Assembly (NCBI GenBank): GCA_965216315.1
Contig: CBDCFN010000015.1
Location: forward strand, 256,001-320,000
Direction: 5' to 3'
Length of the DNA: 64,000 bases
Origin: a bacterium
GTDB lineage: Bacteria; UBA10199; 2-02-FULL-50-16; JAJFLM01
Shown: piece after piece, positions 1-64,000 of the stretch
Layout of the letters: each line of letters opens with the position of its first letter
Numbering within the stretch: the stretch's first letter is position 1
Translations under genes and position numbers: made by a program
The notes under the pieces: generated by a model
The model's input: the letters and a program-made list of their open reading frames with translations, nothing else
The model's database searches: none
What the model was told of the DNA's origin: nothing

Positions 1-1
1 A

Positions 2-1258
2 AGCTTTGATTCCTTGAGTTTCAAACCCGCCACGGATCAAGGGTATTACCTGACCGTGGAGCAATCGCAGACTTTAGGTCAGTGGGGTTACGCCGTCGGA
101 CTGATGACGGAATTCTCTAATGACTCGGTTATCGCCTCCACAGCGACGGGCGCGCGCATTCGTGACGTCATCGAATTTCAAGTCGCCAACCAATTGGGCG
201 GAGCCGTCGGATTATTCGATTGGTTGAACGCCGGACTCCTCGTCAGTTTTGTTCCCTATCACCAGTTTAACGCCGTCACGACCGGCATCTCCGATAACGG
301 TGGTAAGATGGGAGATATCCGACTCAACTTTAAAGGTCGGATCTTGAACAACGAAAAGTATCCCGTCGGCATCGCCCTCGTTCCCTTTGTGACCTTTCCG
401 ACCGGGAGTGACTCCCACTTTGTCGGTAACGGCAAGGTCACGGGTGGCGCCATGCTCGTCGTCGATAGTCCCCGTGTCTTTTCAGAGCGGTTTTCGGCCG
501 CGCTCAACATAGGAGCTCAAATCCGCTCCGGGGCCGCCTTGAGCTCCGGCACCTCCTTGGATGATCAATTCCTCATCGGGGCCGGTGTCAATTACGAGGT
601 CACCGAAGATGTCCAACTGATCGCCGAAGTCAACGGCTGGACCCCGCTGGAAAATTTCTGGAAAAATAACGTCCGCAACTTGGAAGGAAACGGAGCGGTC
701 CGCTATTTTCCGATCCCGGGCCTGGCCCTCACGGCCGGCGGCGGAACCGGCATACTCGATGCCATCGGCGCGCCTGATTGGCGGGTCTTTGTCGGTGTCG
801 GTTATCGCAAGCCACGCGAAGAGATTCGTGAGGAAGTCATCCGCACCAACAAGATTCATTTCGAGTTTGATAAAGCCCGCATCCTGCCCGTATCGTATCC
901 CATCCTGGACAGCATCGCGAACACGATCAAGAGTCGTCCGGAGATACTCCATGTCCGGATCGAAGGGCACACCGACAGTAAAGGCAGTGACGCGTATAAC
1001 CAACGGCTCTCCGAACGGCGGGCGCAATCAGTACGTGAATATATGAAGAAGCGCGGCATCCCGGCCGATAAAATGAGCTTCGTCGGTCGCGGTGAAAGCC
1101 AGCCGATCGCGCCGAACCAGATCAATGGTAAGGATAATCCGGAAGGCCGCGCCTTGAACCGCCGCGTTGAGTTCCACCTGCAACTATCACCACGGGCCCG
1201 AATCAAAGTTATTAAAGAGAAAGAGGCGCCGACCTTCATCGAAGGACAACAACGTTAA
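2..1258 (+). CDS. OmpA-family outer membrane protein (N-terminal beta-barrel + OmpA-like peptidoglycan-binding domain), TraB-like; 5' truncated by window edge
   Basis: Frame open from base 2; IHFEFDK...IEGHTDSKGSDAYNQRLSERRA...NRRVEF OmpA_C motifs; alternating beta-strand pattern upstream. Confidence 0.9.
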   Translation, partial: SFDSLSFKPATDQGYYLTVEQSQTLGQWGYAVGLMTEFSNDSVIASTATGARIRDVIEFQVANQLGGAVGLFDWLNAGLLVSFVPYHQFNAVTTGISDNGGKMGDIRLNFKGRILNNEKYPVGIALVPFVTFPTGSDSHFVGNGKVTGGAMLVVDSPRVFSERFSAALNIGAQIRSGAALSSGTSLDDQFLIGAGVNYEVTEDVQLIAEVNGWTPLENFWKNNVRNLEGNGAVRYFPIPGLALTAGGGTGILDAIGAPDWRVFVGVGYRKPREEIREEVIRTNKIHFEFDKARILPVSYPILDSIANTIKSRPEILHVRIEGHTDSKGSDAYNQRLSERRAQSVREYMKKRGIPADKMSFVGRGESQPIAPNQINGKDNPEGRALNRRVEFHLQLSPRARIKVIKEKEAPTFIEGQQR

Positions 1259-1264
1259 GGAGAC

Positions 1265-3061
1265 ATGATTATGTATTCACCCAAATGGCTCACCATTTTA
1301 ACAACGGCGGCCTTTCTTTCGGTTGCAAGTTTTACGGCACACGCAGCTAGTTTTACAGTCACTAAAACCGCCGATACGGCCGACGGCACCTGCGATGCGG
1401 ACTGCTCACTGCGCGAGGCCGTGATTGCGGCAAACGCGGCCGGCGGAACCAATGATATCACCCTGCCGGCCGGAACCTATGTGCTGGATCTCGTCGGTGC
1501 ATGCGAAAATTCAGCCGCAACCGGCGATTTGGATATCGTCAATGGCGGACTTGGCACTGATATCACAATCAATGGATCAACAACCGGGGGATCGATCATT
1601 GACGGCAACGGCACAGATCGCGTCTTTCACCTGCCACCCATTACCAGTGCTTCCTCATTGACACTCAACAACGTGACGGTCACCGGGGGCGACGCCCAAG
1701 ACTGCGGAACCGGTACAGATATCGGCGGCGGCATCCGCTTGGAGATGGGCAGTCTCGTCCTCGACAACTCGACCGTAACCGTCAATAACGCACCCGCTAG
1801 CGCCGGAGGCGGAGGCGGAGGTATTTCCGAGTCTTCGTTTGCGAGTTCCATCACGGTTATCGAAAGTACTATCAGCAACAACACGACCGGTGGAACCGGC
1901 GGCGGCATGGGCCTCAATTCGGCCTCGGTCACCATGGTCAACAGCACGGTCTCCGGCAATGATGCCAACGGTTCCGGGGGCGGGATTTCCCTCTTTGATA
2001 ATACGGTTCGACTGCGCAACGTGACCATCACCGATAACACCGCGGATGCGGACGGGGGCAATAACGGCGATGGCGGAGGTGTTGCAGTAGTCGGTACATC
2101 CGGGACACTCATACCTCGCAATACCATCATTGCCGGCAATAACGACGCTTCGACCGGCGCTGCCGCGGCACCGGTCATCAATCCCGACTGCTCGATCTTC
2201 GGTACCTTCACGAGTGAGGGATATAACATCATCGGTGACAATCGGGGTTGTATCTTTACTGCTTCGACCGGCGACCAAGTCGGTGACGTCGCAGGGGGAA
2301 GTTCGGCGATAAACGCACTTCTTGCGGGCCTGGCCAATAACGGCGGCATCACCCGAACCCATGCCCTCCAACCCGGCAGTCCGGCCATCGATATGGCTAA
2401 TAACGTCGAAGGCTGTACGTCCGATGATGCTCAAACGACGGTGCTGACGAACGATCAACGTCAGTTCGGCCGTCCCTTTGATGGCGATGCGGATGGCGAC
2501 ATCCGTTGCGACGTGGGCGCCTTTGAATTAGGTGGTTGCGGAGACGGCATCGTCGATGCGGGAGAAGAATGTGATAACGGTTCCGCCAACAGCGATACCG
2601 ACCCCGACGCCTGTCGCACGACCTGCGTCAACCCGAGTTGCGGCGACGGTGTTGTCGATGCCGGCGAGGGCTGTGATGACGGCAACAACGTGGATGGCGA
2701 CGGTTGCGAAGCCAATTGTGCCCTCATCTCGTGTGGCGATGGAACGGTTGATGCGGGTGAAGAATGCGATGACGGTACCGCCAACAGCGATACCACCGCC
2801 GACGCCTGCCGCACGACCTGCGTCAACCCGACCTGCGGAGACGGCGTAGCCGATGCCGGCGAGGAATGCGATGACGGCAACGCCACCGAGGGTGATGGCT
2901 GCTCCGCCAATTGCACGAATGACAACCTGATCTTCATTCTCGGCGATGGGGGTTGCAGTCTGAACGCCCGAGCGGGTCTTCCCGTGCGGAACGCTGCAGG
3001 GGTCATGCTCTTGCTCGGAACCCTTGGCATGCTCTTAGCCAGCAGGTCCCGAAAAACTTAA
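1265..3061 (+). CDS. Secreted/surface protein: CSLREA domain, beta-helix/choice-of-anchor-Q-like region, myxobacterial-type Cys-rich repeats, MYXO-CTERM-like tail
   Basis: Signal peptide ending [21 protein letters not shown]...DQR...CDVGAFE; CGDG..D.GEECDDG repeats; GGCS-TM-RSRK tail; start may be 1271 given AAGGAG spacing. Confidence 0.85.
2537..2914 (+). repeat. Intragenic tandem duplication, 195-nt period (two pairs of Cys-rich repeats)
   Basis: CGDG units start at 2537 and 2732; near-identical stretches such as gccaacagcgatacc and cgcacgacctgcgtcaacccga. Confidence 0.85.
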
Positions 3062-3083
3062 TGATTTAGAGTTCTTATAGGCA

Positions 3084-3111
3084 GCAACTCAATCCGCCAT
3101 GCACGCCGATA
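3084..3111 (+). promoter_or_regulatory. Candidate alternative-sigma promoter GCAAC-N17-CCGATA
   Basis: GCAAC 3084-3088, CCGATA 3106-3111, ahead of GAGGTGG RBS and ATG 3135. Confidence 0.5.
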
Positions 3112-3134
3112 ACATAAGACGAGGTGGTGCGTGG

Positions 3135-4583
3135 ATGGTGTGCTCTGAACGTAAATTAGAACTGGGGACCTGTTTCGATTCCAGGCGGGAACTCTCCGCC
3201 GACGAGATCGAAGTCAAGGGTCTGGAGGCGTTGGATTATCAACCCTCGGTGGTTCACGACTTCGATCATGATGGCTTGGCCGACTCCGTTTCATTCACGC
3301 AGGCGACCTTAATATATGGCCAATTAGACTATGCCAACGGCCGCGAACAATACAATCTCTCCCCCTTAGAGCCCTTCACGCTGGATGTATTTCTCCGCAG
3401 TGACGCCAGCACGGCAGGCTCACGTTTCGCGCTGCGACCGGCCACCATCGCCGTCCACGATGTCACCGGTGATGGCCAAGCGGACCTCATCGTCAGAGAA
3501 GAAGAGAGAACGGGCAACTTTCGCTATTTCATCTATGAGAATCAGAACCCGTTCAAGGCGCTACCTGCTTACGAGGGACCGACACTTCATGCGCTGCGCG
3601 CCACGGATGACAAGGGTGAGCGCGCCAGCGAGCTCTTAACAAATCGCCAATTCGAACCGAATATCGAACAAGACGCTGTTATTGACCTGTTGGGATTTCA
3701 TCCCGGCACCCTCGGCCTCATCCACTACTATCAATTCAATGACGGTCCGTTCTTAGGCGTCCACGCAGGAGATCCGATCGTTCTCCATCGCTCCTTTCGC
3801 TACCGGTATCCCCTCAGCGTAGAAGATAATTTTACGGTTCGCCTGTTCAATGAAGAAGGGGATGTCGTCCAGAGCTTTACCGTCGAACAAGACATCGAAG
3901 ACCATGTCGAATGGTATCGATTAGAGAGCGGCCCCGCCTTTGCTATCTATCACGTTCCTGGCCGCGAGCCACAGCTCCGTTTCGATGACAACACGGCAGC
4001 AATGGTTGCCCCGGTCTTAGATCAACTCGATGGATTAACAGCGCTGTGGGGTTCGGTAATGGTTGATGGAACCGTGCAAAAAGTGGTGTTCATTGATGAT
4101 GAACACTCGAGCCTGCATGGCACCGGAGATCAACTCGAATATAATACCGTTTTTATCGTCCCAATCCCCGATGATCACGAAACGAATGCCTTGGTTGTCC
4201 TCCATGAGGCCGCCCACAATGTGGAACTCACTTGGTTAAGAGATCGTAATGGCGGTGTCCTGCAGGAAGTCTGGCAGGAACTCATTGACAGCGACTCCAT
4301 GGCCTTTCAATTGCTTAACGAAAGGTATTTCTTGCGACTGGGAAAGGGAGGGCATTCCCAAGACAGTGCCTATGAGCTTTTCGCCACCTTGACCGTCGAC
4401 CTCCTACAAGGCCCTGAGGCCCTAGAATCAGCCCTTAGCCGGTGGGATGCCTCTCACTCGCCCCGACAACAGAGACTCCTACGCCGTGATTTAAGGAAAC
4501 TCTTCGATGCTTATCAGGGGGTACTCAACGAACAGGCCCCACATTCGAAAGATTTTCTCCGACCTTACTACAGGGTCCTCTAG
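3135..4583 (+). CDS. Hypothetical protein with FG-GAP-like loops and C-terminal HExxH zincin-like motif
   Basis: HDFDHDGLAD, HDVTGDGQADL; LHEAAHNVE plus downstream YELFA; start 3135 follows GAGGTGG (ORF track starts 3099). Confidence 0.6.
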   Translation: MVCSERKLELGTCFDSRRELSADEIEVKGLEALDYQPSVVHDFDHDGLADSVSFTQATLIYGQLDYANGREQYNLSPLEPFTLDVFLRSDASTAGSRFALRPATIAVHDVTGDGQADLIVREEERTGNFRYFIYENQNPFKALPAYEGPTLHALRATDDKGERASELLTNRQFEPNIEQDAVIDLLGFHPGTLGLIHYYQFNDGPFLGVHAGDPIVLHRSFRYRYPLSVEDNFTVRLFNEEGDVVQSFTVEQDIEDHVEWYRLESGPAFAIYHVPGREPQLRFDDNTAAMVAPVLDQLDGLTALWGSVMVDGTVQKVVFIDDEHSSLHGTGDQLEYNTVFIVPIPDDHETNALVVLHEAAHNVELTWLRDRNGGVLQEVWQELIDSDSMAFQLLNERYFLRLGKGGHSQDSAYELFATLTVDLLQGPEALESALSRWDASHSPRQQRLLRRDLRKLFDAYQGVLNEQAPHSKDFLRPYYRVL

Positions 4584-5368
4584 TTCAAAAAGACCGATAG
4601 ACGCGCAAATTGCTCAAGACTCAAATTCTCCGCACGGGATTTTGGATCAATTCCAATCTCATCACAGATCTGCTGCCACTTCGCGTCATCTTTTAAGCCT
4701 AAACAATTGCGCAACATCTTGCGCCGGGTCGCAAAGGCCTGTCTCACAACGCGCTTGAAGGCCGCTTCTTCGTCTATCTCGACACGGGGTCCAGTCGTCA
4801 GTTTCATTCGGACCACGGCGGAATCGACTTTGGGTGGCGGCGTGAAGGCCTGAGGGCCCACCTTCATGACGATGGCGGAATCACTGTAGAGCTGCGTCAG
4901 GACGGAGAGCACCCCGTAGTCCTTGCCACCCGGCGTCGCCACCAAGCGTTCGGCGACTTCTTTCTGGACCATCAAGGTTAAGGTCGAAAAGAGTTCGCGG
5001 TATTCGATGAGTCGAAAGATAATTTCCGTGCTGACGGAATAGGGAAGATTGGCGACGACTTTAATCTTCCCCTCCCTCGACGGGAGGGAAGTTTTCAAGT
5101 CAACATTCAAAAAATCATCTGCTACGATCTCAACACATTCATTACCCGTATACTTTTCAGCTAAATGCGCCGCCAATTCCTTATCTTTTTCGACTGCGAT
5201 AACGCGTGCCCCAATTTTTAGGAGCGAATCCGTGAGAATACCGCGGCCTGGCCCGATCTCAAGAACCGGATCATTGGCCGCCACCCCGGCCAGCTTGACG
5301 ATCTTGTCAGTAATACTCGGATTGGTTAGAAAGTGCTGTCCGTAGGCACGACGCCGCTGCGAGGTCAT
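4580..5368 (-). CDS. rsmA: 16S rRNA m6,2A1518/1519 dimethyltransferase
   Basis: GQHFL, VLEIGPGRG, VVANLPY, FTPPPKVDS. Confidence 0.97.
   Translation of the reverse strand: MTSQRRRAYGQHFLTNPSITDKIVKLAGVAANDPVLEIGPGRGILTDSLLKIGARVIAVEKDKELAAHLAEKYTGNECVEIVADDFLNVDLKTSLPSREGKIKVVANLPYSVSTEIIFRLIEYRELFSTLTLMVQKEVAERLVATPGGKDYGVLSVLTQLYSDSAIVMKVGPQAFTPPPKVDSAVVRMKLTTGPRVEIDEEAAFKRVVRQAFATRRKMLRNCLGLKDDAKWQQICDEIGIDPKSRAENLSLEQFARLSVFLN
5066..5091. repeat. Short CCTCCC-loop-GGGAGG palindrome embedded in rsmA
   Basis: cttcccctccctcgacgggagggaag; same stem type as larger repeats in the window. Confidence 0.5.
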
Positions 5369-6465
5369 CCCGGCGGTGGCCCTTTCAACATCTCTGTCGG
5401 ATTAGCATTGAGATCCCACGGCGAGGTTTCACCGTGCGCCAGGCGCTTGGCACCGACATAGGCTATCATCGCGGCATTGTCCGTGCAATACTTGGGCGAT
5501 GACATGACGCACTCAATGCCCTCAGTTTCGCAGGCCGCGCTTAGCTTTGAACGCAGCCGGCTGTTGCAGGCGACCCCGCCAGTGAGGAGCACGGTTTTGT
5601 CCCCGTATTCGCGCGCAGCTTTTAAGGTCTTTTCGATCAGCGAGTCGACAACCGCTTCTTGAAACGACGCGCAGATGTTAGCAATGGCTGCTTCCCCTCC
5701 TTGACTAGGAGGGGATTGAGGGGAGGTCAGTAAAGACCCCTCCCTAACCCTCCCCTTACTAAGGGGAGGGAAACCAGTTTTTTCAATATAATACCGCACC
5801 GCCGTCTTCACCCCACTAAAACTGAAATCCAAGGGATGCCCGCGCACCTGACTCCGTGGGAAGTCATGCGCCCCGGGGTCTCCCTCTTTGGCCAGCCGGT
5901 CTACGATCGGCCCGCCCGGATAGCCCAAGTCCAGCATCTTGGCGACCTTGTCAAAGGCCTCGCCCGCTGCATCATCCCGGGTCGCACCGATCAACTCGTA
6001 TTCGGCAAAGGCCTGACAGCGATAAAGGACCGTGTGCCCTCCCGAAACCAACAGGGCCAGATGCGGATAGGAAATGTCCGGATGTTCTAAGAAAGGGGCA
6101 TTGAGATGTCCTTCTAAATGACTGACGCCAATGAAGGGTTTCTTGAGACCCCATGCGAATGACTTGGCAAAACAGAGCCCGACTAACAGCGAACCCAAGA
6201 GACCGGGTCGCGTCGTTGCGACGACTCCGTCAAGTTGGTGCGCCTCCAGTCCTGATTCTTTGAGCGTTGCCTTGACCATCGGCGCGAGCACCTGGAGGTG
6301 TTGCCGTGAGGCCAGTTCCGGAACAATCCCCCCATGGGGTCGGTGAATCTCGTGCTGGCTCGCGACATCGTTCGCCAATACCTCGACATGATTATTTGAA
6401 CTGACTTGGAGAACGCAGGCCGCAGTCTCGTCACAGGATGATTCAATGCCAAGGACCGTTATCAT
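5365..6465 (-). CDS. tsaD: tRNA t6A37 threonylcarbamoyltransferase subunit, with ~27-aa repeat-derived insertion
   Basis: LGIESSCDET, GGIVPELASR, HLEGH, DDAAGEAFDK, CTDNAAMIA. Confidence 0.97.
   Translation of the reverse strand: MITVLGIESSCDETAACVLQVSSNNHVEVLANDVASQHEIHRPHGGIVPELASRQHLQVLAPMVKATLKESGLEAHQLDGVVATTRPGLLGSLLVGLCFAKSFAWGLKKPFIGVSHLEGHLNAPFLEHPDISYPHLALLVSGGHTVLYRCQAFAEYELIGATRDDAAGEAFDKVAKMLDLGYPGGPIVDRLAKEGDPGAHDFPRSQVRGHPLDFSFSGVKTAVRYYIEKTGFPPLSKGRVREGSLLTSPQSPPSQGGEAAIANICASFQEAVVDSLIEKTLKAAREYGDKTVLLTGGVACNSRLRSKLSAACETEGIECVMSSPKYCTDNAAMIAYVGAKRLAHGETSPWDLNANPTEMLKGPPPG
5691..5773. repeat. ~82-bp multi-hairpin palindromic element (family A), in-frame within tsaD
   Basis: Closely matches copies at 60857, 62525 and 63615. 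Confidence 0.9.
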
Positions 6466-6467
6466 CG

Positions 6468-7247
6468 CTACTGCCCTTTAAAATCAGGGGCGCGCTTGGC
6501 TAAAAAAGCCGCCATGCCCTCGCGAAAATCCGCACTGTCCGATGATTCACTGATCGCGTCACGTTCGCGATCGAGTTGCGCCCCCAGATCGGAATCATCG
6601 CCATAAAGCAATCCCTTGAACCGGCCCTGCGCAAGCGGCGCCATCTTGCGCAGCCGTTCACACCATCCCTGGGCCTCAGCCTCCAACGCCTGAGACGTTG
6701 TCACTCCATCGATAAGACCCCACTCAAATGCGATATGCGCGTCGATCTTTTGGGCCGTTAAGATCATGCGTTCCGCGCGACCCCGACCAATTAATCGCGG
6801 CAAAAAATAAGTCAGCCCGCCATTCGGCGCCAAACCCAAAGTGGTCGTCCCGGCGTGAAAAGTCGCATTATCACTGGCGATACGCAAATCGCACGCCGTA
6901 ACCAGTCCAAAGGCGACCCCGCTGACCGGACCCGGCAAGACCGCGAGCACCGGTTGAGGCATCTCCCTGATCTTGAGGACCACATGATGGACAAGATCTG
7001 AAATTTCGCGAAAAAAGGCGGGATGATCCGTCAGTTCGGCCATTGCCTTGATATCACCGCCGGCTGAAAAAACGGAACCTTCACCGGTCAAGATCACCAT
7101 GCGAACTGAAGTATCGGCGCTGGCCTGATCAAATTCAGCTACAAGCTGCCGTCCCATCTCGAGGTCCATCGCATTGCAGCGTTTGGGGCGATTGAGCGAC
7201 AGTCTCAGCACGTCACCCGCTCGGCTGACGAGAATCGAATCACTCAC
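6468..7247 (-). CDS. Enoyl-CoA hydratase/isomerase family protein
   Basis: LNRPKRCNA, FSAGGDI, DFREGMAAFLAKRAPDFKG. Confidence 0.92.
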   Translation of the reverse strand: MSDSILVSRAGDVLRLSLNRPKRCNAMDLEMGRQLVAEFDQASADTSVRMVILTGEGSVFSAGGDIKAMAELTDHPAFFREISDLVHHVVLKIREMPQPVLAVLPGPVSGVAFGLVTACDLRIASDNATFHAGTTTLGLAPNGGLTYFLPRLIGRGRAERMILTAQKIDAHIAFEWGLIDGVTTSQALEAEAQGWCERLRKMAPLAQGRFKGLLYGDDSDLGAQLDRERDAISESSDSADFREGMAAFLAKRAPDFKGQ

Positions 7248-7780
7248 GCCGGTGTCCTTGCGCCTTTACGAGCCCCACTGACTTGAACAATGTGTTTCTT
7301 ATGGCCCTCTTCAACCGCAATGGGCGGTTCCTTAGCCAGAATCAGCTCACGCGTAAAAAAATTGACCGGCAAAGAATCCTTGTCGTGCCAATGGAACCAA
7401 ACTAAGATGACGTTGACTCCTGATACGACAATCATAATCACATTCGCCAATATCGTTGGAACCCAAGTAAACCCAAGCAAATACAAAATCGCAGTGAGAC
7501 AAAGCACATAACTCATCGGGACCAGGGCTTTGAGAAAATGGATAACAATGCCCAACTCGGGTTGATCCGGATCCCCACTCTTAACCCCCGGATACCACGG
7601 AAATAAAAAGCAAAAACGGATCCAGCCATAATGGACGAGAATAAAGGCAAATAGAATGTCAGGTAGGCCCTGCATCCCCAGTTGTGACCATCGATAGATG
7701 ATAAGCGCTGAGAGGATAACACCTGCCAGTTCGACAAGACGCACAAAACGGCTGTAGCGACCAAAGAGGATCTTTAACAT
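7244..7780 (-). CDS. Hypothetical membrane protein
   Basis: About four hydrophobic segments; stop overlaps start of next gene; start uncertain (7780-7828). Confidence 0.65.
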   Translation of the reverse strand: MLKILFGRYSRFVRLVELAGVILSALIIYRWSQLGMQGLPDILFAFILVHYGWIRFCFLFPWYPGVKSGDPDQPELGIVIHFLKALVPMSYVLCLTAILYLLGFTWVPTILANVIMIVVSGVNVILVWFHWHDKDSLPVNFFTRELILAKEPPIAVEEGHKKHIVQVSGARKGARTPA

Positions 7781-8096
7781 GCTACTAGGCTGGCACCTAG
7801 ACATCGTATTTCGTGTCGGACTAGGCACAAGTGTTTGTAATCAATGATGTTCATTGAACAAACACTAGACCGCCCCGCGAATGCCGTCAAGAGGGCAAAT
7901 AGGCCAATATTAGCGCGGTTTTTCGTGTTCCCGCCCATTCAATTCCGTTTTTTTTATTTCGCATCGTGACAGCATTCCGACCTCGAAAAAAATACAATTT
8001 GTAAGTCCTAAAAAACTCTAAAAAAATTTGCTGTGGATACTTTTTTTAAATTATCGCTTGCCTAGAATAAGGGCAGGGTGTACTTCGCGTGACCTT

Positions 8097-8381
8097 ATGA
8101 AGGAAGTCGTTGCAATTGATCAACAGTCCCTCGAAGATGTCGTCCGCAACAAACTTTCCAACTTCTTGGATAAAGCCGAAGATTGTGATATCGAAGATCT
8201 CTACCCGGTTGTGCTCGCACAGGTTGAAAAGCCCCTCATTGAGCTCACATTGAAGCGTAGTGCAGGAAATCAACTGCAGGCAGCTCGGATGCTGGGAATT
8301 AACCGCAACACCCTCCGCAAGAAGATTCAGGAACTTAAAATAGACCATCCCAGACGACTCCGTAGACTTCGGAGCCAATGA
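8097..8381 (+). CDS. fis: Fis-family small HTH DNA-binding protein
   Basis: DLYPVVLAQVEKPLI...GNQLQAARMLGINRNTLRKKI. Confidence 0.8.
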   Translation: MKEVVAIDQQSLEDVVRNKLSNFLDKAEDCDIEDLYPVVLAQVEKPLIELTLKRSAGNQLQAARMLGINRNTLRKKIQELKIDHPRRLRRLRSQ

Positions 8382-9112
8382 GTCCTTTCTACAGTCAGTT
8401 ATTCGCCTATTCCGGTGTCATTGCCATCGCCGTCGGCATCGGAGGCGTCCTCCCCCTCACGATCCCGTTCATGCGTCGGCATCTGCCGGCCCTGCTGAGT
8501 TTCTCGGCAGGAGTGATGCTGGGGGCTGCTGCGCTCCATTTACTTCCTGAAGCCTTTGAATTCATCCCCAAGAGCGCAGGGCTCTGGATACTATTAGGAT
8601 TTCTGTTTCTCTTTCTCTTTGAAAAATTCGTCACCGTGCACATCTGCGAAGCCATGGACTGCGCCGTCCATCACATTGGCATCAGCGCCTTTGTCGGACT
8701 CTCTTTGCATGCTCTGACCGAAGGCATCGCCTTAGGTACCGGCCTCCTCACGGCCGATATGGGCTGGATCGTCTTTTTATCCATTTGCCTCCATAAGCTT
8801 CCGGCCGCTTTAGCCCTGACCGCGGTCCTTATTCACGAGAACTATCGGCAGCGGACGATAGCGCTGTTGCAAACTCTGTTCTTTATTATGGTTCCTGTTG
8901 GCGCCATGGCGATTCAACTCGTTTCTCAGGGCGCAGGCAAATATTTTCTCGGCGCCGCCATAGGTTTTTCAGCGGGAACGTTTCTTCATATTTCTCTCTC
9001 TGACCTGCTCCCGGAGGTCCACCGTAGCGGTTACCATAAGGTGCTCGCGCTCGTGACCTTCTTGATTGGACTCCTCATTATGGTATTTGTTCGCTATGGC
9101 TCAGGACATTAA
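8378..9112 (+). CDS. ZIP-family divalent metal transporter
   Basis: FSAGVMLG..LHLLPEA, LHALTEGIALG, LHKLP, DLLPEVH. Confidence 0.92.
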   Translation: MSPFYSQLFAYSGVIAIAVGIGGVLPLTIPFMRRHLPALLSFSAGVMLGAAALHLLPEAFEFIPKSAGLWILLGFLFLFLFEKFVTVHICEAMDCAVHHIGISAFVGLSLHALTEGIALGTGLLTADMGWIVFLSICLHKLPAALALTAVLIHENYRQRTIALLQTLFFIMVPVGAMAIQLVSQGAGKYFLGAAIGFSAGTFLHISLSDLLPEVHRSGYHKVLALVTFLIGLLIMVFVRYGSGH

Positions 9113-9731
9113 AGGTCTGTATGCACTTTGCGACAATACGCTCTGTCCCCAGCGCCCGCTCTCCTGGCTTGCAGAACAACTGTTGCTGGGTGGGGCTCCG
9201 ACGGTGCAGCTCAGGGTCAAAGGACAAGACCCCCTAACGACCCGCCGACGCCAGGAAGCCGCACAAACGATTCAGAAACTCAAACAACGGTTTCGTTTCA
9301 ACTTTATCATCAACGACGACCCCGTCCTCGCTCAAACGCTCGGCGCCGATGGGGTCCATGTCGGCTCCGATGACCTTCCGATCGCGCATTGTCGGCGCCT
9401 CTTAGGGCCGGCAAAACTCATCGGTTATTCGGCCCATAGTCTGACCGAGGCCTACGCGGCGGAACAGGCAGGCGCCGATTACGTCGCGCTCGGGGCTATC
9501 TATCCGACACGCAACAAAGGGCCGGATCACCCGATTCAAGGACTGGATAAGCTTAAAGAACTCGTGCGCACGGTCTCCATTCCCGTTGTCGCGATCGGCG
9601 GTATTAATCTGAGTAATATTCGCGAGGTCGCGGACACCGGTGTGAATGCCGTTGCGATGATCTCCGCACTGACCTGCGCCCCGAACGTCATCAGCGCGAC
9701 ACGCGAAATGATCCGACACTTGCAAGCTTAG
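9096..9731 (+). CDS. thiE: Thiamine-phosphate synthase
   Basis: VQLRVK, FIINDD, GADGVHVG, IGYSAH, VVAIGGI. Confidence 0.95.
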   Translation: MAQDIKGLYALCDNTLCPQRPLSWLAEQLLLGGAPTVQLRVKGQDPLTTRRRQEAAQTIQKLKQRFRFNFIINDDPVLAQTLGADGVHVGSDDLPIAHCRRLLGPAKLIGYSAHSLTEAYAAEQAGADYVALGAIYPTRNKGPDHPIQGLDKLKELVRTVSIPVVAIGGINLSNIREVADTGVNAVAMISALTCAPNVISATREMIRHLQA

Positions 9732-9745
9732 TCGATTCGATCTAT

Positions 9746-10513
9746 GTGTCCGGACAACTGAGGTTTTTTTTGGCAAATATACTCGTTATAGCCGGTTCGG
9801 ATCCCTCCGCCCAAGCGGGTCTCCAGGTGGATCTCCAAGTCATCCGCTCAAGAGGCCATCGTGGCTGCTCGGTGATCACTGCAGTAACGGCACAAAATGA
9901 TGAGCGTGTGTATTCGGTCAATCCGGTGGACACGCGCGTGCTCAAAGATCAACTCCGAGCCGTACTTTCCGCTTACACCTTTGATGCGGTCAAAGTCGGG
10001 CTGCTCGTCAGCAATGAGATTTCCTATCAGGTCTATCGCATCCTCGAACAACACAAGGTCAAAAATATCGTCGTCGACCCGATCATGCGCGCCAGTTCCG
10101 GCGCGGTCTTGTTAGAGAACGCCGCACTTCCGATCTTGACCGGCTATTTGCTGCCCCTTGCACGCATGGTTACACCCAATCTGGATGAAGCGGAGACGCT
10201 TTCCGGCATGACCGTGCGGGACCTCGACCAAATGGGTGACGCCGCTCGCAAGATCATGAATGAATCACCGGGGCTCAATGCCGTTTTGATTAAAGGGGGC
10301 CATCTTACTACGGAAAAGACCGACATCCTGTGGGACGGTATGGAGCTTTACCGCTTTCCGACGGAACAAACCTTCGCCGGATCTCCCCGCGGAACGGGCT
10401 GCATCTTATCTACGGCAATCGCCTGCGCCCTGGCTAACGGGGCCGACATCCGTGAGGCCGTTCGCGCGGCCAAGAACTACTTACAAGAGTTTATTCCCAG
10501 CCGCTTGGCATAG
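9746..10513 (+). CDS. thiD: Hydroxymethylpyrimidine/phosphomethylpyrimidine kinase
   Basis: IAGSDPS..AGLQ.D, VVDPIM, TPNLDEA, LIKGGH, RGTGC. Confidence 0.92.
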   Translation: MSGQLRFFLANILVIAGSDPSAQAGLQVDLQVIRSRGHRGCSVITAVTAQNDERVYSVNPVDTRVLKDQLRAVLSAYTFDAVKVGLLVSNEISYQVYRILEQHKVKNIVVDPIMRASSGAVLLENAALPILTGYLLPLARMVTPNLDEAETLSGMTVRDLDQMGDAARKIMNESPGLNAVLIKGGHLTTEKTDILWDGMELYRFPTEQTFAGSPRGTGCILSTAIACALANGADIREAVRAAKNYLQEFIPSRLA

Positions 10514-11346
10514 GCACGCATCAGTCGAGCCGTCGCGGGACCGGGAACCGGTCGCGGCAATTGTTTGTTTTCGAGCCACGCGACGGGCATGATTCCTTTG
10601 AGCGTACTCGTAATGAAGATCTCATCCGCGCTCTCGATACGCTTGAGGCTCAGTGACGCCTCCCGCACAGGAATCCGCTGACGCCGCGCCAAACTGAGGA
10701 CACATTTGCGCACAACACCCGGAATCAAGCCCTCACTGAGCCCGGGCGTCCACAGCGTCTTCCCCTTGATCATGAAAAAATTACTGCTCGTGCATTCCGA
10801 AACCGCCCCCTGCGCATTGAGCAAGATACCTTCGTCGGCACGCCGCGCCTGGACTTGGCGCCGGCCTAACATCTTGGTGAGGTAATTCGTCGTTTTAATG
10901 CGCGCGACGTCATCGGCATCGTTGATAAGATCTCGCACCACGATGAGTCGGGCCCCACGTCGATAGAGAATATCCGGATACGGGTCGGGAGGTTTGGTAA
11001 TGATGACGATGTGGGTGTCTGCGGGTTGACGCTGGCGGCTGCCCAGGGCGGCTTCTTCCGCACTGACATTCACCCGAATGTAAGCGTCTTGGAGACGATT
11101 GGCCTTTAGTGTCCGCTGAATCGCTGCCGTTAATTCTTCCCGATCCAATGGCATGGGTATTCGTAAAAATTTGGTCCCGCGAAAGAGACGATTAAGATGA
11201 TCGCGCAAGAGCGGGATGCGCCCACCAACGGCCAGTATGGTCTCAAAAAGACCTTCTCCATAAAGATAGGCGCTATCGAAAACAGAGATGCTTGCCCTCT
11301 CCGCGGGGACTAACTTGCCATTGATGTAGACTTTATATGACTTCAC
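10477..11346 (-). CDS. Class IV PLP aminotransferase, probably aminodeoxychorismate lyase (PabC-like)
   Basis: YGEGLFET, HLNRL, IKTTNY, SECTSSNFF; directly downstream of pabB. Confidence 0.85.
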   Translation of the reverse strand: MKSYKVYINGKLVPAERASISVFDSAYLYGEGLFETILAVGGRIPLLRDHLNRLFRGTKFLRIPMPLDREELTAAIQRTLKANRLQDAYIRVNVSAEEAALGSRQRQPADTHIVIITKPPDPYPDILYRRGARLIVVRDLINDADDVARIKTTNYLTKMLGRRQVQARRADEGILLNAQGAVSECTSSNFFMIKGKTLWTPGLSEGLIPGVVRKCVLSLARRQRIPVREASLSLKRIESADEIFITSTLKGIMPVAWLENKQLPRPVPGPATARLMRAYAKRLGINSCK

Positions 11347-12694
11347 TTAACGCCTCGCGTATGCCCTTCGTCTTCACCCACGCCTCTTCATATTCCGCAT
11401 CGGCATCCGAGTCCGCTACGATACCGCCCCCCGCGTACACCTGCAACTTTCCTTGCTGATAGCGCAGGGTTCGTATCGGGATATTGAAGCGACTCGATCC
11501 ATCAACCGCAACGTAGCCGATGGCGCCGGTATAAACCCCGCGCTCATGACTCTCAAGTTCGCGGATAATCTGCATAGCCCTAATTTTGGGAGCTCCCGTG
11601 ATGGAACCGCCGGGAAAGCACGCCTCCACGACCTGCCACGGGCCGACATCGGGACGCAAGTCCCCTTCAATCACGCTATAAAGATGATAAACCTGGGCCA
11701 GTTGTCGCAGCTCTCTGAGTTTTACCGTCTGGACTGAACCCGCCTGACACACCTTGCCGAGATCGTTACGCTCCAGGTCCGTGATCATCAGTAGCTCGGC
11801 ATGATCTTTGGGGCTGGCCAATAATTCGCGACGTTGTTGCGCATCCATCTCGGGATCCTGCGCGCGGGGTCGCGTGCCCTTGATGGGACGTGTCGTGACC
11901 CGGCTCCCGTCTATCTCCAGAAAGGCCTCCGGAGAGGCCGACAGCACCTGGAAAGACTCCCAATTCAGATAGGCCGCATACGGTGCCGGGCTCAGTTGAC
12001 GGAGACGTTGATAAAGTTCCGGCGCGGATAACTCCGTCTGACCTGCAAAGCACTGCGTGTAATTGATTTGATAACAATCTCCAGCACGAATGTAGTCTTG
12101 GATAATCGCAATATGCTCGTCGTAACAGGTACGGGAAATCGTCGCTTGTAAATCACCCGTAGGGGCACTGCTTCTACCCTCCGTAGCAGAGCGACTGCAG
12201 AGGACGGGTGCCGCGCCCTTGACTGAAGGCGTAACCAGTCGCTGTTTGAGTTCATCGATCTTCCGTCGCGCCAGGGCTTCATCCGAAGCTCCGGCGGGAT
12301 CCGTAAGGCCGAGACTCGCCACCCAGGCCTGCTGCGCCGCATGATCAAAACACAGAAAAGTATCATAAAAGCCAAAGGCCAAGGACGGCTCGCTCGTTTC
12401 GCGGACTGGGACCTGGGGAATAAATTCGGCATAGGCTTCATAGGCAAGATATCCCATCCAGCCCCCGACGAAGGGGAGACAGCCGTCCACTGCGCGCGTG
12501 GGAACCCGGCGCAACTCGCTCCAACTCGTCTGGATTTCGAGGGGATCCGTCGCCAGCACCGAAATTCGCCCCTCCTCCGGCAATAAATCGGACGAGTCGA
12601 GAAAGATGCAGTAAGGGCGCTCACAAAGCCGCTGAAAGGCCTCCACGCTGGTCAAACGCGTCGGCAGGGTCTCCGTAACAAGTTTAAGACGCAG
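11333..12694 (-). CDS. pabB: Aminodeoxychorismate synthase component I
   Basis: GDCYQIN, SASPE, TRPIKGTRPR, DLERNDLG, FPGGSITGAPKIRAM; start probably ~12694, not 12811. Confidence 0.92.
   Translation of the reverse strand: MRLKLVTETLPTRLTSVEAFQRLCERPYCIFLDSSDLLPEEGRISVLATDPLEIQTSWSELRRVPTRAVDGCLPFVGGWMGYLAYEAYAEFIPQVPVRETSEPSLAFGFYDTFLCFDHAAQQAWVASLGLTDPAGASDEALARRKIDELKQRLVTPSVKGAAPVLCSRSATEGRSSAPTGDLQATISRTCYDEHIAIIQDYIRAGDCYQINYTQCFAGQTELSAPELYQRLRQLSPAPYAAYLNWESFQVLSASPEAFLEIDGSRVTTRPIKGTRPRAQDPEMDAQQRRELLASPKDHAELLMITDLERNDLGKVCQAGSVQTVKLRELRQLAQVYHLYSVIEGDLRPDVGPWQVVEACFPGGSITGAPKIRAMQIIRELESHERGVYTGAIGYVAVDGSSRFNIPIRTLRYQQGKLQVYAGGGIVADSDADAEYEEAWVKTKGIREALSEVI
12159..12220 (+). repeat. 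GTAG-type REP-like element with nested hairpin, in-frame in pabB linker
   Basis: GTAGGGGCAC...ccctccgtagcagagcgactgcagaggacggg...GCGCCCTT. Confidence 0.55.
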
Positions 12695-12704
12695 GGGGTG
12701 ACTC

Positions 12705-13745
12705 CTAGGCGGTATTTTGTAGTTCTGCTTGCTCGGTTTCCATCGAGATGTAGATCTTTTCCGTATCGACATGGGGACTGAGGTACTCCCGCATGCGCGT
12801 ATAGATCGCATCGCGAAGCCGATCCGGATAATGCATAAAACGACGTTGTGTCGAGACGAGGTTGTTATAGATTTTGCGGTTCTTGGGAAAGCGCTCGCGC
12901 ATCAGGGCGACCTGACGGACCGGAAAACGTAAGGCCCCAATACTGACCCAACGGACTTGATCCACCTCAATACTCGTGAACACCTGATCAATGAGTTTCT
13001 TATAGTTCTTTTCCCAACCAGTATGGTGAACAACGGGGTCAAAATGAATACCGACGGAATAGCCTGCTTTTTGGACGGCCTGCATCGCGGCAATACGTTC
13101 TGAAATGGTAGCCGTCTTATCTTCCTCTTCCATTTGGACCCGTTCCGGCGCCATCGACCAGGACACAACCGTCTGCCCTTCATGTTTGAGTTTTAACAAT
13201 GACTCTACTTGGGCGCACTTGGTCTTGAGCTCCAAGTTGACCCGGTCCTGTGCGCCAAAGAAAGGAATGAGCCGTTGGTGTAGTCCTGTGAGCCCCTCGA
13301 GCGCCAAGCTATCCGTCACGTGTCCGGTAACAACAACAGCTCCACGCGGGATCCGTTCCAGCTGATCAGTGAGGCGCTCCATAATCTCGTCGATGTTGGT
13401 GTAGAGGATTACAAAAGGAGTCTCGTGTAGATAACTCTGCAAGACGCAGTAGCTGCACCCCAAATGGCAATTGGAAACGAGGTTTAAGGAATACGTCGGC
13501 CGGCCGGTACCACGACTCATCGCCTTAAATTCGTGGAGCGGCTCACGCTCATAACGGGTGAGGAGAAGATTCTGGTCCGGCCGCAGCGTGCGGGCTTCCG
13601 CCTTGAGTGCCTCCGGGTCCGCAATGACCTCCGTCGTCACGTCACCCAAGCGGGCCAGGATTTCCTCCGTATAAGGGAGCTTCTGGACCGCCTTATCAAT
13701 ATAAACTTTCTGGGGACGATAAGAAGCCTCTGATGCATCGGACAT
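12705..13745 (-). CDS. Spore photoproduct lyase-family radical SAM protein
   Basis: NCHLGCSYCVLQ (CxxxCxxC), DSLALE, LELKTK, TVVSWS, HFDPVV. Confidence 0.85.
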   Translation of the reverse strand: MSDASEASYRPQKVYIDKAVQKLPYTEEILARLGDVTTEVIADPEALKAEARTLRPDQNLLLTRYEREPLHEFKAMSRGTGRPTYSLNLVSNCHLGCSYCVLQSYLHETPFVILYTNIDEIMERLTDQLERIPRGAVVVTGHVTDSLALEGLTGLHQRLIPFFGAQDRVNLELKTKCAQVESLLKLKHEGQTVVSWSMAPERVQMEEEDKTATISERIAAMQAVQKAGYSVGIHFDPVVHHTGWEKNYKKLIDQVFTSIEVDQVRWVSIGALRFPVRQVALMRERFPKNRKIYNNLVSTQRRFMHYPDRLRDAIYTRMREYLSPHVDTEKIYISMETEQAELQNTA

Positions 13746-13802
13746 AAAAATCTCCGTAAATTCTTCATTTCCCCATCGACGATTCTCTTCGCAGCGAAGC
13801 CG

Positions 13803-13874
13803 CTAGCGAGCAATGCGAGCGAGAGGGGGAGGCTCCACGAGCTTTGCTTGTGGAGGGGGCGACGCAAGCCCCTA
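13803..13874. repeat. 72-bp dispersed repeat (family B), copy 1
   Basis: Reverse complement of 25525-25596 with 5 mismatches. Confidence 0.85.
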
Positions 13875-13962
13875 TAACTTGACACACCGCATAATCAAAA
13901 GCTCTTTTGAAATCAAGAGAAAGGGGGAGTAGAATTATGAATAATACGCGAAGGAGGTCCTA

Positions 13963-14460
13963 ATGAAGACAGAGCCCCATGAGAGGGTCATTTCGGGTGT
14001 TTTTAACACCCGCGAGGAGGCCCACCACGCCCTAGACGCCCTGGAACCGAGTGGCGTGGAATCCGAAAATATCAGCCTGATCTCCAGTCTCAGTGATTTT
14101 GATGCGGAAGAATTCAGTGATATTGCAGGCATCCATATGCACGATGAAACCGTCCATGCGGTCAAAATCGCTCGTTTGGTCGGCGGTGTCGTCGCGGGAC
14201 TGACGGCGTTAGTCGGCATGATACTCGGTCATGTCAGTCTGCTCCCGGCGGTCCTCATCGTAATAGCCGTCAGTGGTTTTGGCGCTCTCTTAGGAACCGT
14301 CATCGCCGCCGGCTTCACCGAAACCGAATGGGACACCCTGAACGAAGCAATGCGCGAGGGTAAGGTGCTGCTTTCAGTTCATACCCACAGTTTCGCCACT
14401 TCTCGACAGGTGAAACAAATCCTGACCGATTGCAACGCGCATGCCGTCCACTCATTTTGA
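13963..14460 (+). CDS. Hypothetical membrane protein (general-stress-protein-like architecture)
   Basis: AAGGAGG RBS; GVFNTREEA...ENISLI, two TM helices, EGKVLLSVH. Confidence 0.7.
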   Translation: MKTEPHERVISGVFNTREEAHHALDALEPSGVESENISLISSLSDFDAEEFSDIAGIHMHDETVHAVKIARLVGGVVAGLTALVGMILGHVSLLPAVLIVIAVSGFGALLGTVIAAGFTETEWDTLNEAMREGKVLLSVHTHSFATSRQVKQILTDCNAHAVHSF

Positions 14461-14504
14461 GGCGTTGCAATCACGAATGATACCCACTAAGGTGCGAGGC
14501 ACTC

Positions 14505-15116
14505 ATGCTCCTCGCACCCACCATGAGCAGGTCTCTGTTCCTCATCATTCTATGCAGTGGAATCATTACCCTGACCGCTTGCGGGACATCACGTCAATCA
14601 TCTTTTTACCGGCCTTACGCCGGTAAAGGACAGCGCACATACAAAGTCATCGGCAAAGCCTCTTGGTACGGCCGTCCTTTTCATGGCCGCCGCACGGCTA
14701 GTGGAGAACGTTACAACATGAACGCCATGACGGCCGCCCATAAAAAACTCCCTTTTGGGGCCTTGCTCAAGGTCACTAACCTCACCAACGACAAATCCGT
14801 CATTGTCAAGGTCAACGATCGCGGTCCCTTTATCCGTGGTCGCATCCTCGACCTCTCGCGTGAGGCTGCAAAAAGGCTGGCCTTCTTACGTGCCGGCACC
14901 GCCAAGGTGCGTATTGAATGGATCGACGACCCGCCCGATCATCCCAACATTACGGAAGAGCGAAAGCTCGAACTGGCCCAACAAAAAAACCAAGCGCCAC
15001 CCCAACCCGTCGTGGCCCAGAACGACGTGACCCATTCACAAGAACCTGACGATATCGCGGGGGTTATTGACAGTCATGTCGGGACACCTTCCCCACCTCT
15101 ACAAGAAACCGAATAA
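14505..15116 (+). CDS. rlpA: RlpA-family septal lytic transglycosylase lipoprotein
   Basis: Lipobox [38 protein letters not shown]. Confidence 0.92.
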
Positions 15117-15881
15117 TTTCCGTTTTTTCAAACCCTCGGCTTTAATACGCTCGGCCTCGGCCAAGACCTTCTTGTGGAGGGCCTTGACGCACTTCATGTC
15201 CTTGTACTGCTCGGGTTTGTAATTATGGGTCACCGGCTTGCCGATGTAGTGTGTCAGCTTAACGGGGAGCGGTAACAAACCCAAGCCGAAGAAGATTGGC
15301 AGCGGAACGAAGTTGTCTTTCCATTTGTGATAGGCATCTATCAGCATGACATACGCGTCATCGATACCGATACAAATGCAGGGAACAATTGGCACTCCCG
15401 TCGCGATCGCAACTTTGATAAAGCCGTACCGATCATCCCACATCAGCTCATATTTATGCCGGGACGAGCGCACGGCTTCTTTGGCACCCCCGGGACAGAC
15501 AATCATTGCATGCCCACCGCGCAGGATGCGCATCGCATTCTTGGGAGATCCATCGACGATCCCCATGTTCAGAAAGACTTCACGCAAGACGGGTAGCTTC
15601 CAACTCAAGTGTTCGGCGACTGCACGCGCCATACGACCGCGACGCAAAAAGAGCTGCTTGGCCAGGAGGGGGATATCGATAAAAAAGAAACCGTGATTGA
15701 GCGCTAGCAGGACCCCACCCTTGCGGGGTACGTTTTGCATGCCGACGACTTCGTAACGAAAGTAAAGTTCCCAAAAAGTCAGGGCCCGCATGATGAAACG
15801 AACAAGACCGGCATCGAACCATTGGAGCTTATACTCGTCCCCAGCCTGATAAGGCGTATGAAATAGGTCCTTCTTCGGCAT
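15099..15881 (-). CDS. Lysophospholipid/diacylglycerol acyltransferase family
   Basis: LNHG...D motif, PGGAKEA, GFIKVA...GVPIVP. Confidence 0.85.
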
Positions 15882-15887
15882 ATCGGC

Positions 15888-17441
15888 TTATATGCCCCGC
15901 AGCGCCGCTCGTTTCAACTTGCCATTCCGCGTCCGTGGCAAAGCCTCTACAATAAAGACTTTGCGGGGGATCTTGTAGTCAGCCAGGTGTTCGCGAGCAT
16001 AGAAGATAAGCTCCTCAGCAACCTCGGGCTCAACAAGCGGGGCCCCTACAATTGTGGGGACGATGTACGCGATCATAACCATTTTGCCGTCTAGCTCATG
16101 CGCGACAACCCCTGATTCAGCCACCAGAGGATATTCATTGAGAACGGTCTCTACTTCCAGTGGTGAAACCCGGTAGCCACCGACCGTCAGGACATCATCA
16201 CGACGACCCATAAAATAAAAGTTGCCGGCTTCATCACGCCTCGCCAAGTCACCACTGAGAAACCAGTCTCCCGTCCATGGATCCGGCTCATCGCGATAAC
16301 CCAACATCAGTCCGGGACAACTTCGATGTGAGGCCAGGATACCGATTTCATCGATCCCGGTCTCCGATAAGTCCTCGTTAAGGACCGCAACGCGGTGATT
16401 GGGAAGGGGCTGCCCGCACGATCCCGCCACAATCGCTTCACCGTAGCGCTGCACGAGGTAGACACTGTGCTCGGTCATGCCCAGTCCTTCATATAAGTCC
16501 AATTCGGTGGCAGCTTTAAACTGATCGCGTAACGCTTGCGTCAACGCTTCGCCGGCGCTCAAGGCGACGCGAACCTTGTGGAGTCCCCCCCCACCCTGAC
16601 CCTCCCCCGTCGAGGGGGAGGGAATCGATTTTAGATGCCGCGTGATCCGCCGATAAATCCCCGGCACACTCATCAAAACCGTCACCTTAAATTTGGAAAT
16701 GAGTTTGCAAAGCACCTCTGCTTCCGGCGGGCCCTGATAGGTCACGATCGAGACACGATGGCGCCAACAATCCAACATGCCGGCGGTCAGGGCATAGCTC
16801 CAATTGAGTGCACTCGTATTAAAAACGACGTCATTGTATTTGAGGTCCTGCCAGCGCTTTACGCGTTCATCATGGGCAGGAATACTGCGATGGGCATGAA
16901 TCACTGCCTTGGGCGTTCCTTCGGTTCCGCTGGTGTAGAGCCAAAAGGCTGGGTCGTCGGGCTGGGTGGGGGCAACTGCAAACTGCGAGGAAGCCGCCTT
17001 GATCAAGTCAGTAAAGGAGGCCTCTCCGACGAGAATAACGTGCTGAGGCTTACGAATCTCTTCTGGCAACAATTCCGGCGACGTCACCAAGACCTTGCCC
17101 TCACTATCATCGAGCAAAAACTGTAACTCCGGCGCCTTGAGCAGCGGCGACGTTGGAACCGGTATCACCCCGGCCTTGATCGCACCCAAAAAGGCGACTG
17201 GAAACTCGGCACAATTCGGTAGTCGAATCAGAAGACGTTCACCCGGCTTCACCCCGAGCGCCCGCAGGGCATTCGCAAAGCGGTTCGTCAATCTTGCCAG
17301 GTTGGAGAAGGTTAATGACTTGTGTTTGAGCTTGTCACCGACAGCCTCGACGACTGTCAAAGCCACTTGGTCCTTGGTTTGAAGGTACTGCAGATGCTTG
17401 TCGATGCAGTCGGTGGCAAGATTGTAGGGTTCCATCGCCAA
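15888..17441 (-). CDS. Acyl-CoA synthetase (AMP-forming, benzoate-CoA-ligase-like)
   Basis: YTSGTEGTPK, EGLGMTE, SGDLA, GRRDD, LPRTRNGK. Confidence 0.9.
   Translation of the reverse strand: MAMEPYNLATDCIDKHLQYLQTKDQVALTVVEAVGDKLKHKSLTFSNLARLTNRFANALRALGVKPGERLLIRLPNCAEFPVAFLGAIKAGVIPVPTSPLLKAPELQFLLDDSEGKVLVTSPELLPEEIRKPQHVILVGEASFTDLIKAASSQFAVAPTQPDDPAFWLYTSGTEGTPKAVIHAHRSIPAHDERVKRWQDLKYNDVVFNTSALNWSYALTAGMLDCWRHRVSIVTYQGPPEAEVLCKLISKFKVTVLMSVPGIYRRITRHLKSIPSPSTGEGQGGGGLHKVRVALSAGEALTQALRDQFKAATELDLYEGLGMTEHSVYLVQRYGEAIVAGSCGQPLPNHRVAVLNEDLSETGIDEIGILASHRSCPGLMLGYRDEPDPWTGDWFLSGDLARRDEAGNFYFMGRRDDVLTVGGYRVSPLEVETVLNEYPLVAESGVVAHELDGKMVMIAYIVPTIVGAPLVEPEVAEELIFYAREHLADYKIPRKVFIVEALPRTRNGKLKRAALRGI
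16026..16049 (-). repeat. GTAG-type REP in-frame in acyl-CoA synthetase
   Basis: Minus strand GTAGGGGCCCCGCTTGTTGAGCCC, encoding VGAPLVEP. Confidence 0.55.
16585..16624. repeat. Family A-like palindrome in-frame in acyl-CoA synthetase
   Basis: ccccccccaccctgaccctcccccgtcgagggggagggaa, encoding IPSPSTGEGQGGG. Confidence 0.7.
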
Positions 17442-17453
17442 CGTATTGCTTTC

Positions 17454-18521
17454 TTACTTCGGAAATTTTTGCGGCTCGGCCACCTGCAACGACCCGTCAC
17501 TATCCAAGGCCTTCATGTAAGCAATGACATCAGCGATCTCCTGCTCATTCAGATTTAACGGCACCATCAACGGATCTAGCTGCGGGTTCTTGTTGCCACC
17601 CTTGTTGTAGAACTCCATCACCGCCTCCAAGGTCGCCTCGGAGCCATCGTGCATGTACGGTGCGGTCTGGGTGATATCGCGCAGCCCCGGCGTCTTGAAG
17701 GCCCCTTTAAAGCGCTCTTCTTTAACCTCGCTATAGCGACCCAGGTCGGGTTCTTTGGCCGTAATACCCACACCCAAGTTATGAAACTGGCTGTCACTAA
17801 AGTTGGGCCCGGCATGACACCGTGAGCATTTGGCCTTGCCAAAAAAGAGATCCTTGCCGCGGATTTCCGCCGCATTCAGGGCACTCTTGTCCCCTTGGGC
17901 ATAGCGATCGTATTTGGAGTTTGCTGAAATGATGGTCCGCTCAAAGGCCGCAATCGCCATCACGATCTTGTCTTTGTTAATGCCTTCTTCGCCGAAGGCC
18001 TGTTTAAAGAAGGGAGCATAGCCGGGAATGCCTTCAACAATTTTCACGAGGGCGTCATGGTCTTTGAGACCCATCTCAACCGGATTGATAAAGGGGCCGA
18101 GTGCTTGTTCTTCCAGCGTTTTGGCGCGCCCGTCCCAAAATTGAAGGAACATATAGGCGGAATTTTGCACCGGCGGAGCGCTGCGCGTGCCTTTTTGACC
18201 TTTGATGCCCGTCGACACCGGAGCCTGATCGGCCCAGCCCTTGCTGGGAATATGGCAGGTCGCACAGGCAATCGTTCCATCCGCCGACAATCTCTTGTCA
18301 AAATAAAGCAGATAACCAAGCTCCACTTTATCGACACTCATCGGATTGTCCGGGGGCACCAGAGGTTGAGAAAAAAGCCCGACCGGCGGTTTTTCAAAAC
18401 GTTGATACAAAGCTTCGGCAACCGGTCGTGTCCCTAAATCCGCCGGTCCTTCCGGAGTTTTAGAACAACTCAGCCCACCCAATGCCCCGATGAGCAAGAG
18501 TATAATCGAATAGCGCAGCAT
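17454..18521 (-). CDS. Di-haem cytochrome c peroxidase family lipoprotein
   Basis: CATCH and CSRCH; QFWDGRA; FKTPGLR...APYMHDG; lipobox GLSC. Confidence 0.93.
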   Translation of the reverse strand: MLRYSIILLLIGALGGLSCSKTPEGPADLGTRPVAEALYQRFEKPPVGLFSQPLVPPDNPMSVDKVELGYLLYFDKRLSADGTIACATCHIPSKGWADQAPVSTGIKGQKGTRSAPPVQNSAYMFLQFWDGRAKTLEEQALGPFINPVEMGLKDHDALVKIVEGIPGYAPFFKQAFGEEGINKDKIVMAIAAFERTIISANSKYDRYAQGDKSALNAAEIRGKDLFFGKAKCSRCHAGPNFSDSQFHNLGVGITAKEPDLGRYSEVKEERFKGAFKTPGLRDITQTAPYMHDGSEATLEAVMEFYNKGGNKNPQLDPLMVPLNLNEQEIADVIAYMKALDSDGSLQVAEPQKFPK

Positions 18522-18537
18522 ATGTTTCCCCCTTCAC

Positions 18538-19509
18538 TTATTCTCCCGCCAACTCCGCCAGGCGTCCCGTCAACTCGACTCCCAGGTCAAAGCAGGAACG
18601 AAAAATAGAACTGATATTCAATCCTAACGGAATCGGCTGGGCAAGCTTTTGATTGAAATCATGGACCATCTTAAAGAGGTCCGTACAGACATCGAGTGAA
18701 CTGAGCCCGACATCATTCCCATTCTGAATTAATTGCGCCTCAACGCCAGGTGGGATCTCAACACCGAGCCAACGTAAAAACTCCACCTGTTTCGCCTCCT
18801 TGAGCGGCGCCAACGACAAGAAAATTCTTCGGGGTGTCACACCACCATTTTCACAGCGCGCCGAATAATCCCAGAGGAGACGACAGATGCGATCCGCCTC
18901 GTAAATGATTTGCGAAGTAAAAAATTGGATTCCCGCGGCGGCTTTGGCCAACAAGCGCCCGGGCTCATCCTGATCCGGATCCGTGCGCCGCCGCGAGGGA
19001 ATGGTAATCGCACCACAGAGCCACTTATCGTCTTCCGCGAGATGACAGTTGACCTCCTCGGTTATCAGCTTGGCCATCCCCGAAACTGAAGGCCCCGGAT
19101 AATCGACACGGTGGGACTCTCCCCCGACGAGAATGAGGTTTCGTATCCCCAACTTCCTGGTATTCTCCAACCAGTCTTTCTGCTGCTCCGCCGTACGGTA
19201 GACGACCACCCGATTCACGACGAGATCGATCGGTTTCACAAAGGACTGCTTGAGAAGATGACCGAAGTCACGTGGTTTCATCCGTTTGTTATATTTATAG
19301 GTGCGCTCCCCCTCACGCGTCTCATCGCGTATCTCCGGAATATTGACGGCCACGACCGGCACTGTTTCCAAAGCCTGCACGATACGATCGCGCCAGGCAT
19401 GAACCTTGGCCGTTTCACTATCCCGCCGCGGCGGAATCGTCTCAAAAAGGATCGGTACGCCCCCATCCGCAAGGACACGCTCCCTAAAAATGTTTCTGCA
19501 CTGTGTCAT
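18538..19509 (-). CDS. Divergent methylenetetrahydrofolate reductase-like protein
   Basis: LFETIPP, ILVGGES, RLLAKAAAGIQFFTSQIIY, FLRWLGV. Confidence 0.7.
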   Translation of the reverse strand: MTQCRNIFRERVLADGGVPILFETIPPRRDSETAKVHAWRDRIVQALETVPVVAVNIPEIRDETREGERTYKYNKRMKPRDFGHLLKQSFVKPIDLVVNRVVVYRTAEQQKDWLENTRKLGIRNLILVGGESHRVDYPGPSVSGMAKLITEEVNCHLAEDDKWLCGAITIPSRRRTDPDQDEPGRLLAKAAAGIQFFTSQIIYEADRICRLLWDYSARCENGGVTPRRIFLSLAPLKEAKQVEFLRWLGVEIPPGVEAQLIQNGNDVGLSSLDVCTDLFKMVHDFNQKLAQPIPLGLNISSIFRSCFDLGVELTGRLAELAGE

Positions 19510-19618
19510 GGTTTAAGACGAAGATTCTTGGCAGGATATTTATCAGAGTTCAAGAACGAACCCACAAATTCCCCCGGTGTGTTGACCTAGCCTTGGCAGA
19601 GGGTGCTTATCCTAAGCC

Positions 19619-19987
19619 TTACCAATCATACTCTGGAATCGGCTTACTAAAAGACAACCCCATCGTTCCCTGCTCTTGTTCGAAATGAGCGACTTTTGCC
19701 GGCATGGTTACTTGCTCACGCTTCCCCGTCAGTTGGACAGTTAATTCATGTCCAGGAAGAAGCGTCAACAAATCAGCCCTAAACTGCAACCGCAACCCGA
19801 CTCCTCCTGCCGATATATCAACGGCTTGAGCCTCCAATTCGAATTGATCGCTGCGTCCCTCGTGGACCAGCGATCGCGCATTCAAGAACAGGCTAACGTG
19901 AAGAGCATTACCCCCCCCAAGGGTTTTCCTCTCAAACTGCCGTTTTTCCACAGTTGACCCTTTACCCTTGAGAACACGAGCTCTCAC
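19619..19987 (-). CDS. PilZ-domain protein
   Basis: EKRQFER (RxxxR) and DISAGG (DxSxxG). Confidence 0.8.
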   Translation of the reverse strand: MRARVLKGKGSTVEKRQFERKTLGGGNALHVSLFLNARSLVHEGRSDQFELEAQAVDISAGGVGLRLQFRADLLTLLPGHELTVQLTGKREQVTMPAKVAHFEQEQGTMGLSFSKPIPEYDW

Positions 19988-20111
19988 ATGACCCGTGCCT
20001 ATATCATTTAGATCGACACAAAATCCAATTCGTTGCTAATTTTCGCTAAATGGAAAGCTTTTTTTCTACAAGAATTCCAACACCTTAAAAACCCTCGGAA
20101 AATTAGCGGGC

Positions 20112-20711
20112 TCAGAGGTTGAGGAAGTCCGGCAACTGTTTCACCAAGGCGCAAAGCGCCTGACCACGGTGGCTGAAGCGCGCCTTCTCGCTAGGAACGA
20201 GTTCTGCAAAGGTTTTGCCGGCGGCGGGACATAGAAACAAGGGATCATAACCAAAGCCGCCATGTCCCTGCGGTGCCAACAAAACCTCGCCATCGCAATG
20301 CCCGTGCACCAACAATTCACGACCCTCGGGAGTAACGAGCGCCATGACGCAAACGAAACGGGCCTGTCGTTGTTGTGGAGGAACCGCTTCCAACATTTTT
20401 AATAGATGCGCATTGTTCTCTTCATCGGTCGCGTGTTCGCCGGCAAAACGCGCTGAATGAATGCCGGGACGACCATTGAGGGCCAGTACCTCCAATCCTG
20501 AATCATCAGCTAACGCTGTTTTGCCCAGCTGTTCGACAATGACACGAGCCTTTTTGAGAGCATTCTCCTCAAAACTCGTCCCGTCTTCTTCGGCCACTCT
20601 TACCGCAGGAAACTGGGCTAAGTTTCGCAAGACAATCGGCAGATCGCTTAGACTCTGCTCAATCTCGCGTACTTTGCCACTATTGCCGGTCGCGAGAACA
20701 ATTTCGCGCAC
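20112..20711 (-). CDS. rdgB: XTP/dITP diphosphatase (Ham1 family)
   Basis: ATGNSGK, ADDSGL, GFGYDPLF, SHRG. Confidence 0.96.
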   Translation of the reverse strand: MREIVLATGNSGKVREIEQSLSDLPIVLRNLAQFPAVRVAEEDGTSFEENALKKARVIVEQLGKTALADDSGLEVLALNGRPGIHSARFAGEHATDEENNAHLLKMLEAVPPQQRQARFVCVMALVTPEGRELLVHGHCDGEVLLAPQGHGGFGYDPLFLCPAAGKTFAELVPSEKARFSHRGQALCALVKQLPDFLNL

Positions 20712-20714
20712 GAT

Positions 20715-22091
20715 TTAGGCAGGTCCTTCCATATCAGGGGGGATATCATGCACCATATCACCAAAACGTGTATAAGCCCCTTCAAATTGGAGGCGCACCG
20801 TTCCGGTGGGGCCATTCCGCTGTTTCCCTAAAATGATTTCCGCAACGCCTTTATTGAGGGTCTCTTTGTCGTAGACCTCTTCACGATAAATAAAGGCAAT
20901 CACATCGGCATCTTGCTCGATCGCCCCTGATTCGCGAAGATCCGCGAGTTGCGGGATGGGCGGTCGCCGGTTTTCGACCATGCGATTGAGCTGTGATAAG
21001 GCGATGACCGGGATATTCAGCTCTTTGGCGAGGGCCTTCAGGGACATACTGATCTCGGAAATCTCCCGCTCCCGACTCTCGACTCGGCCCGCCCCCCTCA
21101 TCAGCTGCAGATAATCAACGACAACCAAACCAAGACCATGCTCACGATGGAGCCGCCGTGCTTTGGCACGAATCGCCAGAGACGTAATCGCCGGCGTATC
21201 ATCAATGAACAAGGGCGTCTCGGAAAGATTGCCGGCGGCGTCCGTAATCCTTGCCCAATCATCGCGCGATAAAAACCCCGTACGCAATTTAGAAGCATCT
21301 ACACGGGCATCAACGCATAAAAGTCGCTGAACCAGCTGCTCTTTGGACATTTCCAAAGAAAAAACCGCCACGGGAACTTTGCGAGCACGACAGGCATTGA
21401 TGGCAATATTGAGGGCCAAGGCTGTTTTTCCCATTGAGGGGCGCCCCGCCACGATAATCAAATCAGAGGGTTGAAGGCCTGCGGTCATGCGATCCAAATC
21501 GACAAAACCCGTCGGCAAGCCTGTTACAGCTTCTTTGCGTTCAAACTGCTCTTCGATCTTGGCATAAGTATCCCGCACGACGTCGGATATTTTATAAAAG
21601 GGTTGGCGTACTTTATTTTGGGCAATATCAAAGATGCGTTTCTCGGCCTGATCGACAAAATCATCAATATGTCCCGTCTCTCGGTAGCCTTGCTCGACAA
21701 TGTCATTTGCAACGTTGATTAACTGACGTAAGACTGATTTTTCACGAACAATCGTCGCGTAAGGACCCACACTCGCCGCCGTCGGAACGCCCTCAACCAA
21801 CATCGCCAATGCGGCCCGCCCCCCGATATTTTCCAATTCTCCGCGCCCATTAAGATGATTGGTCAACGTCAGCAGATCAATGGGTTCATTCTTATCGAGT
21901 AGCTCGAGCAATGATTCATAAATAAGCCGGTGCGCCGGGCGGTAAAAGTCATCGGATCGAATGATTTCCATAACCCGATACAATGCCTCGTTATCAAGCA
22001 AAACGGCGCCCAGCACCGCCTGCTCCGCCTCAATATTGTGAGGCGGGATACGTTCCAACACATCCGTTACTGTTTGTTTCGCTAGATCCAT
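20715..22091 (-). CDS. dnaB: Replicative DNA helicase
   Basis: PPHNIEAEQ, GRPSMGKT, VDYLQLM, DLRESGAIEQDAD. Confidence 0.98.
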   Translation of the reverse strand: MDLAKQTVTDVLERIPPHNIEAEQAVLGAVLLDNEALYRVMEIIRSDDFYRPAHRLIYESLLELLDKNEPIDLLTLTNHLNGRGELENIGGRAALAMLVEGVPTAASVGPYATIVREKSVLRQLINVANDIVEQGYRETGHIDDFVDQAEKRIFDIAQNKVRQPFYKISDVVRDTYAKIEEQFERKEAVTGLPTGFVDLDRMTAGLQPSDLIIVAGRPSMGKTALALNIAINACRARKVPVAVFSLEMSKEQLVQRLLCVDARVDASKLRTGFLSRDDWARITDAAGNLSETPLFIDDTPAITSLAIRAKARRLHREHGLGLVVVDYLQLMRGAGRVESREREISEISMSLKALAKELNIPVIALSQLNRMVENRRPPIPQLADLRESGAIEQDADVIAFIYREEVYDKETLNKGVAEIILGKQRNGPTGTVRLQFEGAYTRFGDMVHDIPPDMEGPA

Positions 22092-22535
22092 CTATGCCTT
22101 CACGACATTAATTTTACATTTTGCGACGACGCCCGAGTACACTCGAACATCAACCGGATGCTCTCCGAGCGTCCGAATGGCATCACTAAAAGAGATCATT
22201 TTGCGATCGACCTTTACGCCCTGTTGCTGAATCACTTCTTCCACGTCGGCAGTCGTCACAGAACCATAAAGCTTGTCTTCTTCACCGGCTTCTTTGGTAA
22301 TACTCAAGGTCAAGGCCTCTATCTGTTTCGCCAAGGCCTCCGCCTCCGCTTTTTGCTGGGCCTGTTTGGCCTCTAAAGCAGCACGTTCCGCCTCAAGCCG
22401 TTTCTTGTTTCCTTCCGTAGCCATATAGGCCAAGCGATTAGGAATGAGATAATTGCGGGCGTATCCCGACTTGACCTTAACAATTTCTCCGACCTCGCCG
22501 AGTGCCGCAATATTTTCTCTAAGAATGACTTCCAT
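22092..22535 (-). CDS. rplI: 50S ribosomal protein L9
   Basis: VKVKSGYARNYLIP, KLYGSVT. Confidence 0.97.
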   Translation of the reverse strand: MEVILRENIAALGEVGEIVKVKSGYARNYLIPNRLAYMATEGNKKRLEAERAALEAKQAQQKAEAEALAKQIEALTLSITKEAGEEDKLYGSVTTADVEEVIQQQGVKVDRKMISFSDAIRTLGEHPVDVRVYSGVVAKCKINVVKA

Positions 22536-22538
22536 GAT

Positions 22539-23600
22539 TTATTCTCCTTGTGAGGATTCTTTCTTGCTAAAATTACGCTTCCTAAAATTAAACCAAACAT
22601 CAAATAGGCCGAGGGCCGCTACAAAAAGGGCCAGGACCTGGAAAAAAAATATCAGCGCCCCGTAGATCAGAACTTTCGTCACAATACTGCGGCGACTCTG
22701 TGCAAAGTAGGCGACAATCGCCAGCCCCTGGAAAAAATAAATCGCACCGCACACCCACAGAATGTTACTAGCGCCAATGGCCAACACGCCTTGATCCCCA
22801 CCAGATCCACTGATCAGGTACACATCAAGAAAATAGACCGCGCCCGCGACAATCGGAACCCAAACGAATCGTTCCACCATTCGCCACTTCGTCAAGCTTC
22901 CAAAGTGGTGAAAGAGCGGCACACTTCGCTTTTTGTCAAAACGTAAGCTCCAGAGCCGAGCGAGCAATACATTACCCCATACCGTCACTAAAGTTCCAAT
23001 CACGGCTCCTGCGGGCAGCATTCTCAAGACCTGCTGAGCAATGTCCTCGCGACGTGTCTGGAGAAAGCGAAGGTCTTCGCCCGACAGGCCGGCCGGCGTA
23101 CCTACCTTGATAATGTTGTCCAAGACATGGAGCATATAATTCCTTGCTTGGGCCATCACATCAATCTCGTTGGCCAGCGCAAACACTAAAACCACGAGGG
23201 CCATTCCAATTAAAGGTGCAAAGATCGCAATTCCAAAACTACGCTCTAACGAATATCTTTTCTCTTCCATCCAACCGAGGAGGCCGGCAATGGCCGCATA
23301 ATAACTAAAATACAGCAGCCCAAAACCCAGTACGACTTTATTGCCAAAGTAGCCTCTAAACCCAAAACCAGGCAACGGAAACCAACGCTCCCAAGCTCCC
23401 GGTTCTGCTCCGCTCCCTTGCAAGAGCGCCATGTAGAGCAGTAGCAAACCCAGTATCGCAATCAGGAGCGACGCGGCAAAAGCCACGCCACCATTTCGAC
23501 TGTAGCGATACAAGAGGGGGAGCGGCGTCCATAATACAAAAACACCGCTCACATAGAGCATCCAAGTAGCCCCAACCGATATCAATAGCGCCGCATTCAC
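22539..23600 (-). CDS. DUF2232/YybS-family membrane protein
   Basis: Polytopic; YFFQGLAI, LGLFDVWFNFR; lies between rpsR and rplI. Confidence 0.85.
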   Translation of the reverse strand: MNAALLISVGATWMLYVSGVFVLWTPLPLLYRYSRNGGVAFAASLLIAILGLLLLYMALLQGSGAEPGAWERWFPLPGFGFRGYFGNKVVLGFGLLYFSYYAAIAGLLGWMEEKRYSLERSFGIAIFAPLIGMALVVLVFALANEIDVMAQARNYMLHVLDNIIKVGTPAGLSGEDLRFLQTRREDIAQQVLRMLPAGAVIGTLVTVWGNVLLARLWSLRFDKKRSVPLFHHFGSLTKWRMVERFVWVPIVAGAVYFLDVYLISGSGGDQGVLAIGASNILWVCGAIYFFQGLAIVAYFAQSRRSIVTKVLIYGALIFFFQVLALFVAALGLFDVWFNFRKRNFSKKESSQGE

Positions 23601-23608
23601 AGCAACGA

Positions 23609-23848
23609 CTACCTATGGGCCGTCGTAAAAGGTATATACGCCAGAATGCGGGCGCGTTTAATTTCCTGAGTCAACCGCCGCTGATGCCGGGCACAGTTAC
23701 CGGTAATACGACGTGGCAAAATTTTAAAATTCGCCGTTAAAAACTGCGACAGAGTCCTTTGCTCCCTATAGGTCAAGGGAATTTCGGGATCACTACAAAA
23801 ACGGCATGTTTTGCGTCGTTGCCTTCGCTTTCCATTGGTATCTTCCAT
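23609..23848 (-). CDS. rpsR: 30S ribosomal protein S18 (Zn-ligand-bearing type)
   Basis: CRFC, KILPRRITGNCARHQR, IKRAR. Confidence 0.96.
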   Translation of the reverse strand: MEDTNGKRRQRRKTCRFCSDPEIPLTYREQRTLSQFLTANFKILPRRITGNCARHQRRLTQEIKRARILAYIPFTTAHR

Positions 23849-23864
23849 AATTCCTTCTTTCTAG

Positions 23865-24263
23865 TTAGCTGACAGCTGCAGCTTCTTGGCCCTTGTCACT
23901 CGCTTCTTCTGCAGCCGGCGGAGGCGGCGCCGCTTTTTTCTCCTCATAATCCTTCTTCGCCTTCTCGACGTCGATATCACGACCCAAGCGAATCGTAAGA
24001 AAACGCAGTATCTCCGCTGAAATACGAAAAAGCCCTTCTATCTCATCGACCAAGGCACCGGTCCCGATGAAATCAACCTGCACATAATGTCCTTTGGGTT
24101 CTTTCTTGATCGGGTACGCCATGGTCTTTTCGCCTAGATCTTGCAAACCAAGGATTTCGCCACCGTGCTTTTCAAAGGCCTTAGTAAAACGCGCTTCTAA
24201 TTTTTTGAATTTCTCCGGATCGGCGCCCAGTTTACGAATGTATGTCAGTTCATATTGATTCAT
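23865..24263 (-). CDS. rpsF: 30S ribosomal protein S6
   Basis: YELTYI, MAYPIKK..GHY, ILRFL. Confidence 0.93.
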   Translation of the reverse strand: MNQYELTYIRKLGADPEKFKKLEARFTKAFEKHGGEILGLQDLGEKTMAYPIKKEPKGHYVQVDFIGTGALVDEIEGLFRISAEILRFLTIRLGRDIDVEKAKKDYEEKKAAPPPPAAEEASDKGQEAAAVS

Positions 24264-24291
24264 TGATTAACTCCTTACGTTCTAAAAAAAT

Positions 24292-24819
24292 CTATCCTTC
24301 ACTTACCCAGCGCTCGGCCGCTATCGCCGCTTGTTCAATTAAGTTTTCTACTGCATCCGCTTGGTCTGCTGAAAAACGCGACAAGACAAAATCAACCGGC
24401 TTGCCTCGTTCCGGGCGGCCAATACCCAAACGCAAGCGATAAAAATCTTTGCCGCCTACCATCTCAATGATGGAGCGAACCCCACGATGCCCCGCGGCTC
24501 CCGCATCATAGACCAGCTTGAATTTGCCGAGCTCAAAATCCAATTCATCGTGCAGTACCAATAAATCCTCTTTGCCGAGTTTCCAATAAGCCATGGCCGG
24601 CGCGACAGACTCTCCGCTGAGATTCATATAGGTCTGGGGCATCATCAAAAGGACCTTTTCGTCCCCAATCTGGCCCATGCCGTAGTTCGCTTGAAACTTT
24701 TCTTTGCGCACCGGAATATCATGTCGCGCTGCTAGGCGGTCCAAGACCTCAAATCCAATATTATGCCGCGTTCCTTGATATTCGGAACCTGGATTGCCAA
24801 GCCCCGCAATCAGCTTCAT
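24292..24819 (-). CDS. pth: Peptidyl-tRNA hydrolase
   Basis: GLGNPG..Y..TRHNIGF, TYMNLSG, HDELD, RLRLGIGRP. Confidence 0.97.
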   Translation of the reverse strand: MKLIAGLGNPGSEYQGTRHNIGFEVLDRLAARHDIPVRKEKFQANYGMGQIGDEKVLLMMPQTYMNLSGESVAPAMAYWKLGKEDLLVLHDELDFELGKFKLVYDAGAAGHRGVRSIIEMVGGKDFYRLRLGIGRPERGKPVDFVLSRFSADQADAVENLIEQAAIAAERWVSEG

Positions 24820-24824
24820 CTATC

Positions 24825-25505
24825 TTACTTCTCTTCCTTCTTCTCGGCTTTATTCTCTTCTGGCTTCTCTTCACCCTCTTTGGCTTCCTCGCCTTCAGCC
24901 GCGGTTTCGACCGGTGCCACCTCTTCAACCTTAGTCGGGGCAACAACAGCGGCTACCGTATAATTGGTATCGACATGAGCGACGACGCCTTCGGGCAGAG
25001 GAAGATCTTCCACATGAAGACTTTGACCCATCTCCAACGAACTCACATCCGCAACAATATACTCGGGAATAACATTGGGCAGACACCGCAATTCGATTTC
25101 ACGACGAACAACGTCGAGTATGCCACCCGCCTTCACCCCTGGAGACGTCCCTTCGATATGGATGGGAATCGACACGGTGACCTCTTCTTTGAGATTAACC
25201 TTATAGAGATCGAGGTGAGTGAGAGTGCGGGTGACGGGGTCCGCCTGATGACTTTTTATCAGCGTCAAGAGCTGCTCACCTGCTTTAATCCCTTTGGCCT
25301 CACCCTTGACCTGAAGATCGATAAGTCCATTAAAGCCTTCGGCGCCCATTAGCTTGTCCATGATTCGTGCATCGACGACTAGAGCCACCCCATCAACGGC
25401 ATGGCCATACAGGACCGCGGGTAGCTTGCCTTTGCGGCGCAAACGACGCGAGGCGGCCGTGCCGGTACTCGTTCTCACTTCAGCTTCGATTTTTACTTGT
25501 TGCAT
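24825..25505 (-). CDS. rplY: 50S ribosomal protein L25/Ctc
   Basis: SRRLRRKGKLPAVLYG, GVKAGG; prs-rplY-pth synteny. Confidence 0.95.
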   Translation of the reverse strand: MQQVKIEAEVRTSTGTAASRRLRRKGKLPAVLYGHAVDGVALVVDARIMDKLMGAEGFNGLIDLQVKGEAKGIKAGEQLLTLIKSHQADPVTRTLTHLDLYKVNLKEEVTVSIPIHIEGTSPGVKAGGILDVVRREIELRCLPNVIPEYIVADVSSLEMGQSLHVEDLPLPEGVVAHVDTNYTVAAVVAPTKVEEVAPVETAAEGEEAKEGEEKPEENKAEKKEEK

Positions 25506-25524
25506 GACTCTCTTCCTTCCTTCG

Positions 25525-25596
25525 TAGGGGCTCGCGTCGCCCCCTCCAAAAGCAAAGCTCCTGGAGCCTTCCCCTCTCGCTCGCGTTGCTCGCTAG
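25525..25596. repeat. 72-bp dispersed repeat (family B), copy 2
   Basis: 67/72 identical to reverse complement of 13803-13874. Confidence 0.85.
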
Positions 25597-25614
25597 GGTG
25601 AAGCGCGTATTTAT

Positions 25615-26568
25615 TTACACAAATAACGATGAAACAGACTCTCCTGTATGAATTCTACGTATCGCCTCACCGAGTATCCCCGCCACGGACATCACTTGAA
25701 TCTTGGAACAATTGTCCTGTTTCTCTCCAAGCGGGATACTGTCAGAAACAATCAGCCCAGACAGCGATGAATTGTTAACCCTATCAATGGCCGGACCGGA
25801 TAAGACCGGGTGAGTACAAATCGCATAAACCTCTTTGGCACCCTTCGCTAGCAGCGCTTCTGCCGCGTTGGTGAGGGTCCCGGCCGTATCAACCATATCG
25901 TCAACAATCACCGCGGTCTTGCCTTCCACCTTACCAATAACGTGCATGACCTCTGACTCATTCGGCGAATCACGACGCTTATCAATGATTGCCAACGTCC
26001 CATCAAGGCGCTTCGCGTAGGCACGCGCCCGTTCCACCCCGCCGGCATCCGGTGAGACGATAACGAGATTCCCATTAATTCTTTTAGACGTAATGAACTC
26101 CAGAAAGATCGGAGTCGCATAGAGATGATCCACGGGAATATTAAAGAACCCTTGGATTTGGCCCGCGTGCAAATCCATCGTAATCACTCGCGACGTTCCT
26201 GCCGCAGTAATGAGGTCCGCTACCAGTTTGGAGGTGATCGGTGTCCGTGGCGCCACTTTGCGATCCTGGCGCGCATAGCCAAAGTAGGGAATGACTGCGG
26301 TGATACGATCAGCTGATGCTCGCCGTAAGGCATCGATGATGATCAACAGTTCCATTAAGTTTTCGTTGCTCGGGCTGCAAGTCGGTTGGACAACAAAGAC
26401 ATCCTGGCCGCGTACGTTCTCATCCACCTCGACGAAGATCTCACCGTCTGAAAAACGACGGATGTTCGCCTTGCCGAGCGGTAACCCGACAACCTCACTG
26501 ATACGCTCGCCCAGGGCGCGATTAGCGCTCCCTGAGAACAACTTCATCCCAAAATTTATCGCCGTCAT
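25615..26568 (-). CDS. prs: Ribose-phosphate pyrophosphokinase
   Basis: [36 protein letters not shown]. Confidence 0.98.
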
Positions 26569-26680
26569 GGCATCTCCTTAAATTTATTAACGCTCCAAGG
26601 CGGCTATGCCGACCGCGGGAGCGGGGGGTATGGGGGTCATCGGAAACCGCGTAGCGGTGAACGGGACCCCCATTATAATG

Positions 26681-26751
26681 CTCGGGGACGTGGACTCGAA
26701 CCACGATCGACGGCGTCAAAGGCCGCTGTCCTACCATTAGACGATCCCCGA
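26681..26751 (-). tRNA. tRNA-Gln(TTG); CCA not encoded
   Basis: TCGGGGA acceptor stem, anticodon arm GCGGC-CTTTGAC-GCCGT, T arm CGTGG-TTCGAGT-CCACG; classic ispE-tRNA-Gln-prs position. Confidence 0.95.
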
Positions 26752-26756
26752 AAACC

Positions 26757-27623
26757 TTAGCGGCCTAATAGCGCCGCCGCGCATACCCAATAGTCTGGAT
26801 AGGCGTTTCGTAAAATCTCAAGCGCTTGATCGCGCGTTTTATTTTGGGAGAAGAGACCAAATACCGTCGATCCGCTCCCGGACATAAGGGCCGCCTCGGC
26901 TCCGTGCTGCGTCAGTTGAGACTTGAGTTCAGCAATGATCGGATGAGAACCTACTACGACCGATTCCAGATCGTTGGTGACGTATGGAATCAATTGCTCC
27001 AACGTCTCGAACGAAGGCGGGACCGTAGCAGGGCCCTCAAATGAAGTCAATTGCTGCGACAGCTCCTGATAGACCTTTTGAGTGCTGATATGAATGCCGG
27101 GGTTGATCAGGATGACGTGGAGTTCCGGCAGGACAGAGCAAGGCTTGAGGACCTCACCGATGCCTTCCATCCACGCGGCACTAGGGCGACGGCTGGCATG
27201 AAGGAAAAAGGGCACATCCGCACCTACCTTATAAGCGAGCTCAGGATAGGCTGTCGTCGGCAATTCACGGCCGGTCAGCTGTTCCACCACCCGCATCACG
27301 GCCGCAGCATCCGAGGACCCCCCGCCGAGCCCGGCCCCGATTGGGGTCTCTTTGCTCAGCTCGATCTCGAGCCCGCCTGGGTAGTCCAAGTGCTCGGCGG
27401 CAAAACGGAAGGCACGACCAAGGAGCGAATCCTCGTTGGTGGGGATGTCGGGCTGGTTGCAGCGGATTTGAAGGCCGCTCTCCTTCGGACACACCTTTAG
27501 GGCGTCTCCCACCGATAAGGGCACCATCAGGCTCTGGAGCTCATGGTAGCCATCCTCACGGCGACCGGTCACCTTGAGGCAGAGGTTTATCTTAGCCGGG
27601 GCCTGGAGTTCAAAGGAGGTCAT
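26757..27623 (-). CDS. ispE: 4-diphosphocytidyl-2-C-methyl-D-erythritol kinase
   Basis: APAKINL, PIGAGLGGGSSDAAA, GADVPFF, MSGSGS. Confidence 0.97.
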   Translation of the reverse strand: MTSFELQAPAKINLCLKVTGRREDGYHELQSLMVPLSVGDALKVCPKESGLQIRCNQPDIPTNEDSLLGRAFRFAAEHLDYPGGLEIELSKETPIGAGLGGGSSDAAAVMRVVEQLTGRELPTTAYPELAYKVGADVPFFLHASRRPSAAWMEGIGEVLKPCSVLPELHVILINPGIHISTQKVYQELSQQLTSFEGPATVPPSFETLEQLIPYVTNDLESVVVGSHPIIAELKSQLTQHGAEAALMSGSGSTVFGLFSQNKTRDQALEILRNAYPDYWVCAAALLGR

Positions 27624-27797
27624 TGCCCGGGCAAACTACTCAAAACTAAGGTCCTGGGCAAGGGGCTGGCAAAAATCATCGGGTCCTGGGATTCTCTTTA
27701 GACTTTTAGCGTCCATTGCCATATATGGCCATTTTTGGGTTGCCACCCGGCTCACGAATTGCTTAAAAAAGCGGCAAAGGGAGCCCATCCAAGAATT

Positions 27798-28754
27798 ATG
27801 GTTCGTACGCGTAAGACAGAACGTCGGCGGGGTCGTTTGGCCCGCGTCGCCAACTCGCACGAAGACTATACCGAGAGCTTCGACAAGACACCCATATCCT
27901 TTCAAAGCCGTGGCAAGGGTGAGTTTCCGCTCGTCTGCTGCAACGGGCTCGGCGTCGGTCCCTTCTTTTGGGTCTACGTTCAACAGTACTTTGCTCAACG
28001 CAATCAAATCGTAACCTGGGACTACCGCGGCCATGGGGAATCGGGCCTGCTCGAGAATGTCGAACACTATACCCTCGATGCCCTGGTCAAAGACTGCAAG
28101 AGTGTTGTCGATGCACTGTCCCTCAAGAAAAGCGTGCTGATCGGCCACAGTCTGGGCGCCCAATTAATCCTCGAGTTCTACCGCCAATTTCCGAGCCGGG
28201 TGAAGGCCCTGGTCCTCTGCTTTGGGACGGACGGGCGCCCGATGAACACCTTCTACAATATGCGCCTGTCCCGCCACCTCTTTGAGATCTGTTACAAAAT
28301 CGGGCAGAAGTTCCCGGCCCAGAGCAACCTGATCGGTCGCCTCCTGCTGCAAAACCCACTCTCCTTCTTTATGGGCGGCCTCTTCAAAATCATGAACACC
28401 GACATGATCGAACGCGAAAAGGTCGAGGAGTACATCAACCATCTGCTCGACGTCGATCCGATCTTTTTCACGCGCCTGCTCAAGAGTGCGCAGGAACACA
28501 GCTGCCAGGACCTGCTCCCCGAGATCAAGGTCCCGACCCTGATCATCGCCGGCCAGGATGACCAATTCACCCCTCTCTGGATCTCAAAGAAAATGCACCG
28601 CTTGATCCCCAACTCCGAGCTCTTCGTCGTCAAAAAGGGCAGCCACGCCGCCCTCGTCGAGCAACCGGAATTGATCAATCTGAGGATCGAGAAGTTCCTC
28701 CAAGAACGCGTCGTCCCCTCTAAAAACGGGAGCGGCAGCTTCGTCGCCGCTTAA
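27798..28754 (+). CDS. Alpha/beta hydrolase
   Basis: WDYRGHGES, GHSLG nucleophile elbow, GQDD, GSH; start uncertain. Confidence 0.9.
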   Translation: MVRTRKTERRRGRLARVANSHEDYTESFDKTPISFQSRGKGEFPLVCCNGLGVGPFFWVYVQQYFAQRNQIVTWDYRGHGESGLLENVEHYTLDALVKDCKSVVDALSLKKSVLIGHSLGAQLILEFYRQFPSRVKALVLCFGTDGRPMNTFYNMRLSRHLFEICYKIGQKFPAQSNLIGRLLLQNPLSFFMGGLFKIMNTDMIEREKVEEYINHLLDVDPIFFTRLLKSAQEHSCQDLLPEIKVPTLIIAGQDDQFTPLWISKKMHRLIPNSELFVVKKGSHAALVEQPELINLRIEKFLQERVVPSKNGSGSFVAA

Positions 28755-28864
28755 GGTCAGCCCCCCAAGCGCATCCGCCCGGATTCACCGCACCCTGCAA
28801 ATTCTACTGCATTGCCACCATCATCAAGGTATACTCAAAAACTATGAAATTTGCCGGTAGCGGC

Positions 28865-28891
28865 GCAACTGCACCCTGCGTCCCATCGATA
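28865..28891 (+). promoter_or_regulatory. Candidate motif variant GCAAC-N16-TCGATA
   Basis: About 110 nt upstream of the CDS at 29000. Confidence 0.35.
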
Positions 28892-28999
28892 ATTACAGAC
28901 GTGTCAGGGAGGTGCGTTGGAATTCCTTCCCATATAATCTATCCGAGCAAGTCAAACACGGCACGGGTGCGTCGTCATGTCTAACCAGGAGGCTATCAT

Positions 29000-30736
29000 A
29001 TGTTAAAGGGGCGTTTATTTATTTTCTTAACCGTCATGATCTGGGCAGCCGCTGCCCAGGCCGCCACAACATCCAACCACATAAAAGATAAATGCAACGA
29101 AGGGGATCATTTTGAGAACAGCGATCCTTTCTCGAGAGAAGTCACCGTCACTAGGGACGCTGACTCCAATGTTTGGACCGGCAAAGGATCTGAGATTTGT
29201 CCGACCGATCTCAGCATCATCTTGTGGAATGAAAATTGGGCTCAGATGGCACGGGAAAAAGATTATATTTTTAGATCAGTTCTTATAGAATTTCGGTTAA
29301 ATAATGATGCGGGCACTCTTGACCTTACGCAGGCCATTCAACCGGAAGCTGAAGGCGTTGCACGCAGTCGAGTCGCCTTTTCGGGTTATGTCTGGTTTGC
29401 CCCAGAAGACGGCGATAAGGGCCGCGTAATTTATGGCCTTCATCCCTCGGAGCTAGAAAAGGTAAGAATAGCCGACCTGCATTGGAGTGATATCCGTTCA
29501 GTAAAACTGACCCCGAAAAAAGATGATCCCAATGCCAGGCCAGTGCTAGCCGCACAAAAAAACCCAAGCGGCGCCTTTTTCACAAAAGCGAGCGATACCC
29601 CTCGTACAGCAAGTCACGCTGTACTGGTAAGTGAAGCCCCAACAATGCCCATCGAAGTGCACTTTCTGGAAAATGTTGCCGAGATTTTACCGACCCGAGA
29701 AAATCCCGGCCCCTCCTGGTTTGTCAATGTCCCGGTAAGATTTATGCGCGAAGCCCTGTTTGAAAATGACCCGAATACTGACCTCCAAGTCGGAGGAATG
29801 GATTATCGGGCTCTCGTACTCGCGCGCTATGTGCCTAACCGCAATAAGGTAGTCATCCAATATCATTTCAACACCATGAATCTTCCAGGAGACAAAATCA
29901 ATAAAGTTGTCATCAAGCTTTCGCCCAATGATCGTGTCGAAGGCAACCTGAGCGGCGACTTCCAGGTCGAAAAAAGTAAAAGTGCCACTAACTCCATTGT
30001 GTTGATGAACAATCAGGAATCGAAAAGCATCGCGATTCCGGACCATCATGCCAACACTCTGAGTGCATCCAAACACCGGCATTATACTGCCGCAAACATA
30101 CGGGTTGCCTACAATCTTAGAGATGGAACGGAAGTCATGTACTATATAGTTCCTCATAGAGGAATTGCAGACGGCTACAAAATTAAAATCACACCTCAGA
30201 GTAATAACGTTATGGACGCCGAACTAAGCTACAATTTATTCTTACCTAAGAATGCCGTGCGCCTGAGAGCCGTGGTCGATCCCGCATCCATCGAAGAAAC
30301 GAACCGAGGTTCTCGATCCATTACCGTCCTTGGAGGCATTGATTACGACAAACAACCTAACGTTGCCGATCAGTTCCTCAGCGGAACAACGGCCGTCAAA
30401 CGTTCAAACCTCCTTCCAGACGGACCACTCTTAACACTTGGTGGAACAAACCCCGATTTGGAGCCCGTCTCCAACCCGGAACCTGATTCGCCGCTCTCAG
30501 ACAATGCGGCGGACGAGGCAATCGGTACCGGTGACGTCGGTGGCGAATTGGCCGATAGCAACGTGCCCGAACCGGGGACCGTGACCGTCGGTTATCCCGC
30601 CGACGGCGGTGATGGGGCCGGCGCGACGGGTAGTTGTACACTGACAAGGACCCATGCTCCCAATCAGAGTGCCGGGATACTCATGCTACTGATCATGGGC
30701 CTGAGCGGCCTCGTCTGCGCGCGCAAGTTTAACTAA
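29000..30736 (+). CDS. Secreted hypothetical protein with MYXO-CTERM-like tail
   Basis: AGGAGG RBS, signal peptide ending AQA, acidic Pro/Gly linker, GSC-TM-RK tail. Confidence 0.75.
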   Translation: MLKGRLFIFLTVMIWAAAAQAATTSNHIKDKCNEGDHFENSDPFSREVTVTRDADSNVWTGKGSEICPTDLSIILWNENWAQMAREKDYIFRSVLIEFRLNNDAGTLDLTQAIQPEAEGVARSRVAFSGYVWFAPEDGDKGRVIYGLHPSELEKVRIADLHWSDIRSVKLTPKKDDPNARPVLAAQKNPSGAFFTKASDTPRTASHAVLVSEAPTMPIEVHFLENVAEILPTRENPGPSWFVNVPVRFMREALFENDPNTDLQVGGMDYRALVLARYVPNRNKVVIQYHFNTMNLPGDKINKVVIKLSPNDRVEGNLSGDFQVEKSKSATNSIVLMNNQESKSIAIPDHHANTLSASKHRHYTAANIRVAYNLRDGTEVMYYIVPHRGIADGYKIKITPQSNNVMDAELSYNLFLPKNAVRLRAVVDPASIEETNRGSRSITVLGGIDYDKQPNVADQFLSGTTAVKRSNLLPDGPLLTLGGTNPDLEPVSNPEPDSPLSDNAADEAIGTGDVGGELADSNVPEPGTVTVGYPADGGDGAGATGSCTLTRTHAPNQSAGILMLLIMGLSGLVCARKFN

Positions 30737-30746
30737 TTGAATTTAA

Positions 30747-30774
30747 AGGGGCGGTCCCATAGGGCCGCCCCTAC
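30747..30774. terminator. Hairpin between convergent genes (GTAG-REP-like; possible bidirectional terminator)
   Basis: aggggcggtccc-ata-gggccgcccct-ac. Confidence 0.7.
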
Positions 30775-30794
30775 TTTAGTGAAGTGTGTTTTAT

Positions 30795-33413
30795 CTAGCC
30801 AGCGGCACGCTGTTCTGTCTTGGCGCCGCCTTTGGCGAATACCAATTCATCCTTGCCGACGGTGACGTCGATCGTGTCCCCCTCGACAAACTTACCTTCG
30901 AGAACTTCTAAGGCAAGCGGATCCTGGATGTACTTCTGGATCGCGCGCTTCAAAGGACGCGCCCCGTAGGCCGGATCGTAGCCGCGTTCGGCGAGAAAGT
31001 GTTGAGCCTCGTCGGTGAGATTTAAGGTCAGTTTCTTATCGGCCAACAGCTTCTTAAGGTTGGCGAGTTGAATCCCGACAATTTTTTCGATCTGTGTTTC
31101 ACCGAGTTTGTGGAAGATGATGATGTCATCGACACGATTCAAAAATTCGGGACGGAAATGCCCACGCAAGGCATCCATCACCCGTTTTTCCATCTCACTC
31201 TCATCTTTGTCGGCGAGCTCACTAATAAACTGTGACCCGATATTGCTCGTCATGATCATGACGCTATTACGGAAGTCGACGGTACGGCCCTGACCATCGG
31301 TCATACGCCCATCATCGAGGGCTTGGAGCAGCACATTAAAGACCTCGGGATGGGCCTTTTCGATCTCATCAAATAAAATCACTGAATAAGGTCGGCGCCG
31401 CACCGCCTCGGTCAACTGACCGCCCTCTTCGTAACCAACATAGCCGGGAGGCGCCCCAATCAAGCGCGCCACCGCGTGCTTCTCCATGTATTCCGACATG
31501 TCGATGCGCACCATTGCGTGCTCGTCATCAAATAAGAACTCGGCGAGCGATCGCGCGGTCTCGGTCTTACCGACCCCGGTCGGACCCATGAAGATAAACG
31601 AGCCAATCGGGCGATTGGGATCCGAGAGCCCCGAGCGGGCGCGCCGGATCGCGTTGGCGACCTTGGTAATCGTCTCGTCCTGACCAATCACCCGTTGCAT
31701 GAGGCGCTCTTCCATGTGCACGAGCTTTTCCCGTTCCCCCTCGAGCATGCGGGCGACTGGGATACCGGTCCATTTAGACACAACCTCGGCGACATCTTCA
31801 TCGCCAACCTCTTCGCTCAAAATCTTCTTGTTTTGTTGGAGTTCCTCGAAGGCCTTCGTCTGTTCTTCTTGGGCCTTTTGCAACTCGATCAACTTACCGT
31901 ATTTCAGCTCGGCGGCCCGCTCCAGATTTCCTTCACGCTCCGCCGTCTCGGCCTCTTGCTTGGTCGTTTCAATCTCTTCTTTGAGCTCGCGTAATTTTTT
32001 GATCGCGTCTTTCTCATTCTGCCAATGGGCCTTCAGGCTATTGGACTGCTCTTGCAGTTCGGAAATTTCTTTTTCGAGAGAGGCTAGCCGTTCCTGTGAG
32101 GCCAAATCGTTTTCTTTTTTGAGGGCCTGCTGTTCGATCTGCAACTGCGTCACTCTCCGCTCAATCGTATCGATCTCGGTCGGCAGACTATCAATCTCAA
32201 TCCGCAGCTTGGACGCCGCCTCATCAATGAGATCAATCGCCTTGTCGGGCAAAAAACGATCCGTGATATAACGATGCGACAGGGTCACCGCCGCAACCAA
32301 GGCATCATCCTTGATCTTGACCCCGTGATGGATCTCGTAACGTTCCTTGAGGCCGCGCATAATCGCAATCGCGTCTTCTTCGCTGGGCTCACCCACGTAA
32401 ACAGGTTGGAAGCGCCGTTCCAGCGCCGCGTCCTTTTCAACGTACTTGCGGTATTCATTGAGCGTCGTCGCCCCCACGCAACGCAGTTCACCACGCGCCA
32501 ACATCGGCTTGAGGAGATTCGACGCATCGACCGCGCCTTCGGCCCCACCGGCCCCAACAATCGTGTGCATCTCATCAATAAACAGGATAATCTCGCCCTC
32601 GGATTCCTTAATTTCTTTGAGCACGGCCTTGAGACGATCCTCAAACTCCCCGCGATACTTGGAACCGGCTATCAATGCTCCAATATCGAGCGAGATCAAC
32701 CGCTTGTCATGGAGACTGTCGGGAATATCCCCGGAAATAATCCGCTGGGCCAGGCCTTCGACAATCGCCGTCTTACCAACCCCGGGTTCACCGATCATCA
32801 CCGGATTATTCTTGGTCCGGCGTGACAAGACTTGAATGACTCGACGAATCTCATCATCCCGACCGATGACGGGATCGAGTTTCCCGCGCCGCGCCGCTTC
32901 AGTGAGATCTTGGCCGTACTTGGAAAGGGCCTGATATTTCTCTTCGGGATTTTGATCCGTCACACGATGCGAGCCGCGAATGCCTACTAGGGCCTTCATG
33001 ATCGCCTCACGCGTCGCTCCGGCGCGCTTTAAAACTTTGCTCGCCTCCCCGGGCTTTTCATCCGCCAAGGCAAGGAGGAGATGTTCGGTACTGACGTATT
33101 CGTCTTTGAGTTTGTCTGCCTCTTTTTGAGCGCGTTGAAAAATCTGCTTCATGCGCTGCGAGAGATAAACATCGCTCGAGCCCCCGCTGATCTTGGGAAA
33201 CTTTTCAACTTCTTCTCGGATCTGATGGGAGAGCTGAGTCGGATCGGTCCCAACCTTGCGCATCAACGGTTGGACCACGCCTTCGGTCTGCTGTAATAAA
33301 GTATCAAGCAGATGCTCCGGCATGAGTTGTTGATGGCCGTGCTCGCGCGCGAGCTCTTGTGCGGCCAGGACACCCTCTTGGGCCTTTATGGTAAACTTAT
33401 CTAAGCGCATCAA
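30795..33413 (-). CDS. clpB: Chaperone ClpB
   Basis: Two AAA+ modules ([16 protein letters not shown]), long coiled-coil middle domain, GAPPGYVGY. Confidence 0.98.
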
Positions 33414-33484
33414 ATCCCTACTGAATTTACACTATTCTTGCCTTTAAAGAAACTAAACTCAGTTCGGGAATTGTCAAGCCACCA

Positions 33485-34930
33485 CTACTTCTGAAACGCC
33501 AAGAAGATCGTCGCATCCCCACGCTTGATAAAAAAGCGCACCACCTGACCGTCTTTGAGCTTTCTTACCAGCTGACTATAACTGCCGGGTGTATTGATCT
33601 TTTTACCATTAATCGAGATCAAGATATCACCGGGTCGCACATCTGAACGAGCCGCCTGACTTCCTGGCTCGACGCTGCTGATATAGACTCCGCCTTCACC
33701 GGGCGCCAAGCCGAGTTCCTTTTTCTCTTCCGGCGGAATCCCCCTCACATTGAGTCCAAGACCCTTACCGGATCCACCAGTGCCGCTACTGGCAACAACA
33801 TCATCGTCTTTGCGCTCGGCAATCGTAACCGTCATGGTCACACGTTTACCATCGCGAAGCACGGCAATGGGCACCGTTTTACCGATCTCGGTCTTCGCCA
33901 CCTCCGCCGGCAATTCATGGGATTCATCGATTTCCTTACCATTGTACGAGACAATGACATCACCGGACTGCAATCCGCCTTTTTCAGCGGGACTATCGGG
34001 AAACACATTGGCAACCAAACCACCCTTGGTCTCTTTTAAGCCAAAAGACTGGGCCAATTCATCCGTCATATCTTGAATGCCGACACCGAGCCAACCGCGG
34101 GTGACGTGCCCCTTACTGATCAATTGAGGGATCAGACCTTTGGCCAGATCAATAGGGATTGCAAAACCGATCCCTTGTCCGCTCGCCACAATCGCCGTAT
34201 TAATCCCAACGACTTGACCGTTCAAATCAAACAGTGGACCGCCACTGTTGCCGGGATTGATGGAGGCATCGGTCTGGATAAAATCATCATAGGGTCCGGC
34301 ACCAATCACGCGTCCCTTCGCAGATACAATGCCCGCCGTTACGGTATGATCCAGCCCAAAGGGGTTGCCCATGGCGATGACCCATTGGCCAACCTCTAAT
34401 GACTCGGAGTCACCGAGGGAGCAGAAAGTCAGTTTTTTTGAATCGACTTTAAGAACGGCAATATCCGTTTTTTCGTCTTCACCGACGACCTTGGCTTCCA
34501 ATTTTTTGTCTTCGGAGGTATGGACCAGAATCTCATCAGCACCTGCAATCACGTGCCTATTCGTCAAAACATGACCATCGGCATTGATCACAAAGCCAGT
34601 CCCGAGACTCTTCTGCTCACGCTGACGGGGCCCATCAAAAAAGCGATTAAAGAATTCATCAAAGGGATCCACGCGCCCGCCTGGACCACGCTGACCAAAA
34701 GGGGAACGAAAGCGCTGCATCCGCGGCCCGGCTTTTTTCTTCGTGCTAATATTGATAACACACTTACGAACCTTTTTGACGACACTGCGCACATCCGGAA
34801 GTGAATCAAGCAAACCCGCCTGAAGAAATCCCTCCGGTTTTTCACCCTGGTGATAATATTCAACTGCTTGGGCCGGGGCGCTCAAACTAACCAACGCTAC
34901 GGCTACAATAAAATGTTGTTTCAATTTCAT
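33485..34930 (-). CDS. degP: HtrA/DegP (Do) serine protease with two PDZ domains
   Basis: TNRHV, DIAV, QTDASINPGNSGGPL. Confidence 0.92.
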   Translation of the reverse strand: MKLKQHFIVAVALVSLSAPAQAVEYYHQGEKPEGFLQAGLLDSLPDVRSVVKKVRKCVINISTKKKAGPRMQRFRSPFGQRGPGGRVDPFDEFFNRFFDGPRQREQKSLGTGFVINADGHVLTNRHVIAGADEILVHTSEDKKLEAKVVGEDEKTDIAVLKVDSKKLTFCSLGDSESLEVGQWVIAMGNPFGLDHTVTAGIVSAKGRVIGAGPYDDFIQTDASINPGNSGGPLFDLNGQVVGINTAIVASGQGIGFAIPIDLAKGLIPQLISKGHVTRGWLGVGIQDMTDELAQSFGLKETKGGLVANVFPDSPAEKGGLQSGDVIVSYNGKEIDESHELPAEVAKTEIGKTVPIAVLRDGKRVTMTVTIAERKDDDVVASSGTGGSGKGLGLNVRGIPPEEKKELGLAPGEGGVYISSVEPGSQAARSDVRPGDILISINGKKINTPGSYSQLVRKLKDGQVVRFFIKRGDATIFLAFQK

Positions 34931-35391
34931 GATGTCTTTGTCGCCTCGACGTAACGCATCCGCAATTCACTTAATATTTGCGTCATCAAGGCATCCTCCT
35001 CTTTAGTTCGATTTCCTTGTGTCTTGGTCGCTAGCATTCCCAAAATATCAATAGACTGTTTCGCCAGCGGTAAATTTTTTTCGACCTTCTCGCCGTCAGG
35101 CGCGGGGACCAGACCCAAATGCATATAAACGGACGTCGCCAGCGATAATAAAAACTGGGCAAAACCCTGATCGGAATCAAACGCCGCTTGTGCTCCGCCC
35201 GAAGGACCTTTAGCGGGGTCAGGCCTCTCACCACTTCCCTCTTCGCTCGTGCCGATTGAGTCAGCCACGGGCTCCTGTTCCTGCTGCGCTGGCATTTCTT
35301 CTGATTTTACTTCCGCTGCCTCGTCTTCGTCCCGACCTTCGCGGCGCCGATCGACGATTTTAAAACCGCGTTCTTCCGTTTCTCCTGCCAT
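34927..35391 (-). CDS. DUF1844-domain protein
   Basis: FKIVDRRR; FLLSLA...HLG..P...NLPLAKQSIDILGML..KTQGN. Confidence 0.85.
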   Translation of the reverse strand: MAGETEERGFKIVDRRREGRDEDEAAEVKSEEMPAQQEQEPVADSIGTSEEGSGERPDPAKGPSGGAQAAFDSDQGFAQFLLSLATSVYMHLGLVPAPDGEKVEKNLPLAKQSIDILGMLATKTQGNRTKEEDALMTQILSELRMRYVEATKTS

Positions 35392-35538
35392 AGCGTTTCC
35401 TTCCTGAATTAGGCCATAAATGCCGTTGTATTATTTGTATGGGGACGCAGGGTTGTCAATACGTGCTCTGTAAATACTTTGTAAAAGCGCCGCTTCTAAC
35501 TAACTGAAATTAAAGTGATATATCCGAATTGGCGGGTC

Positions 35539-35570
35539 TTGACAGCCCCCAGGAGCGTGCTTAGTATAAT
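35539..35570 (+). promoter_or_regulatory. Sigma70-like promoter of rpoH
   Basis: TTGACA 35539-35544, TAGTAT at 17-nt spacing (TATAAT at 35565); bracketed by gggtctt/aagaccc inverted repeat. Confidence 0.55.
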
Positions 35571-35615
35571 AAGACCCTGATGAGACGTTAACAGGAGAGG
35601 AGCATCAAAAAGGAT

Positions 35616-36470
35616 ATGACAACCACAAAGCTGCCAGTACTGAGTAACGGAATTGACGTCTACGCGGCCCAAATAAGCCAATATAAGGTGTTGAGCCGCG
35701 AGGAAGAGCACGCGCTCGCGCTCCGTTATTATCAGACCCAGGATAAGGATGCCGCCCAGCAATTGGTACTGGCCAATCTGCGCTTTGTCGTCAAGATCGC
35801 CCATGAGTATAAGGCCTATGGCTTTCGCCTGGCCGACCTGATCCAAGAAGGCAATGTCGGCCTCTTAATGGCGGTCAAAAAGTTTGATCCCCACAAGGGT
35901 TTTCGACTGATTTCTTACGCGGTCTGGTGGATCCGCGCCTATATCCAAAATTTTATTCTACGCTCCTGGAGTCTGGTGCGGATTGGAACCACGCAGGCAC
36001 AACGCAAATTGTTCTACAAGCTGCGCGCGGCGAAGCGTAAACTTCTCGGCAATGAAGAGGCGGATTTGGACCGTGCCCTCAATGGGGGCGAGGCCCATCA
36101 TCTGGCCGAAAAGATGGCCCTCAAGGAAGAGGATGTTATCGAAATGGACACGCGGCTCGCAGCCCGTGATCTCTCCCTCAATACGCCGATCAGTGACGAT
36201 CGGCAGGTGACGCATCAGGACCTGCTCTGCTCCCCAGAAAATCAGGAAGAAGCCGTAGCCCATCAACAGGAGACGGTTCAACTCACTGAGCAGGTCCGTG
36301 CGGCCCTCACCTCCTTAAACCCCCGGGAGCAATATATCGTCGAAAAGCGCTTGATGGCCGAAGAACCCCTCACCCTGCAAGAAATTGGGAATCATTTCGG
36401 GATTTCGCGGGAGCGTAGCCGCCAGCTCGAGGTTCGTGCCAAGCAGAAGCTCCGCGAAGCCCTGGTTTAA
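35616..36470 (+). CDS. rpoH: RNA polymerase sigma-32 family factor
   Basis: DLIQEGNVGL, YAVWWIRAYI, RpoH box QRKLFYKLR. Confidence 0.9.
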   Translation: MTTTKLPVLSNGIDVYAAQISQYKVLSREEEHALALRYYQTQDKDAAQQLVLANLRFVVKIAHEYKAYGFRLADLIQEGNVGLLMAVKKFDPHKGFRLISYAVWWIRAYIQNFILRSWSLVRIGTTQAQRKLFYKLRAAKRKLLGNEEADLDRALNGGEAHHLAEKMALKEEDVIEMDTRLAARDLSLNTPISDDRQVTHQDLLCSPENQEEAVAHQQETVQLTEQVRAALTSLNPREQYIVEKRLMAEEPLTLQEIGNHFGISRERSRQLEVRAKQKLREALV

Positions 36471-36504
36471 TTATATCCTTGATCCCAGCCACTAATGTCC
36501 TAGA

Positions 36505-37266
36505 ATGCCGGACATGAGACGCCTCTTCCCCCTATTGACCCTGCTCGCGCTCGGCTGCCTTGTTGCTGCCGCCTGTTCCTCAACACCGAAGTACGGCCAG
36601 GAAAAAGACGCCGCCAGCGCAATCAGCAAATGTAATGAGCTGATGGAAAAGGAAAAGTTCGAAAAGGCCAGCAAGTGCTATGAAATGTTGCGTTCCCGTT
36701 TTGCCGGTTCGGGACTCACCGATGATGCGGAACTGCGCATCGCTGACATTGCCTTTGAAAAAGAAGATTACTTGCTCGCCGCCGAATCTTACCGTGCTTT
36801 CGCCAAGCTGCATCCGGCCCACCCTAAACTCGCCTATGTCTATTACAAAGCGGGGCTCTCCTACCTGCGTGAAAGCCCGAAACAAATCGATCGCGATCAA
36901 CAGTACCTGGATGAAGCGATCGGTTATTTTGAGATTGGCATTCGCTACTTTCCGGGAAGCGCCTACCAAGACGTTACTAAAGAGGCCTTAAAAGAAGCCC
37001 GTCGTCGCCTCGCCGCGCGGGAACTTTACGTCGGTCGTTTTTATTTCAAACGCAAAGAATATCGTTCTTCTCTCCTGAGATTTGCGGAAGTTGCCGATCG
37101 CTATCAAGGCTTGGGGTTTGATGAGGAGGCATTGTATTTAATGGCGAAAGCCTATGTCCGATTAGACGAACGCAAAAAGGCTTATGAAGTCGCCGCCGTC
37201 TTAAAAAGTCGACACCCTAATAGTGCGTACTTGGATAGAATTATCAAAGATTTGGACATTGATTAG
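36505..37266 (+). CDS. bamD: Outer membrane protein assembly lipoprotein BamD
   Basis: Lipobox AAC; TPRs; DRDQ; LAARELYVGRFY. Confidence 0.9.
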   Translation: MPDMRRLFPLLTLLALGCLVAAACSSTPKYGQEKDAASAISKCNELMEKEKFEKASKCYEMLRSRFAGSGLTDDAELRIADIAFEKEDYLLAAESYRAFAKLHPAHPKLAYVYYKAGLSYLRESPKQIDRDQQYLDEAIGYFEIGIRYFPGSAYQDVTKEALKEARRRLAARELYVGRFYFKRKEYRSSLLRFAEVADRYQGLGFDEEALYLMAKAYVRLDERKKAYEVAAVLKSRHPNSAYLDRIIKDLDID

Positions 37267-37271
37267 GTATC

Positions 37272-38036
37272 ATGGAAGTTCCCATCATTGAACTCATTGA
37301 GATTGGTAAGCGGGCCTTCAACGAGGATGATTTTGACCGTGCGGAGGAATGCATTGGCACTGTCCTGCAGCATGGCCAGCGCTTTGCCGACCTGCTCAAC
37401 ATCATGGGCATTATTTACCATGATCGTGGTGACTTTAATCGCGCAATCGACTCGTTCAAGGAAGCCCTCGTTATCAATCCCCAATATGTCGAGCCCCGGC
37501 TCAACCTTGCGGTTCTCTATAACGACCTCGGCGACTATGCTGCCGCCCGCAAACTTCTCACCCATAAAGGGGTCAAAGGAAGCCAAACGAAATTCAAAGA
37601 CGACCCCATCCTCGATGGCAAACTCGCCAATCAACATGCCATGATGGGAGATATGTACCGACGGTTGGGCCGCTTTGATGAAGCCATAACAGAGTATCGC
37701 AAAGCCCTCAGCTTGGGTTCGGGCTTTGCTGATATTCGCACGCGTCTCGGCACCGCCCTCCGTGAAGCGGGTAACACAAAAGAAGCCCTCAAAGAACTAC
37801 GACGGGCCTGCAAAGACAAACCCAACTTCCTCGAGGCGCGCATCCAACTGGGTGTCACCTTATTTGCCACCGGCCGCCATAGTGATGCGCGCAAGGAATG
37901 GGAGGCCGTCCTCAAAAAGGACAAGGACGACCCCAAGGCGCGGATGTATTTGCTCATGGTCCAGAATGGAAAAACCCCGACCAAGCCACGCAAGGCGGCT
38001 CCCAAACGCAAGCCAACGAAAAAGCCTAAAAAGTAA
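37272..38036 (+). CDS. TPR-repeat protein
   Basis: Multiple TPR units; Lys-rich C-terminal tail. Confidence 0.85.
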   Translation: MEVPIIELIEIGKRAFNEDDFDRAEECIGTVLQHGQRFADLLNIMGIIYHDRGDFNRAIDSFKEALVINPQYVEPRLNLAVLYNDLGDYAAARKLLTHKGVKGSQTKFKDDPILDGKLANQHAMMGDMYRRLGRFDEAITEYRKALSLGSGFADIRTRLGTALREAGNTKEALKELRRACKDKPNFLEARIQLGVTLFATGRHSDARKEWEAVLKKDKDDPKARMYLLMVQNGKTPTKPRKAAPKRKPTKKPKK

Positions 38037-38044
38037 GTTAAATT

Positions 38045-38097
38045 GCAACCTTTTGCATCCGGCCCCGACGCAACTTGAGCTGCGGATCTAGCCGAAA
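38045..38097 (+). promoter_or_regulatory. Tandem candidate motifs GCAAC-N15-CCGACG and GCAAC-N17-CCGAAA
   Basis: 38045-38070 and 38070-38097, upstream of CDS 38129. Confidence 0.45.
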
Positions 38098-38128
38098 ATA
38101 GGGTATACTTTGTCATGGGAGGCCCGAT

Positions 38129-39610
38129 TTGCACCGTATTGTCTTATTATTAGCGATTCTCACTTTGTCCGGCTTTGCCGCCTGCCCGGCAACGACGGGT
38201 CCCATGGGCGCGACGGCGGATGATCCCGAAATCGCCGCAGCCGACGAGTTGCCTGAACCGGTTCAGAGTCAGCCCCCCTTGGGGGACGGCATCGGTGCCA
38301 AGGGTGATTCAACGACGATCCCGGAATTCAGCACTCTGTTTATGACCTTACCGGGCCAACCAGAGCGATTCACGGACATTCCGCCTCGCACCGTCGATTA
38401 TAATGTTTGGTTCCTGGACGACGGCAACGAACAATACCGGCAAGACGTCACCGCACGATTTTTCCACCAGCAGCTCTTCACGGCGGGAACCACCATTCCG
38501 GAAAACCCACACTGCCCCTTTGTGACCAACACGACAGGTCGAAATCAGCTGCCATGCGCCTGCACTCAAGAAATTCTTGATTCTGAGAAAGTGCAGCTCA
38601 GATGCGAAGGCAAGTTTCCTTTCGCTCACGGCCAAATGCTGCGTCTGATCATCTGTGGCCAACCGAATCCTAACGTTCTGAAACAAACCGTCGGCAACGC
38701 GCGCAATCCGATCGCCGAGTTTATTGACCGCGCCTATGTCCACAGCAATAAAGAACTGTGGGACTTAGAATTCTGTCCTGAACGACGCTATGTCGACTAT
38801 GTCTTCAAGGCCGCGGACATGGAACTGGCGTTTCCATTGGAAAGCGGCAAGCTCTACTTTGTCACCCAGTTCCCGCGCGACTACCTCGGCAAAGAAGCGG
38901 AATATGGCGAACCCGTCCCCAATCACCTCGGGATCCACAACACAATTTATGAAAGCAACCATGAAATGGGTCGCTTCTTATCCGAAGGGCGCATCGTCCA
39001 AGTCGTTACGGGGGTACCAGCGAGTAACGCGGCCCCAAAGGCCCCTTATATCAATTTTAGTTATTCCAGCGCCGATTCGGATGAACCCCGAGCGACCTCT
39101 TTCAGCGCCGAGCTCCCGAACACCCCTTATTGCGATAAGCTCGCCGCTCGGTCGCCCGAACAACTCGCATGGGAAAAGGAATTGTTTGAACTGATCAATG
39201 AAATCAGAGTCGCCGGTGCGGATTGCCGGAGTGAAGGCATTAAGGCAAGCGCCCCACCACTCGACATAAGCCCGGTCCTTTATTGTACGGCATGCCTGCA
39301 CAGCCAGGACATGTATGAGCGCGCCTTTGTCTCCCATACAAATCCCGATGGCTTATCGGTGTTCTGGCGTTCCTTTCTGGCCTCGCAGGTCGAGCTCGGT
39401 CAACCGCTCGTCGAAGTGTTCTCCCGCCTCGGTGAGAATATCGTTCACGGTCCGACAACGCCTGCAGCAGCTCTCAAGCACTGGCTCGCCAATGATCGCC
39501 ACTGCGCCAATCTCATGGACCCCTACTTTACTCACGCGGGAACCGGATCCCATCATGGCAATGATCAAGGGCGCTTCTGGACCCTAGCGCTCGGCACTCA
39601 ATTAAAGTAA
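38129..39610 (+). CDS. Lipoprotein with C-terminal CAP/SCP domain
   Basis: Lipobox FAAC; LINEIR..G..C, HSQDM, SHTNPDG, GENI, HCANLM. Confidence 0.8.
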   Translation: MHRIVLLLAILTLSGFAACPATTGPMGATADDPEIAAADELPEPVQSQPPLGDGIGAKGDSTTIPEFSTLFMTLPGQPERFTDIPPRTVDYNVWFLDDGNEQYRQDVTARFFHQQLFTAGTTIPENPHCPFVTNTTGRNQLPCACTQEILDSEKVQLRCEGKFPFAHGQMLRLIICGQPNPNVLKQTVGNARNPIAEFIDRAYVHSNKELWDLEFCPERRYVDYVFKAADMELAFPLESGKLYFVTQFPRDYLGKEAEYGEPVPNHLGIHNTIYESNHEMGRFLSEGRIVQVVTGVPASNAAPKAPYINFSYSSADSDEPRATSFSAELPNTPYCDKLAARSPEQLAWEKELFELINEIRVAGADCRSEGIKASAPPLDISPVLYCTACLHSQDMYERAFVSHTNPDGLSVFWRSFLASQVELGQPLVEVFSRLGENIVHGPTTPAAALKHWLANDRHCANLMDPYFTHAGTGSHHGNDQGRFWTLALGTQLK

Positions 39611-39634
39611 TGCCTAGTCGCCGCCACAATTAAT

Positions 39635-42600
39635 TTACAAACCGTACTTCACAATCGCGGCTCGAATCGCCTCCGTGTCCCGTGCAATGCCCAGTTGTTC
39701 CATTTTCGTATAAAGATGCCGCCGTGAAATGCCCAAAGCCTCGGCAGCATGCCCCCGATGAAAACCATTATCACGGATCGCCAGCAAGATCTTCGCCGCC
39801 TCCGGATCGACTGGAGCGGTCGCTTTAGCCTTGGCCTTGCTCTTCACTTGGGCACTTCGTTTAGCGGCACTCCCCGATGCCAGCGCCTGCTTGAACTGCA
39901 TGGAATTCGGGACAATGACATTATCTTCCGCAAAGAGAACCGCCGTTTCGAGCGTATTTTGCAGTTCGCGAATATTCCCCGGCCAGTCATAGTTCATTAG
40001 TAAAGCCAAAGTCATCGGGTCCAATTGCGCGACTTCGCTTTTCTGACGTTCAGCTATTTGTTTGAGAAAATGATCCGCGAGTAACGGCAAGTCTTCCATG
40101 CGGTCACGCAAGGGTGGCAACGTCACTGTCACGCCATTGAGACGATAAAACAGGTCTTCACGAAATTCGCCACTCTCGACCAGCTCATGAAGATCCCGAT
40201 TACTGGCTGAAACCACCCTGACATCGACCTTAATGAGCTGATTCGAACCCAACGGACGAATCTCTCCTTCCTGTAAAAAGCGCAGCAACTTCGCCTGGAG
40301 GTTGAGGCTCATATCGGCAATCTCATCGAGAAAAACGGTCCCGCCATCCGCATAATGCAACATGCCTTTTTTATCGGATGTCGCATGCGTAAACGCGCCC
40401 TTCTTATGACCGAATAGTTCCGATTCCATCAGATTCTCGGGCAAAGCTGAGCAGTTCTCCGTTACGAAGGGCTTATTTTTTCGCAAGCTATTAAAGTGCA
40501 GGGCCCGTGCAATCGACTCCTTACCGGTCCCCGATTCACCATGAATCCACACCGGGATCTTCGCCTCCGTGATGCGATCCACCATGGCCAGCACTTGGAC
40601 CATCTTGGGAGAACGCCCGATAATGTCCGAATACTTATTTTGGAGCACGGCCCGAGATTCTTTAAGTTCCCGCGCCATCAACTCGACCTGTGAATTTTGA
40701 TCCGTAACCTGCTCAGTGAGATCGGCATTCTGAGCCTGAAGGGAAGCAATCATGGCTTCTTTCTGGAGCGCAATCGCGGCAATCCCCACAAAGGTTTTTA
40801 AGGCCTCTAAGACAGCTCCTTCAAACAATCCCTGTTCAAAGCGATGATCCAAATAAAAAACACCGAGTATCCCGTCGCGGCTCTTCACGGGAAGAGCGAC
40901 GATCGATTTGAGCTGGTGAAGTTGTGTGCTTTTGGAATCACGGAAGCGCACATCTTCCAGGGCGTTATCCGTGATAACTTCTTCACCGGTTTGCAGCGCG
41001 CGCTTAACCGCCGAAAGGCTAAAGGCAAAGGCATCCGTCTCCAACTCTTCCTTATGGATATTGCGCGCGGCCGCCAAAGTGTATCCCGGCAACGGACCGG
41101 AATTCTGATCCGACCGAACGAGGAGAAAACCTGTCTCGGCCTGGGCTAGCTGCATCGCCGCCTCCATCAAGTCCTCTAAAACGGACTCCATGTTTTCTTC
41201 CATAAGCAACTTTTGATTGAGGTCGGACAGACCTTCCAAGATGTTTTTGAGTTCCATTGTATTCTCCACTGACGGTTCATTGGCATCGGAATCCGCTGCG
41301 ACCCACCTGCGGTAATCGTAGCGATCGACAAAGGATACCTGCAATCCCAATGAAAGTTCTTGATAAATTGTTGTTAATAGGCGGCGCACCGCATCACTCT
41401 CTCGAGTGCGACTCAGCCAGCGCAAAGCCAGCTCCCGATTCCAATAATGTTCCAAATCATCCGTATCAGGCTTGGCATCGGCCAATTGTAAATAGCGACC
41501 GTCACGCCATTCACCGATCAGGTCGCGGACCTCGCTGGCATAAACCGCTGCCGGGGCATAATCCGCTTCTAATCCCGCCAACTCGACAACGAGTTGATCG
41601 GCGACCTTAAAATTACCGACCGCCGCTTCGGCAATAGCACTGTGCCGCAGGTTTTCCGCGAGATCATTCGGGTTAGCGAGTAAGCGCAGGATCTCTTGGG
41701 CCTGCCGGAGCCGGCGCAAGGCCTCGTCAAGTTGACCGCGTTTGCGCGCCAGCACCCCTTGGTTGGTCCAAACGGAGGCTAAGAAAAGACCGTTCTTAAG
41801 TTGCCGCGCCAAATTCTCGGCGCGGGCTTGGGTGGCTTCGGCATCATCAACCGCGCCGTGGGCCTGGGCCAGGAGTCCGCGCTGTAAGAGCGTGGAAAAT
41901 TCTCCTTCGGTAAATCCCGCCTCATGATACAGCTGTTCCGCTTGTTGAAGGTGCTTGAGACTTGTCGCCCAGTCCCTCTCGTGCGCATCCGCTACGGCCA
42001 GGTTGCGGTAAATCTCGGCCCGATGGCGTCCCGCCGCCTCACAGAGGTCTAAGGCCCGATGAAAATGGGTACGGGCTGTCTCGGAATCGCCACGATCCAA
42101 GGCATTCATCGCCAACAGGGTGTGGGCGCGGGTTGCGAACGGCCGTTGTTCCACCTCAGGGCCCGCACTTTCAAGACAACGCTCAAGACGTTGCGTTGAC
42201 TCCGGGATGTCACCGAGATTGCGGTAATTTAAACCCGTCGTGAACCAATACTTTACTTGGCGCTCGCGTTGACTCTCATCAGTGGCATCGAGCTGCAACC
42301 ATTGCTCACAGTATTCGAGGGCCTCAGGATAACGACCGAGCGCATTAAGCAAATTAATCTTCAGCCGCAACAACCGTGATTGTTCAGCAGAATCCTTGAT
42401 GTAGGGAAAGGCGGCGTTGAGCAGCTCCAACCCTTCTTCATGCCGGCCACTTTCCATCATCGCCTGCCCCGTCACGAGCATACCGGCTGCTAGTTCCGTT
42501 TCGTCTCTTAAGCACAGGGCGTGATGCAGTCGCTGCCGGTTGGGATAGGGATTCGCTCGCAGTGCTTTGAGCCAGGCCTGGTGCCATGTGCGCTGTTCAC

Positions 42601-44305
42601 TCGCCTTCATTTCTTGCAGCAGGCCTTCGGCCAAGAACTCAAAGGCCAGTTGATAGCTATGGCGTGTCGGATCGTTGCGGATGAGATCACGCTCCAACAA
42701 AGACTGCAGGGACACATGAAAATCATGGATAGACCGCGGGGCGAGAACACTCAGGAGATCCCGTTGCGAAACCGGCGCCTGGGTCACGGCCAACGCATAA
42801 AGAATGCGCCGCTCTTTTGCAGTAACATGCCCCAAGCGCAGCAACAGCATATCTTGGAGGGACGAGAGCTGACTCAATGCGCGGTGGGCCTCGGGACTCA
42901 TACGTCCGCCGCGAATCGCCTTTTCTTCCTGCAAGATACCGACAACCTCCACCAGCATAAGCGGATTGCCCCCGGTTTTTTCAACGAGCTCCCGAACAAT
43001 GGCCTTTTCGAGATCATCACCCAATGCCGCGGTCAAAAATGACTGGCTCGTTGCCTCATCCAGGTTGTTCAGCTGAATTTCTTGAACATTTTCTTGCTTA
43101 ATAAAATAAGCGAAAAGGTCGCGCGCTTTTTGACTGAGACCGTCATCATTCCACTCGAGCACGATGAGGCGGCCCTGAAGGGGCACGCCCCCCTGGTTGA
43201 GCGAAAGCAAAGTCCCTAATTGGCTTTCAGGTAATTGCTCGAGGTCACGGAAGACATAGACCTGACGGGTTCCGTTGCCAACGCCTAAGTCATGGAGGCC
43301 GTTTCTTAATTCCAGCGCCGGAAATTCTTTGAGCGATACCTTCATCAAGGCGCATTCCACTTGAAACTCTCGCAAAAACCGGCTCTTGCCGACTCCGGTG
43401 ATGCCGTGAAGACAAAAGAGCTGGGAGCTCTCGTCTATTTGCTTCAATGCAGACATGATTTGATCAAAACCACCCTCGGCCCCATACATCTGTGCTGCGT
43501 GATACTCCTGACGAGTCGGTATAGACTCTTCCTTCTTTTCACCCAAGGCCGCCAAGACTTCCGCAGCCTGTGCGAACCGTTGATTCAGCTCCAGCGTGAT
43601 CATCCGATCGATGACGCGACAGGGACGCGGATAGGCCTTGCAGAGTTCCGGGGTTTGCTCAGCTAATAATGCCGGTTGCTTCGTGAGTAGCTCTCGCAAG
43701 TCACGGCAATCGCCACGTGGGTGTTGGCCTGACAAGGCTTCATAAAAAACCGTTCCCAATGAAAAGAGATCGCTCGCCGGCCTATTCAGGCCGCTAAAAC
43801 GTTCCGGAGCCACATAAGGAATCGTTGCCGCCTCCAATGGACGACTTTCAGTCGCGCGGCTTGCCAGTCCAAAATCCAACAGGCGTACATGTCCCGAATC
43901 ATCGATGAGTATGTTTTGTGGAGAAAGGTCCCCATGCAGAATCTCTTGCGCATGTAAGTAATCGAGTGCATCCAGACACTCTTTAAACCAGGTGAAAATA
44001 AGCTCAGGTTCCTGCCCGCGGGCCGCGCTCAAGATGTCACGCCCCTCGACATATTCCATCCAGTAGCAGGCCCCTTTATCTTCGCCAAAAATGGCCGCAC
44101 TCTCCCCCGTCACACCTAGAAAAGAGATGAGGTGGGTGTGCTGCAGCCGGCAAAGAAAGCGGACTTCTGCTTCGATGGACTCAGTATTCAGCGCGCGTTT
44201 GACGACCACCGCTTGCCCTTGCGGCGTATGCGCCAGATAGACCTCTCCCATCCCCCCGGCACCGAGCGGTCGGATCAACTCCCATCCTGATGCAACAGCC
44301 ACCAT
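39635..44305 (-). CDS. Hybrid Ser/Thr kinase-P-loop NTPase-TPR-GAF-sigma54 enhancer-binding protein (AAA+ and Fis-type HTH)
   Basis: LGAGGMGEV, HGDLSPQN, DFG, APE; GITGVGKS; TPR helices; GAF; GESGTGKE, GAFTHA, FLDEI, FREDLFYRL, WPGNIREL; C-terminal HTH. Confidence 0.93.
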   Translation of the reverse strand: MVAVASGWELIRPLGAGGMGEVYLAHTPQGQAVVVKRALNTESIEAEVRFLCRLQHTHLISFLGVTGESAAIFGEDKGACYWMEYVEGRDILSAARGQEPELIFTWFKECLDALDYLHAQEILHGDLSPQNILIDDSGHVRLLDFGLASRATESRPLEAATIPYVAPERFSGLNRPASDLFSLGTVFYEALSGQHPRGDCRDLRELLTKQPALLAEQTPELCKAYPRPCRVIDRMITLELNQRFAQAAEVLAALGEKKEESIPTRQEYHAAQMYGAEGGFDQIMSALKQIDESSQLFCLHGITGVGKSRFLREFQVECALMKVSLKEFPALELRNGLHDLGVGNGTRQVYVFRDLEQLPESQLGTLLSLNQGGVPLQGRLIVLEWNDDGLSQKARDLFAYFIKQENVQEIQLNNLDEATSQSFLTAALGDDLEKAIVRELVEKTGGNPLMLVEVVGILQEEKAIRGGRMSPEAHRALSQLSSLQDMLLLRLGHVTAKERRILYALAVTQAPVSQRDLLSVLAPRSIHDFHVSLQSLLERDLIRNDPTRHSYQLAFEFLAEGLLQEMKASEQRTWHQAWLKALRANPYPNRQRLHHALCLRDETELAAGMLVTGQAMMESGRHEEGLELLNAAFPYIKDSAEQSRLLRLKINLLNALGRYPEALEYCEQWLQLDATDESQRERQVKYWFTTGLNYRNLGDIPESTQRLERCLESAGPEVEQRPFATRAHTLLAMNALDRGDSETARTHFHRALDLCEAAGRHRAEIYRNLAVADAHERDWATSLKHLQQAEQLYHEAGFTEGEFSTLLQRGLLAQAHGAVDDAEATQARAENLARQLKNGLFLASVWTNQGVLARKRGQLDEALRRLRQAQEILRLLANPNDLAENLRHSAIAEAAVGNFKVADQLVVELAGLEADYAPAAVYASEVRDLIGEWRDGRYLQLADAKPDTDDLEHYWNRELALRWLSRTRESDAVRRLLTTIYQELSLGLQVSFVDRYDYRRWVAADSDANEPSVENTMELKNILEGLSDLNQKLLMEENMESVLEDLMEAAMQLAQAETGFLLVRSDQNSGPLPGYTLAAARNIHKEELETDAFAFSLSAVKRALQTGEEVITDNALEDVRFRDSKSTQLHQLKSIVALPVKSRDGILGVFYLDHRFEQGLFEGAVLEALKTFVGIAAIALQKEAMIASLQAQNADLTEQVTDQNSQVELMARELKESRAVLQNKYSDIIGRSPKMVQVLAMVDRITEAKIPVWIHGESGTGKESIARALHFNSLRKNKPFVTENCSALPENLMESELFGHKKGAFTHATSDKKGMLHYADGGTVFLDEIADMSLNLQAKLLRFLQEGEIRPLGSNQLIKVDVRVVSASNRDLHELVESGEFREDLFYRLNGVTVTLPPLRDRMEDLPLLADHFLKQIAERQKSEVAQLDPMTLALLMNYDWPGNIRELQNTLETAVLFAEDNVIVPNSMQFKQALASGSAAKRSAQVKSKAKAKATAPVDPEAAKILLAIRDNGFHRGHAAEALGISRRHLYTKMEQLGIARDTEAIRAAIVKYGL

Positions 44306-44331
44306 CGTGTTTCCGCGTCCCGTTGTGATGG

Positions 44332-44360
44332 TAGCACAAACTGTGACAAGATAGCACAAA
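44332..44360. promoter_or_regulatory. Candidate upstream activator (enhancer) sites
   Basis: TAGCACAAA direct repeat, 20-nt period; first copy in quasi-palindrome TAGCACAAACTGTGACA; 100-130 nt upstream of the predicted +1. Confidence 0.5.
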
Positions 44361-44433
44361 TTGACCCTCACAAGCTGTGCCAGTAACCGCCGGTAATTCG
44401 TTATTTTTTCAATAATTTCAAGGCAGTTCAGCT

Positions 44434-44449
44434 TGGCACACGACTTGCT
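44434..44449 (+). promoter_or_regulatory. Sigma54 (-24/-12) promoter
   Basis: TGGCAC-ACGAC-TTGCT, exact TGGCAC-N5-TTGCW; AT-rich tract just upstream; predicted +1 ~44460. Confidence 0.85.
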
Positions 44450-44459
44450 CTATAGACTC

Positions 44460-44705
44460 GCAACAGATCACACACACACAATGGTAAGCCGGCGGCAACG
44501 CCAAGATTAGTCTGGGGGGCTACCAGACACCCGCGTTACCGCCGGCACTTCCATTGAATTTTTTTGACTCGTGATCTTCTCCTCCGGCCTCGGCCGAGCC
44601 GGGAGACCGCACAGCACCCACGGTCCCCGGCACATTATTTTCCTTGGCTCTCGGTTCTGCCGGTCGACCGACCGCACCCCGGTCGTCCGGTAAACCGGAG
44701 CGAGG
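44460..44705 (+). ncRNA. Candidate sigma54-driven structured RNA/leader with three related hairpins
   Basis: Hairpins 44479-44556 (followed by T7), 44598-44631, 44642-44705; each has a GCCGG stem and a CACCC at or in the loop. Confidence 0.5.
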
Positions 44706-44727
44706 ACAACTAAAAAGGAGCCTCGTC

Positions 44728-45069
44728 ATGGAAATGGAAGAAGTCAGTCAAGTTACTTTGTTATCACATTACACCGAAGGGCGTGTCTCGCTCCAAGATG
44801 TCTGCGATCGACTCGGCATCCATCGCACCACCTTGTGGCGCAAACTCCAGCGGCTCAAGAAAGAAGGGCGGGAAGGCCTCGTTCACAAACTGAAGGGACG
44901 TCCTTCCAACAATGCGCGCCCCAAGGCAATTCAACAAGCGATCCGGGAATTATGGACAGAGAATTATTCTCGCACTGACATGAACATCACGCAATTCTAC
45001 CAACAAGTTGTCCGCGAGCTCGCACCGACATTGAGCTACTCAACCGTCTTGCGCTGGTTAAAAAAGTAA
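44728..45069 (+). CDS. Stand-alone HTH protein resembling the N-terminal DNA-binding region of ISNCY/IS481-like transposases; no DDE domain
   Basis: AAGGAG RBS; RLGIHRTTLWRKLQRLKKEGREGLVHKLKGRPSN...LSYSTVLRWLKK then stop. Confidence 0.75.
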   Translation: MEMEEVSQVTLLSHYTEGRVSLQDVCDRLGIHRTTLWRKLQRLKKEGREGLVHKLKGRPSNNARPKAIQQAIRELWTENYSRTDMNITQFYQQVVRELAPTLSYSTVLRWLKK

Positions 45070-45072
45070 ATC

Positions 45073-45117
45073 GTTGCAATTTTACTAAATCGCAACTCTG
45101 TGTGACGCGCACCGATA
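45073..45117 (+). promoter_or_regulatory. GTTGC-N14-GCAAC palindrome overlapping GCAAC-N15-CCGATA motif
   Basis: GTTGC 45073-45077, GCAAC 45092-45096, CCGATA 45112-45117. Confidence 0.55.
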
Positions 45118-45155
45118 ACAGGAATGTAAACTTTTTAACAAAAAGGAATTCAATT

Positions 45156-45623
45156 ATGGCTAAACAAGTCTCAAGTAAAAAAGTCTCCCAATGGATGGCC
45201 GATGCCCTGCGCGCGAATCCCAACACGCGACCGGAATGGTTAATCAAACAAGTCGCGATCAGTTGCAAGAGCAGTGAAAGAGAGTGTTTGAGTGCCTATC
45301 AAGAAGTTCGCGACAAGGTTGCAGAATACCGTGCGGCGCCGATAACTAAAAATTACACTGTGCGTTTGCAAATGGAACCGCCGACATCATCATCCCCTGA
45401 GCCTGCCGAAGGACAGCCCCTTGTCGTCAAAGAAGTCACCGTCGTCGGTGATCCCAACAATGCATTCCAGCACATTCAGCCTTTTCTGACACCAACGCCG
45501 GCGGCACCAACAAACAACGAACTCCCAAAGAATCCTTTTAAAATTGAATTAATGCCGCTGGAAACACCGACATCGGCACCAAACGCGTCTCTGCCGCCAC
45601 TTTCGACCGATCTTAATTTCTAA
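45156..45623 (+). CDS. Hypothetical protein, Pro/Thr-rich C-terminal half
   Basis: AAGGA RBS; 155-aa ORF; no recognised domain. Confidence 0.6.
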   Translation: MAKQVSSKKVSQWMADALRANPNTRPEWLIKQVAISCKSSERECLSAYQEVRDKVAEYRAAPITKNYTVRLQMEPPTSSSPEPAEGQPLVVKEVTVVGDPNNAFQHIQPFLTPTPAAPTNNELPKNPFKIELMPLETPTSAPNASLPPLSTDLNF

Positions 45624-45696
45624 TCACACTTAGTTTGGTTGCGTTTTTAATGAACGCAATCAAGTGGTTGTAATTTAACTTCATGGTCGTTTTCGG

Positions 45697-45722
45697 ACAA
45701 CCTCACCTCAATCACACCGATA
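45697..45722 (+). promoter_or_regulatory. Candidate promoter ACAAC-N15-CCGATA
   Basis: ACAAC 45697-45701, CCGATA 45717-45722. Confidence 0.55.
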
Positions 45723-45757
45723 AGTTTTTGTAAGACGCATCACTAACAGCGAAAGGA

Positions 45758-46381
45758 ATGATCATGGCGGATAAAGTTTCTGCGGGAGTTCAAGTCAACA
45801 AAGAAGGCGTCGTCATCACGACTGACGAGGGAACTGTCGAATCGAGAGTCGATGACAGAGAAAAATCTTGGGCCATGTCGGCGGATGTCATGGGTGGCAT
45901 CGGTCACGGAATTTATGTCGGACCCGGCTTTGATGCCTCGTACTGTGCACGGCTGAGTCGCAAACTCTGTTTGAATATGGGTCTCGGCATGTTCGGAAGT
46001 TTTGGTTCAGGACCGGTCGAACGAACCAAACATGCTGATGGGTCGATTTCGGATAGCGGTTCTGAATTGATGATGGTCCCCAACCTCCATGCCGGCGTCG
46101 TCTACCAATTGTCGCGTGCTATTGGTCTCGGTGGTCAGGCCCGCCTCGGCTATGCCCGCATCAATGGCCATTATGAAAATTTTGAACCGAACCGTTACAG
46201 TTACAAGGAATCCTACGTCGACACGGGGCTCTATCTCGAAGGAGCGGTGCGCTTATTAATCAATCTTTCAAGTTCCACCGGCCTCCACACTGATTTCGGC
46301 GTGAATTCATTCCCAGCCGCCGGTCCCGAAGGACGGCGCGGCGGCTTCATGGGCCGCATCGGGGGCCTATTCCGTTTTTAA
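45758..46381 (+). CDS. Putative small beta-barrel protein lacking a signal peptide
   Basis: About 8 amphipathic Gly/aromatic strands; C-terminal GGLFRF; start probably 45764. Confidence 0.6.
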   Translation: MIMADKVSAGVQVNKEGVVITTDEGTVESRVDDREKSWAMSADVMGGIGHGIYVGPGFDASYCARLSRKLCLNMGLGMFGSFGSGPVERTKHADGSISDSGSELMMVPNLHAGVVYQLSRAIGLGGQARLGYARINGHYENFEPNRYSYKESYVDTGLYLEGAVRLLINLSSSTGLHTDFGVNSFPAAGPEGRRGGFMGRIGGLFRF

Positions 46382-46382
46382 G

Positions 46383-47567
46383 TTATCCCTTGCTTTGAGG
46401 AGGTGTGAGCGGAAAGACCGATTCGTCGGGTAAGAAAATATCGTCGAGCTGCAGAAAACGCAGAAACTCTTCGCCGGTGACGTCTATGCCGAGGTCAATG
46501 CAATTGGCCTGCGGCACGCCGAGGCCGGTGGCGGTACTGGCGCATACAGCTTCGAAGGTCGTGGGAGGAATGGGTCCGGTAACTCCCGGTACAATATCAT
46601 CTGGCTCATCGAACTCGACCGTACTGTCGACTGAACCACTCCAAAAGGGATGAGCATCACGAAATCGGCCGATATACTTGATGAACTCTTGTTGAGGCAT
46701 TTCGGATGAAGAAAGGTCTTCGGTGAATTTGATGGTTTTGATCGCTTCGTGCTCCGTTGGACCTCGTTGCGTTAACTCGGTATGAGCCGAAAGTTCCTCA
46801 TTGAGCCGAACAAAGACAGTTGAAATGATATCTGCGGGGTCAACGAAATCATAGCTCCCTGCTATTTCAGTCAGCAAATTCACGAAACCACTGCCTTGTT
46901 CGCGGGCGCGGAATTGGCCGCTACCGCGTTCGCTCTCATCGGTCTCGGTATTGGGATCATCGCGAATCGCGAGACGGTCAAAGCGGCCGGCGACAAAGCG
47001 TTCAAAGTTCCCGTCACCATCGGGATCGCGCCAGATACGGTAACACACCGGTTTCAATTCTTCGACGGCCGCTTGGGTCGGACACTCGGCGAGGTCACAA
47101 CCGACCGGACACGTGCATCCGCTGCACCCTTGATTATCAAAGTCTGCAAAATCGAATTTAAGATGATCCTCGGGTGATTTTGTCTTGCCCTCAAAGCTCT
47201 TCACCTGTGGACTGACGGGAATATCCACCTCATCAAAAATACGGATCAGCACCTCAACAGCTTGCAGATTGATATCTACCACTATCGGACCCAACGCGAT
47301 AAAAAAGCTGAAGTCCTCCCCGACTTGCGCAAGGAGCGTTTGTAGTTCCTCGCCACTACTCGACAGGCTACTGCTATCAATACTGAGACTCTCAGGAAAC
47401 CGTAGGAAAGACGGAAGTTCGGCTGGTGGCGCCGGCGGCGTGGCAGGGATCGTCCCTTCACCACCTCCATCGCCGGGGACAGGAGCACTCGAGGAGGCAC
47501 AAGCCCCGAGCCCAATCAGACTCGTGAGCAGCCCCAAGAACAGGAGAATCCTTAGCCTTTTATGCAT
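46383..47567 (-). CDS. Hypothetical acidic lipoprotein
   Basis: MHKRLR + hydrophobic stretch + LGAC lipobox; CSGCTCPVGC cluster. Confidence 0.7.
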   Translation of the reverse strand: MHKRLRILLFLGLLTSLIGLGACASSSAPVPGDGGGEGTIPATPPAPPAELPSFLRFPESLSIDSSSLSSSGEELQTLLAQVGEDFSFFIALGPIVVDINLQAVEVLIRIFDEVDIPVSPQVKSFEGKTKSPEDHLKFDFADFDNQGCSGCTCPVGCDLAECPTQAAVEELKPVCYRIWRDPDGDGNFERFVAGRFDRLAIRDDPNTETDESERGSGQFRAREQGSGFVNLLTEIAGSYDFVDPADIISTVFVRLNEELSAHTELTQRGPTEHEAIKTIKFTEDLSSSEMPQQEFIKYIGRFRDAHPFWSGSVDSTVEFDEPDDIVPGVTGPIPPTTFEAVCASTATGLGVPQANCIDLGIDVTGEEFLRFLQLDDIFLPDESVFPLTPPQSKG

Positions 47568-47653
47568 GGCCCCTAGTACCTTAATGTAATGGTATCAAAT
47601 GCAAGTCCCGGTAGCTATCGCTCGCTTATATCTCTTTGATGCACTGTGATTTG

Positions 47654-48898
47654 CTAATCTGTAAGCACTGGAAAGTCATCTACGGTCGCATCGCCGGCGC
47701 GACTCGCGGCCTGCTGCTCGACTTCTCGCAGGGCTTTTTTAAACGCGTGCGACAAAGGTGAGTCCTCCTGCTGGGCCCCAATACGCAAGGCATGAATCGC
47801 CTCGCTCGCGATCTTTTCCGGCCCGTGGATTGAAATCTGGGCGAGACTATGAGCAACTTTACAGAGCAACAGCGGATGCCGGTTTTGAAACCCCATTTGC
47901 ATCAGGACCTCAACCACTTCAGACGTCACGTTGCCAGGATGATGCTTGGCAACCAACCCCAATATCACAGCTATCCCTGTCGCCACATTCGTTTGTTGAC
48001 GTTGCTTAAGGCCGCGTTCCAGTAGACTCTCGATAGTCCATCGCTTTATGAGTCGTTCGGGCGCCACTTCGGCTATATCTTGAATTGCAGTAATGCTCGC
48101 TTGGGAAATCAGTTCGTCCGCGTGCCCCAAACCAGAAGCATATAACGCTTGAATCGCGCGCTGCGCCTGTTTAACGTCATCGCCGATAGCAAGAGCCAAA
48201 TATGTTGCCACGTCTTCGATAGACGTCGTAATCAAGGTATTTTTAATCGTCTGAAAGGCAATACCGGCAGCCGTTTGCAAACCGTCTGAGAGTTGCACAT
48301 CTTCAGCTAATTGAGCCAGCAGCTCGCTAATATTTTTCGCGTACTCGGTCCTTTGTCGATGCAACCCAACTTGCATCAGCGCCTCAATCGCCATGGAGGC
48401 AATCGGAATCAAGGAAGAAGCCACAGCGATGGCTCCCAATGCTACTATCGCACCGTTCACTTGTGCCGGTGAGGCCCCATTCAAGGCAATATCGTACAAG
48501 GAATCCAAGGCATATTGAATCGTGTGCGGATCGCGGCTTCTAACGACAATATTTGCCAGTGAACCGGTTGCTAGAGTGATCACATGACGATCCGTATGCT
48601 CGCGAGCAATGCGGACAAGAACCTCGGTCGTTTGTAAGCGTACGTCGGCTTCTTCCGCCTCCCGGGCACGCGCCGTCAGCGTCACGACATCCCATTCCGT
48701 CATGACATCAATAGGGGCATCTTCACGCGGTGCGTCCGGCAAAATTATGCCGCGCAAACGCCGATAGTATTCGCTCAAATCACTGGAAGCGAGCACGGGG
48801 ACAGAAGATGACACGCCACCGCTCAGCGGCAGCATCGAAGCCGCGAGCACGCTATTCGCGGTCAATAGACTGGATTGTAAACTCGCACCGTAAATCAT
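47654..48898 (-). CDS. Hypothetical HEAT/ARM-like alpha-solenoid protein
   Basis: Repeating amphipathic helices (AIVALGAIA, AIEALMQVG, AIQALYASG). Confidence 0.6.
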   Translation of the reverse strand: MIYGASLQSSLLTANSVLAASMLPLSGGVSSSVPVLASSDLSEYYRRLRGIILPDAPREDAPIDVMTEWDVVTLTARAREAEEADVRLQTTEVLVRIAREHTDRHVITLATGSLANIVVRSRDPHTIQYALDSLYDIALNGASPAQVNGAIVALGAIAVASSLIPIASMAIEALMQVGLHRQRTEYAKNISELLAQLAEDVQLSDGLQTAAGIAFQTIKNTLITTSIEDVATYLALAIGDDVKQAQRAIQALYASGLGHADELISQASITAIQDIAEVAPERLIKRWTIESLLERGLKQRQQTNVATGIAVILGLVAKHHPGNVTSEVVEVLMQMGFQNRHPLLLCKVAHSLAQISIHGPEKIASEAIHALRIGAQQEDSPLSHAFKKALREVEQQAASRAGDATVDDFPVLTD

Positions 48899-48915
48899 TG
48901 CACACCCACAGCCCT

Positions 48916-48941
48916 TGTCGGTCGGCAGCCGGCAAAGTTTC
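48916..48941 (-). promoter_or_regulatory. Candidate promoter GAAAC-N15-CCGACA
   Basis: Minus strand, 17 nt upstream of ATG 48898. Confidence 0.45.
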
Positions 48942-48992
48942 TCCTATTTTCTTTGCCGGTTTTCGTAAGGAATTACAGGGTATTGAGGCCTC

Positions 48993-49706
48993 TTAGTGGC
49001 TCATATACCCCTTGATCTCTTTCGCGGAATGATTGACCCCGATCGAGTAGGCCGCGATGCGACTGAGGTGGGAGTAAGGGAGGCCGCTCTCTTCATGCCA
49101 GGCGTTAAAGACCTCTTGAACCTTAGCGAGATCGCGTTTGGAGCTGGGGGTATCGGCGATATCTACACCGGCATCTTGCAAACACGCCACGACATCACCC
49201 GACAAAATAAAACTATCCTTGCCCATGTTGCGCAAGAAGCGCTGTCCGGTGACGCCGCCTAAACGGCTCCCGCGTTTCTTAAGCAGCCCCCACAACTCGA
49301 CGAGTTCAGTAACGGGCCATTCGGCGACGAACTTACCGAAGCCGCCTTCCGTGCGACTGATTTCGCTGATGAACTTCGCGTTGTCTCGGACTGAGAGGAT
49401 CTTTTGCATGTTGCGGACAATGCGTGTGTCCTTGCCGTAGGCCTCCCACTGTTCCGGAGACAATTTGAGGAGACGCTTCGGATCGAAGCCGTGAAAGGCC
49501 TCTTCAAAACCCGGCCATTTTTGTTTGATGACGCGCCAGACAAAGCCCGCTTGAAAGACGCATTGGGACATCGCCGCCAAGAAGCGATCATCCGGCTTCT
49601 TGGCGACGCTGTTGGGGCGTCCCACTTTGGGGAGAAGCTCTTTGAGGATCTTGGGCCCGCCCTTGCGCTTTTCCGCGCGTTTGAGAACCGAGGCGAATTT
49701 TTTCAC
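48993..49706 (-). CDS. DNA-3-methyladenine glycosylase I (Tag)-family protein
   Basis: VFQAGFVWRVIKQKWPGFEEAFHGFDP, IVRN..KI.SVRDNA. Confidence 0.8.
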   Translation of the reverse strand: MKKFASVLKRAEKRKGGPKILKELLPKVGRPNSVAKKPDDRFLAAMSQCVFQAGFVWRVIKQKWPGFEEAFHGFDPKRLLKLSPEQWEAYGKDTRIVRNMQKILSVRDNAKFISEISRTEGGFGKFVAEWPVTELVELWGLLKKRGSRLGGVTGQRFLRNMGKDSFILSGDVVACLQDAGVDIADTPSSKRDLAKVQEVFNAWHEESGLPYSHLSRIAAYSIGVNHSAKEIKGYMSH

Positions 49707-49758
49707 TACCTAGACTTAGATATGATCTGTGTTGATTGGTCTCGAAAAAAACTATGAC

Positions 49759-49784
49759 GCAACCTTTGGGCCGGTGCGGCGATG
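49759..49784 (+). promoter_or_regulatory. Candidate promoter GCAAC-N15-GCGATG
   Basis: Ends 7 nt before ATG 49792. Confidence 0.45.
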
Positions 49785-49791
49785 AGGGGCT

Positions 49792-50313
49792 ATGTCGTCC
49801 CTACTCCTCACGCCCATGCAGGCCCATAATGCGGTCTTTGGTATTGCGACCAGCCTGACGCTCAATCAGCGGCCCCTCGATATCGCCGCCCGCGGTCTCA
49901 CGACCGAGGTCCGCGACTGGCATGCGGCCACAGTTGGCACCGTTCACGAAGAGCTCCCCGTCGCCCACAGTCTTACCCAATATTGTGACGCCACGATCAC
50001 GACGGCCAGTCAATTAGTGCGCGACCACGGGCTCTCCGCCGCCCTGCTGAATGCAAGCGGCCGCTTCATCATTCCGGAGCCGCTTGGTCTGTCTCATCAG
50101 ATCATCTCCGCGAAACTTCAGGGCTTTGACGCTTCAGAAACTGATGATTCCGAGGCCTCCGCCCGGAAGATTTTTGAGCTCGCCCAACTGCTCTACATCA
50201 GCGCCTACAGTGAATTGTTCACAATTGCCCAGCTGGAATCATTTGAATCGTTCTTGGGAATGGAACCTCGGGAACATCTCGCCCTGCTCACGGGCAAGAC
50301 CCAGGCTCGCTAG
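49792..50313 (+). CDS. Hypothetical protein
   Basis: 173-aa ORF filling the gap between the tag-like gene and alaS. Confidence 0.6.
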   Translation: MSSLLLTPMQAHNAVFGIATSLTLNQRPLDIAARGLTTEVRDWHAATVGTVHEELPVAHSLTQYCDATITTASQLVRDHGLSAALLNASGRFIIPEPLGLSHQIISAKLQGFDASETDDSEASARKIFELAQLLYISAYSELFTIAQLESFESFLGMEPREHLALLTGKTQAR

Positions 50314-52925
50314 AGAAGCTTCGGCAATTCCTTAAATACCTCGGGGATCTTCGACGCATCATCCCCGCCTGCCTCCGCCATGTCCGGACGGCCGCCGCCC
50401 TTGCCGCCGACGATGGGCGCAAGTTGTTTGATCAAGTCTCCCGCTTTGTATTTCTTGGTGAGATCCTCCGTAACCCTCACGACGAGCCGCGCTTTGCCGT
50501 TGTCTGAAGCGGCAATGACGACAATGCCGGACCCGACCTTCTTCATCAGGTCATCCGAGAGTTTGCGCACGAGTTTTTTGTCGGCCACTTCCGACTGTAG
50601 GGTCATGACCTTGACGCCGTTGATTTCCTGAACTTGTTCGGTACTTTCACCAGCCGAACCCGACATGAGTCGCGACTTAAGAGAGGCGACTTCTTTCTCC
50701 AATACCGTGACCTGATCGAGATATTTTTCGAGTTTGGTCAGGACTTCTTTAGGATTCGTATTCAGACGCGTGGCAATTTCCTCGACCTGATGTTCCATCG
50801 AACGAAAGTAGGCCAGCGCCTCGGGCCCCACGACGGCCTCGATCCGTCGGACCCCGGAACCGACCGCCGACTGACCGACGATCTTAAATAATCCAATTTG
50901 ACCGGTGGCTTCGACGTGAGTCCCCCCACAAAACTCGATGGAGAAATCACCCATACTCAAGACCCGGACCATGTCGCCGTACTTATCGCCGAAAAAAGCC
51001 AGCGCCCCCATCTCGATTGCCTTGTCATAGGGCAAGACCTGACACATCACGGTGAGGTTGTTGCGAATCTGTTCATTGACCAAGTCCTCGATCTGGCTGA
51101 TCTCCTGAGCGGTCAACGGTTGGAAATGTGTAAAGTCAAAACGGGTACGATGGGGTGTCACGAGTGATCCCGCCTGCCGCACATGTTCCCCTAACACTTG
51201 GCGTAACGCGGCGTGAAAGAGATGCGTCGCCGAATGGTGGATCATGCTGCCACTGCGGAATTCCGCATCGACGGCGAGTTCGACCTCATCGCCGGTTTGC
51301 AACTTACCCTCCACAACCCGCGCTGAGTGCATCACAGCATCCCCAAGTTTCTGGGTATCCGTCACCATCAGTCGCGCCTGCGGCGTCACGATCAGACCTT
51401 GGTCGCCGACTTGTCCGCCCGATTCGGCATAGAAAGGCGTCTTCGTCGTGATCAGTTCGACACTCTCGCCTTCCTGAACCTTCGAAACGATTTCACCCCC
51501 ACGAATCAAGCTGGCAACCGGACTTTTTCCACTCAAGTGATCGTAGCCGACAAACTCCGTCTTTACGCCCTGCTCGAGGAGCGCCTCATAGGCCGGCCCC
51601 TTGCTCTTGGGTGTCGCCCCCTTCCAGGCCGCGCGACCGCGTTCTTGTTGCGCCGCCATCTGTTGATCAAAACCGGCCTGGTCGATTTGGTAGCCTTTTT
51701 CTTCAGCGATCAACGCCGTGAGATCGGTCGGAAAGCCAAAGGTGTCATATAAGGTAAAGACAATCTCACCCGGAAGGACTTTATCATCCTGATGATTCTC
51801 GATCTCGGTCTGGATCAACTTGAGTCCGTTCTCCAAGGTTTCGAGAAAGCGTTTTTCCTCCTGCTCGATCAACTGCGTGATCAACTTCTGGTGTTCGAGC
51901 AATTCCGGATAGACCTCACCCATCATCTGCATGAGCGGGGTAAAGAGTCGATAGAAGAACGGTTCATTCATGCCCAACAACTTGCCATAGCGAATCGCCC
52001 GCCGCATGATGCGACGCAAGACATAGCCGCGGCCGTCGTTGGAGGGCTGCACGCCGTCCGCAATCAAAAAAGCCGTTGCCCGAATATGGTCGGCCAGCAC
52101 GTGAATCGAGGCATCCTGCTGGGCATCCTTACCGTAGGTGACACCGGTGAGCTTGCAAGCAGCGTCAATCAGCGGGGTAAATAGGTCGGTCTCATAGTTG
52201 GAATGCACGCCCTGGACCGCTGCGGCCAGGCGTTCGAGGCCCATTCCGGTATCGATAGAAGGCTTAGGTAAGGGTGTCATCTTCCCGGATTCATCGCGAT
52301 CGTACTGCATGAAGACCAGGTTCCAGATCTCCATGTAGCGATCGCCCTCGCCGTTAACGACATCTTCAGGGCTCGTTCCCGCTTCGGGCCCGTGATCGTA
52401 GTGAATCTCACTGCACGGACCGCACGGACCCGTCGGTCCCATCGACCAAAAATTCTCTTCGTCACCGAAGCGCAGGATGCGGTCTTTGGCAACCCCTACC
52501 TCGCTTTCCCATAGCTGTGCCGCTTCATCGTCGGTCTCGTAGACCGTGATCCAGAGTCGGTCCGGATCAAGACCGACTTCTTGGGTGAGAAATTCCCAGG
52601 CAAAACGAATCGCGTCCTTTTTAAAATAATCACCGAAGGAGAAGTTGCCGAGCATCTCGAAAAAGGTGTGATGCCGCGCGGTGTGCCCAACGTTTTCGAG
52701 GTCATTGTGCTTGCCGGAGACCCGCATGCATTTCTGAGAGGACGCCGCCCTACTATAGTCGCGTTTTTCTTCTCCGGTGAAGACCTGTTTAAAGGGGACC
52801 ATGCCGGCATTGCAGAAATAGAGGGTCGCATCTCCATGGGGGATGAGCGAGGCCGAACGCACGCGGGTATGCCCTTGATTCTCAAAGTATTTCAGGAACT
52901 TCTCACGGAGTTCGATCGCCTTCAT
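50310..52925 (-). CDS. alaS: Alanine-tRNA ligase
   Basis: NAGMVPFK, RHHTFFEMLGNFSFGDYFK, HSATH, EFCGGTH, GGKGGG. Confidence 0.99.
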   Translation of the reverse strand: MKAIELREKFLKYFENQGHTRVRSASLIPHGDATLYFCNAGMVPFKQVFTGEEKRDYSRAASSQKCMRVSGKHNDLENVGHTARHHTFFEMLGNFSFGDYFKKDAIRFAWEFLTQEVGLDPDRLWITVYETDDEAAQLWESEVGVAKDRILRFGDEENFWSMGPTGPCGPCSEIHYDHGPEAGTSPEDVVNGEGDRYMEIWNLVFMQYDRDESGKMTPLPKPSIDTGMGLERLAAAVQGVHSNYETDLFTPLIDAACKLTGVTYGKDAQQDASIHVLADHIRATAFLIADGVQPSNDGRGYVLRRIMRRAIRYGKLLGMNEPFFYRLFTPLMQMMGEVYPELLEHQKLITQLIEQEEKRFLETLENGLKLIQTEIENHQDDKVLPGEIVFTLYDTFGFPTDLTALIAEEKGYQIDQAGFDQQMAAQQERGRAAWKGATPKSKGPAYEALLEQGVKTEFVGYDHLSGKSPVASLIRGGEIVSKVQEGESVELITTKTPFYAESGGQVGDQGLIVTPQARLMVTDTQKLGDAVMHSARVVEGKLQTGDEVELAVDAEFRSGSMIHHSATHLFHAALRQVLGEHVRQAGSLVTPHRTRFDFTHFQPLTAQEISQIEDLVNEQIRNNLTVMCQVLPYDKAIEMGALAFFGDKYGDMVRVLSMGDFSIEFCGGTHVEATGQIGLFKIVGQSAVGSGVRRIEAVVGPEALAYFRSMEHQVEEIATRLNTNPKEVLTKLEKYLDQVTVLEKEVASLKSRLMSGSAGESTEQVQEINGVKVMTLQSEVADKKLVRKLSDDLMKKVGSGIVVIAASDNGKARLVVRVTEDLTKKYKAGDLIKQLAPIVGGKGGGRPDMAEAGGDDASKIPEVFKELPKLL

Positions 52926-52965
52926 AATTGGAAGCTATCAGTTGGCTGAGGGCCTGTCCAGCCTA

Positions 52966-52991
52966 GCAACATCTGGAGGACAGGACCGATA
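52966..52991 (+). promoter_or_regulatory. Candidate promoter GCAAC-N15-CCGATA
   Basis: GCAAC 52966-52970, CCGATA 52986-52991, then GGAGG and ATG 53001. Confidence 0.6.
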
Positions 52992-53000
52992 CGGGAGGCC

Positions 53001-54095
53001 ATGTCCGGCGCGATCAATCTCAGTCAACTCGTCCAGCTCACCCAATTCAACCTGGGCGGCAGTTTGATTTTCGGCTGTCTTTCCGATACGGGCGAGATCA
53101 CAAACGGCCCTCTCGCCACGGACGTCGTAGGCAGTTTCGCCTATGCGAGTCAGGCCCAAGCAACCGCGCGTGTGTTCCATGAAACGGCGCCTTCACGCGC
53201 GGGGCTGATCCCGATCGAGCCCGATATGACCGATCCTTATGATCTGGAGCTCCATCTTTATATTGATGAAATCCCGTCCTTCGACCGCCAGGGCATTAAA
53301 GGCACCTGGGTCGGACTCGGTCATTATCGCCTGCAACCGAATGCCTACGAAATCCAACATGGCCCGCGCGTCCAGGTACGCACGGAACAAGAGACAAACG
53401 GTGGTCGCCCGATTGAACTCGCCATCGAATATAGCCTGAGCGGTTTCAACATGATGGTCCGTCAGGAAGAAGGCATCCGCTTTCCCCAAAAACGCGGACC
53501 TTCATGGGGCATGTTAGGCACGCAATTGGGATCACGTCTCTTCCTGGAAAGATTATTAGGCGCTCATGCCGTTCCCAACGTCACTCACGTCGACCAAATA
53601 GACGAACCCTTTCACCCACAAGATGTCAGTATGCTGTTTGAGTTGGGACTCCATTTCTATAGCGCCAATCCGGAACGCTGGGCGGAGGGCTTCTACTTTG
53701 ATGACTACCGCGGTGATCATTATGCTGTCATTTATTCGGACGATGGCACGGGTCACCTGGTCAACTCGTCCGGTCAGCGGATTGAATTTGACGACTATGT
53801 CCCACATCAAGGGGCAATGAATCTGCGCTCGGCCGAACGCGTGCAGGGAACGGCCCTTGATGTACCGGCCCTGTGTATCAGCTTGGCCTCCGACGGTATC
53901 AGTATCAGCGAACACCTCCTCAACCCGGCGCAAACTTCTTTCAGCTCGTTCATGCGTCAGTTGATCGCAAGAAGCCAGGAAGAGGTTCAGCGCCAGCTGA
54001 CTTATATCCAGACGCTTTCACCGGAAGAGCGTCTGGCAAGCTTAGCGGAGGCCTTTGGAATCGACGAAGCAACCTTTAGGGCCCGCAACCGATAG
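53001..54095 (+). CDS. Hypothetical protein, paralog of next gene
   Basis: Colinear motifs shared with 54105-55334. Confidence 0.7.
   Translation: MSGAINLSQLVQLTQFNLGGSLIFGCLSDTGEITNGPLATDVVGSFAYASQAQATARVFHETAPSRAGLIPIEPDMTDPYDLELHLYIDEIPSFDRQGIKGTWVGLGHYRLQPNAYEIQHGPRVQVRTEQETNGGRPIELAIEYSLSGFNMMVRQEEGIRFPQKRGPSWGMLGTQLGSRLFLERLLGAHAVPNVTHVDQIDEPFHPQDVSMLFELGLHFYSANPERWAEGFYFDDYRGDHYAVIYSDDGTGHLVNSSGQRIEFDDYVPHQGAMNLRSAERVQGTALDVPALCISLASDGISISEHLLNPAQTSFSSFMRQLIARSQEEVQRQLTYIQTLSPEERLASLAEAFGIDEATFRARNR
54069..54094 (+). promoter_or_regulatory. Candidate promoter GCAAC-N15-CCGATA embedded in the 3' end of the upstream gene
   Basis: GCAAC 54069-54073, CCGATA 54089-54094, ATG 54105. Confidence 0.6.
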
Positions 54096-54104
54096 GTCTG
54101 GACT

Positions 54105-55334
54105 ATGAGCGGAGTCCTCTACGCCAACAGCGCGGCTCAGGCCCTTGCCACGAGTTTGACGTCCCTGTATCAATTTAATTCACGCGAGTGTCTACTTGTC
54201 CCGCATCGTTCGATGCTTGCACCTGATAGCAGTGGCGATCCACGTTATCTGTTGCATACCGGCCGCCTGCTCGATGACCTCGCCGGCGCCTATGATGCAA
54301 CCACGGTACTGATGGAGCGCGCCGCCACTTTGCTCGAGGCAACGGGGACCTCGCGTTACCACATTCCCCTGGCCTCCATCCCCAGTCTCCATCCAGAGCA
54401 ACGCACCCCCTATTTAATCCATTATGAAACGCCCGCCATGCGAACCGCGCGCCTGCTCACCCGTTACAAGGAAGCCGCACCGCCCGGTAAGGCAATCGTC
54501 GATCTTCCTCCCTTGTTGCAGACGTCTCTCGAGACACGCGATACCGAATTACATCTCGCTCAACAGCGTCGTCTGAGCAACAGTGCCAATTTTTTGAGCC
54601 ACGGACTCAGCCTTTTTCTGTCGACGCAACTGGAGGGAGTGATATCGGAATTGGTCATCGGTTTGCGCCTCGAGGGTCTGCGTGCCGCAATTACTCAAAG
54701 AGACCGTGTCGTCCTCACGGAAGAAGGACCTGGCGTACTCGACACCTGCGTCTTAAGCTTTAGCAATCGTTCGTATCTCGAAAGAATGCTCGGCCGTGGC
54801 CCATTAAGCTCGCGCCTCGGCATCGCCTACTCACCGGCCCCATTTGGGCCTGAAAACCTTCAAGATATGCTCACGATCACCGAACAGATGTACGCCGCGG
54901 ATCCCGACCTGTTCAGGGAAGGTTTTGCCCTTAGTGACTCACGGGTCGAAACGTATCAACTCCATTTTAATATCCCCGGACAGATCATCGCCACGGATCG
55001 GCAAGGACATCGTGTTGATGCCCGCCAGCTCAGCCTTCGTTCCGAGGTTCCGGATTTCTCCATCCGTTCCATTGCCGGATTGGCCCCGACGTTAAGTCTC
55101 TTTTCGCTCCTGTGGAGCGACGTCGACGTCAAAATGGAATTGAATCGCCCTCATTGGATGGAAAGCGCCGTCACGCATAGTTTTGCCGACTACTTCGACT
55201 TGATGGAGGCCGCAATCCGCCTGGAACTCAAGATCTTTGACGAGATGGACCCGCGAGACCGCCGCAATTTACTCGAGACTGAAATCGCCCGTCTCAACGA
55301 CGATGACAGCGATGACAAGAAATGGCTGAATTAG
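54105..55334 (+). CDS. Hypothetical protein, paralog of previous gene
   Basis: YLERMLG...PFGP...YAADPDLFREGF vs FLERLLG...PFHP...YSANPERWAEGF. Confidence 0.7.
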   Translation: MSGVLYANSAAQALATSLTSLYQFNSRECLLVPHRSMLAPDSSGDPRYLLHTGRLLDDLAGAYDATTVLMERAATLLEATGTSRYHIPLASIPSLHPEQRTPYLIHYETPAMRTARLLTRYKEAAPPGKAIVDLPPLLQTSLETRDTELHLAQQRRLSNSANFLSHGLSLFLSTQLEGVISELVIGLRLEGLRAAITQRDRVVLTEEGPGVLDTCVLSFSNRSYLERMLGRGPLSSRLGIAYSPAPFGPENLQDMLTITEQMYAADPDLFREGFALSDSRVETYQLHFNIPGQIIATDRQGHRVDARQLSLRSEVPDFSIRSIAGLAPTLSLFSLLWSDVDVKMELNRPHWMESAVTHSFADYFDLMEAAIRLELKIFDEMDPRDRRNLLETEIARLNDDDSDDKKWLN

Positions 55335-55337
55335 TGC

Positions 55338-55931
55338 TTAGTTCGCCTTCTGAACCAGTTCTTGATGTATCTTCATTAGCGGCCCAAAATTCTGGTCATC
55401 GGCAGCCTTTAGGGCTTGGAGGTAGCGGTTTCTGAAATTACTTTGCTCCAAAAGTGCTTTCTCCGGCCACTGGTATAACGGCAAATTGGACTTACGACGG
55501 TGAATATTCGTGATCAAGCGGGCCCACCGACCGTTACCGTTCTTAAACGGATGGACCCAAACCAGACGATGATGCAAGCGTGCACAAATCTCTTCCGGAT
55601 CAATATCAGAAGTCGGCGTGGTCCAGTACGCGTAGTCATCAGCCAACTTTCTGAGCTCTTCTCGTATTTGTGTCTTATCAATCCCGATATTCAAATTAGA
55701 GTCACGAATTGTCCCAGCCCAATCCCATACATCTCCAAGCATTTCGCAATGAACTTGTAAAAACCAATCATAGGTAAATGGAGCTTTTTTAGGGGAAACG
55801 CGTCCCAATAAATATTTTCGACTCGCCCGTATAATATTCTCAAATTCGACAAGATCACATTCTTGCCGTGTCTGCAGATCGATCTTTAGACCGGAATAAT
55901 CCTCGAGTCGTGTTTTGCCATCATCGATCAC
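55338..55931 (-). CDS. Fic-domain mobile mystery protein B
   Basis: MLGDVWDWAG..R; LHHRLVWVHPFKNGNGRWAR. Confidence 0.9.
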   Translation of the reverse strand: MIDDGKTRLEDYSGLKIDLQTRQECDLVEFENIIRASRKYLLGRVSPKKAPFTYDWFLQVHCEMLGDVWDWAGTIRDSNLNIGIDKTQIREELRKLADDYAYWTTPTSDIDPEEICARLHHRLVWVHPFKNGNGRWARLITNIHRRKSNLPLYQWPEKALLEQSNFRNRYLQALKAADDQNFGPLMKIHQELVQKAN

Positions 55932-55943
55932 TATGCCGACTCC

Positions 55944-56396
55944 TTAGTCGTCCCATAATAGTGAAGGACGCTTACTCGCCAAGTCCCGAACCAAGTCTTC
56001 TCGTTGTTGCTTAATATACTTCTCTGCCGGCTGCTGCTCTTCGAGTGCTGCGGTTCCTACCGATAATTTAACGAGCTGATCGGCTTTCTGCTCAGCACGC
56101 TGTCGAATACTCTGTTGAATTGGTTGTCTGGGTACCAAACGAACGATGAGTTCACAGTCGAGGCCTTCAGCCGCCTTTTTAAGGCTTGAGAGCCGCGGAT
56201 CGACTTCTTCACTTTCCAATCGCTGGATCATGCGCAGATATTGGCCTGAGCGCCGTGCTAGTTGTGTCTGCGTCATTCCTAGTAGTGCTCGGATTCTCTG
56301 AATTTGCACCCCGATCCGTTCCGGGGATCTTAGCCAATCCGGCAGTGATTTTAAGGGCTTATAGCGTTCTTGTTCGAAGAGGACCTTGAGTTTCAT
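55944..56396 (-). CDS. XRE-HTH mobile mystery protein A
   Basis: IRALLGMTQTQLARR, LKKAAEGLDCEL...LVPR, ALEEQ, C-terminal LWDD; upstream of the Fic gene. Confidence 0.88.
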   Translation of the reverse strand: MKLKVLFEQERYKPLKSLPDWLRSPERIGVQIQRIRALLGMTQTQLARRSGQYLRMIQRLESEEVDPRLSSLKKAAEGLDCELIVRLVPRQPIQQSIRQRAEQKADQLVKLSVGTAALEEQQPAEKYIKQQREDLVRDLASKRPSLLWDD

Positions 56397-56406
56397 GGCC
56401 CAATTA

Positions 56407-56489
56407 TACTACATATTTGTCGTATTACAAGCATGTTTATACGCTAAATATGTCGTAAATAAACCTGTTTTTACGACATATATGTCATA
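56407..56489. promoter_or_regulatory. Three 18-bp operator-like palindromes (consensus TACGACATATATGTCGTA)
   Basis: 56407-56424, 56440-56457, 56472-56489; spacing 33 and 32 nt. Confidence 0.7.
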
Positions 56490-56501
56490 TCAAAAGGGGG
56501 C

Positions 56502-57569
56502 CTAGCTTGCCTTCTTGCGTCCGGGCTTATTGTCCGGCGGCAGATCGGTCGCGACCGGTTGCGCCTTGGCCGGCATAGGGATGCCGAGCTTGGTACGGAC
56601 TTCCTTTTCCAGCTTGTTGGCGATCTTTTTGTTTTCTTTGAGGAAGGTGCGGGCGTTTTCTTTGCCCTGACCCAAGCGATCGTCGCCGTAAGAATACCAG
56701 GTCCCGCTCTTTTCAATCACGCCGGCCTGTTCGCCCATGTCGAGGATTTCGCCTTCGCGCGAGATGCCTTCGCCATAGACAATATCAAACTCGACGTTGC
56801 GAAAGGGCGCCGCCATCTTGTTCTTCACGACCTTGACGCGGGTTCTGTTCCCGACGATTTGATCGGATTGCTTGAGCGCGCTGATGCGACGGATGTCGAG
56901 GCGCACGGAGGAATAGAACTTTAAGGCATTTCCTCCCGTCGTCGTCTCGGGATTGCCGAACATCACGCCAATCTTCATGCGGATTTGGTTGATAAAAATG
57001 AGCAGGGAATTGGACTTGGAAATGGACGCGGTCAGTTTGCGCAGGGCCTGACTCATCAGTCGGGCTTGAACTCCCATCTGAGGATCACCCATGTCGCCTT
57101 CAATCTCGGAGCGCGGGGTCAAAGCCGCAACCGAATCCACGACGATAATATCAACGGCCCCGCTCTTGATCAGCATATCCGCTATCTCCAAGGCCTGCTC
57201 GCCGTTATCCGGTTGGGAGACGAGCAACTCGTCGGTCTTCACCCCGAGTTTAGCCGCGTATGTTGGGTCCATCGCGTGCTCCGCATCGATGAAGGCGGCG
57301 ACACCACCTGCTTTTTGTGCCGAGGCGATCGCGTGGAGTGACAAGGTCGTCTTACCGGAGGACTCCGGACCAAAAATTTCAATGATGCGTCCCTTCGGAT
57401 AACCACCTATCCCTAAAGACTGATCAAGACCAATTGAACCCGTGGGAATGACCTCAACGCCTTGAAATTTGGCATCCGCATCGCCAAGTTTCATGATCGA
57501 TCCCTTGCCATATTGGCGTTCGATACTGGTAAGCGCGGTCTCTAGCGTTTTGGCTTTGATGTCATCCAT
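56502..57569 (-). CDS. recA: Recombinase A
   Basis: [34 protein letters not shown]. Confidence 0.99.
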
Positions 57570-57591
57570 GTAGTCCTCCTTAGACTCAATT

Positions 57592-57643
57592 AAAAAAAGG
57601 CAATCTAGTGCACTGCCTGGTGATGAGTGTGCCCTAATTGCCT
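57592..57643 (-). terminator. Hairpin plus U7 between thpR and recA
   Basis: Minus strand aggcaattagggcac...gtgcactagattgcct followed by T-run. Confidence 0.5.
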
Positions 57644-57644
57644 C

Positions 57645-58217
57645 TTATCCTCCCAATTCGAATCTAGTGATGGTGCTATATCGCGCCCCCTCCCTTGTCA
57701 ACTCGCTCTTAAATAAGGTCACGGCCTCTAAAGGGAACTCACCGAAATGTTTATCGTTCCCGAGCTTTAAAAAATGTTCGAGGCCACGGGGTCGCTGATT
57801 TTTGCGGACCCGCGCAATCGTGATGTGGGGAAAAAACTTTTGCCGGAGCGCTTGTTGATCGACCGGCAAATCGCGCAACGCCTCGCTTAATTCACGATGC
57901 AAGCGGGTGAGGGTCTGGCCGTCACCTTGAATCCCCGCCCAGAGGATGCGCGGATGCCGCAGGCTCTTGAAGATCCCGACACCCCCGACCTCTAAGCGAC
58001 TCGGTGGAATCTGTTGGGCAATCGCCTGGGCCCGTTGCTCAATCAGCCCCAACACCTCGGCGTCAATCTCGCCCAGAAATTGGAGGGTCACGTGCATTTG
58101 AGCGGCGGGCACCCAGCGCACCCCATTCAGGTTCGGCTCCATCGCCCGGGTCCACAGGTCCAAATTAGCGCGCAGCGCGTCTGCGAGGGAAATTCCTAAA
58201 AAAGTCCGTAATTTCAT
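57645..58217 (-). CDS. thpR: RNA 2',3'-cyclic phosphodiesterase (2H family)
   Basis: HVTL and PHITIAR motifs; next to recA. Confidence 0.92.
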   Translation of the reverse strand: MKLRTFLGISLADALRANLDLWTRAMEPNLNGVRWVPAAQMHVTLQFLGEIDAEVLGLIEQRAQAIAQQIPPSRLEVGGVGIFKSLRHPRILWAGIQGDGQTLTRLHRELSEALRDLPVDQQALRQKFFPHITIARVRKNQRPRGLEHFLKLGNDKHFGEFPLEAVTLFKSELTREGARYSTITRFELGG

Positions 58218-58281
58218 AGCCTTAACTATGCTAAAGCCTCGGGGATCTCCTCGCAACTAAATTCCGCGCTTGACCGATAAA

Positions 58282-58306
58282 GATAATGAATATAATTATC
58301 ATTATT
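58282..58306. promoter_or_regulatory. Fur box (two overlapping matches)
   Basis: GATAATGAATATAATTATC, 16/19 to GATAATGATAATCATTATC; second match 14/19, offset 6; upstream of bfd. Confidence 0.75.
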
Positions 58307-58326
58307 AGGAAGGATGAAATCCGCCC

Positions 58327-58551
58327 ATGATCGTCTGTCTGTGTGAAGGCATCCGCGAAAGTGACATTAAAGAGGCCGTGAAGTCCGGGGCCACGGAACT
58401 ACGTGAACTCGGTCGTCATTGCGGCGCGGGCAGCGGCTGTGGTTCCTGCCATGCCGAACTCTCGATGCTGATCCAAAGCTATTCGAAAAAAGCCGCTCAC
58501 AGCGAGCCCGCACTCCCGACCGTCTCTACTCCCCACCGCAAGTCTGAGTAA
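58327..58551 (+). CDS. bfd: Bacterioferritin-associated ferredoxin
   Basis: MIVCLC...GAGSGCGSC; upstream of bfr. Confidence 0.92.
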   Translation: MIVCLCEGIRESDIKEAVKSGATELRELGRHCGAGSGCGSCHAELSMLIQSYSKKAAHSEPALPTVSTPHRKSE

Positions 58552-58604
58552 ATTAGTACGAATTGCTTGAATCTTTAGCACGATAAGCCTATCGTGCTTC
58601 AATA

Positions 58605-59084
58605 ATGGCACCACGCGTTCCCCAAGCAATCATCGACGTCCTCAACGAAGTCCTCTGTGCTGAACTCACCGCAATTAATCAGTATTTTTTGCACGCCGAA
58701 ATGTGCGCCGACTGGGGCTATAAGAAGCTCCATCAATTCACCCGCAAGGAATCGATTGAAGAGATGAAGCACGCCGAAGAAGTCATCGAGCGCATCCTCT
58801 ATCTCAAAGGGATTCCCAACGTGCAGAAGCTGGGAAACATCAAGATCGGTGAGACGGTCCCGGAACAATTCGAATCCGATCTCGCTCTGGAAAAGATTGC
58901 GGTCGACCGTCTCAACAAGGGTATCGCGACCTGCCGCGAAGCCGGCGATAACGGCACGCGGACCTTACTCGAAGAAATTCTTGAAGACGAAGAAGAGCAC
59001 CTCGACTGGCTCGAGACCCAGTTAGATCTGATCGAATCCGTTGGTGTTGAGAACTACCTCGCTGAGCAGCTCAAAGACGAATAA
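58605..59084 (+). CDS. bfr: Bacterioferritin
   Basis: ELTAINQYFLH, ESIEEMKHA, EEEHLDWLE. Confidence 0.97.
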   Translation: MAPRVPQAIIDVLNEVLCAELTAINQYFLHAEMCADWGYKKLHQFTRKESIEEMKHAEEVIERILYLKGIPNVQKLGNIKIGETVPEQFESDLALEKIAVDRLNKGIATCREAGDNGTRTLLEEILEDEEEHLDWLETQLDLIESVGVENYLAEQLKDE

Positions 59085-59090
59085 CTAATA

Positions 59091-59516
59091 CTAGACCAGC
59101 GCCCGGCTTTCGTTCCAATCAATGAGCATTTGAATCCCATAGATCAGATCGTCGAGAAGCCCTTCCCAAGACAACGTTCCACATTCACGGCGATATATAG
59201 ATTCTCGTGCTTGAACAAATTGTTCCAGCTCATCGCTGGTTTTCATTCCTAACGTATCCTTGAGCTCTTGTAGTTGATTCCGCGGCGACATCAGTCCACA
59301 ATCCAAATAACTGACATACTCCCGAATAGACGTGGTATTGTGAAACACATCGATCGGCACGTACGTCTGCCCATTAACCATCTGCAACGGCTCGTCGCCC
59401 TCAACAGCAACACACACCCACACCCGGTCTTCCATATCAAGAATACCGTTTGCGTTGCTATCAACAGGCCACACGAGCGACCCCTGCTGAGCACACAATT
59501 CAAGTTTTGGATCCAT
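59091..59516 (-). CDS. Hypothetical protein with EF-hand-like DxNxNG loop
   Basis: AGGAG RBS; DSNANGILDMED. Confidence 0.6.
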   Translation of the reverse strand: MDPKLELCAQQGSLVWPVDSNANGILDMEDRVWVCVAVEGDEPLQMVNGQTYVPIDVFHNTTSIREYVSYLDCGLMSPRNQLQELKDTLGMKTSDELEQFVQARESIYRRECGTLSWEGLLDDLIYGIQMLIDWNESRALV

Positions 59517-59538
59517 GAGTACTATCTCCTCTGAGCTT

Positions 59539-59564
59539 TATCGTTCAACCGCTACGTGGGTTGT
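59539..59564 (-). promoter_or_regulatory. Candidate promoter ACAAC-N15-ACGATA
   Basis: Minus strand, just upstream of the RBS of 59091-59516. Confidence 0.5.
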
Positions 59565-59614
59565 GTACAAACGGAAATAAATGCTTTCTGGAGTAAACAG
59601 CAGATAGGAAATGC

Positions 59615-60847
59615 CTAGCAAACCGTGAGGACACGGCGGAGCTTGTGCAACGCCGCGTGGGTCGTCGTAACCTTGAAGTAATGACGGCCGTAGGGGAAGT
59701 GATACTCCTTCACCTTCACTTCATCGGGTGTCGCCACGGCGATGAAGACCGTACCGACGGGTTTCTGCTCGGTCCCGCCGTCGGGCCCCGCAATACCGGT
59801 GACGGCGATCCCGTAAGTCGTGCCCGCGCGTTCGCGCAGTCCTTGCGCCATTTCGGTCGCGACCTCGGCACTGACCGCACCGAATTTCTCTAAGGTCTCG
59901 GCCTGGACCCCGAGCAGTTGTTGCTTGGCCTCGTTGGCATAGGTCACGAGCCCTTGCACGAAGTATTTGGAACTCCCCGGCACGTCCGTGACCGTGCTCG
60001 CGATCATCCCACCGGTACAGGACTCGGCGACCGCCAGGGTCTCCCCGCGCTCCGTCAAGTGATGTCCGACCACGGCCTCGACCGTATCATCATCGGTCGC
60101 ATAGATAAAACGGCCGATGCGTTCGCGGATGAAGGTTTCGGCCTGCTGCATGGCCTCGGTGACGTGGTCGTCCGCGTCGTGCCAGCAGGCGATCTTGATC
60201 AGGATCTCGGGAAACTTGATGCGATAACTCAAGCGAACCTTTGCAAAGTCAAACTCCTTGAGGGCCTCTTGCAGATTGGCCTCGGGGGCACCGAAGCAGC
60301 GAAAGATCCTTTGCTCGAAGGACTTGGGTTTTTCGTCCAGACTCTGCAAAAAGGGCCAAACGTCACGCTCCCATTGTTCGTGCATCTCCGACGGCACCCC
60401 AACGAGGAAGATAAAGTGGGTGCCCTGCTCCTCCATCCGACAACCGGGCGCCGTCCCTTTAAGGTTAGGGAACATCACGCTCCCTTCCGGGTGCAGGGCC
60501 TGCTTGGCCTGAGAGGCATTCATCTCCCGCCCAATGACTTTGAGTTGTTCTTCAATCGCGTGGAGGGCCGCGTCGTCCTGAATGAGGGGGCGTTGAAACG
60601 TTTCGGCGGCCACTTCGAGCGTTCGATCGTCACTCGTCGGTCCGAGCCCGCCGGTGACAACAACGATGTCCGAGCGCAAGGCTTCCCGGAAGGCTGCGCT
60701 CATGTCTTCAGGTTTGTCGAGGGTGGTCACGTGATGGTGGACATCGTAACCGGCATTCCAGAGTCTTGTGGTCAGCCACTGAAAGTTGGTGTCCAGGACG
60801 TCGCCGGACATTAACTCATCGCCGATCGTGATGATTTCTGCTTTCAT
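59615..60847 (-). CDS. cinA: Competence/damage-inducible protein A (NMN deamidase fusion)
   Basis: IGDELMSG..DTN, GGLGPTSDD, AESCTGG, TGIAGPDGG. Confidence 0.95.
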   Translation of the reverse strand: MKAEIITIGDELMSGDVLDTNFQWLTTRLWNAGYDVHHHVTTLDKPEDMSAAFREALRSDIVVVTGGLGPTSDDRTLEVAAETFQRPLIQDDAALHAIEEQLKVIGREMNASQAKQALHPEGSVMFPNLKGTAPGCRMEEQGTHFIFLVGVPSEMHEQWERDVWPFLQSLDEKPKSFEQRIFRCFGAPEANLQEALKEFDFAKVRLSYRIKFPEILIKIACWHDADDHVTEAMQQAETFIRERIGRFIYATDDDTVEAVVGHHLTERGETLAVAESCTGGMIASTVTDVPGSSKYFVQGLVTYANEAKQQLLGVQAETLEKFGAVSAEVATEMAQGLRERAGTTYGIAVTGIAGPDGGTEQKPVGTVFIAVATPDEVKVKEYHFPYGRHYFKVTTTHAALHKLRRVLTVC

Positions 60848-60856
60848 AGTATTTGG

Positions 60857-60938
60857 TTCCCTCCCCTTACAAAGGGGAGGGCTAGGGAGAGGTCTTTCAA
60901 TGACCTCCCCTTAATCCCCTCCTTTGTAAGGAGGGGAG
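60857..60938. repeat. Family A multi-hairpin element between pgpA and cinA
   Basis: ttccctccccttacaaaggggaggg...tcccctcctttgtaaggagggga. Confidence 0.9.
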
Positions 60939-60939
60939 A

Positions 60940-61401
60940 TCAATTTGCATACATATACCAAAGCGAGAGCCCGATCTGCAGTACGATATTTGCGAAGGCC
61001 CCCGCCACGACATCATCGATGACAACGCCCCAGCCCCCTTTGAGGCGCTGGCTCTGATAGATCGGCGGCGGCTTGGTAATATCAAAGAGGCGAAACAGAA
61101 TAAACCCGGCCAGCGCCGTCATCCAATTGAAGGGGATCGCGATAAAGGTCACGACCATGCCCGCGATCTCGTCGATCACGATCTTCTGACAATCCTTCTC
61201 GCCGAAGACGCCTTCCGCCTGGGCCGAGACCCAGATCGAGAACAGAATAAACGCGAAGGCGAAAACCAGATACTGCAGTATCGTCAACGACTGCACGGCC
61301 CAGATCAACGGCAGGGCCAAGGTCGAGCCGAAGGTCCCGGGCCCCAGCGGGCTATACCCGAGGCCGAGGCCGGTTGCCAATGTCTTAATGAGTATTTTCA
61401 T
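60940..61401 (-). CDS. pgpA: Phosphatidylglycerophosphatase A
   Basis: PGTFGS, IVIDEIAG, FRLFDITKP, GVVIDDVVAG. Confidence 0.95.
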   Translation of the reverse strand: MKILIKTLATGLGLGYSPLGPGTFGSTLALPLIWAVQSLTILQYLVFAFAFILFSIWVSAQAEGVFGEKDCQKIVIDEIAGMVVTFIAIPFNWMTALAGFILFRLFDITKPPPIYQSQRLKGGWGVVIDDVVAGAFANIVLQIGLSLWYMYAN

Positions 61402-62524
61402 GGATCTAACATCACCATATCATCGCGGTGAATCACTTCATCCGCGTAACGATAGCCCAAGATCTTCTCGATCTCGCTCGACTTACACCCCTTGATCTTG
61501 TCGAGCTCGGCGGCGCTGTAAGCGACGAGGCCACGGGCGAGGACCTTGCCGCGGCTCGTGACGATATCGACCGGATCACCGATCTTAAAAGCCCCTTCCA
61601 CTTGCTTGATCCCCGAGGCCAAGAGTGACTTGCGGCCTTTCACGACCGCATCGGCGGCCCCACGGTCCAACACGATCTTGCCGGCCGCCTTGAGCGTAAA
61701 GCCAATCCAGTGTTTGCGCGCCTTGAGGCCCTGTTCGCTGGGCAGAAAGAGCGTCCCGATATCCTCGCCCTTGATCGCCTTCAAGGGCGCCTTGGCGTCG
61801 TTCCCGTCGGCAATGATCGTCGGAATGCCGGAACGTCCGGCTATGCGCGCCGCCTCGATCTTAGTCGTCATGCCCCCGACGCGCGTCTCCCACGATGACC
61901 CCTGTGCCATGGCCTGGGTCTTGGTATCGATGTCTTTCACGACGTGGACGCGCTCGGCCGCTGGGTCATGGCGGGGATCGCCGGTGTGCAGCCCGTCGCA
62001 ATCCGTCAACAAGAGGAGCAGGTCCGCCTCAATCAAACTCGCGACGACCGCGGCCAGGGTATCGTTATCACCGACCTTGATCTCATCGACAGAGACCGTA
62101 TCGTTCTCGTTGACGATAGGCACGACCCCGCGCCGGAGCAACTCGCCCAAGGTATGTTTGGTATTGATGTAGCGCTTCCGGTTCTGCAGATCCTCTTGCG
62201 TCAGTAAGACCTGTGCCGTGTGCAGGCCATGACGCGCGAAAATCTTTTCGTAGGTTTGCACAAGACTCGCCTGGCCGCTCGCCGCACAGGCCTGCAGTTC
62301 GGCGATAGCATGGGGCCGCTTTTTAAAGCCGAGCTTCTTCATCCCACAGGCAATCGAACCGGAGGAGACGAGGACGAGCTGTAACTTCTCCCGCTCGCGC
62401 AGCTGCACGAAGGTACGCGCCAGGCCCTTGAAGACCTTGTCTTGGAGCCCGCCCTCCGGATCGGCGAGTACGCTCGAACCGATCTTGATGACGATGCGCT
62501 TGAGTTTTTTAAGATTTCTTTTCA

Positions 62525-62525
<1 letters not shown>
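61398..62525 (-). CDS. proB: Glutamate 5-kinase with PUA domain
   Basis: VIKIGSS, VSSGSI, NENDTV, GDNDTLA, GGMTTK. Confidence 0.97.
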
Positions 62526-63732
<1,207 letters not shown>

Positions 63733-63759
63733 ACCAAATAAATTAATTTATTAAGGAGA

Positions 63760-64000
63760 TTAAGCCGATCTGACGTGGACCTTCGTATTGCCCTTGCCGA
63801 ACTTCTGAAATTCGACCTGACCGTCGACCTTGGAAAAGAGCGTATTATCGCCACCCATGCCGACATTTTCACCGGCCTTGAAGGGGGTGCCCCGTTGACG
63901 CAAGATAATTCCGCCGGCGCGGATCGCCTGACCGCCGTAGACTTTGATGCCAAGCCGTTGCGCGTTACTGTCGCGCCCGTTTTTTGAGGATCCACCTGCC
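63760..64000 (-). CDS. rpmA: 50S ribosomal protein L27, 5' truncated (not in ORF track)
   Basis: Manual translation [19 protein letters not shown]...GIILRQRGT...[10 protein letters not shown]...VRSA*; rpmA-obgE-proB synteny. Confidence 0.96.

Follow-up and report, generated by a model that had tools for sequence, protein, structure and literature searches.

Between a putative sigma-54 promoter and the first gene of a three-gene operon, the 64,000-nucleotide stretch of bacterial DNA that we analyzed (the window) holds 268 bases (44460-44727, from the predicted +1 to the ATG of an HTH gene), and we asked what these bases do. Promoters of the sigma-54 type are usually held to be tightly off without an activator, and regulatory RNAs lying directly behind them are, to our knowledge, mostly stand-alone sRNAs (Qrr, GlmY/Z, CrcZ, and Pxr), which are controlled by a neighboring enhancer-binding protein (bEBP). 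Our folding and search results indicate that the 268 bases are most likely a leader without a match in Rfam that carries a terminator-type module behind the promoter (Table 1). If true, a conserved module in this place would give a stringent sigma-54 switch a second checkpoint, in an uncultured lineage where 11 of the 18 bEBPs carry a fused Ser/Thr kinase. Its practical use is limited, as the organism is known from assemblies only and one relative carries the element.

Table 1. Features of the leader and its surroundings, by position in the window
Feature	Position	Strand	Detail or basis
Activator gene: Ser/Thr kinase - STAND/AAA_16 - TPR - GAF - sigma-54 AAA+ - HTH_8	39635-44371	-	Pfam
Candidate enhancer (UAS), direct repeat TAGCACAAA x2	44332-40 and 44352-60		~-100 and ~-80 from promoter; read from sequence
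Sigma-54 promoter (predicted)	44434-44449	+	-24 TGGCAC 44434-44439, N5, -12 TTGCT 44445-44449
Helix P1, GAUCAC 44466-71 with GUGAUC 44571-76	44466-44576	+	MFE and centroid; encloses hairpin 1 and U run
(CA)6 run	44469-44480	+	Unpaired 5' part of predicted transcript
Hairpin 1	44479-44558	+	Fold, -41.2 kcal/mol
U7 tract	44559-44565	+	Two bases after P2; ~100-106 nt from predicted +1
CUCCU	44579-44583	+	Predicted partner of Shine-Dalgarno AGGAG
Small hairpin CGGC-CUCG-GCCG	44585-44596	+	Fold, -8.1 kcal/mol
Hairpin 2, GCCGGG-A-GACCG / CGGUC-CCCGGC	44598-44631	+	Fold, -21.5 kcal/mol
Hairpin 3, outer stem + GCCGG-U-CGACCG / CGGUCG-U-CCGGU	44648-44700	+	Fold, -31.2 kcal/mol
Shine-Dalgarno (SD) AGGAG	44716-44720	+	7 nt before HTH gene ATG
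HTH gene, 113 aa (P0001)	44728-45069	+	Pfam HTH_29, HTH_23, HTH_32
Second operon gene, 155 aa, no family	45156-45623	+	Homologue in operon of near relative G001 (37% identity, 4e-19)
Third same-strand gene, 207 aa, no family	45758-46381	+	ORF list; domain searches negative

The promoter sequence, TGGCACacgacTTGCT, is an exact sigma-54 match, with GG at -24 and GC at -12 at the exact spacing TGGCAC-N5-TTGC. An extended consensus, TTGCTCTATAG, reaches 44455 and is common to many of the 101 sites in the genome that fit the stringent pattern TGGCA[CT]-N5-TTGC[ATC], compared with about 8.5 expected by our own arithmetic under equal base frequencies. A DNA similarity search revealed a second copy of the 28-nt promoter, 89% identical, at C16:2021663 of the same genome (G000). 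We regard the sigma-54 promoter as credible because it adjoins a divergent activator gene and because HTH homologues elsewhere also carry sigma-54 promoters; the +1 near G44460 is predicted. Upstream, the TAGCACAAA direct repeat, with an A/T-rich stretch on its 3' side (44400-44425), is a candidate enhancer at which the bEBP might bind, and other kinase-bEBP-linked promoters in the genome have upstream repeats of their own and an A/T-rich stretch. We found no sigma-70-like site on the plus strand between 44000 and 46600, and the sole minus-strand one lies behind the HTH gene at 45106-45079.

The divergent gene encodes 1578 aa when counted from GTG 44371, although ATG 44305, giving MVAVASGWELIRPLGAGGMGEVYL, appears the more likely start. 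Its product matches Sigma54_activat (5.8e-69) and Pkinase (5.7e-32) in Pfam, along with GAF_2, TPR_12, and HTH_8. Ten of the 11 kinase-fused bEBP genes have a stringent sigma-54 site within 6.5 kb, several of these just upstream and divergent, and a literature search on kinase-fused bEBPs returned nothing specific. On the other side of the promoter, P0001 is a stand-alone winged-helix/homeodomain-like protein of a type found N-terminally in ISNCY, IS630, and IS481 transposases (NCBIfam ISNCY N-terminal match, 3e-15, below cut-off), and the start of its gene is kept in homologues. Among 29 distinct loci with HTH homologues (tblastn matches at E <= 1e-6), a sigma-54-type site falls within the 700 nt upstream in 14, ten of the sites being at -38 to -52, and four loci (L009, L047, L044, and L045) combine a sigma-54 site with a divergent homologous kinase gene. 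Outside the G001 locus, the HTH homologues in alignment-based scans were at most 47% identical, and single-protein scans of metagenome and genome contigs detected no closer relatives.

We rejected the leader as a coding sequence, since its plus-strand frames are full of stops and contain no ORF and its two minus-strand ORFs (69 and 56 aa) resemble nothing else in the genome or among the loci retrieved for comparison. A search for a leader peptide found only a 9-codon ATG ORF without an SD. We also rejected a repeat, MITE, or REP identity: BLAST finds the locus once in the genome, the pattern shared by hairpins 2 and 3 occurs nowhere else in it, and R1, a covariance model built from the single leader sequence, finds only itself. 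At gathering thresholds, Rfam models detected only two tRNAs in the window and four further loci, the first at another place in the window and the second in L126, and a permissive scan of 43800-45400 against Rfam 15 returned miRNA and snoRNA models only, far below gathering (8.7-18.5 bits, E 3.8-9.7). DNA similarity in 40 relatives came to no more than three matches, all of them short and weak, and that in G000 itself covers the promoter.

The plus strand from 44460 to 44730 folds at -122 kcal/mol versus -85.1 +/- 4.8 kcal/mol for shuffled sequences (z -7.7), and none of 200 dinucleotide shuffles was as good; for the minus strand, the energy is -132.2 kcal/mol (z -5.9). Hairpin 3 is stabler on the plus strand (-31.2 versus -28.8 kcal/mol), and hairpins 1 and 2 are stabler on the minus strand (-46.9 versus -41.2 and -24.0 versus -21.5 kcal/mol). 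A preliminary description of this DNA had proposed a consensus sigma-54 promoter beside a bEBP gene, a (CA)n stretch behind it, opposite strand preferences for hairpins 1 and 3, and an RNA of no recognized family, a proposal that a genome-wide MITE would have undone. With both strands folded and Rfam searched as it suggested, these points were borne out, the promoter looking genuine, and the MITE was not found. The low energy of the minus strand and the G-U pairs that hairpins 1 and 2 gain there would fit structures belonging to a minus-strand transcript, namely, a long 5' leader of the kinase-bEBP mRNA. We consider this extremely unlikely, given that the only sigma-70-like site for such a transcript lies behind the HTH gene, that the T run would become an A run preceding the stem, and that a counterpart of hairpin 1 in G001, described below, has no divergent kinase gene upstream and contains G-U pairs that fit the plus strand only.

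Hairpin 1 is built from helices P2 (CAAUGG/CCAUUG) and P3 (GCCGGCGG/CCGCCGGC), followed by AACGC/GCGUU and GUCUGG/CCAGAC, the last being its inner stem (44509-14 and 44522-27). In the folding model, the hairpin and the U7 tract form an intrinsic-terminator-like site. Only 8 of 139 relaxed sigma-54 sites are followed within 160 nt by a hairpin and then a T run, and the hairpin at this locus is the strongest of them. A simple terminator scanner did not call the site, in which a weak 6-bp helix and internal loops separate the U run from the GC-rich stem. Hairpin 1 together with its closing helix P1 alone has a z of -5.9, and the P1 5' strand is mostly unpaired (0.92) in the ensemble once coding bases are included. 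We observed no competing pairing in the MFE structure, in the centroid, or by eye that might act as an antiterminator, and regulated read-through would thus be without a visible mechanism.

G001, the one near relative, also has hairpin 1, the U run, and the enclosing 6-bp helix, in a region where a neighboring gene shares 56-58% protein identity with its counterpart. When R1 was run on 19 related loci (58 kb), its top score, 18.1 bits (E 0.065; 12.8 bits for the runner-up), fell in the orthologous G001 operon, immediately after the sigma-54 promoter. Across another 29 kb, noise rose no higher than 9.7 bits. At whole-genome scale, the match was not significant, R1 returning nothing at E <= 10 in G001, G002, or G003. 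Hairpins behind C16:1241921 and C16:1242220 were considered as further homologues and found unsupported, with R1 scoring no higher than 9.7 bits on paralogous G000 leaders. Due to a MAFFT alignment of the two leaders that was not in structural register and an unsuitable model-made alignment into which the window's minus strand had been drawn as well, we counted base pairs by script on an alignment fitted to the structure. Over the 20 pairs of P1 to P3 in this one relative, 6 showed double-sided compensatory changes, 2 showed one-sided changes, and none was broken. P1 has five identical pairs and one double change (GCUCAC/GUGAGC at the same place in G001), P2 has four double and two one-sided changes, and P3 has seven identical pairs and one double change; two G-U pairs in the G001 P2 are valid on the plus strand only. 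The G001 version of the terminator is canonical, its stem running for 15 bp without interruption before AUUUUUAUU. We did not see hairpins 2 and 3 in the leader of G001, so that the structural conservation on which the preliminary description had staked its proposal extends to hairpin 1 and P1 in one relative.

These pair changes also bear on whether the palindromes act as DNA, either as an operator or roadblock site downstream of the promoter, used by the HTH protein or the bEBP, or through an effect of the (CA)n tract on promoter melting. Such a role would be consistent with a direct copy of 14 of the 17 bases in the hairpin 1 3' arm (44535-44551) upstream of the promoter at 44383-44399, with (CA)n and (TG)n runs that are found in either orientation a short way downstream of sigma-54 promoters, and with hairpins 1 and 2 being no better on the plus strand. 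We find it highly improbable, however, because the G001 stem stays paired through double changes and includes G-U pairs valid only as plus-strand RNA. Furthermore, the upstream copy is absent from G001 as judged by eye and has a chance of about 0.08 of arising in a 380-nt region by our own arithmetic, and the P1 half-sites are about 100 bp apart here versus 70 bp in G001, with the U run after the stem kept in both.

Unlike the operon in the window, that of G001 has a 118-aa ORF separating leader and HTH gene. Among 93 genomes of the class, the family of this ORF occurs only in G000 and G001, and the G000 homologue sits elsewhere (C16), behind a near-identical promoter. In other relatives, the interval from promoter to HTH gene holds an ORF of about 145 aa (L044 and L045) or a leader of only about 15-25 nt. 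The leader in the window might on these grounds be functionless, as a rearrangement relic, a tandem duplication, or decayed DNA left after a small ORF was lost or moved, which happens to fold, and the restriction of hairpins 2 and 3 to this genome would agree with such an origin. We consider it very unlikely, as the folding excess is far above that of a GC-rich spacer, compensatory changes have preserved hairpin 1 at the protein divergence given above, and the 118-aa ORF leaves no trace in the leader, its tblastn matches being confined to C16.

A stand-alone, trans-acting sRNA of about 105 nt (44460 to about 44566) would account for the first part of the leader. Its CA-rich 5' seed would precede hairpin 1 and U7 as the terminator, the neighboring bEBP would control it, and the HTH operon would be expressed by leak-through. 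The predicted architecture, an unpaired 5' end and then a terminator hairpin, is the one expected for such an RNA, with a mean P(unpaired) of 0.84 over 44473-44479 of the CA run in the predicted ensemble. Moreover, of 34 (CA)>=4 runs, three come directly after sigma-54 promoters on the transcribed strand, and another two, also after such promoters, are antisense and give UG runs in the transcripts. In the same genome, the sigma-54 site at C16:1864402(-) is a cleaner case, with 35 nt of CA-rich sequence and then a canonical terminator behind it, and sigma-54-dependent noncoding RNAs beside activators are documented in two studies (PMC4641369 and PMC5568312). Nevertheless, we judge a stand-alone sRNA rather unlikely. 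The P1 3' strand, which comes after the U run, has been kept through a compensatory change, and this makes sense only for a read-through RNA. Additionally, the CA run is not kept in G001, which has AACUCCCC instead, and we identified no target for such an sRNA. The preliminary description had offered a terminated RNA of about 105 nt, a multi-hairpin leader controlling the HTH gene, or both; this remains the option we favor, with more weight on the leader, given that we found no other promoter-like site for the HTH gene and that it is directly sigma-54 driven in relatives.

With about even confidence, we read the 268 bases as a leader and attenuator acting in cis on the HTH operon, from which an RNA of about 105 nt may be released as well. 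In this model, for which we infer transcription, termination, control of read-through, and factor binding, a noncoding 5' leader would precede the genes for the HTH regulator and the 155- and 207-aa proteins, and the divergent kinase-TPR-GAF bEBP would switch on transcription from the sigma-54 promoter. The first ~105 nt, with an unpaired CA-rich 5' end, a GC-rich hairpin, and U7, would function as an intrinsic terminator or attenuator at which some transcripts stop to yield the short RNA. Others would read through, whereupon P1 could close around the terminator, and the duplicated hairpins 2 and 3 would display GCACCC(A) loops and bring CUCCU beside the SD sequence. A factor recognizing the loops would then set translation or stability of the HTH message. 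The CUCCU/AGGAG pair is predicted with probabilities of 0.83-0.93, yet we take it as weak evidence because the openness of the SD sequence is no different from that in shuffled leaders (46th percentile).

The GCACCC(A) loops raise the further question of a shared factor. All three CACCC motifs listed in the preliminary description are present, at 44528, 44615, and 44675, as are the inner stem and T7 of its hairpin 1 and the full span of its hairpin 2. Hairpin 3 is also present but spans 44648-44700 rather than 44642-44705. The claim of three related hairpins is upheld for hairpins 2 and 3, which share CCGG-N-GACCG...CGGTC-N-CCGG and, from their sequences, are a lineage-specific duplicate, whereas hairpin 1 is a different element. 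In hairpin 2, the 11-nt loop contains GCACCCA (44614-44620; P(unpaired) 0.99-1.0), and the hairpin 3 loop contains GCACCC (44674-44679; 0.99). The ACACCC of hairpin 1 instead sits in an internal loop, with its CACCC only about half unpaired (0.48).

GCACCCA occurs in 5 of 11 leaders behind kinase-bEBP-tied sigma-54 promoters versus 0.076 expected, a count in which the motif was noticed before the set of leaders was defined and one of the promoters, C16:2021666, was added through a gene link rather than adjacency. It is the only 7-mer in at least four of these leaders, and the core GCACCC is predicted to be 0.80-0.99 unpaired in five of six instances versus a leader mean of 0.42. Further intergenic copies of GCACCCA lie inside two kinase-bEBP operons (C15:132335 and C16:726334), and the extended consensus by eye is [CA][AG]GCACCCA[AC]C. 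A shared trans-acting factor, be it a protein that binds RNA or a small RNA with UGGGUGC, might thus recognize the unpaired motif and be titrated by, or control, this and other kinase-bEBP leaders; if the motif is real, it would point to an undescribed RNA-binding regulator. We consider a decoy or multisite target of this kind unlikely, considering how the set was assembled and that the remaining instance is mostly paired (0.30), that the intergenic occurrence of the motif is only mildly raised overall (34 versus 23 expected), and that inspection by eye revealed neither a complementary RNA nor a candidate binding protein. The pattern of promoter followed by motif occurs three times in G000 and at most once in each of 40 relatives, both family members included, indicating no conservation of the pattern. 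Quite unlikely, in our view, is a still broader scheme in which a lineage-specific post-transcriptional layer lies atop the expanded kinase-bEBP/sigma-54 network. An RNA-binding factor would there read the unpaired extended motif in at least five operon leaders, the HTH leader, with the motif twice and a weak third copy, would be both a regulated attenuator and a decoy coupling kinase-bEBP pathways, and the hairpin 1 module would found a new class of sigma-54-linked attenuators.

The favored reading, a leader and attenuator, resembles classical attenuators in the order of promoter, terminator-like hairpin with U run, and first gene, whose expression needs read-through. It differs from them in its sigma-54-type promoter, in that we saw no leader peptide or antiterminator, and in its upstream region, which at about 20 nt ahead of the stem is not of aptamer size. 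In Pseudomonas, CrcZ and CrcY are CbrB- and sigma-54-dependent decoys of Hfq/Crc made under an adjacent bEBP, and CrcZ titrates the protein with five or six unpaired A-rich motifs (AANAANAA) on a stand-alone RNA of about 400 nt. By contrast, the motif here lies within a 5' leader. The leader also falls short of the sponge class, which has many unpaired partner motifs (GGA for CsrA, the A-rich motif for Hfq/Crc): it has two clear copies of GCACCC(A) and a weak one, and we saw, by eye and uncounted, no run of GGA loops or A-rich motifs. For the CsrB-type role raised in the preliminary description we found no direct support, only a motif that several leaders have in common. The leader could act like a sponge only if a partner exists.

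In Myxococcus xanthus, the Pxr sRNA lies behind a predicted sigma-54 promoter, adjoins the activator gene nla19, is about 108 nt long with a predicted triple stem-loop, and occurs in long and processed short forms (PMC5568312). Compared by that description only, it shares with our locus the promoter type and the adjacent activator gene. Pxr forms a gene of its own, located downstream of the activator; the leader here is divergent from the activator and runs into an operon. A reconstruction of the Desulfovibrio vulgaris sigma-54 regulome reports four noncoding RNAs under EBP control (PMC4641369), a likeness again of description only, and the accessible text does not present them as terminator-bearing leaders.

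Within the operon, A_AAA_AAG stands in phase before the stop of the HTH gene, and the -1 frame is open into the next ORF. We considered a programmed -1 frameshift but, since AAGGAA and an ATG at 45156 serve the next ORF itself, judged the arrangement a probable coincidence.

The structured feature itself is real. Reading the window sequence bore out the promoter, CA run, hairpins, and CACCC copies of the preliminary description, and the + strand RNA from 44460 to 44730 folded at -122 kcal/mol versus -85.1 ± 4.8 for 200 dinucleotide-preserving shuffles (z -7.7). The proposed relationship among three hairpins held for hairpins 2 and 3, which share the pattern CCGG-N-GACCG-loop-CGGTC-N-CCGG, and failed for hairpin 1, which is a separate element. 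We see roughly an even chance that the stretch acts in cis as the leader of the HTH operon, including a terminator-type module and lineage-specific hairpins. The conserved terminator-type module would shed an RNA of ~105 nt, and the lineage-specific hairpins 2 and 3 would present a recognition motif and bring an anti-Shine-Dalgarno (SD) sequence near the SD.

Features of the HTH operon leader and its surroundings, with hairpin 1 helices compared between the window and the relative G001
Feature	Position	Strand	Details
Activator gene (divergent)	39635-44371	-	1578-aa protein; likely start ATG 44305
Direct repeat TAGCACAAA, two copies	44332-40, 44352-60		upstream of promoter, together with A/T-rich stretch
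σ54 promoter TGGCAC-N5-TTGCT	44434-44449	+	extended form TTGCTCTATAG
(CA)6 run	44469-44480	+	
Hairpin 1	44479-44558	+	inner stem GTCTGG/CCAGAC
T7 tract	44559-44565	+	directly 3' of hairpin 1
Hairpin 2	44598-44631	+	
Hairpin 3	44648-44700	+	
CACCC copies	44528, 44615, 44675	+	
HTH gene	44728-45069	+	113 aa; SD AGGAG
P1	44466-71 with 44571-76		window GAUCAC/GUGAUC; G001 GCUCAC/GUGAGC; 1 double-sided change
P2			window CAAUGG/CCAUUG; G001 GUUGGG/UUCAAC; 4 double-sided changes, 2 G-C to G-U
P3			window GCCGGCGG/CCGCCGGC; G001 GCCGGUGG/CCACCGGC; 1 double-sided change

Structural conservation was found for hairpin 1 in one relative and not for hairpins 2 and 3, which were not seen in the leader of that relative. 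In G001, the sole near relative (same family; HTH protein 56-58% identical), a σ54 promoter precedes a leader in which an unbroken GC-rich stem of 15 bp is followed by AUUUUUAUU. Downstream come a 118-aa ORF, then the HTH gene and additional genes, one of them homologous to the 155-aa gene of the window. A covariance model made from the single window sequence 44462-44580 was run without filters on both strands of 19 related loci (58 kb); its best match, at 18.1 bits (E 0.065) with a runner-up at 12.8 bits, was exactly this leader, and its top noise score in an extra 29 kb of paralogous loci was 9.7 bits. The model did not recover the G001 leader in a whole-genome-scale search. With the register set by the model, no pair in P1 to P3 was broken between the two genomes, a count that comes from two sequences only in an alignment fitted to the structure. 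The sequence evidence for conservation of hairpin 1 is good but thin, and we hold it improbable that the leader is a functionless relic.

The minus strand was likewise well folded (-132.2, z -5.9), and hairpin-by-hairpin folding agreed with an earlier remark on strand preference, with hairpin 3 favoring the + strand and hairpins 1 and 2 the minus strand. Since the hairpins are split in this way, the G-U pairs of the window's genome alone leave the strand undecided. Both G-U pairs of P2 in G001 are possible only as + strand RNA, and the orientation of a hairpin followed by a U run fits only + strand transcription. That the palindromes serve as DNA-level sites appears quite improbable, and that the structures belong to a minus-strand leader very improbable indeed.

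A hairpin ending at a T run within 160 nt followed 8 of 139 relaxed σ54 sites in the window's genome, and hairpin 1 was by far the strongest (-41.2 kcal/mol). Its U run lies 2 nt past P2, a weak 6-bp helix extending the GC-rich stem, so that the predicted termination efficiency may be partial; a simple terminator scanner did not call the site. No antiterminator alternative was seen in predicted folds of the leader, and the ~20 nt ahead of the stem leave no room for an aptamer. A stand-alone sRNA could instead be the main product, which we consider unlikely though plausible: the 3' strand of P1 lies past the U run and P1 is conserved, which argues for selection on the read-through RNA beyond the terminated short RNA alone. 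The 5' strand of P1 was mostly unpaired in the ensemble once the first coding bases were included. Farther downstream, CUCCU (44579-83) paired with the SD in ~90% of the predicted ensemble, and ensemble folding showed no difference in SD openness between real and shuffled leaders.

The loops of hairpins 2 and 3 hold GCACCCA and GCACCC, respectively, predicted to be 0.99 unpaired. GCACCCA occurred in 5 of 11 leaders of σ54 promoters linked to kinase-bEBP genes (σ54 activators fused to a Ser/Thr kinase domain), versus 0.076 expected from genome frequency, in a set put together after the motif had been noticed in other long σ54 leaders, and it was the only 7-mer in at least four of them. The promoter C16:2021666 was included for a gene link, not adjacency; it shows 89% identity to that of the HTH operon, and the gene it serves is fused into the G001 operon. 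Five of six GCACCC instances were predicted to be 0.80-0.99 unpaired and the sixth 0.30 (leader mean 0.42), and two of the kinase-bEBP-linked operons contain extra copies of the motif between genes. A σ54 promoter followed after 23-53 nt by GCACCCA occurred three times in the window's genome and zero to one time per genome in 40 relatives, a scarcity indicating that the motif is specific to the former. We found neither a complementary RNA nor a candidate binding protein for GCACCCA, and regard as rather unlikely that the leader is a decoy or shared-factor target, a reading that overlaps with that of a cis-acting leader. Separately, one kinase-bEBP-linked operon has two copies of UUCAGCACCCAACC[AC]UACA (C15:131591 and C15:132335), the first in the leader and the other in an internal spacer.

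The σ54 promoter is credible. A simple promoter scan found no σ70-like site on the + strand within 44000-46600, and the upstream repeat and A/T-rich stretch form the customary arrangement of a putative enhancer plus bend; paralogous promoters have repeats of their own. The 3' arm of hairpin 1 (44535-44551) has a 14-of-17 direct copy at 44383-44399, ~40 nt upstream of the promoter, absent by eye from G001. Stringent σ54 sites number 101 in the genome versus ~8.5 expected by chance (arithmetic estimate). Eleven of its 18 encoded σ54 activators are kinase fused, and 10 of these 11 have a stringent site within 6.5 kb, several directly upstream and divergent. By eye, the activators' target operons are mostly for predicted lipoproteins or family-less proteins.

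The divergent activator contains Pkinase, AAA_16/STAND, TPR, GAF, σ54 interaction AAA+, and Fis-type HTH regions, and the HTH protein resembles the N-terminal part of ISNCY/IS630/IS481 transposases; the two genes downstream have no family assignment. Of 93 genomes of the class, 8 carry the HTH family, and metagenome contigs contain it as well. Among 29 distinct homologue loci (tblastn E ≤ 1e-6), a σ54-type site lies within 700 nt upstream in 14, with ten of these sites between -38 and -52 relative to the start codon, and is absent in 15; four loci (L009, L047, L044, and L045) also have a divergent kinase-activator homologue. This recurrence indicates that the linkage of kinase-bEBP, σ54 promoter, and HTH gene predates the window's genome, where the distinctive feature is the 268-nt leader. 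What lies between promoter and HTH gene differs from lineage to lineage; in the metagenome contigs L044 and L045, it is a ~145-aa Gly-rich or coiled-coil-like ORF. The HTH gene ends (45058-45069) in ...TTA AAA AAG TAA, with an in-phase A_AAA_AAG slippery heptamer immediately ahead of the stop, from where the -1 frame stays open into the next ORF (45063-45623). This is probably a coincidence, because that ORF is equipped with an AAGGAA of its own and an ATG at 45156.

As anticipated, no Rfam family came near threshold. No second copy was found in the 2.96-Mb genome by BLAST, by the hairpin 2/3 pattern, or by the hairpin 1 covariance model, and the single-copy stretch is therefore neither a MITE nor a REP. 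A coding role was rejected, as stops break up all three + frames; the minus strand has two ORFs, of 69 and 56 aa, for which the genome and the fetched loci contained no relatives. Elsewhere in the window is a tRNA gene (26681-26751, minus strand; RF00005, 62.2 bits). As an RNA the element is uncatalogued; it shows conservation in one relative, and its expression and regulatory function are putative. Already known is the general theme of a σ54 RNA adjoining its activator, as with Qrr, GlmY/Z, and CrcZ. Myxococcus Pxr is a 108-nt RNA that has a predicted σ54 promoter, is encoded downstream of nla19 and is predicted to form a triple stem-loop (PMC5568312), and the Desulfovibrio vulgaris σ54 regulome includes four non-coding RNAs (PMC4641369). 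With Rfam comparison as the sole test, the element belonged to none of these, and it differs from them in being a predicted terminator-bearing leader ahead of an operon.

Other σ54-linked loci in this genome include candidates for small RNAs. A cleaner candidate for a σ54-dependent small RNA is C16:1864402 (minus strand; L126 ~4310-4402), where a σ54 site precedes 35 nt of unpaired, CA-rich sequence and then a canonical terminator, AAAAAAGCCUCGC...GCGAGGCUUUUUU; no ORF lies downstream of the terminator, and Rfam returned only a nearby tRNA for the region. Another possible small RNA is at C16:1045638 (+), where a σ54 site precedes a hairpin of -25.6 kcal/mol that runs up to a T run at +143, and no SD-preceded ORF of at least 60 aa occurs within 1 kb. 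Just downstream of a kinase-TPR-GAF-bEBP gene, σ54 promoters at C16:1241921 and 1242220 (+; L127 ~4420-4800) lie 300 nt apart, each followed by a strong hairpin, with the common sequence AUGGCUGG[CU]GGC; the predicted C16:1241921 transcript has a CA-rich 5' end containing GCACCCA. Among the genome's 34 (CA)≥4 runs, three are sense runs within ~40 nt behind σ54 promoters (C15:300469, C16:1241957, and C16:1864362), and two are antisense and hence UG runs in the transcripts (C15:484369 and C16:1853456). These CA and UG runs could be seed-target pairs or reflect a DNA-level property.
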